Below, in pieces: positions 1 to 64,000 of a DNA stretch of 64,000 bases (position 1 is the first letter of the stretch; each line of letters begins with the position of its first letter). Source of the stretch: Macrostomum lignano (lineage: Eukaryota); contig NIVC01002186.1 of NCBI GenBank assembly GCA_002269645.1, positions 107,653 to 171,652 of the forward strand, given 5' to 3'. The position numbers and the translations under genes were made by a program. The notes under the pieces were generated by a model. The model was not told where the DNA came from and ran no database searches. It saw only the letters and a program-made list of their open reading frames with translations.

Positions 1-55
1 CAGAGAGAGTTATAGCTCATAGAATGAATGAGCCCCATACTCCGTGCTGCCTCAG

Positions 56-947
56 ACATCTACGTGTGCGCGGTCTCCTACGCTCACAACGTGGCTTCCA
101 AGCCGAACTTCATCGCCATGGTTTCCACCATCGTTGAGACGGCCAATCCGCGTGAGGAGCTCCGACCCGGCCTGAACCTGCTTGGCCCGATCGATCAGAT
201 CTTCTACAAGGAGAGCGACCTGCTTGAGCCCACCGATAGTGGCGAAAAGTCCAAGGTAGGCAATTTTGCTGTTGAATGTGGTGTCTTAAGCGTTTTATAG
301 TTTCACGGCTCAGGTGTGGTATAATACGGGTTTTAATAACTCAGGTGTGGTATAATACGGGTTTAAATGACTCAGGTGTGGTATAATACGGGTTTTAATG
401 ACCCCAGGTGTAAAATGTGCGGCTTTTAATGGCCCAGGTGTAAAATGTGCGGCTTTTAATGGCCCAGGTGTAAAATGTGCGGCTTTTAATGGCCCAGGTG
501 TAAAATGTGCGGCTTTTAATGGCCCAGGTGTAAAATGTGCGGCTTTTAATGGCCCAGGTGTAAAATGTGCGGCTTTTAATGGCCCAGGTGTAAAATGTGC
601 GGCTTTTAATGGCCCAGGTGTAAAATGTGCGGCTTTTAATGGCCCAGGTGTAAAATGTGCGGCTTTTAATGGCCCAGGTGTAAAATGTGCGGCTTTTAAT
701 GGCCCAGGTGTAAAATGTGCGGCTTTTAATGACCCAGGTGTAAAATGTGCGGATTTCGAGGAGCCATAACCATCCTATCATGCTCCCCCTTCCTCGCCCT
801 CAGGTGTACATCTCGAAGAGCTACGACGCCACCACGCACTTTGAGACCACTTGCCGCGACGTTCTGGACGTCTACGAGCGCCTGATGGGCGAGAAATTCG
901 ACTTCAGCAAAGTGCAGGACAAGATTGTTAATGCCGAGGACGACTAA
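56..947 (+). CDS. Gdi: Rab GDP-dissociation inhibitor, last two exons (56-255, 804-947); gene begins upstream of the window
   Basis: Spliced translation DIYVCAVSYAHNVASKPNFIAMVSTIVETANPREELRPGLNLLGPIDQIFYKESDLLEPTDSGEKSK|VYISKSYDATTHFETTCRDVLDVYERLMGEKFDF matches the Rab GDI C-terminus (SDIYV..SYAHNVA; SYDATTHFETTC). Acceptor AG 54-55, donor GTAGGC 256, acceptor CAG 801-803, TAA 945-947; phases are consistent. Confidence 0.95.
403..755. repeat. 30-bp minisatellite (~12 copies) in the last GDI intron
   Basis: Unit CCCAGGTGTAAAATGTGCGGCTTTTAATGG, preceded by three related ctcaggtgtggtataatacggg units (309-395). Confidence 0.95.
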
Positions 948-1678
948 AGCACTGGATTGGAAGCCGTGATTGAATAACTTGACTGACTGAAACTATTATT
1001 AACGCAAAACTAATCGGTGGGTGGAGTCAGACACTCGGTTCTCTCTCTCTCTCTCTTTCATTTCCCTGGCTCTCCCCTTTTTTGTTGCTTTTGTTTCTGT
1101 TTCGTTGCTCGCCGAAAATTTCCAATAACAAATCGCCTGCAGACGGAGTGTGTACGTTCGTAAAAAATATTAATAAATATTTTTGGGTACAGATTTACGG
1201 TGATTTCATTAGCAATATATTAGTTATTAATTCTTAGTGTTTTAGTTAACAATCGGTTATAATTATGTCAGATTACTAACTATATACAATATATGCAAGA
1301 CTTTAATGTGCTTTGCCACTCACAAGCCCCTCCAAAAAGATAATGCTTAATAGTCTAACTTTATTTTTATTGTTGTTTTGTCTTGTCTCCCGCCCCCGAT
1401 CTTCTGCCTGCCTGCCTACTGCAACTGAAAAGCCGGTTTTGTGCGTGTTTGCTTTCTATCATCTTATATCTGTTTGTGTTGGCACTGGTATTGCTTAATT
1501 ATTACTTTTTCATAGCGGTGTAGTACTTGCAGTAGTATCTTTTATTTTAGTTTTTTTTGTTGCGCTGGACTGCCGTCAAACTGTTATAACTATTAATATC
1601 GTTATATGGCATGTTTTTTTGATTAGTAATTTGTATCGCGTAAATTCAGTACCCAACTAAAATATGTGTGTGTTAGCC

Positions 1679-2716
1679 GAGATCAAACCTTAGGACCACC
1701 ACAGGTATGTTTGTAAACAAAGCCAATAATAGAGTGCAGTCACATTGGAGATCGAACCTAGGACCACCACAGGTATGTTTGTAAACAAAGCCAATAATAG
1801 AGTGCAGTCACATTGGAGATCGAACCTAGGACCACCACAGGTATGTTTGTAAACAAAGCTAATAATAGGGTGCAGTCACGTTGGAGATCGAACCTAGGAC
1901 CACCACAGGTATGTTTGTAAACAAAGCCAATAATAGAGTGCAGTCACATTGGAGATCGAACCTAGGACCACCACAGGTATGTTTGTAAACAAAGCTAATA
2001 ATAGGGTGCAGTCACATTGGAGATCGAACCTAGGACCACCACAGGTATGTTTGTAAACAAAGCCAATAATAGGGTGCAGTCACATTGGAGATCGAACCTA
2101 GGACCACCACAGGTATGTTTGTAAACAAAGCTAATAATAGGGTGCAGTCACATTGGAGATCGAACCTAGGACCACCACAGGTATGTTTGTAAACAAAGCC
2201 AATAATAGGGTGCAGTCACATTGGAGATCGAACCTAGGACCACCACAGGTATGTTTGTAAACAAAGCCAATAATAGGGTGCAGTCACATTGGAGATCGAA
2301 CCTAGGACCACCACAGGTATGTTTGTAAACAAAGCTAATAATAGGGTGCAGTCACGTTGGAGATCGAACCTAGGACCACCACAGGTATGTTTGTAAACAA
2401 AGCCAATAATAGGGTGCAGTCACATTGGAGATCGAACCTAGGACCACCACAGGTATGTTTGTAAACAAAGCCAATAATAGGGTGCAGTCACGTTGGAGAT
2501 CGAACCTAGGACCACCACAGGTATGTTTGTAAACAAAGCCAATAATAGGGTGCAGTCACATTGGAGATCGAACCTAGGACCACCACAGGTATGTTTGTAA
2601 ACAAAGCCAATAATAGGGTGCAGTCACGTTGGAGATCGAACCTAGGACCACCACAGGTATGTTTGTAAACAAAGCCAATAATAGTGTGCAGTCACATTGG
2701 AAATCGAACCTAGGAC
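1679..2716. repeat. 68-bp tandem repeat (~15 copies)
   Basis: Unit GAGATCGAACCTAGGACCACCACAGGTATGTTTGTAAACAAAGCCAATAATAGRGTGCAGTCACATTG; period measured 1748 to 1816. Confidence 0.95.
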
Positions 2717-3744
2717 CTACATGTAGAACCTAGAACTTGGAACTGCTTGATACTCTATAGGCTTTATCGTACACACACAGGTACGCCTTGATTGATCTTG
2801 ATTGTTTCCTTGATTATCTATCTATCTATTAACAACTTAATATCCGGTTCCGTTTGTGTTACTCTTGCTGTGTGCAAAGTTGAATTTGTTAAAATATTTT
2901 GTGATCAAAATTTGCAAATAATACTACTACTGAAACTACTATAAATATAATTCTGTCAATTTTCATTAAAATAAGATCTTATTTGATTTCGCAGTCGGCT
3001 TGGCTTTTCCGTTTTCTGTCTCGCTTTCCTCTCTGATAAATTTTCAATCTGTTATTTAATTATTAATTATTAGTCTAGGCTCGCACTGCTATTGGGTGTC
3101 AGCGTCTGTGTCAATGTCGCACTTGTTCGCATAATATTCCTCTCTTTATATTCATATATAATTATCGCTTGTTTATTCACGATTCTTATACTGTTATAAT
3201 TATAGTTATTATGATTACTATTATTTATGCTTATAAAGTTTATAAAGTAACTTACTGAGTCGCACTTGGCCCCCTCCCAATATTGATAAAACACACCGAT
3301 CCTGATGATGTTAATGATGACTGGCTTGAGCCTCTGTTGTCTCCGCTACCCTTTGTCTGTGCCCCCCGCCCCCTGATTTATTTGTTGTTGTTGAGGCTAC
3401 AAAAATGTTGAGTATGCTATAATAATTATTATTACTACAAGTCTGAGGTTTCACCACGCCCCGTGTGTTCCTGTTTTGGCAACACTTTAAAAAGTTCTTC
3501 TGCTATTCTGTTAAGTCGTTTCTCGTCTTATATATTTAACAACTAAACAGTCTGTTTGATCTGGTCTGTTGTCTCCCAGGCTTTGTTATTTCATTTGCGT
3601 CCTCTCCTACTGCCTCAATTTGAGTAGTATAGTACGATTCCTTTAGTATTATAATACACTTCTTATATAGAATGTTGAGGGCAGGCACGTACATTGTGCA
3701 CTCTTAAAGTACAATAATTGATCACAGCTCAGCCGCAGCTATTG

Positions 3745-3950
3745 CGCGGCGCATCTGAAGGCTGCTCACGACTACGACTGTTCAGTCCAAGGACTGGGAA
3801 GTCGCCACACGCACCCTCAGTTACCCCAGCTAATGCTGGCACCCATTTTACAGCTGGGTGAACTGAAGCAATGCAGAGTTAAGTGTCTTGCTCAAGGACA
3901 CAAATTGTTCTGAGTGGGTCAATAATCGAACCCCTGACCTTTCAATCACA
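3745..3950 (-). mobile_element. tRNA-derived CORE-type (MIR-like) SINE copy
   Basis: Minus strand reads a B-box-like GGTTCGA (3926-3932), then TGTGTCCTTGAGCAAGACACTTAACTCTGCATTGCTTCAGTTCACCCAGCTGTAAAATGGG (3842-3902), which aligns by eye with the MIR/CORE consensus TGTGACCTTGGGCAAGTCACTTAACCTCTCTGAGCCTCAGTTTCCTCATCTGTAAAATGGG. Ends not resolved. Confidence 0.7.
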
Positions 3951-4578
3951 TCACAACCCGTCATTTTGAATTCAAATTAACTTCAAAAATGCAAAAAAGC
4001 CAGTTGTAAGTTGATGAGAGGCTGAAGTTTCCAAATTTTGGCCACTTAATAGCTGCTTTCGGACAAGTGACAAGTGAAATTTCCTGCCACTTACAACCGA
4101 AGCAATATGTTTAGTTGCTTGAGAAAAAATAAAAGCCACAAGCCATTAATATCGACCCCACATTCGACTTTTATAGCCCATGTGTGTTCATTAAAAAAAG
4201 AGAGCAATTAACCATGCTTGGGCGATGAAAGCGAGTTATATTATGTACTTTATTTCACAACTCTTCTTCAATGACTTTCCTTCAACCAAGAAGCCAACAG
4301 TTTCTTCTGTAGTAAGCGATTTTAAGCGAAACACATTTGCCAACAAACAAATGCACAAATGAATACAGCCTCCAGCTTCTCCAGCGGGCTCCTCGGGCAA
4401 CTATGAAGATATTAATTTATAGAGAACAAAATAACCGAAGCAGAAAGTATTTAAAATAAGCGAACTTCGCCTTAGTAGAAGTATTCGTATTCCTTTCCTG
4501 GCCTTGGCTATACGAAAGTTAATAATGACGTCATCGCGTCGATTGCGCTCATCGTCAGTCAGTCATGTGACTTTCTTC

Positions 4579-5613
4579 TCAAGAGTCGCCGGCACCCACC
4601 GCCTTGCCCGGCGCCGAAGCCTTGGTCGGCTTTTTCACCTTCGACTCCTTCACCGACGGCAGTGCGCCCGTCGGCGGCCGGTGCCGACCGCAGCGCCGGA
4701 TCTCGCCGCGCAGCCGGAGCAGCTCTGCCTCCATGCTGGCCATTCGGGCGGCGCTGCGCGCCCTGGCGCCGATCTCCGCTCTACCGCGCGCCGCCGACGA
4801 TTCCACAAGGTGGCGAATTGTGCGCTCCGATTGCACCAGCTTGTTAGTCAGGGCCCGCTCCGCCACCGGCCACTGCACCTGGAAGTACAGCACCTCCTGC
4901 TGCAGCGGAGTGAGCTCAATGTTGGCTGGCAGCCAGCTGTCGCCGGATTCGTCGGGCCCATTCAGGCCAACCAGAGCGGACAGCCGTTCCGCGCCCTGCC
5001 TGACCTCCGACAGCAGCTGCTGCAGGTGCTCGGCCATCGACATCGAGTCCATGCCGCTGCGCCTGTGGCCTGCCACCGTCAGGATGGTCACCTCCTCGGC
5101 CGCCTCGCGATCCGAGTTGCTGCTCTGCTCGTTCATTGCAGCTTTGAAGGCCGCCTCCGCCTCTGCCGTCGCCGTCGCTGCTGCTGGTGGTTTTCTGTTG
5201 AATCGGCTAGAAAGCAGATGCCTCAGCCGGCTGGCAGGCTTTCGGCTACTCTTTGCTGCGCTGGTGTTCGTGTCCAGGCACTCCTGCTGCTTCTGCTGCT
5301 GAGGTGGCGGTGGTGGAGCCAGCTGGGCCGACAGGCAGGCAGCGGCTATGCGCTGCGGCGCCGCATCGAGTAGCGCTAGTAGGGCGGCGCAGTTCTTTAG
5401 CAGCGCGGGGACGTACACGAACTCGCTGCTGCCTCGGCCTCGGCCTTTGCTGCCAACTGAGCCACGCGGCCGCCGCAGCACCACAGGCGGGTAGCCGAGC
5501 CGGCGGCATTCGTGGTCCACGTTGTAAGCCGTGCTGACAAGCTCCGCCGCCGCGGATTCCGTCATGGCACCCGCTGTACCGTCGAATGTCTTCGCTGTGG
5601 GATCGGCGGCCAT
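4579..5613 (-). CDS. Intronless ~344-aa protein with a C-terminal coiled coil; possible afadin/alpha-actinin-binding (ADIP/SSX2IP-like) N-terminal domain
   Basis: Open frame 4579-5655 with GC3-rich codons; first ATG at 5613 (MAADP). VDHECRRLGYPPV...EFVYVPALLKNCAALLALL resembles remembered SSX2IP LDQELTTFGFPSL...ELNIVAVLNCMNELLVL. Heptad-like segment ALTNKLVQSERTIRHL...MASMEAELLRLRGEI. Coding call is solid; family call is weak. Confidence 0.7.
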   Translation of the reverse strand: MAADPTAKTFDGTAGAMTESAAAELVSTAYNVDHECRRLGYPPVVLRRPRGSVGSKGRGRGSSEFVYVPALLKNCAALLALLDAAPQRIAAACLSAQLAPPPPPQQQKQQECLDTNTSAAKSSRKPASRLRHLLSSRFNRKPPAAATATAEAEAAFKAAMNEQSSNSDREAAEEVTILTVAGHRRSGMDSMSMAEHLQQLLSEVRQGAERLSALVGLNGPDESGDSWLPANIELTPLQQEVLYFQVQWPVAERALTNKLVQSERTIRHLVESSAARGRAEIGARARSAARMASMEAELLRLRGEIRRCGRHRPPTGALPSVKESKVKKPTKASAPGKAVGAGDS

Positions 5614-5823
5614 TTTCTCCTGTTCGGGACTTGCCAATTCTGCGCTGATTTTCAATGCTTTTCAATTGCGACTCTCCAGTCAGTCTATATTTATTGTCTG
5701 ACCAAGCAACTGTTCAATTTGAGTGACTGATGGGAGCTTTCAGCCATAGACAGCTGGCTGGGGAACCCGGCTGAGCTTAGGACAAATGAATCTAAATATT
5801 CTGGGTTTACAAAAATGGAGGTA

Positions 5824-6252
<429 letters not shown>

Positions 6253-6884
6253 TACATTGCTCATAATACTACTGCAAGTAGTTAACCGTAGCATTACAAA
6301 ACCAGTCCAGTGCAGCAAGCATTTCAAAGCTCCCGTGCCTCTTGGCGACCGTCAGTCTGGCTGAGCCTAAAATAAGTTGAAAGCGCGCAAGACAAAAAAA
6401 TGCAGAGCCATTCGTCACAGCTCCGCTCGGAATCTGCGTGTCCCCTCCCCACTTGAATTTAACTGGTTGTTGCGCGATGACGGCGTCTCCATCATCGGTC
6501 GCGGTTTGTATTCGACAAGGACACATACTTGGATTGCAGCAGAGGGCAACTGGAAGAGATAAGAGTAAAAGAACGCGATTTAACGCCAAGGATGCGCAAA
6601 CTGCACGCACTGTGCACAATTGGGAATACACTGTAGTGCCTGTGTAACATTGGAAAGTAAAAACGATAGCTGACTGGATGCAATGCCGGTTTTGCTTTCC
6701 ATCTCTTCTCTCTCCCCTTTCACGTGTGCATGTGTACGAGTCAAGCTTTTCTGTTGCACAGCTCGCCATCCTGTCTGCGTATCCTTTGTGCTGCCCGTAA
6801 TCGCAGCTGCGTGTGCCTCTCATCTTTGATTGATTTCTGTAGAATTGTAAGGGCTGGTTGCAATTCTGCACTGCTGTGCACAGC

Positions 6885-8080
6885 CCTCTGTAATGCCTGA
6901 TCACACAGTCTTCTGTAATGCCTGATCACACAGTCTTCTGTAGTGCCTGATCACACAACCCTCAGTAATGCCTGATCACACAGCCCTCAGTAATGCCTGA
7001 TCACACAGTCTTCTGTAATGCCTGATCACACAGTCTTCTGTAATGCCTGATCACACAGCCCTCAGTAATGCCTGATCACACAGCCCTCAGTAATGCCTGA
7101 TCACACAGTCTTCTGTAATGCCTGATCACACAGTCTTCTGTAATGCCTGATCACACAGCCCTCAGTAATGCCTGATCACACAGTCTTCTGTAATGCCTGA
7201 TCACACAGTCTTCTGTAGTGCCTGATCACACAGCCCTCAGTAATGCCTGATCACACAGCCCTCAGTAATGCCTGATCACACAGTCTTCTGTAATGCCTGA
7301 TCACACAGTCTTCTGTAATGCCTGATCACACAGTCTTCTGTAATGCCTGATCACACAGCCCTCAGTAATGCCTGATCACACAGTCTTCTGTAATGCCTGA
7401 TCACACAGTCTTCTGTAATGCCTGATCACACAGCCCTCAGTAATGCCTGATCACACAGCCCTCAGTAATGCCTGATCACACAGTCTTCTGTAATGCCTGA
7501 TCACACAGTCTTCTGTAATGCCTGATCACACAGTCTTCTGTAATGCCTGATCACACAGCCCTCAGTAATGCCTGATCACACAGTCTTCTGTAATGCCTGA
7601 TCACACAGTCTTCTGTAATGCCTGATCACACAACCCTCTAATGCCTGATCACACAGTCTTCTGTAATGCCTGATCACACAGTCTTCTGTAATGCCTGATC
7701 ACACAGTCTTCTGTAATGCCTGATCACACAGCCCTCAGTAATGCCTGATCACACAGTCTTCTGTAATGCCTGATCACACAGTTTTCTGTAATGCCTGATC
7801 ACACAGTCTTCTGTAATGCCTGATCACACAGTCTTCTGTAATTCCTGATCACACAGTCTTCTGTAATGCCTGATCACACAGTCTTCTGTAATGCCTGATC
7901 ACACAGTCTTCTGTAATGCCTGATCACACAGCCCTCAGTAATGCCTGATCACACAGTCTTCTGTAATGCCTGATCACACAGTTTTCTGTAATGCCTGATC
8001 ACACAGTCTTCTGTAATGCCTGATCACACAGTCTTCTGTAATTCCTGATCACACAGTCTTCTGTAATGCCTGATCACACA
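6885..8080. repeat. 25-bp minisatellite with two interleaved variants
   Basis: TAATGCCTGATCACACAGTCTTCTG and TAATGCCTGATCACACAGCCCTCAG. Confidence 0.95.
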
Positions 8081-8245
8081 GCCCTCTGCATGGTCACTCC
8101 ACGCTGTCTCCGCCACAACGCATTCTGCTGTTTGCAATCTGTGTACTTTTTCAGCCACAAGGCCACTTTTTACTGCAGTTGTAAATCACTGGCAAACTGC
8201 TGCTGCTGCTGCTGCAAAACTTTCCACCTATTTGCTACGTTACGA

Positions 8246-9088
8246 CCTGCTCCTGATTGTTCAGGTCTGGCCAATAGCACCTGTTCCTGATTGTTCAGGT
8301 CCGGCCAATAGCACCTGTTCCTGATTGTTCAGGTCCGGCCAACAGCACCTGTTCCTGATTGTTCAGGTCTGGCCAATAGCACCTGCTCCTGATTGTTCAG
8401 GTCCGGCCAACAGCACCTGTTCCTGATTGTTCAGGTCCGGCCAACAGTACCTGTTCCTGATTGTTCAGGTCTGGCCAATAGCACCTGCTCCTGATTGTTC
8501 AGGTCTGGCCAATAGCACCTGTTCCTGATTGTTCAGGTCTGGCCAATAGCACCTGTTCCTGATTGTTCAGGTCCGGCCAATAGCACCTGCTCCTGATTGT
8601 TCAGGTCTGGCCAATAGCACCTGTTCCTGATTGTTCAGGTCTGGCCAATAGCACCTGTTCCTGATTGTTCAGGTCCGGCCAACAGCACCTGTTCCTGATT
8701 GTTCAGGTCTGGCCAATAGCACCTGCTCCTGATTGTTCAGGTCCGGCCAACAGCACCTGTTCCTGATTGTTCAGGTCCGGCCAACAGTACCTGTTCCTGA
8801 TTGTTCAGGTCTGGCCAATAGCACCTGCTCCTGATTGTTCAGGTCTGGCCAATAGCACCTGTTCCTGATTGTTCAGGTCTGGCCAATAGCACCTGTTCCT
8901 GATTGTTCAGGTCCGGCCAACAGCACCTGTTCCTGATTGTTCAGGTCCGGCCAACAGCACCTGCTCCTGAGTGTTCAGGTCCGGCCAACAGCACCTGTTC
9001 CTGATTGTTCAGGTCCGGCCAACAGCACCTGTTCCTGATTGTTCAGGTCCGGCCAACAGCACCTGTTCCTGAGTGTTCAGGTCTGGCC
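8246..9088. repeat. 34-bp minisatellite
   Basis: Unit CCTGATTGTTCAGGTCYGGCCAAYAGCACCTGYT; period 8251 to 8285. Confidence 0.95.
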
Positions 9089-9592
9089 TCCTTAATTGCT
9101 TTCAGGCCATACAATATACAGGCAATACACTGCAGACGCTAGGCATCAAGCAAATGAAATCGGTCTGACTTCTTGAGTTTTCCATTGACGAGATTTCGGC
9201 ACAGCCGAGGCACTGCCAGATGGGCCAATCCTTTTGGGAATAAAATAGAGCCAAGGCGCAGAAGTCGCAGTTTCTGCATAAAACTTCCATTTTTTCTCCA
9301 TACTTTTATTCTACACCTTTCCTAGCCGAGTCGCAATCCCCATCTTAAATGTTCCTCTTTAATGTTCATCCACAGTCATAACCGTATTCGTGAAAAAAGC
9401 ACAACTGCGTCGAAAGATGACTTGGAAATGATTAAACGATTCGTTTGAAAATCCGCAAGACGATACGGAGCGAAGCTTCTTTGAGGGTCAGACAGTCGGG
9501 ACACCACTAAGCTGGGGCTGTAATACGCAATTAGACTTAGTTCGTTCGCTAAAGAGCCCTGAGCTTTGAGCTTTAAGGATACTAGAATAGCC

Positions 9593-10505
9593 CCAAGCGG
9601 TAACTGACACAATCATGTTTCAGATCGGGATGCCACAATGACCCGAAGCGGTAACTGACACAATCATGTTTCAGATCGGGATGCCACAATGACCCGAAGC
9701 GGTAACTGACACAATCATGTTTCAGGTGGGGATGCTACAATAACCCGAAGCGGTAACTGACACAATCATGTTTCAGATCGGGATGCCACAATGACCCGAA
9801 GCGATAACTGACACAATCATGTTTCAGATCGGGATGCCACAATGACCCGAAGCGGTAACTGACACAATCATGTTTCAGATCGGGATGCCACAATGACCCG
9901 AAGCGGTAACTGACACAATCATGTTTCAGATCGGGATGCCACAATGACCCGAAGCGGTAACTGACACAATCATGTTTCAGGTGGGATGCTACAATAACCC
10001 GAAGCGGTAACTGACACAATCATGTTTCAGATCGGGATGCCACAATGACCCGAAGCGATAACTGACACAATCATGTTTCAGATCGGGATGCCACAATGAC
10101 CCGAAGCGGTAACTGACACAATCATGTTTCAGATCGGGATGCCACAATGACCCGAAGCGGTAACTGACACAATCATGTTTCAGGTGGGGATGCTACAATA
10201 CCCGAAGCGGTAACTGACACAATCATGTTTCAGGTGGGGATGCCACAATGACCCGAAGCGGTAACTGACACAATCATGTTTCAGATCGGGATGCCACAAT
10301 GACCCGAAGCGGTAACTGACACAATCATGTTTCAGATCGGGATGCCACAATGACCCGAAGCGGTAACTGACACAATCATGTTTCAGATCGGGATGCCACA
10401 ATACCCGAAGCGGTAACTGACACAATCATGTTTCAGATCGGGATGCCACAATGACCCGAAGCGGTAACTGACACAATCATGTTTCAGGTGGGGATGCTAC
10501 AAAGA
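9593..10505. repeat. 51-bp minisatellite
   Basis: Unit GAAGCGGTAACTGACACAATCATGTTTCAGATCGGGATGCCACAATGACCC. Confidence 0.95.
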
Positions 10506-11279
10506 CCCGCATTCATTGTAGCTCTTTGTACGTACCAGGGCAGTAGGTTAGAATTTGCGGCACCCCTTCAGAGCATTTTTCATAGCTAGAAAATAAACAA
10601 GAATTGACGAAGTATTTAGTGCGCATCTTTTTATATACGCCTTCCCTCCTATACACCTACCAAGGGACAAAGCAATGTCGAAGACAGACAAAACCAGCTT
10701 GGATGCCGCCAGTCATGGTGTCCGTGGTTGGAGGGAGGAAAATTATCAAGCGTTTGCAAGTTCCGCTGTTCAACGGCACCAACTGCACAGAACTATGGGG
10801 GGGGGGGTTATTGCCGGGCGCAGAAGACTAAATTGATGGCTCGAGTGGCTTCATGGGGACCCTGAGTGTAGGGGGGGGGGCAAGGATAGGTGAGGGGGGT
10901 CGGCTGGCTGTCTTGCCGCGCTATTTGTACTTTTTTCATATCCGGCCGAAACAATTGCAGGAAAAGAAGGGGCGGAGAACTTGATGCAGCTGGTCCCAGC
11001 AGCCTACATGGTGCTTCCAGCTGTCTGGGATGGGCTGCTGCTGGAAATTCCCCAGCCCCCAACAATTCTGCCCAAGCCAATCCCTGGTCCCAGGGCTGGC
11101 TTTCTCGGCCTCAGCCCCGGAGCCTCGCTGTTGGCATTCCCAACTTGGCCGACCCCGCCTCTCTCAGTCTGCAGGCAAAGCTGCCCGGGCAACAGCAGTT
11201 ATCAAGGCTTACGGGACGGCTAATGCGGTAGAAGGGCTTCCAATTTCACTGTTCAAAGCGGCGCAGCTTAGTAACAAAG

Positions 11280-36967
<25,688 letters not shown>

Positions 36968-37436
36968 ACTTTATATTTGCTCACTAACTGTGGAATTACA
37001 TAATCTGACGTGGCTTAAGGACATCTTAATAATAGATGGATTGCCGATAGAAGTTTTGAAAGCCGATTTTTAGAACCGCAGCGCTACATCATAAATTGAA
37101 AAACAATTGTTCTGGGCAATCTTACCCATTTTACCTGTGTCATTTACGAGTATTATTTATGAATATGGATATATTTTCTAGTAAGTCCTATACCAGTAGT
37201 CTGTCGTCTGCCTTCTATTATAACTGTACTATAAGTTGCAGTATTCATGGCCTCTTTTGTTACATTTTCTCACCATTTTTGTTTCTGATAACTTTATCCT
37301 CAAATGCATCAAATCAAGCTAAAGTATTTAGAATTTTAAAGCTAAGTAAGGAAGACTCGAGCCTCGAGTATTAACAGCAAGTACAAATTTGATACGGTAT
37401 CGTTACCCTTGGCAACATGCAGATCGCTCTGTAGTA

Positions 37437-37823
37437 CAGGGGTTGGCAAACTCCGGCCCCGGGTCCTTTGAAACTTCACAATGGCAATCCGACACACTCG
37501 AGGTTTTTGTGTATTCTCATCTCTCTTCTCAGTTCTCTGCTCTCTCCCCTCTTCTCTCTCTCCTCTGTTCTCTCTCTCTCCTCTTCTCTCTCTCCTCTCT
37601 TCTCTTTTCTCATCTCTCATCTCCTCTTTTCTTTCATTTCATCTCTGCTTTCTTCTTTCGTCTCATCTTTCTCCTCAGTTTTCTCATCTCTTATCTCTCC
37701 TCTCCTCTCTTATCTCGTTCCTCTTCTCTCTCATTCATTCCCTCTCCTTTCCTCTCTCATCTGGCCCGCAGTAATGAACTAGATATCTGGCCCTTTTTGA
37801 GATACAAAAGCTGCCGACCCCTG
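37437..37823. mobile_element. Charlie-type hAT MITE remnant containing a CT-rich tract
   Basis: Left end CAGGGGTTGGCAAACT; right end reverse complement CAGGGGTCGGCAGCTT; internal GGCCC motifs like MER58-type elements. The 8-bp flanks (CTGTAGTA, CTCCATAT) do not match, so no TSD support. Confidence 0.55.
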
Positions 37824-38339
37824 CTCCATATTGTAAAAACGATGTTTCTGTTGCACAGGGAAATTTTGCTTTAAACTAAAATGTGCAAGCAGAGCGTTGT
37901 GTGTGCCTGCATGTACTGTACCTGCATGCTTCTGTCATATTTCTGTTTATGAGTAATATGCAAAACTTGTTGCAGAGCTTCCGCTTCCCCAGCCCACCGC
38001 ACTAGACTCACTCGCCAGCTGAATCCTGTCGCCAGTCTTTCAGTTCCATTCCGAGGCCTGTTAGCAATGACTATTGATATCGTGTAAACACGCAGGTAAC
38101 ATCCAGTGCCGCACTGATATCCATCATAGGCTTTGCTTTGCTTTAAATTCTCATCCGTTATTAATATTACGATCTGCTTTTGTCAACTTGTCTCCTTAGC
38201 AATCCAGGATTATTTTTACCTGTATTGCCTTGTAATGGAGACTATAGTTTTTGCATAGATACAGAATAAATTTCTCTCTTACCTTTCAATTGCTATTTAA
38301 AACATGTTGCCAACCAATGGCGACAAACCAATAGAACCC

Positions 38340-38532
38340 ATTGCTAGGCAAGCTGTTGCTAAGCAAACTGTTGCTAAGCAGACTGTTGCTAAGCAGACTG
38401 TTGCTAAGCCGGTTGTTGCTAAGCCGACTGTTGCTAAGCCGATTGTTGCTAAGCCGATTGTTGCTAAGTAGACTGTTGCTATGCAGACTGTTGCTCAGTA
38501 GGCTGTTGCTATGCAAACTGTTGCTAAGCACA
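38340..38532. repeat. 15-bp repeat CTGTTGCTAAGC(A/C)GA
   Basis: Direct reading. Confidence 0.9.
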
Positions 38533-38859
38533 GAATTACAGAGTTAACAAATCGCCTTAGCAACGCTCTCTAACCATCCCTATCACTCGAGTACACACGT
38601 ACGTCTTCAACAGGCTACTAAAATTAGTATGTAAACACAGGATGCATATTTTTGTGCTCGCAGAAAACTGATCAAATTTATTAGATTAAATTTGCATACA
38701 CTTTTTTATTAACTTTTTAAGTGCAAAAGATTCGCTTCTATACTGAAGACAGAAAGTCGTGTGGTTTTGTGTTTATTCATTTCTTTACTTAATTGATATC
38801 TTGACAGTTTTAAGTCTATTCATGAAATCCACTATCTCCAAAAACTTTGAAGAGAGAGA

Positions 38860-39312
38860 AGAGAATGAAGAGATAGATAGGGAAGACAGGGGGTGAAAAA
38901 ATGAAGAAAATGGAGGAGAGAGAGGAAGAAAGGGAAGAAGAGACACGGGAGATGGGAGAGGTAAGAGAGAAGAGAGGAAGCAGGAGAGATGAGACAGGGG
39001 AAAGTGGAGAGAGGAGAGTTGGGGGGGATGGAGAGGGGTATGGGGAGGGGGAGAGGAGATATGAGAGGGAAGCGGGAGTTAGAGGAGAAAGGGAAGAAAG
39101 GGGAGAGGAGAAATGGGAAGATGAGAGGGAAGAGAGGAGAGATGAGAGGGAAGAGAGGGGAGAGGAGAGATGAGATGGAAGAGAGGAGAGATGAGAGGGA
39201 AGAGAGGAGAGATGAGAGGGAAGAGAGGAGAGATGAGAGGGAAGAGAGGAGAGATGAGAGGGAAGAGGGGAGAGATGAGAGGGAAGAGAGGGGAGAGGAG
39301 AGATGAGAGGTG
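38860..39312. repeat. GA-rich low-complexity region with a 21-bp repeat
   Basis: GAGGAGAGATGAGAGGGAAGA units in the 3' half. Confidence 0.88.
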
Positions 39313-39669
39313 AAAGGCCAGTGAATAAAGAGAGAATCTGAATTGTGAATAGCTTTACCTAAATAAAGTGCCATCCCCAGCGATCGAAAAATGTTTTCGA
39401 TAAAGAATTTAAATGAGTAGAGAATTTTTATCAACTTTCACCAATAACCCAATTGCCCAATTTCGAATGGTTAATATCAATAATTCGTACTCAAAAATTG
39501 CTTAAATTTCATCTCTTTTTCATCAGAAACAAAAGGACTCTCCTTTGAATTCACCAAATCCACAAAAAAAGAATTTTTCTGCTCTGAAACCGTCTTACAA
39601 CCCTCGTAGTTTTATTTTATTAACGTGGGAATTTTATTTTCGGAGATTCGGTCGTTAACCACTAGGAGA

Positions 39670-42600
39670 CACACATGTCTTGAAGCCCTTTAAAGGGGAA
39701 AATAAAGTCAGCCTGAAATGACAATAATTTACACTCTCATCTGGACCTTAGCACAGCATATGTGCAATTTCAAAAAAATCTCCCGAGCTATCTCTGATTT
39801 ACAGCACTTTATTACCATATGACCTAATTACTATTAGTTTTCAATATGCGTGATGCGAAAAATGAGTGTCTACATGAGTTTGTGAAATTTGAAAAATATG
39901 ATCCTAAAACAAGTCAGAAACTTTTCATTATAATTCATAGGTATGCCATCACCTTACAAAGTCCAAAGTATAAAGTATAAATTGAAACATCAATGAATAA
40001 TTGTGACAAAATGTAACAAAAAACAGCATAAACACTCGTACAGTACAGTACAGAGAATGCTACATAAAAGTGGACAAAGAAGCAATGCGCAAAATTGTGC
40101 GTGAGTGATGCAAGGCATGGAGGGCATATTATTCTAGATATTTTTCTATCGCTTGCTTTTGAGTTGTAGCTATTATTCCCTCCTCATACGTAGCTACCAT
40201 CTCATTGGCTGTGAGCCTGTAAATTTGCTGCACAGCTCTCGTATTCATGCCATTTTGGCCCTTAGCATATCCTTCTATTAAATTCTGCTGAGTTTTCAAA
40301 GGAAGCTATTCCCTTTCCATGATGATGGGTAAGAACAAGGACTTCTGCGATATAAGTTTACCATAGAAAGAATTAAATTAAGGTTTCCACCAGCTACCTA
40401 ATGTATTCCTATCATTAATTCAATAATAAATAAAAGAAAAAATAACTTTAGGGTCCTATCGGGATAAGACAATAGCTAGCGATCATCTAGTCTTTTTTAG
40501 ATTTCATTTTCTAGTGAACTAACAATCTCTATGCATGCATTGCAAAGCTGGAATGGAATTTTGAAATGCGGACATTGTATTTCGGTGGGTTGAATGGGTA
40601 AGATAACACGCTTTTTGAAAGATTCCAATTATTTACTTCCTGTTTATGTTCTGTTTAATTTCGCTTTCCACTCTACAGGGTCTGACTAAGAACTATTTGT
40701 TCATCCCAATAAAGAAAAATGTATAATCCTAATTCGCAGTCTTGATTGATTTAGCTAGTTCACATTTTGTTTAAGCATGACGAGAGCAGTATGCAACAAC
40801 ACACTTGCGCAGTCGATCTGGATACGATGGATGATGAAAATCGATCCGAAAGTCTTGCCACATGCTGCTGAAATCGTGGTGTGCAGTCTCAACCACCTGC
40901 TCAGACCAGAAGCCAAGTCCCTTCTTAGGTTCTCCAGCTAGATTGGACATGTTCAAAAACTGGACAACGTGGTCAATAACAGCGTGGACTTTCGGGGTGA
41001 CGCGGATTCCAAGATCGATATAGGCTTGTTCGAATGCCCGGACTCGATTCTCAAAGTCTCCACACACACTCATACCAAAGCACGAGGCCTTCACATCGCG
41101 GAAGCAGCGTAGGGCGTGAGCTACAGGCATTGCCGAAAACACATTGTGCTGAGCCAGCATTCCAATCAAAATGTCGACGCCATTTAGAAGACACTCGCAG
41201 GCGTTCCCGGCAAAGTTCCCACCGTTCTGCAATGGTCGTCGAAGGCCAAGCTGCTGTAGCCAGTCATCGGTGCTTATCTGACAGTCTTCGAGTCCTCGCA
41301 GTTGAGTGTCCAGTTCTTCGAATAGTCGATTGGTCACGCCAAGCAAGAGATGCAGCCCCATTGGTGGAATGGCCTGGAGCACCATCGTGCTGTCTGGAAC
41401 TTCGAGCAGAGGAGGACGCACACAGTTTTTGAAAGCAGCAGCAGACACGTTGCGCGGCGCTTTTTCTTCTACAGTGCGCTGGTACTCAAATGCCTGTAAC
41501 CGAATACCGCCGATCGATCTCAACACGTTCGTGCGGTCTGGATTAGAAAAATCGATCCTGGCAGTCTCGCACCAAGGGCAGGGATGGGTGCTGCTGCAGC
41601 ACTGAATTCCCAGGATCGCATTCGAAATTTTCATATCAACTGCTGCACAGAATGAAAATCCTTGCAAATTAAGAAGATTCAGGATCTGCTGCAGATTATC
41701 GTAGGACTCGGAAACAGATTCGGCAATGGCAAGCAGGAGCAGTTTACGGACTCCTCCATCCTCAAAATGGAAACGGCATGCGCCTTCTGCGTACGTGCTG
41801 CGACTTCCGGTAGGTTGATCTTTTAAACCTTGAGCAGGCACAATGCTAACACAAAACTTTAAGAAGCCGCCTCCGCTGTCGATGCCAACTTTAATCAATG
41901 CGCCGTCATCTGCACTGACCTGACGACGTGCCATCACTCTGTCAATCAGAGCCAGAGGATCAGTGCAGAATACAATGCTGCGCATTTCCCTTTTTCCTTT
42001 GGCACAGTCCATCTCTAGGTTAGTCAACTCAAACAAATCATCTAGAGCAGAGTCGATGGCGCTCAGTTTGCTGCGCAAATTTGGCTCAATGCTTTTGCGT
42101 CCTTTCCATGCTCGAAAAAATTGAGCGGCCAACTTAGTTTGCCGACCGCTCAAACACAGCGTCTGCTGGAATCGGCTGAATTCCTCTGCTGGTACGGCGC
42201 AGCCACCTCTCATTGATGTAGAACTACCAGCCCGTTGCCCAACACACACTGTAAGATCACGACCTCTAGTTGCCAATTGAAATCTAGAGTTTGAGCCGGT
42301 GGAAGCAGCCTTAGCTTTAATCACGTCACTTGCGTGGATTTCGGCACCTCGACGGTCTAGCGACAACTTACTGAATAGATTTTCTCGTCGCTGTGTTTGC
42401 GTGCAGTAGTGAGGCAAACCTCTGCCAACCATTGAGTGGCAGCGCTGGCAGATGACAACAGGTTGTGCCGGTGGCAGACCATGATCTGGATCCGAACACG
42501 CGGGTCGTCCAAGCGAATGTGGCTCTGGTTTCCATGTTCCCAGTCCTTTCCCAATCGGGTTGAACCGGGCAGTCTCACATATTTTGCAAGCACAACTGCT

Positions 42601-43485
42601 GGACTGTCGCGTAATCTTTGTTGGGCTCACCTTTACGACCTCAGAGGAGTTCGGCAAAACATTCGGCGCTTTTATGCCCTTGTCGACGTCAGCCAGAAGC
42701 TTGTTGCATCGGGCACAGAGTGCTGCAGGTAGCTGCTCATCATTCGCATTGTAGTTGGGCAAAAAGTGTGCCTGAATGCGTTTCAGCGAGGCATTACCTA
42801 TTCGTTGCATTGATGAGCCCTTTTTGTAGCACAACAAGCAGATCTTGAGGCGATTTTCTTCATGTGATAGTGCATGCGTTGCATGGCTCATTTCTTTATA
42901 CATGTATGGCAAGGTGAGTAGAAATATTGAAAGTAGGCTTGAAGCTCACTATGGACTGCAAGTCAAGTCACTAACAAATACAGGTTGAGCTTGGTTTGTG
43001 AAAAGAAATCGTGCCTTGCAGAATTTATCATCAATTGATTTTATTATACAAGTAGGAAGCATACAACCAACATGCCTATAACAGTCTAGAGTCAAGTACA
43101 CTGGACAGAGCATACTCAAGCTCATGGGTCAGAGGGACCAAATTTGAGTACATTGGCAAGCCACACAACCCAAACCCCCGCTGAGCTACATGAAACTTTA
43201 TATTTATGTGTTGCATCATCTAAGTTGGTTTACTATAATTGAAATCGGCTATCACTGGTTTAACTTACATGTACCTTGATCTACGGTTCTACCCATATGT
43301 ACAATCAATGCAAATTATGCATTATCACAAGCTATGGAATGAAGTACTTGTAGAATGGAGATAGCTCGGTAGATTTTTTTAAAATTGCACGTATACCTTG
43401 CTACTAAGGTTCAGGTGAATGCATAAATCACTGTCATTTGAGGCTGACTTTATTTTCACCTTGAGAAGGCTTCAGGACATGTGTG
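39670..43485 (-). mobile_element. Complete 3816-bp DNA transposon of the Chapaev/Transib/RAG-related group
   Basis: Imperfect TIRs 39670-39794 and 43358-43485, both starting CACACATGTC (6 mismatches in the first 54 bp); exact 5-bp direct repeat GGAGA at 39665-39669 and 43486-43490; encloses the transposase ORF. Confidence 0.92.
40771..42903 (-). CDS. DDE transposase (~710 aa) with an N-terminal Chapa/RAG1-N-terminus-like zinc finger
   Basis: Numbered on the 713-aa track ORF; first ATG at 42903. HEENRLKICLLC (H-x7-C-x2-C)...DEQLPAALCARC...CACKICETAR; D345 in KVGIDSGGGFLK; D426 in AVDMK followed by HPCPWC; LHLLLG; GNFAGNAC; TPKVHAVIDH; E675 in WSEQVVETAH. No stops or frameshifts. Confidence 0.9.
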   Translation of the reverse strand: MYKEMSHATHALSHEENRLKICLLCYKKGSSMQRIGNASLKRIQAHFLPNYNANDEQLPAALCARCNKLLADVDKGIKAPNVLPNSSEVVKVSPTKITRQSSSCACKICETARFNPIGKGLGTWKPEPHSLGRPACSDPDHGLPPAQPVVICQRCHSMVGRGLPHYCTQTQRRENLFSKLSLDRRGAEIHASDVIKAKAASTGSNSRFQLATRGRDLTVCVGQRAGSSTSMRGGCAVPAEEFSRFQQTLCLSGRQTKLAAQFFRAWKGRKSIEPNLRSKLSAIDSALDDLFELTNLEMDCAKGKREMRSIVFCTDPLALIDRVMARRQVSADDGALIKVGIDSGGGFLKFCVSIVPAQGLKDQPTGSRSTYAEGACRFHFEDGGVRKLLLLAIAESVSESYDNLQQILNLLNLQGFSFCAAVDMKISNAILGIQCCSSTHPCPWCETARIDFSNPDRTNVLRSIGGIRLQAFEYQRTVEEKAPRNVSAAAFKNCVRPPLLEVPDSTMVLQAIPPMGLHLLLGVTNRLFEELDTQLRGLEDCQISTDDWLQQLGLRRPLQNGGNFAGNACECLLNGVDILIGMLAQHNVFSAMPVAHALRCFRDVKASCFGMSVCGDFENRVRAFEQAYIDLGIRVTPKVHAVIDHVVQFLNMSNLAGEPKKGLGFWSEQVVETAHHDFSSMWQDFRIDFHHPSYPDRLRKCVVAYCSRHA

Positions 43486-44039
43486 GGAGAATGTTGCTTT
43501 ACAGTACATATGCACATAGCATGCCTGTGGGGCATTGCAAGCTCTAGCAATAATATAGCTATAGGTTAATTTGTGTGCTTCTTTTGCTTGGACCAAAAAT
43601 GCAATAAGTCTTCTGTGAGTCATTTTGAGACTCTGCTCAAGCTCTATACGAGTAAGCAATGGTGGGGTCGTGTATCGTATGGGGTTTTTAAGTTTCCAAC
43701 TGTATTTCTGGTCCGCAACTAGTGGCTCTGGATACAATCGATATTATAAAACTGCGCTTCATTGCTTTCAAAGCATGCGAAAATTGGTCAATTCCGCCGA
43801 CGCCAAATTGAGTATACGGAAAAAGGGAGTTTGATCGTTAATATCTCTCTGTTGAGACAGAATTAGTATTGAGTTTTGTTCCATTCTCTGGCGACTTTGA
43901 TCACTAAAACAGGTGAGACAGCTCATTTTTGTACGATTCGGCAACGGTTCAATCTTAAAGCTAAGAAGCGTGACTCTATGTTTCATATTCATTGCGAGCA
44001 CTATGAGAAATCAAGCCAATAGGACAAAAGTCCAATACG

Positions 44040-45162
44040 TGACAGTCGCAACAATTGAGTCCTTATCAGTGACAATCCTTAAGAGTGACAGTCTTCCTCA
44101 ATGACAGTCCCTATCAGTGACATTCCTCATTAGTGACAGTCCTCATCAGTGACAGTATTCATCAGCCACAGTCCTTATCAGTGCCAGTCCTTATCAGTGA
44201 CAGTCCTTATCAGTGACAGTCCTTATCAGTGACATTCCTCATCAATGACAGTCCCTATCAGTGACATTCCTCATTAGTGACAGTCCTTATCAGTGACAGT
44301 CTTCATCAGTGACAGTCCTTATCAGTGACAGTCCTTATCAGTGACAGTCCTTTCAGTGACAGTTTTCTTCAGTGACAGTCTTCATCAGTGACAGTCTTCT
44401 TGAGTGACAGTCCTTATCAGTGACAGTCCTTATCAGTGACAGTCCTTATCAGTGACAGTCATTATCAGTGACAGTTTTTTATCTATGACAGTCCTTATCA
44501 ATGACAGCCATTATCAGTGTCCGAATCAGTGACCAACGAAATAATCCACGAGATAAACATCCAAACAGCACAGTGCAGAAATTGTGTGCACCTTCCGCCC
44601 ACTCGGCTCCCAGCAGGTCATGTCGGAGGTCACTCTTCGCTCTCAGGTGTTCGCCTCGTTGGAGGAGCCGCCGCCGCCCTACCGGCCGTTGCTGTCCCGC
44701 AGTCGCACTGTCGCCACAGCCAACGCTGAGTCGCAACAGCAGCAGCAACAGCAGCAGCAGCAGCTACCTCCGACAGAACAGCCGCAGCAGAATCTGCCAC
44801 AGCAGCCGCCGCCACCGCCCGCATCTGCAACGACGCCTCCGGCTGCGAATCCAGACGAGACTGCGCCGCCATTTCGCCGCTACAGATTCCAGCGGAAACA
44901 GTTCCCCGGCAGGCAGCGTTGAGAACTGGAAGGACTTTATAGGATAGCGCAATGTACTTAAATTCTTAATGATTATAGTCCTTATCAGTGACAGTCCTTA
45001 TCAGTGACAGTCCTTATCAGTGACAGTCCTTATCAGTGACAATCCTTATCAGTGACAGTCCTTATCAGTGACAGTCCTTATCAGTGACAGTCCTTATCAG
45101 TGACAGTCCTTATCAGTGACAGTCCTTATCAGTGACAGTCCTTATCAATGACAGTCCCTACC
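44040..45162. repeat. 16-bp minisatellite split by a GC-rich exon-like island (44520-44975)
   Basis: Unit CAGTCCTTATCAGTGA on both sides of the island. Confidence 0.92.
44617..44922 (+). CDS. Orphan terminal-exon-like segment, Q/P-rich with a PPPPY motif; parent gene unassigned
   Basis: Acceptor-like CCCAGCAG|GTC (or CTCTCAG|GTG); reads VMSEVTLRSQVFASLEEPPPPYRPLLSRSR..QQQQ..PPFRRYRFQRKQFPGRQR*; GC-rich within AT-rich DNA. Confidence 0.45.
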   Translation, partial: VMSEVTLRSQVFASLEEPPPPYRPLLSRSRTVATANAESQQQQQQQQQQLPPTEQPQQNLPQQPPPPPASATTPPAANPDETAPPFRRYRFQRKQFPGRQR

Positions 45163-47291
45163 AGACAGACACTGAGCAGCTCCCTGATACTCGCTATCTT
45201 TTGATTCCGCTTCTTAAAGTTTGATCTTCCCGAAGTTCCGGAAGCTGAACCAAATAGTTTAACAAAAAATAATCAGACGACACGGTAGATCCTTTAGATA
45301 TAAATTCCGACGGAGTAGACTCACATTTTTGCCTTGAATAGTTTTCAAATTTAAGGTTACTTTTTCTTGGAAATGATCAAAAACTTTTCAGAACTGTCGC
45401 TGAAATCAAAACTTACGATGCTAAATATATTCTAAAAAATCGATATATAGTATTTAATGCTACGTAAAGACATTTTAGCAATGTTAATGTTGCTACTTAA
45501 AGTAAAATATTTGTATTTGAAATTCAGCTGACTGCGAACTACGCCCAGAAGATAAAATGTCCTTATGGATGGCTTAGTACCCGCATGTGTATGAGCGTCT
45601 TAAGTCAAGCATTTTTGTTTCTGACTGCAAAACTAATCATAGATTACGACCTAGAAGGAGCTGCGATTTAAATTTTTTTTAAAAATAATAAAGGGAGTCA
45701 TAAATCTTCAACGAGGTCCAGAAAAAGCATAAGCAAATGATACATATTCACAGGAGCTAAACCCATTCATTGCTTTGCTTTTCTATCAATATTATCATAC
45801 GGTCGTATGTGCCTTCATTTTTTAAGAATTGTGCGTGCTTTTTCTCCACCAACTAATATAAAAATCCCCTAGCCTAAAGTCGATGGCAAAGGGCCAAAGA
45901 CCATAAGAATTTGATTTTCTCTCGTTTTTCATTTATTGTAGTAATCGTTTATCAATTTAGGCGTCATGTACGAGTATGTGTACGAGTGTACGAGTGTACG
46001 AGTATACTCATTCCACTCGTCATTCTCGCATAATATTTCTTTACCGGCATTATGAATGGGCTACGATGGGCGTGCAGTCATGACGCATGCACTAATTTTT
46101 TTCAATTTTTATTATTAAGATCGCCCACGCCACGCTCTTTCTCTCTTCAATTCTCTAAAACAGGTCTTGGCGATTCCACCACCCCCTGTACGTGCAAATT
46201 CCATCTTTGTACATCGTCCTTCCTAATTTCGGGGAGAGGCGGCGTCTTCGCGTTCTATTCCTGCCCAGCCAATCGGCGACCGGGTGGCCTTGAGCGTGCG
46301 TCAACACATGGTCCCACTAGAATAGTAGACAGTCTAAATGCAAAGGCGCCGAGTGAAAAGGGAGGGAAGGAATAAGGGGCAATATGCCAATTGAGGGGGT
46401 GGGGGGTCTCTGCCGCCTTCACGAGTGCGCACTTTCCTTCTCACCCCGCCTCCCCACCAAACGGTCTGGAATCGGGCGGGACTAGAAAACCCCTTCTAGA
46501 AAAGGCCCTCTCAATGAATGCCCTTAGTACAGCAGTTGAAAATCTCTAGCCATCTGTTGGAACTTAGAACTCGGAATAGAAACAAGTGTCTCAGATTCAG
46601 GTTCACGTTTTTAAGTTCGTTTCAGTTCGCAGTTCGGCCACCCTGCACGCCGTACTTGCACACGCCGCGTCAACCGTAAATTCTTCTGAATTTAATTCTT
46701 CACAGTGTTTGGCAGAGGAACAGTAATTTGCTGAATATTTGTATTGAGGCGACTGGCTACAAAACTATTCTTTTTTTAGAGGCTTGTTTTATAGAATAGC
46801 AAAATAATTAATAAATTTTACAACTTGCCTGGATTCAGTTAATAAGTGCACCTTAGCATCTGGTAAGCGCCATACGAAGTTATTGAAATATGAACTCTAA
46901 GTCTTCACAATTTAGGAATGGATAAATGTCCTGTTTGCTACTATTAAAATTTTCAGACAATTTTCAAGTTACGGATTAATTTTTCGCGAAACATCATTCT
47001 TGAAATATTCATTCATTATTAGCATCACTCATCTTATTCTTATTCAGGCGAATGAAGCAAATTTATACACCTATTATGCTTGATACATTCTTAAGACTCG
47101 TAACTTTCCCATTTTGATTTTGACCCAATGACCGCGCCCATTGTTTGTGTTGCTAGGCAAATATGCTTTTAACTTTTTAAGTAGCTAAGGCTAAGCTTAG
47201 TAAAGCATTCACGACTTACAAGTTGTGGCTGGCAGCAAAAAAGAAATTTAAAAGCAAGCTTCTTTGCAAATTGCAAGCAAGCACATGTGAG

Positions 47292-47470
47292 CAGGGGCGG
47301 ACCCAGGATTTTATCGAGGGGGGGGGGCAAGCCTCACGTCTGGTCAGGCCAGAGCTGCAATTAGGGTACCATGATACCAATACAGAATGATACCAATACA
47401 TCTGAGGATTTTTTTGGCAGAACTGAGGGGGGCCATGGCCCCCTTGCCCCCCCCCCTCGGTCCGCCCCTG
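47292..47470. mobile_element. hAT-type MITE (179 bp)
   Basis: TIRs CAGGGGCGGACC and GGTCCGCCCCTG; 8-bp flanks CATGTGAG and CGTGTGAG match 7/8 (TSD). Confidence 0.85.
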
Positions 47471-47903
47471 CGTGTGAGGAGTAATACGAGCCGAACTTCT
47501 AAAATACACCCCGAGCATTTATGCGGAGTCGCGGACTTGGCCTTCATCGCAAAAAAACGAATCAATCATTATGCACGCGTATAATATTATTATACATTTA
47601 GTAAGGCTTACATAAAATATAACATACATGTTAGCTATACTGCGCGGTGGGTTCCACATTGTATTTACTTCATATACTGGCTATATGTATACAAGTGTGC
47701 GCCGCACTTGACTTTATTTAAAGCATACATTCATAACTAATTTATTAACAGCAGCGGAGCTTATCAGTGAAGTAACGTTTCGCAATCATAAATCTTTCTC
47801 TTACTGTTTCTCTTTTTTAGTTCGATATCTGATGATGATTGATTGATGACCAAGCCAAGGTAATTTGAAGTGACCCACCGACCTTCACCAAAACGCGAGA
47901 CCA

Positions 47904-50900
47904 ATGTTTTGCATTAAGCCAGTCTTGCTGTACTATCTCTGCCTCGGCTGCTTGCTCTTGCCAATTGCCGACTGTCTGCTTCAAGTTGGTGCCGGTCTAG
48001 CTGACGTCACGGGACCGGTGTGTCAGGTTAATACGGTGAGTGCAGAGTATTCAAGCAATGAATGCAAAGGGTTGGGTAAGGATGTTGGTTATTTTATGAA
48101 TGGTTCTGGCGCATAAAAACCCGTAGACATGCTATTAGTTGCTGGCACATGGCCTGTTTCTATTTTTAGCATTTCTAGCGCCATATAATAGGAATAAGGT
48201 GGGGAAATTCACCTTTTACTTTAACAACGAGCTTGCTCCCAGTCCCAATTGACCAAGTGCAAGCAATCTGATTGAATCGGGATTATTGGGATATGCTGAA
48301 TTGAAGAAATATGAGGTGATGTGATCAATTCTTGCACTCTGTGGGTGGAGGTGGGTGCAACGAGCTCAATGTCACGCCATTCTTGAGCAAGAACTGCGTT
48401 TTTAAAGTACTTTTCGTATAGAAAAAATCTCAAGAAAAAGTGGCGATCTTTCTAATTAGCTTGTCTCAATGCTCAATAAATCCAGTTAGATACTATTGCA
48501 CAATTTTTTATAGTTGATGACGAAGCATTCACTTATGTTAAGAAAGGCATGGCTACTCTAGCTTTGTTTTAAAACTTAACTCGATAGAACTTTAATCCAT
48601 AAATATTTCGATCGATCCGCCTCAGATGGGCTACGCAAACGCGCACCTGTCGGGCCTGCACACCCGGCTATTTAGCAGAGCATTTGCATTTAAAGACTCA
48701 AATGGCCGCTATGCTGCTTACGCTGTTATTGACATAGCCATGATATCGCATCTGATCAAGTTTGTGGTAAGTTCTGCTTCGGATTGTAAATATAATCTGC
48801 ATATAAAGTTAATTTTATAATCCAGCGGCATTGACATAAATTTTCTCCTTTGATTGACAGGTGGGCAATCGCCTAGCAGCTGAGACTAACGGCCGCTACT
48901 CAGAGGCCAACGTGATGCTGTCGGCAACTCACACTCACGCTGGGCCAGGCGGCTATAATCAGGACCTGTTTCTGGTGCTTAACACTCCTGGCTTTGAGCG
49001 CAAACACTTTGATTATATCGTTGATGGTATTGTGCAGGTTAGTTAGTTATTCTTGAATCTTGAATCTGCTAATTTCATTTGAAATTTCTTTAAAGTTCGG
49101 CTTTATTTTTTTAATTGATCAGCTCCTTCCTTTGCCGTCATTTACCACCCCACCTCACGCCACGCCTTCATTCGCTGATTGGTTGTTTTATCCTTATCTT
49201 TTATTTCCTATCCCCCCCCAGTGCACGCGCCAACCACCTCACGCCACTCTCGGCTCTCCCTGTTTTTTGATTGGCTAACAAGTAAGTCTCTCCTGTTCTC
49301 TCTCCCTCCCACATCATTTCTCTTGTTCCCTTAATTCTGATTGGCTGTCAGTTGCATCTGCGTCTTTTCTCTCCTGTCAGCAAACATATGGCAGCCTTGG
49401 CGTCTCTTATTCTTCTTCTTGATTCCAGCTGGATTTGACTCGAGATATCAACCAAGCACTAGTCGTTACGTTCACACATTTGGATTGATTTATTTTCCAC
49501 GGATACGAGATACATATCCTGTTTAACACGCATGGTTTTTTTGGCGTATAGCGTGACTTGGCTTCTAAATCTAATTTACTTTTTCTCCCCCTCATTTCCT
49601 GTGCGGTGTGCGAACTCGCGTGTAAAGGCGCAGAGCTTTTTTCTTGCCAAGCGTAAAAATAGGGCCTTCAGTAGCAGGTGAACTTACTGTATGCAGCAAA
49701 TCACACTTCAGTATAGCCACCTGGGACTGGCAGGAAAAGGATCTGTGTTTTTTTTCACAGTGCATGCAGTTGTAGTAGTCAGTCAGTTTATCCTGTCTTA
49801 ATATTCCAATTCACCTGCACAGAGCATATTAACTGCCGATCAGAGAATGGCTCCGGCCAAGGTGTTCACAAATTCCGGGCAGCTGTACAATGCCAGCATC
49901 AATCGGCATCCACATCAGTACCTGCTCAATTCAAAGGCCGAGAGAGCGCAGTGAGTTTAGACTGGCACTTGCCTGTTAATTTGGACTATCGATCTTCGGT
50001 ACAAATACAGGCTCATCCGACCACTACCCAAACTTCTGTCTCCTTCAGCCAATCAAAATGCAGGCCCACCCGACCATTACCCCAGCAAGTGCCCCATCCA
50101 GCCAATCAAAATGCAAGCCCAAGCCCATCCGACCATTACCCTAAATCCTGCCTCTTGGCCAATCAAAATGCAGGCCCATCCGACCACTACCTCACCCCTG
50201 CCCCCTTCAACCAACCAAAATGCAGGCCCATCCGACCATTACCCCAACCCCTGCCCCCTCCAGCCAATAAAAATGCAGGCCCATCCGACCATTACTCCAA
50301 CCCCTGCCCCCTCCAGCCAATAAAAATGCAGGCCCATCCGACCATTACCCCAACCCCTGCCCCCTCCAGCCAATAAAAATGCAGGCCCATCCGACCATTA
50401 CTCCAACCCCTGCCCCCTCCAGCCAATAAAAATGCAGGCCCATCCGACCATTACTCCAACCCCTGCCCCCTCCAGCCAATAAAAATGCAGGCCCATCCGA
50501 CCATTACCCCAACCCCTGCCCCCTCCAGCCAATCAAAATGCAGGCCCATTCCACCATTGCACCAACCCCTGTCCCGTCCAACCGATCCAAATGCAGGCAA
50601 TTCATTGCTCTATTAATCCGCCCATCCGCAGATACGCCGACAACATTGATCGGGAGATGTTCCTGCTTAGATTTGATAACGCCGAGACTGGTCGGCCGAT
50701 TGGTTCCGTGGCCTGGTTCCCTGTGCACGGCACCTCGTTAAACATGAGCAATCGCTACGTGAGCGGCGATAACAAAGGCGTTGCCAGTCTGTTAATGGAG
50801 AGCCACTTTGGCGACGGCTACGTGGCCGCGTTTCGCAGGCCCATTCGGGCGACGTGACGCCGAACACGAGGGGCGCCTTCAACGCTAAGAATGGGAGCAA

Positions 50901-53900
50901 GTGTGACTCGCCTATTGTCGTGCGTGCCCTGCGGCCTCTGGGTGGGCTAGATAATTCCAGATAAATTAATCATCTAATTAATTAATCAGCTAATGAATGA
51001 CCGAGACTAGCTAATGAATGACCGAGACTAGCTAATGAATGACCGAGACTAGCTAATGAATGACTGAGACTAGCTAATGAATGACCGAGACTAGCTAATG
51101 AATGACTGAGACTAGCTAATGAATGACTGAGACTAGCTAATGAATGACTGAGGCTAGCTAATGAATGACTGAGACTAGCTAATGAATGACTGAGACTAGC
51201 TAATGAATGACCGAGACTAGCTAATGAATGACTGAGACTAGCTAATGAATGACGAGACTAGCTAATGAATGACGAGACTAGCTAATGAATGACTGAGACT
51301 AGCTAATGAATGACCGAGACTAGCTAATGAATGACTGAGACTAGCTAATGAATGACTGAGACTAGCTAATGAATGACCGAGACTAGCTAATGAATGACCG
51401 AGACTAGCTAATGAATGACTGAGACTAGCTAATGAATGACTGAGACTAGCTAATGAATGACCGAGACTAGCTAATGAATGACCGAGACTAGCTAATGAAT
51501 GACTGAGACTAGCTAATGAATGACTGAGACTAGCTAATGAATGACCGAGACTAGCTAATGAATGACTGAGACTAGCTAATGAATGACCAGTACCTTTGAG
51601 CTAATGAATGAACAAGTCCTAATGATTGTAAATAAAACTTGACTGCAACAATCTTTTTTACAAAATCGCTTCAGAAGACGTTCGATTGCCGATCGAAGGG
51701 CCCGGGCAAGGACCAATTTGACAGCCTGATGATTATCGGCCGAAAGCAGTTCGAAATGGCCCTTGTAAGTGCCAGTTGTGCACCATTACTGTATTTAATC
51801 AGTCTCTTAGTTACTTACACGTACCTACGCCCACTCACTTCGCCTACGCTCGCTAATGTCTGCAATTGTCAAAGATTTTTTAGCCCAACAGTTATAGGGT
51901 GTAGCAATTAAAGAATGAACACGGTTACACGGCTCAAGAAAGTCATATCGAGCTCTGAAAAGAAAAAATATTGCAAGACCAAAATGTTTACAGAATGTTG
52001 CCAGTTATAGAATTTGAAGCATTTTGGCCTCTCTTATCTTCGGCCCTTAAATGTCCGAGTCGTAGAAAAAGCAGTGAGACGCTTGTTACTTAAGATTTCC
52101 CCCCCTCCCTAGAGATTTGCCCGCCCCCTTGAGATTTGCCCCCGCCCGAGATTTGTCCCCCTTGAGATTTGCTCCCTATGAGATTTGTCCTCTTCCCTAG
52201 AGATTTGCCTACTCGAGATTTGCCCCCCCCTTTGAGATTTGACCCCCCCCCCGAACTTTGCCCCCCTTGAGTTTGCCCCCAATGAGATTTGCCCCCTTGA
52301 GTTTTCCCCCCATTGAGATTTGCCCTCTCCACTTGAGATCACATTGAAATGCGCCTTCTCCCCTTGAGATTTGTCCTCTCCCCTTGAGATTTGCCCTCTC
52401 CACTTGAGATTTGTCTTCTCCCCTTGAGATTTGTCCTCTCCCCTTGAGATTTGTCCTCTCCCCTTGAGATTTGCCCTCTCCACTTGAGATTCGTCCTCTC
52501 CCCTTGAGATTTGTCCTCTTCCCCTGAGATTGCCTTCTCTTGAGACTCTCCTACTAAGATCCCCCAGGCAGCTTTCAGAATCCCCCATATCTATCGCCAT
52601 CCAGCCTTAGTTAGCTAGTCTTTTTGCGGATATTCTCGGGTTTGTTTGAAGCAATTTTCTTAGGGGATTTCTCCTGATCCTCATGGCCCAGAGCATAAGT
52701 GAGTGAGAAGTGGTTGGAGACTGACATCTCCTATAGCCTAGGTTGGAGTTATCGGATGGGGGAACATGATATATCCATTCTAGTTATCTTATATTACTTA
52801 CAGACCTATCTCATTTTGCTTGCTCATATATGCCGCTATATTTTGCCCTGGCTGTGCTATTTATAGAAACATGTTTGCAGCCGGGTGTGGCCACATGGGA
52901 CTGCTATGTGATGCATGATTCTATTCAGTTTGAAAGCCTCCTAATTATGTTTTGATAATTATTTAGCAAAACAAAATAATGGCGCAGTTAACGAATGAGA
53001 GACAGGAAGCTGTTGCTAGGGGCGCATAGCAGGAACGCTAGATATGGTTGCTAGGACCCTCTAGCAGAGGTATAACCAGGGTTACTAGTAGAAGCACCAG
53101 GGGTTGCTAGGGAAGGGACGCTATTAAAGATAAACCTGTAGTTGCTAGGGGCCAATTTCACTTGTTACGAGAGTATTATAAGCAATATGAACCCTCCCCA
53201 ATGCTATTTTCATTCCGTCCAGAAACTCCACCAGTCGGCAGCTGTTAGCGACCTGGTCGGCCGCGATCCCCAGCTAGCAACAGTTTACGACGTTCGCGAT
53301 GTCACCTCGGAGGCTTTCCCGACGCCGTGGACAGGCGAGGCTAACAATAGGGATCAGAACTCGCCGCCGCTGCTGCGCGTCTGCCCAGCTGCGTTCGGAT
53401 ACGGTTTCTGCGGCGGCACCGTTGACGGCTATGGCCTGTTTGACTATTTCACTATGGGCCGGCGCCAGTCTAGCGTATTGATTAACCTCATCAGGGATAT
53501 CATGGGTCCCGTGACACCGGCTGATCAGGCCTGTCACGGCACTAAACAGATCTGCATGAATGCGGGTCGGGTGCGTTTGTAGGGCCTTTGTTGCCTTTGT
53601 CGCGCCTTTCCTGCCCTTTTCTGCACCCCATCCCCCGCCTTCTCCTCTCTGCACCCCCAGCCCACGCCTTTTCCTACCCTTCTCTGCACACTCACCCCAC
53701 ATACTGCCATTCTCTGCACTCCCACCCCGTGCCTTTTCCTATCCTTCTCTGCACACTCACCCCACTTCTTATCCTGACCTGCCCTTCTCTGCACACCCAC
53801 CCCACGCTTTTTCCTGCCCTTCTCTACACCCAACCCCACGCCATTTTCCTGCCCTTCTCTGCACCCCCACCCCACGCCTTTTCCTACCCTTCTCTGCACA

Positions 53901-56900
53901 CCCATCCCACGCCTTTTCCTGCCCTTCTCTGCACCCCCACCCCACGCCTTTTCCTACCCTTCTCTGCACACCCATCCCACGCCTTTTCCTGCTCTTCTCT
54001 GCACCCCCACCCCACGCCTTTTCCTGCCCCTTCTGACTTCTCTGCACCCAGCCAACTTAGCCTTCTTATAACTCCACTCTCGCATTCGAGGACGAACTTC
54101 ATTCATAGCTCAAAGCTAAGAATGTGTTTTAATAAAAATTTCAGATAATGTGGTCGGATATTCCATTTATGTCGAACACTGTGCCAACGCAAATCATGCG
54201 AATTGGACAGTTGTTTATAACGGCACTGCCGGCAGAGATGACCACCATGTCGGGAAGGAGGCTAGTTGAGCATTTGAAACGGGTGAGTTAATAAATTATA
54301 TCGATTAAAATATTGGTATTTGGCATGGTAGATCCTATTCACGTTTTGTAATCTAATATTACGAGTATCTCATTGGTGTTTTTTGTTGCAGACTTCAGGA
54401 TTTCCAAAGAACGGAAAAGTCCAATTAAACGGCTTGTCCAATGGGTACTTCTTCTATGTTACCACCGAGCATGAGTACAATGTGAGCAATACAGTTATGA
54501 TGAAGCTATCGGAGATTAAGTTACGTTCGTATTATTGTGGACTGAGGATCTCAGGGATTAGGGATCGCGATCATGGGATTAGAGATCAGGGATATGAGAT
54601 TAGAAATCGGGGATCATGGGATTAGAGATCGGGGATCATCGGATTAGAGATCGGGGATCATGGGATTAGAGATCGGGGATCATGGGATTAGAGATCGGGG
54701 ATCATGGGATTAGAGATCTGGGATCATGGGATTAGGGATTAGGTTTTAAGCTCGGAATATTATAGACTGGGGATCCTAGAATTAGGGATCGGGATCCCAG
54801 GATTAGGAATCGGGATCCTAGGATTAGGGATCGGGATCCAGGATTAGGGATCGGGATCCTAGGATTAGGGATCGGGATCCCAGGATTAGGGATCGGGATC
54901 CTAGGATTAGGGATCGGGATCCCAGGATTAGGGATCGGGAGCCTAGGATTAGGGATCGGGATCCTAGGATTAGGGATCGGAATCCTAGGATTAAGGATCG
55001 GGATCTCAGGATTAGGGATTGGGATTCGGGATCCTAGGATTAGAGATCGGGAGCCTAGGATTAAGGATCGAGACCTAAGGATTAGGATTACTGTCTAGAC
55101 TTAGCACTCTTCGTGCCGCCTCGTAGGGCACATACTACGAAGCAGGCGCCACTCTGTACGGGCCCAACACGCTCGCCTACTACGCCTGGCACCTGGCCCG
55201 CCTCATGTCGCACCTGCTGGGGACCGGCAGTCAGCCGCCACTCCAGCTGCAGGCCAGCGACGCCAATTTAGACAAGTCGCAGCGCCTGGAGCAGATCGCC
55301 GGCCAGCCCAATACTGGCTACGATTTTGCCGGCCTGACTGCCAATTTTGGTGATCCGCTTAATGCCACTAGGCGGGCCTATGCTCCGGTGAGTACGCTTC
55401 GCTGGTTTACCTTTCACTCCGCCTGTCTGTCACACTTATGGTTAGTTCACTCTCACTCCGCCTGTCAGACTCGTGGTTAGTTCACTCTCACACCGCCTGT
55501 CACACTTATGGTTAGTTCACTCTCACACCGCCTGTCACACTTATGGTTAGTTCACTCTCACTCCGCCTGTCACACTTATGGTTAGTTCACTCTCACTCCG
55601 CCTGTCACACTTATGGTTAGTTCACTCTCACTCCGCCTGTCTGTCAAACTTATGGTTAGTTCACTCTCACTCTGCCTGTCAGACTCATGGTTAGTTCACT
55701 CTCACTCTGCCTGTCAGATTCATGGTTAGTTCACTCGCATGTCTTTCACACTCATGGTTAGTTCACTCTCACTCTGCCTGTCAGATTCATGGTTAGTTCA
55801 CTCTCACTCTGCCTGTCAGACTCATGGTTAGTTCACTCTCACTCTGCCTGTCACACTTATGGTTAGTTCCCTCTCACTCCGCCTGTCAGATTCATGGTTA
55901 GTTCACTCTCACTCCGCCTGTCTTTCACGCTCATGGTTAGTTCACTCTCACTCCGCCTGTCTTTCACACTCATGGTTAGTTCACTCTCACTCCGCCTGTC
56001 TTTCACACTCATGGTTAGTTCACTCTCACTCTGCCTGTCAGACACATGGTTAGTTCACTCTCACTCTGCCTGTCACACTCATGGTTAGTTTATTCTCACA
56101 CCGCCTGTCTGTCATACTTATGGTTAGTTCACTCTCACTCCGCCTGTCACACTTATGGTTAGTTCATTCTCACACCGCCTGTCACACTTATGGTTAGTTC
56201 CCTCTCACTCCGCCTGTCAGATTCATGGTTAGTTCACTCTCACTCCGCCTGTCTTTCACGCTCATGGTTAGTTCACTCTCACTCCGCCTGTCTTTCACAC
56301 TCATGGTTAGTTCACTCTCACTCCGCCTGTCTTTCACACTCATGGTTAGTTCACTCTCACTCTGCCTGTCACACTTATGGTTAGTTCACTCTCACTCCGC
56401 CTGTCTTTCACACTTATGGTTAGTTCACTCTCACTCTGCCTGTCAGACTCATGGTTAGTTCACTCTCACTCCGCCTGTCTTTCACACTCATGGTTAGTTC
56501 ACTCTCACTCCGCCTGTCTTTCACACTCATGGTTAGTTCACTCTCACTCCGCCTGTCTTTCACACTCATGGTTAGTTCACTCTCACTCTGCCTGTCTTTC
56601 ACACTCATGGTTAGTTCACTCTCACTCCGCCTGTCTTTCACACTCATGGTTAGTTCACTCTCACTCCGCCTGTCTTTCACACTCATGGTTAGTTCACTCT
56701 CACTCCGCCTGTCTTTCACACTCATCGTTAGTTCACTCTCACTCTGCCTGTCACACTTATGGTTAGTCCACTCTCACACCGCCTGTCTTTCACACTTATG
56801 GTTAGTTCCCTCTCACTCCGCCTGTCTGTCACACTGTCTATCACTCCCCCTCCTGTCGCACTTAGGGTGAGTCGGTGCAGCTGAGCTTCATCTCGTGCAA

Positions 56901-58594
56901 TCCGCGCAACTCTCTGGCTTTGCGCGGCCATTCATTTGTGCTGGTGGAGCGGTACAGCGAGCGGCTGCACCGTTGGATAGTTGCCAGCACAGACTCGGGC
57001 CTGTATACCAGGTTAGTTAGCGCTTTCTATTTACTGTTTAAAATCTTAATAGCTATAAACCTAAATAGACAATCGCTCCTCATCTAAATAGACAATCGGC
57101 CCTCACCTAAATAGACAATCGCTCCTCACCTAAATAGACAATCGCTCCTCACCTAAATAGAGAATCGCCCTCACCTAAATAGACAATAGCCCTCACCTAA
57201 GTAGACAATCGGCCCTCACCTAAATAGACAATCGGCCCTCATCTAAATAGACAATCGCCCTCATCTAAATAGACAATCGGCCCTCATCTAAATAGACAAT
57301 CACCCTCACGTAAACAGAGAATCGGCCCTCACCTAAACAGAGAATCACCCTCATCTTAAAAAGAGAATCGCCCTCACGTAAACAGAGAATCAGCCCTCAC
57401 CTAAACAGAGAATCACCCTCATCCTAAAAAGAGAATCGCCCTCACGTAAACAGAGAATCGGCCCTCACCTAAATAGACAATCGGCCCTCACCTAAATAGA
57501 CAATCGGCCCTCACCTAAATAGACAATCGGCCCTCACCTAAATAGACAATCGCCCCTCATTTAAATAGAAAATCGGCCCTCACCTAAATAGACAATCGCC
57601 CTCACGTAAACAGAGAATCAGCCCTCACCTAAACAGAGAATCACCCTCATCCTAAAAAGAGAATCGCCCTCACGTAAACAGAGAATCGGCCCTCATCTAA
57701 ATAGACAATCGCCCCTCACCTAAAAAGAGAATCGCCCTCACCCACCAAGCCAATCGCCCAAACACCGCCACTTCCAACTCGCAGATTCCGCTGGTATCCG
57801 CAAGCTTTCTTTCAAAGCGTTGCCAGGGTAACTTGGACCATTCCGGCCGGCCAGCAACCGGGCGACTATCGGATCCGGCACCAAGGCCACTGCCGGCCAC
57901 TCATGTCCGGAATGCTGGCCGCCGATGTCCGGCCATTCAGTGGAGTGTCCGGCCGCTTTCGCGTGCTTCCAGACGGACTTTGGCAGCCTGGTAGGTTAAA
58001 AATATTGGGCTTGAGTGACCGGGCTTGTGTGTTGTCACCACTACCACCATCTGCTCAGTGTGCTGCCACCATCTGCTCAGTGTGTTGCCACCGTCTGCTC
58101 AGTGTGCTGCCACCGTCTGCTCAGTGTGCTGCCATCGTCTGCTCAGTGTGCTGCCACCATCTGCTCAGTGTGCTGCCATCGTCTGCTCAGTGTGCTGCCA
58201 CCGTCTGCTCAGTGTGCTGCCACCGTCTGCTCAGTGTGCTGTCTGAGCAATGCAAGATACAAAACCTGTCTACCTGGCGGGGGGGGGTTCGTGATAAAGC
58301 AAATCAAATTTCACTTCCATTGGACGAAATCTGCTTAAATTAAACTGGCGTTCTACAATTTCGAAATTCAAGGCAGTTTCTGTTTCTCAATTCGTTTCAG
58401 GCAAATCCTTGATGGAGGAGCCTGGCTGGGCTCAGCGGGACTCAAATCTTCAGCTCAGCTTGAGCGTCAGTCCAGCAGCAGCAATGACCGCAGATGCAGC
58501 TTCAGCTCTCCGCTTCTGGCCGAGTCTGCTGCTGACAGGAACGAATTTCTGCTCCTGCATGCTGTTAAACTATTGCTTCAGCATTGGCTTATAG
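47904..58594 (+). CDS. ASAH2: Neutral/alkaline non-lysosomal ceramidase (ASAH2/CDase family); one -1 frameshift near 50834 as sequenced
   Basis: Exons 47904-48035, 48626-48766, 48861-49037, 49823-49950, 50632-50919, 51675-51764, 53223-53570, 54145-54282, 54392-54481, 55127-55387, 56866-57011, 57785-57990, 58401-58594. All GT-AG and phase-compatible once the frameshift is allowed (the 50919 donor is the least certain). Motifs: GAGLADVTGP, MGYAN..GLHTRLFSRAF, SATHTHAGPGG, WFPVHGTS, SGDNKG, GDVTPN, GPGKDQF, CPAAFGYGFCGGTVDG, PAEMTTMSGRRL, YEAGATLYGP, PGDYRIRH. Hydrophobic N-terminal signal peptide. Confidence 0.92.
50010..50600. repeat. ~53-bp intronic minisatellite
   Basis: Unit CAGCCAATAAAAATGCAGGCCCATCCGACCATTACYCCAACCCCTGCCCCCTC. 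Confidence 0.9.
50988..51590. repeat. 21-bp intronic minisatellite
   Basis: Unit GAGACTAGCTAATGAATGAC(C/T). Confidence 0.95.
52090..52560. repeat. Degenerate ~20-bp GAGATTTGYCCYC repeat
   Basis: Direct reading; intronic. Confidence 0.85.
53600..54030. repeat. C-rich ~36-bp intronic repeat
   Basis: CCCACGCCTTTTCCTRCCCTTCTCTGCAC-type units. Confidence 0.85.
54545..55090. repeat. 21-bp intronic repeat (GGGATCATGGGATTAGAGATC / GGGATCCTAGGATTAGGGATC)
   Basis: Direct reading. Confidence 0.88.
55410..56832. repeat. 35/39-bp intronic minisatellite
   Basis: Unit ATGGTTAGTTCACTCTCACTCYGCCTGTC(TTTC)ACACT(T/C). Confidence 0.93.
57058..57742. repeat. 23-24-bp CCTCACCTAAATAGACAATCG(G)C intronic repeat
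   Basis: Direct reading; shares its core with the 58895-59970 array. Confidence 0.9.
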
Positions 58595-58894
58595 TTAATA
58601 ACTGAAATGTATTACTCGTAGTAAACTAGCACTTTATCCAGAGTTGCCATGCAGAGTCTGGCTGTGAATCCCGTCTCGTTCTTGAATTTTTATAACAGAG
58701 ATTTTTCTAGCTCATAAATATCTTCATACCGCAAAGTATCTGCACTTTTCTAAACCGTCTTTGTCACTGCCGTGCCGTGTGCGCGCGACCCCTGTGAAAG
58801 GTTGGAAGCTTTCCTTTTATTCTAGCACTAAATTCGCAATATCTCGAGTTCGTTTTTCTTAGAAATGAGCTGGATTAGTATGCTCTCGAGAGAC

Positions 58895-59970
58895 TAAATA
58901 CTCGCCCCTCACCTAAACTGACTCGCCTCTCACCTAAATACTCGCCCCTCACCTAAATAGAGACTCGGCTCTCACCTAAATACTCTCCCCTCACCTAAAT
59001 AGAGACTCGCCTCTCACCTAAATAGAGACTGGCCCCTCACCTAAATTGACTCGCCTCTCACCTCAAAACTCGCCCCTCACTTAAATAGAGACTCGCCCCT
59101 CACCTAAATTGACTCGCCTCTCACCTCAAAACTCGCCCCTCACCTAAATAGAGACTCGCCCCTCACCTAAATAGAGACTCGGCTCTCACCTAAATAGAGA
59201 CTCGCCTCTCACCTAAATAAAGACTGGCCCCTCACTTAAATTGACTCGCCTCTCACCTCAATACTCGCCCCACACCTAAATACTCGCCTCTCACCTAAAT
59301 AAAGACTGGCCCCTCACCTAAATTGACTCGCCCCTCACCTAAATACTCGCCCCACACCTAAATACTCGCCTCTCACCTAAATACTCGCCCCACACCTAAA
59401 TACTCGCCTCTCACCTAAATACTCGCCCCTCACCTAAATACTCGCCTCTCACCTAAATACTCGCCCCTCACCTAAATACTCGCCCCTCACCTAAATAGAG
59501 ACTCGCCTCTCACCTAAATAGAGACTCGCCCCTCACCTAAATAGAGACTCGCCCCTCACCTAAATACTCGCCCCTCACCTAAATAGAGACTCGCCCCTCA
59601 CCTAAATACTCGCCCCTCACCTAAATAGAGACTCGCCCCTCACCTAAATAGAGACTCGGCCCTCACCTAAATACTCGCCCCTCACCTAAATACTCGCCTC
59701 TCACCTAAATAGAGACTCGCCTCTCACCTAAATAGAGACTCGTCCCTCACCTAAATAGAGACTCACCCCTCACCTAAATAGAGACTCACCCCTCACCTAA
59801 ATAGAGACTCGCCCCTCACCTAAATACTCGCCCCTCACCTAAATAGAGACTCGCCCCTCACCTAAATACTCGCCCCTCACCTAAATAGAGACTCGCCCCT
59901 CACCTAAATACTCGCCCCTCACCTAAATAGAGACTCGGCCCTCACCTAAATACTCGCCCCTCACCTAAAT
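58895..59970. repeat. 19/23-bp CTCGCCCCTCACCTAAATA(GAGA) repeat downstream of the ceramidase stop
   Basis: Direct reading. Confidence 0.92.
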
Positions 59971-61671
59971 CGTTTTTTAAGAAAATCGAGTTGTAGCGAC
60001 CTTCTACTACAATTTTCCGTGATTTCTTGTTTAGCAAAAGTTTTTGCTTCAAGTGCAGGCAAAGGCCGGCAAGCATGCAAGCAAAGAAATAGACGCTATA
60101 TTGACAAGTTGGAGGTGAAAGTGAAACTTTGAAATAATGACAAATTTTCACGATCTGGGAGTTATAATTGCTAAATTAGTCTAATTAGCTCTAACTCAGG
60201 TATTAACTCGATATTAGATGAATATTTGCATAATTAATTAGTTGCTTTGCTGAGCTTCCGTCTTTACTTAATAATTAAACTGCGATCTGACCCTTTGTCT
60301 GTTTAGTGATTAATTCGTGTTCAATTATTATTAATCTGGCTGTATGATTTTTGTTGGCAGCCATTTGCTTGCTATTAATCTTGTTAGTGCTTTCAACAAC
60401 CTGTTTTTTTCTACGTTTCTCCCCTTTAATCCGGTCCCCGTGAAGAAATCATCCATTTCGGCTCTTTGTTTAATCAGGTGAGAAAACTGCCATGCAATCT
60501 GCATTATTTATTACCAGCTGATTGAATTAATTTTATTCCTATTCGATACAGTTTGTATTATTATGTATTTAATCAGTCAGGACTTTCTACTTGCAGTAGC
60601 CTGAAATCTTAATCGGATTAATATTTGACTCATAATTGGCCTATTGATTGCAATTCAAAACGCAAATATTGTTGACGCAAATATTTGCTGATCGAAGTAA
60701 TTAATCATTTCTTAAATCATTGATTATAAAGACGTGTAATTCTTTTCTACACACTGTAACACTTGTCTATGATAAATAATGAATCCTGTTTATCAATTAA
60801 CCGTTATTTTCTTCGTTACTCTTGTTTACGGCTGCTTTTACAAATTACAGTTCTACCGCTACTAAGCTTCGTCTGTATTTGCGTTCCACAGAACAGGAGT
60901 TCAATAAAATAGTCCTAACATGATCTTATAACTTTCAATTTCTCTATCGATGTTTTGTTAGTTTCCAAAGTGTCACGTGACACTTATAGTAGCTAGTTTG
61001 AAATGGACGATTAAATGCATACATTTTAGTGCATTTACAGTATGAAACCATTTTTATATATTTAGCGCCGCATTAGTAAGCTGTACTAATCGCGTGTCTT
61101 TGACTCCTAACGTGTTTGATGGGTGCTTTGATTGTTATATATTTAATTATTACTGTTATATGACCTACTAATTTCTCTGTTCACAGTTATTAAAAGTGCA
61201 TTCGGTTGATGCTAATTTACAGTTTAGTGTCCAGCTACATAATTTACACACGGTTTCCGTTTTGTTAAAATAATTTTCCTAAAAGGGGCTTACTGACACT
61301 AGCATGTACCGTACACATGCGATGTACATGTATACATTTGTACAGTGTACCTAGTATTTTTATATGTACAAACACGGCTAGTTATAAACTCGATAGCATA
61401 TATGATTAAGTTGATAAAAATGAAGTAAATCTTTTTATATCTATGTCTATGTCTATTGCATTTGTCATGCTACATTGAGTTAGAAAACGAACATACGTAA
61501 GTTGAAATCATGTGCAATAATAAAGATGTACTAGTACATGCAGTTAGGTCATAGATAACAGGAAAATTTCTGACTGTGAAACTCCGACTGAGAGACAATG
61601 AAACCTAAAACCTAAAACTGGACATCTAACACGGCACTCCAAGACAATTTTCGAGAGAAGCGAGAGCTATC

Positions 61672-61706
61672 CATGGAGGAAAGAATATATAATTCTTCCC
61701 TCCATG
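61672..61706. mobile_element. 35-bp palindromic micro-insertion with an 8-bp TSD
   Basis: CATGGAGGAAAGAAT-ATATA-ATTCTTCCCTCCATG (14/15 stem) flanked by GAGCTATC at 61664-61671 and 61707-61714. Confidence 0.75.
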
Positions 61707-63228
61707 GAGCTATCCCTTGATCAACCAAAAAGTCTCTCAATTATTGCTTTTGGGCAGTGTCTAAATTTTTAAGATGAATACTGTATTACATGCTATTGGT
61801 TATTGCATTTAATATAATATTTTAATTCCAGTAGGCACTCAATGAAAATTACAGCAAAAGGCCACAAGCGTAAAAACGCACCACATAGTTTCAGTATTAT
61901 AGTTTTATTTTAATTTTTTTCAAAAACATAGCAACATGTTATTTTTACACTTGTTCTGATAGTAATAGCCAATAAACTAAACTTATTTTCTGAGCAACGT
62001 TGTAACTTGTTTTACTTTAATGCAAGAATTCGTAATTTATGAATTGACCAATAAGAATCTACCATGTGTAATTATCGTCACGTATCGTATAAGTTCGCGT
62101 TTAAATTTTCGAGTCACATCTCTGTTTTTCTATACCGAGTCTCAAAAATTAATTCCCTTTTCCTGAATTCACGAACCGTGTGCTACTGTGTTATGAAGGC
62201 TGCCTTTGCATTTCTTTGTGGTAAGTGAGGGTTCACTTTTTTAAGTTAAAGTAAAGCTAAAACCGAAATTGAGTGGCTTAGCATCCGTGGACAAAATGTA
62301 TTGATTGTTTGCTAGCCTCTCGCCTAGTTTAGTACTTAGTAATAGTATGCAGAAGGCAGATAAAACTTGCCAATCAAAAGATCTGGAGCATGGTAAATAT
62401 GGCACATCCTGAAATACCAATTTTAGCTTTCTTATCTGAGCTGTCTTTACAAACTATTATTGATGAGCAAGCTGGAACAGTTTTAAAAGATGAATGGTCG
62501 CGCCCCCTCCCCTATCAGGTCTTCAAATTTATCAGAATTAGAACATTAATCCTAATTGTATATGCTGATCAACTTGTCATTGTTTACCATTTAGTAATGC
62601 CCTTTTAATAAAAGTGTTTGCTAGTTTTTTTTTACTTATTGTTATTATTCTACTTACAAAAAAGTCATGATTAGGGCCTACTATGTTAGTCGGTTTGTAA
62701 TTTTGAATAAATCATGAATAATTAATTGTTAGATCATGACAACATAAAAAGGCTTAACTTTAAGATCTTAGTTTCTTCAAAACACTAGTACTATAATAAT
62801 AATAATAATAAAACCAATTATGAATAAATATAGGCCAAATGAATAGATAGATTCCAGTTATTTTCGTGAAAAGTCATTTTGGTAATAGATATTCCTGGGA
62901 ACAATAGTCTAGACAAATAGTCATTTTGGTAACAAATTCTTTCTATGAAAGACACATTTCATTAGAAAAAAAATGAAAGATATGGTGAGTATATTTATTT
63001 AGTGTATGGAGGCACTTCATAACATCATAGGCCTACAATTTATATTTTGTACATATTTGAAAAATTCCATCAAAAGATTAATATATTTAAGAAAAAATCT
63101 AACTCAACTGATTATATTGCTTGTTTTTATGTATATTATTTTGATTTTTCCTAGAATATTTATAAACTATAAACATAGAAGACCTTTATCATAATATGTT
63201 GACCACAAAAATATAAGCATATATAAAT

Positions 63229-63844
63229 GGAAGTGCTTAGGCCTATCCCCATGGTCCCATGCTGATAATTCCAATTTTATCCACATGGATCTATGTCGAT
63301 AATTTCCAACTTATCCCCATGGCAGCTTATTGGAATAAAAAACCTTAAAATGAATCTGTTCAAAAATTGTCTTTGTTTTCACTGTTTTACAATGTAAAAA
63401 AATATGTTTCACAATCTAATTAAACTATATGCATTGAATACTAAATAGTATTGAGTACTTTGTTTAAACTTTTTGTCATTAAAAGGGTTAATTTTAAATA
63501 TTTGCTTAGCTACTGGCTTTACTTATAACAACAAATGACCCAAAGATCAAGGCAAATGAGACTTGCAAAATTTAACTTTCAATATATAATAATAATGATA
63601 ATATTACTAATAATAATGACAATCTTGATTTAATATCAGTACACAAAACTAAATACAAACAACTGCACAATCTTAGCTGTGGGGATAAGCTGAAAATTAT
63701 TGACACAGCCTATAGACTTGAATGATGGCAGCTATTTCAATAACTTCAATAAGCTGCCGTGGGGATAAGTTGAAAATTATTGACATGGATCTGTGTGGAT
63801 AAAATTGGAATTATTGGCATGGGACCGTGAGGATAAGCACTTCC
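63229..63844. mobile_element. Mutator/MULE-like non-autonomous element (616 bp)
   Basis: ~100-bp imperfect TIRs starting GGAAGTGCTTA; exact 9-bp direct repeat TATATAAAT at 63220-63228 and 63845-63853; a third subterminal unit near 63675-63705; no ORF. Confidence 0.85.
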
Positions 63845-64000
63845 TATATAAATATTTACTACCTTTGGATAATGTACAAATTCAAAATATCACAACTTTT
63901 AAATAGTAAATAAACAAAATTAAATAAAACAATGCTTTACCCTTTTAAAAACAACTGAAATTTTAGGTTACATATGGTTTAGGATTGGCAAGATAATTTT

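What the first reader, a model, noticed from the sequence alone, without database searches (positions are those of the whole stretch)
39665..43490. Intact RAG1-like transposon: Chapaev-type transposase with a Transib/RAG-type 5-bp TSD
Seen: a full element with CAC...GTG ends, ~125-bp TIRs, an exact 5-bp TSD (GGAGA; the 4-bp flanks GAGA and GGAG do not match) and one uninterrupted ORF. Its N-terminus (H-x7-C-x2-C...D-x3-LP-x3-C-x2-C...CKICETAR) echoes the RAG1 non-core zinc domain (remembered human RAG1 ...HPTEFCHNC...SCDICNTAR). The core has D345, D426, E675, a CxxC after the second Asp and an H-x4-H before the Glu. Known: Chapaev transposases carry this Chapa finger but were described with 4-bp TSDs (3-bp for Chapaev3), whereas 5-bp TSDs with CAC ends characterise Transib and RAG/ProtoRAG. 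Inference: the core motifs look Chapaev-like (IDSGGG, LHLLLG) while the TSD is RAG/Transib-like, so this may be an intermediate, possibly active RAG1-related lineage without a RAG2 partner.
Basis: partly seen in the sequence, partly recalled or inferred. Interest (0 to 1): 0.88.

Follow-up and report, generated by a model that had tools for sequence, protein, structure and literature searches.

The report
Active Chapaev transposon making 5-bp duplications
This is an intact, recently mobile Chapaev-type cut-and-paste transposon in a flatworm genome, with a RAG1-like transposase fold; it mostly duplicates 5 bp of target DNA where its closest relatives in the same genome duplicate 4 bp, which makes it a variant of a known kind and not a missing link to RAG.

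Summary
Window 39670-43485 is a 3816-bp element with CACACATGTC...GACATGTGTG ends and imperfect TIRs of about 135-150 bp. It is flanked by GGAGA/GGAGA and carries one 710-aa ORF.

The genome (764 Mb, very probably Macrostomum lignano) holds seven independent insertions with readable flanks. Five have 5-bp TSDs, and four of those are proven by empty sites with a single copy of the 5-mer. Two read as 4 bp.

The protein is a Chapaev transposase:
- Its N-terminus aligns to labelled Chapa domains (Chapaev-1_HM, E 9e-10).
- Its core aligns to a labelled Chapaev3 transposase (hhalign 97.5%).
- It has D342, D423 and E668 with C(2)C, LH and H(4)H motifs.
- Its predicted fold matches only RAG1/RAG1L in the PDB (E about 1e-12).

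Two sister families in the same genome (50% and about 33-36% identity) show 4-bp TSDs, and family A is nested among them in a tree. The 5-bp TSD is therefore most simply a recent, derived shift inside Chapaev, not an intermediate state towards Transib/RAG.

Copies 99.4-99.9% identical, pN/pS of 0.10-0.25 and empty sites with identical flanks point to recent activity. Verdict: new variant of a known kind, moderate interest.

The parts
39665..39669 (.). left copy of the target-site duplication, GGAGA
   Evidence: identical 5-mer at 43486-43490; the same flanks are seen in two duplicate contigs
39670..43485 (-). whole autonomous element (3816 bp); the transposase is encoded on the minus strand
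   Evidence: full-length copies at six other independent loci at 98.5-98.7% identity
39670..39803 (.). left terminal inverted repeat, starting CACACATGTCTTGAAGCCC
   Evidence: arms 39670-39751 and 39749-39803 pair with 43404-43485 and 43349-43403 at 82-83%
40771..42903 (-). transposase ORF, 710 aa, single exon (P0001)
   Evidence: intact in 6 contigs, one shared TGA in 3; pN/pS 0.10-0.25 between sublineages
42559..42864 (-). residues 14-115: Chapa / RAG1-NZD-like zinc finger (H14, C22, C25, C63, C66, C104, C106, C109)
   Evidence: Chapaev-1_HM 32% identity, E 9e-10; Chapaev-2_HM 2e-8; Chapaev-1_AA 9e-7; sub-threshold zf-AD hits; best fold matches are ZAD domains, not significant
40864..42192 (-). 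residues 238-680: DDE core with RAG1-like fold (D342, D423, C442/C445, L517-H518, H640/H645, E668)
   Evidence: hhalign to Chapaev3 Garfield_BM, prob 97.5%, E 6.8e-12; Foldseek: the 43 best PDB hits are all RAG1/BbRAG1L
43349..43485 (.). right terminal inverted repeat, ending GGCTTCAGGACATGTGTG
43486..43490 (.). right copy of the target-site duplication, GGAGA

Best explanation
The element is an autonomous, recently active DNA transposon of the Chapaev group (CMC/'CMCT' assemblage), in a genome that is very probably Macrostomum lignano.

Its single-exon gene encodes a 710-aa transposase with two parts: an N-terminal Chapa (RAG1 NZD-like) zinc finger, and a DDE core with the RAG1/Transib architecture, including a C(2)C...H(4)H zinc site between the second Asp and the Glu.

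By inference from RAG1/Transib, a transposase dimer binds the roughly 140-bp TIRs and cleaves at the CAC/GTG termini. It then joins the two 3' ends to target DNA with a stagger that is usually 5 nt, and gap repair produces the 5-bp TSD.

The closest sampled families in the same genome use a 4-nt stagger. The 5-bp TSD is therefore a derived, family-level shift within Chapaev and is still leaky (two of seven events read as 4 bp). It is not a trait inherited from a Transib/RAG-like ancestor.

Shown: element anatomy, TSD lengths, empty sites, family placement, fold similarity and purifying selection. Inferred: the chemistry, and that the transposase itself sets the stagger.
For: Anatomy.

Independent insertions and TSDs, with empty sites:
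- TGTTG, TATTA, TGTCT and TACCC each occur once in the empty site and twice around the element.
- The window locus has GGAGA twice but no empty site.
- TTAA and TGAC read as 4 bp.

Sister families: family B (50% identity) has TGTC. Family F (about 33-36% identity) has CTCT and CTCG.

Tree: (famB,(famA,P0002)) has 100/100 support, famF lies in the neighbouring clade (100/99), and labelled Chapaev3 is the most distant, long branch on a midpoint-drawn tree.

Chapaev identity:
- N-terminus against labelled Chapa domains from PMC4411706 Additional file 5.
- Core against labelled Chapaev3 Garfield_BM from the PMC4079192 supplement: BLASTP 5e-5 and hhalign 97.5%.
- C(2)C, LH and H(4)H motifs.

RAG1-like fold: AF2 model with pLDDT 72, and 75-95 over most of the core. 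Foldseek ranks 1-43 are all RAG1 or BbRAG1L, with E from 2.6e-12 to 2.8e-8; the next hit is Hermes at 7.5e-3.

Recent activity:
- Sublineages are 99.4-99.9% identical internally.
- pN/pS is 0.10-0.25.
- The empty site for the C1247 copy has flanks 100% identical over 800 bp.
Against: - Only three insertion events (one in family B, two in family F) define the 4-bp state of the relatives.
- The TSD of the closest relative, P0002 (66% identity, from another sample), is unknown.
- Two of seven family-A events are 4 bp, so '5 bp' is a preference and not a rule. Alternatively, these two junctions lost a base after insertion, as is seen at one duplicate of the window locus.
- Repbase and Dfam could not be consulted, so a Chapaev family with 5-bp TSDs may already be on record there.
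- No canonical Chapaev core sequence was available. Only N-terminal domains and a Chapaev3 core were compared.
- The cleavage and joining chemistry is not tested.
Confidence: 0.8

Rival explanations
1. One reading: the element belongs to an intermediate lineage between Chapaev and Transib/RAG that has kept a Transib/RAG-type 5-bp TSD from a common ancestor.
For: 5-bp TSDs at five loci. CAC termini. RAG1-like fold. The only sensible PDB sequence hits of the family profile, though not significant, are BbRAG1L and HzTransib, aligned on the D-x19-C-x2-C and H-x4-H...SE motifs.
Against: The family is nested with full support beside a 4-bp family of the same genome, and another 4-bp family lies outside both. 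Sequence similarity to RAG1L/Transib is not significant (E 0.14 and 0.56), and there is no Pfam RAG1 hit. Similarity to labelled Chapaev domains is significant. A RAG1-like fold and the C(2)C/H(4)H motifs are shared by the whole CMC-Transib assemblage (PMC12730594), so they do not mark an intermediate.
Confidence: 0.05
2. The transposase really makes 4-bp TSDs like other Chapaevs, and the fifth matching base is an accident of target preference or of assembly.
For: Two events read as 4 bp (TTAA, TGAC). One duplicate contig of the window locus reads GAGA on the right because one G of a G-run is missing. Differences between the duplicate contigs are mostly indels (8 gap columns against 1 substitution), as expected of long-read consensus errors.
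Against: At four loci the empty site holds the 5-mer once and the filled site holds it on both sides, so the fifth base is duplicated and not merely preferred. Five of five matches of a fifth base have a chance of about 1/1024. Indel errors would shorten or lengthen apparent TSDs at random; they would not create exact 5-bp repeats.
Confidence: 0.03
3. The 4-bp and 5-bp events are made by different transposases acting in trans. For example, family-A ends may sometimes be mobilised by a 4-bp sister-family enzyme, so family A's own enzyme is strictly 5 bp.
For: Non-autonomous copies with a stop at codon 172 have clearly been mobilised in trans. Several intact sister families coexist in the genome. 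Both 4-bp events lie in one sublineage (C1247 and C987 copies).
Against: The TIR ends of families B (CACAGCGCGC) and F (CACGGTTGGG) share only CAC with family A (CACACATGTC), so cross-mobilisation seems unlikely. The same sublineage also has a 5-bp event (C168 copy).
Confidence: 0.1

Closest known systems
Chapaev transposons of the Chapaev-1/2/5_HM (Hydra) and Chapaev-1_AA (Aedes) type, as labelled in Kapitonov & Koonin 2015 (PMC4411706, Additional file 5)
   Same: The N-terminal Chapa zinc finger aligns over residues 14-115: HEENR-x-K[IV]C-x-LC ... P-x2-[IL]C-x-RC ... C-x-C-x-IC-[EQ]-TAR. Identity to Chapaev-1_HM is 32%, E 9e-10. There is no RING finger after it. The termini are CAC...GTG, and the transposase is a single DDE protein of about 700 aa.
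   Different: The TSD is mostly 5 bp, against the '3- to 4-bp' given as the Chapaev hallmark (PMC4079192) and the 2-4 bp given for CMC (bioRxiv 10.64898/2026.08.26.747230). The core sequences of these reference families were not available for comparison.
Chapaev3 (e.g. Garfield_BM of Bombyx mori, PMC4079192)
   Same: Homologous DDE core with C(2)C, LH and H(4)H motifs: hhalign probability 97.5%, E 6.8e-12 over 337 columns. CAC termini.
   Different: Only about 20% identity. Chapaev3 has a different N-terminal finger type, a 3-bp TWA TSD and shorter elements (about 1.8-2.6 kb). In the tree it is the most distant, long branch.
Transib (e.g. HzTransib, PDB 6PQN)
   Same: 5-bp TSD, CAC termini, and a DDE core with the C(2)C/H(4)H zinc site.
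   Different: No significant sequence similarity (profile E 0.56). Canonical Transib lacks the Chapa/NZD domain (PMC4411706; bioRxiv 10.64898/2026.01.24.700457), whereas this protein has it. No HzTransib chain appeared among the 50 best Foldseek hits.
RAG1 / RAG1L (ProtoRAG, PDB 6B40; mouse RAG1 4WWX, 6CG0)
   Same: The predicted fold matches RAG1 cores over 570-700 alignment columns (E down to 2.6e-12, target-normalised TM 0.47-0.59). The D-x19-C-x2-C and H-x4-H...SE motif geometry is shared. Both have an NZD-like N-terminal finger and a 5-bp TSD.
   Different: 12-15% identity in the structural alignment. No RAG2-like gene in the element. No RING finger. The two TIRs are about equally long; a 12/23-type asymmetry was not examined.

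Membership tests
Chapaev (CMC assemblage) | 5'-CAC ... GTG-3' termini (PMC4079192) | tested here: met
   CACACATGTC...GACATGTGTG in the window and in six other full copies
Chapaev (CMC assemblage) | TSD 'generally 3 to 4 bp' (4 bp for Chapaev proper, TWA for Chapaev3) | tested here: not met
   Five of seven independent insertions have 5-bp TSDs, four of them proven by empty sites. Two read as 4 bp. Sister families B and F do meet it. For this reason the element is filed as a variant and not a plain member.
Chapaev (CMC assemblage) | [quoted passage not shown] | tested here: met
   D342, D423, C442-x2-C445, L517-H518, H640-x4-H645, E668. Of these, D423, C442 and C445 stay invariant across all 13 homologues; D342 and H640 are kept in at least 90%; L517, H518, H645 and E668 are invariant among the first 9
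Chapaev (CMC assemblage) | N-terminal Chapa zinc-finger domain | tested here: met
   BLASTP of residues 1-200 against labelled Chapa domains copied from PMC4411706 Additional file 5: Chapaev-1_HM E 9e-10, Chapaev-2_HM 2e-8, Chapaev-1_AA 9e-7. The reference strings come from a machine-read PDF and may hold errors.
Chapaev (CMC assemblage) | Transposase core homologous to a labelled Chapaev transposase | tested here: met
   Against Chapaev3 Garfield_BM: BLASTP 5e-5, hhalign 97.5%, E 6.8e-12. A canonical Chapaev1/2 core was not available.
Transib | 5-bp TSD | tested here: met
   Five of seven events. A 2026 preprint shows that TSD length also varies inside Transib.
Transib | Transposase significantly similar in sequence to the Transib/RAG1 core | tested here: not met
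   Family profile against the PDB: HzTransib E 0.56, BbRAG1L E 0.14. Single sequence: no hit. No Pfam RAG1 hit.
Transib | No Chapa/NZD domain at the N-terminus (PMC4411706; bioRxiv 10.64898/2026.01.24.700457) | tested here: not met
   This protein has a Chapa domain
RAG-like (ProtoRAG/RAGL) transposons | RAG2-like gene carried in the element next to RAG1L | tested here: not met
   The transposase is the only long ORF. The 1.1-kb 3' part has no stop-to-stop frame above 82 aa.
RAG-like (ProtoRAG/RAGL) transposons | RAG1-like core fold | tested here: met
   Foldseek ranks 1-43 are all RAG1/BbRAG1L. This feature is shared with the whole CMC-Transib assemblage and does not discriminate.
RAG-like (ProtoRAG/RAGL) transposons | Hairpin formation on the flanking DNA during excision | not testable with these tools
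   The only hint is a possible excision footprint (TGGAC at a site whose filled allele has TGAC+TGAC)

The most novel reading that the evidence does not exclude
The stagger of target joining has shifted from 4 to 5 nt within a young clade of RAG1-fold transposases. Families A (mostly 5 bp) and B (4 bp; one event read) are 50% identical, both have intact ORFs, and both sit in the genome of a transgenesis-ready laboratory flatworm. They would form a natural matched pair for finding what sets TSD length in RAG1/Transib/Chapaev enzymes. Family A may also be the first Chapaev element that could be shown to be active experimentally.
Probability: 0.45. Interest if true: 0.55.

Novelty: new variant of a known kind. 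Interest (0 to 1): 0.4.

Why it matters
[quoted passage not shown] An apparently active family in a laboratory animal gives a concrete candidate for biochemical work.

The TSD result also bears on classification. TSD length (5 bp for Transib, 2-4 bp for CMC) is used to tell these groups apart. This family shows the character can change between families that are 50% identical, matching a recent report of TSD variation inside Transib. Non-autonomous CAC...GTG elements with 5-bp TSDs therefore cannot safely be called Transib.

It does not change the picture of RAG origins.

Tried and rejected
- Pfam scans of the protein and ten relatives: no family above threshold, only recurrent sub-threshold zf-AD hits at the N-terminus.
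- phmmer of the whole protein and of residues 1-200 against PDB sequences: nothing. The RAG1 NZD structure cited by the preprint did not turn up in any of these searches.
- The look-up of encoding contigs for the M. lignano homologue P0003: not on record.
Only L068-L071 were obtained.
- Reading TSDs of relatives from marine metagenome contigs (P0014, P0007): rejected. The one contig with both ends has no TSD, and the same flank appears attached to either end in different contigs, so the assemblies are ambiguous across the TIRs.
- The listing of cluster members for ten relatives: almost no names or organisms.
- Yuan & Wessler 2011 and Bao et al. 2009 are not held in the library, so their statements are cited second-hand.
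- The rearranged copy on C1797 (L026) was set aside as uninformative for TSD length.
Full report
**1. What is at the coordinates**

The sequence shows GGAGA at 39665-39669, then an element starting CACACATGTCTTGAAGCCC at 39670 and ending ...GGCTTCAGGACATGTGTG at 43485, then GGAGA again at 43486-43490. Neither a 4-bp reading (GAGA/GGAG) nor a 6-bp reading matches. The termini pair as an imperfect inverted repeat, with adjacent arms of 82 nt (83%) and 55 nt (82%), or about 150 nt at 81.5% by BLAST.

One ORF of 710 aa lies on the minus strand at 40771..42903. The remaining 1.1 kb on its 3' side and 0.58 kb on its 5' side hold no frame longer than 82 aa, so there is no second gene.

The candidates are D342, D423, C442-x2-C445, L517-H518, H640-x4-H645 and E668.

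**2. The genome and the copies**

The window belongs to a 764.4-Mb assembly of 5269 contigs. The best named homologue is a Macrostomum lignano protein. That protein is 98.4% identical to an ORF of a sister family fetched from this same genome. The genome is therefore M. lignano or something very close to it, a free-living flatworm.

A search with the left TIR found 23 matches. After fetching them they resolve as follows:
- The window locus is present three times with the same flanks (C2186, C927 at 100%, C3948 at 99.8%), so these are duplicates of one insertion.
- Six other full-length independent insertions sit on C1247, C987, C168, C997, C2109 and C1009.
- One copy is internally deleted and rearranged (C1797).
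- One copy is truncated (C2115).
- An older subfamily at about 90% identity lacks its right end.
- There is one short remnant.

**3. TSD length**

Read directly from the filled sites:

| Contig | TSD | Length |
|---|---|---|
| window | GGAGA | 5 bp |
| C168 | TGTTG | 5 bp |
| C997 | TATTA | 5 bp |
| C2109 | TGTCT | 5 bp |
| C1009 | TACCC | 5 bp |
| C1247 | TTAA | 4 bp |
| C987 | TGAC | 4 bp |

I joined the two flanks of each insertion into one query and searched the genome with it. Every locus except the window's has one or two matching contigs without the element.

At the four 5-bp loci other than the window, the empty site carries the 5-mer exactly once. This proves that five bases are duplicated. 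The empty site for the C1247 copy has flanks 100% identical over 800 bp and a single TTAA, so that event is a 4-bp duplication as it stands.

The C987 copy has TGAC on both sides, while both of its empty sites read TGGAC in flanks that otherwise differ at 1 of about 800 positions. This is either a polymorphism that happens to sit in the target or an excision footprint.

One caution applies. In the duplicate C3948 the right junction of the window locus has lost one G of a G-run and would read as a 4-bp TSD. Junctions can therefore lose a base, whether in the genome or in the assembly. The family thus makes 5-bp TSDs in five of seven readable events, and 4 bp, really or apparently, in two.

**4. 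What the protein is**

Pfam gives nothing above threshold. The only recurrent signal is a sub-threshold zf-AD (ZAD) hit at the N-terminus in six of eleven family members, best E 5.6e-5. The family is nevertheless very large: a profile of nine homologues found 6456 clusters at E<=1e-3 among 1.84 billion representatives.

Labelled reference sequences came from supplements of two papers:
- The Chapa-domain alignment of Kapitonov & Koonin 2015 let me compare residues 1-200 with named Chapaev, Chapaev3, RAG1 and RAG1L N-termini. Results were Chapaev-1_HM 32% identity over 104 columns (E 9e-10), Chapaev-2_HM 2e-8 and Chapaev-1_AA 9e-7. RAG1L and human RAG1 reached only 0.04-0.5.
- The Chapaev3 transposase Garfield_BM aligns to the core at BLASTP E 5e-5 and hhalign probability 97.5%, E 6.8e-12 over 337 columns. 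All motifs are in register.

Against PDB sequences, the family profile gives only four hits below E 10. Two are BbRAG1L (0.14) and HzTransib (0.56), aligned on the D...C-x2-C and H-x4-H...SE blocks. That is sensible but not significant.

The AlphaFold2 model has mean pLDDT 72, and 75-95 over most of residues 240-710. Its Foldseek ranks 1-43 are all RAG1 or BbRAG1L, with E from 2.6e-12 to 2.8e-8 and target-normalised TM of 0.47-0.59. The next hit is Hermes at 7.5e-3.

A separate model of residues 1-140 (pLDDT 65) has ZAD domains as its best matches, led by Pita 7POK, but these are not significant. This agrees with a 2026 preprint that relates the first zinc module of the RAG1 NZD and of the Chapa domain to ZAD.

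The protein is therefore a Chapaev transposase. The RAG1-like fold and N-terminal finger are properties of that group already described in the literature.

**5. Is the 5-bp TSD ancestral or derived?**

A six-frame search of the genome with the protein shows at least six further related families, most with intact ORFs of 694-786 aa, at 50%, 48%, 47%, 48%, 36% and 32% identity.
- Family B (50%): one complete copy with CACAGCGCGC...GCGCGCTGTG ends, flanked by TGTC/TGTC.
- Family F (36% by the genome search, 33% by tblastn): two copies with CACGGTTGGG ends, flanked by CTCT/CTCT and CTCG/CTCG.

A 5-bp reading fails in all three.

In a maximum-likelihood tree of 48 proteins, the window's family groups with P0002 (66% identity, another sample), and then with family B, both at 100/100. 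Family F lies in the neighbouring clade (100/99). Labelled Chapaev3 Garfield_BM is the most distant, long branch; the tree is drawn rooted at the midpoint.

With 4 bp in the sister and in the outgroup, and 3-4 bp reported for Chapaev in general, the simplest reading is that 5 bp arose on the branch to family A. The sample of relatives is small, and this is the weakest link in the argument.

**6. Activity**

The full copies fall into three sublineages:
- the window copy;
- C1247/C987/C168, 99.4-99.8% identical, ORF intact;
- C997/C2109/C1009, 99.7-99.9% identical, sharing a stop at codon 172.

Between sublineages identity is 98.5-98.7%. pN/pS between sublineages is 0.10-0.25, so the transposase has been under purifying selection while the family diversified. 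The stop-bearing copies sit at three different loci with perfect 5-bp TSDs, and two of them have identical ORFs, so they were moved in trans very recently. Presence/absence differences between near-identical contigs point the same way.

**7. Comparison with what is known**

- PMC4079192 gives '3- to 4-bp' TSDs and CAC/GTG termini as the Chapaev hallmarks.
- PMC12730594 gives 2-5 bp for the whole CMC+Transib assemblage, and shared C(2)C and H(3-4)H motifs.
- A 2026 preprint states that Transib is told apart from CMC partly by its 5-bp TSD against 2-4 bp, and then shows 3-bp and TA TSDs inside Transib.
- Full-text searches found no paper linking Chapaev with 5-bp TSDs, and none describing Chapaev elements of M. 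lignano. Repbase Reports and Dfam are not in that library.

I therefore rate the element as a new variant of a known kind. By its transposase it is a member of the Chapaev clade, but it departs from the group's TSD hallmark.

**8. Mechanism, and what is inferred**

Shown:
- the TIRs, the CAC termini and the duplicated target bases;
- a DDE candidate triad in a RAG1-like predicted fold;
- selection on the ORF;
- mobilisation of defective copies in trans.

Inferred from RAG1/Transib structures and biochemistry:
- a dimer pairs the two ends;
- the 3'-OH ends attack the two target strands 5 nt apart (sometimes 4 nt);
- repair fills the gaps.

Whether excision passes through flank hairpins, as in RAG/Transib, is not known for any Chapaev. 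The TGGAC site is at most a hint.

Noticed in passing
L039 (G000:C3996) and L040 (G000:C1900), empty sites of the C987 copy (L028): The filled allele has TGAC on both sides of the element. Both empty contigs read TGGAC at that spot, although the 800 bp of flanks differ at only one other position. This could be an excision footprint (8 bp reduced to 5 bp) or a polymorphism that happens to lie in the target.
   Followed up: partly
window 43480-43490 vs L024 (G000:C3948): The window locus is present three times in the assembly with the same flanks (C2186, C927, C3948). In C3948 one G of the run GTGTGGGAGA is missing, so the same insertion would read there as a 4-bp TSD. Differences between these duplicates are mostly indels (8 gap columns against 1 substitution).
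   Followed up: partly
L030, L032, L033 (G000:C997, C2109, C1009): Three copies share a premature stop at codon 172 of the transposase. They sit at different loci with perfect 5-bp TSDs and are 99.7-99.9% identical, so a defective sublineage is being mobilised in trans.
   Followed up: yes
L026 (G000:C1797:147381-150660): This internally deleted copy (about 530 bp missing) has both ends 2 bp shorter (CACATG...CATGTG) and is flanked by TATAG/TAAAG. Relative to the empty sites its left flank lacks about 22 bp. It may reflect use of the inner CAC of the CACACA terminus, or a later rearrangement.
   Followed up: partly
G000, places listed: At least six further Chapaev-like families (32-50% identity to the window's transposase) are present, most with several intact ORFs of 694-786 aa. 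This genome carries an unusually rich and apparently live Chapaev population.
   Followed up: partly
target sites of the seven insertions: Six of seven TSDs begin with T, and five of seven are preceded by C in the target (C|T...). This may be a weak, asymmetric target preference, but the sample is too small to judge.
   Followed up: no
P0052 (UniRef100_A0A1I8I628, 2033 aa): A protein annotated as an Arf-GAP/ANK/PH protein matches the transposase profile in three stretches (best stretch residues 704-976 of the protein). It is probably a gene model that runs through a Chapaev insertion; a fusion gene is less likely.
   Followed up: no
L074-L081 (ENA marine metagenome contigs, some from Tara Oceans): A relative of about 3.9 kb (transposase P0007, 38% identity) has CACAGTTGTCCTGAAGG termini, which share TGTCYTGAAG with the window element's end. 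Its contigs attach the same flank to either end, so no TSD can be read.
   Followed up: partly
L068 (G000:C2031:34600-41800): This family-B copy has lost about 100 bp of its left end. It lies between long outer inverted repeats (1-275 vs 6783-7057 at 98%, and others), as if nested in another inverted-repeat element or a palindromic region.
   Followed up: no
window 36000-36758, 38341-38530, 39051-39309, 44058-44519, 44977-45157 and much of 11-32 kb: The window is dense in mini- and microsatellite arrays (units of 29, 15, 21 and 16 bp, among others). Most of the long 'ORFs' elsewhere in the window are translations of such repeats.
   Followed up: no
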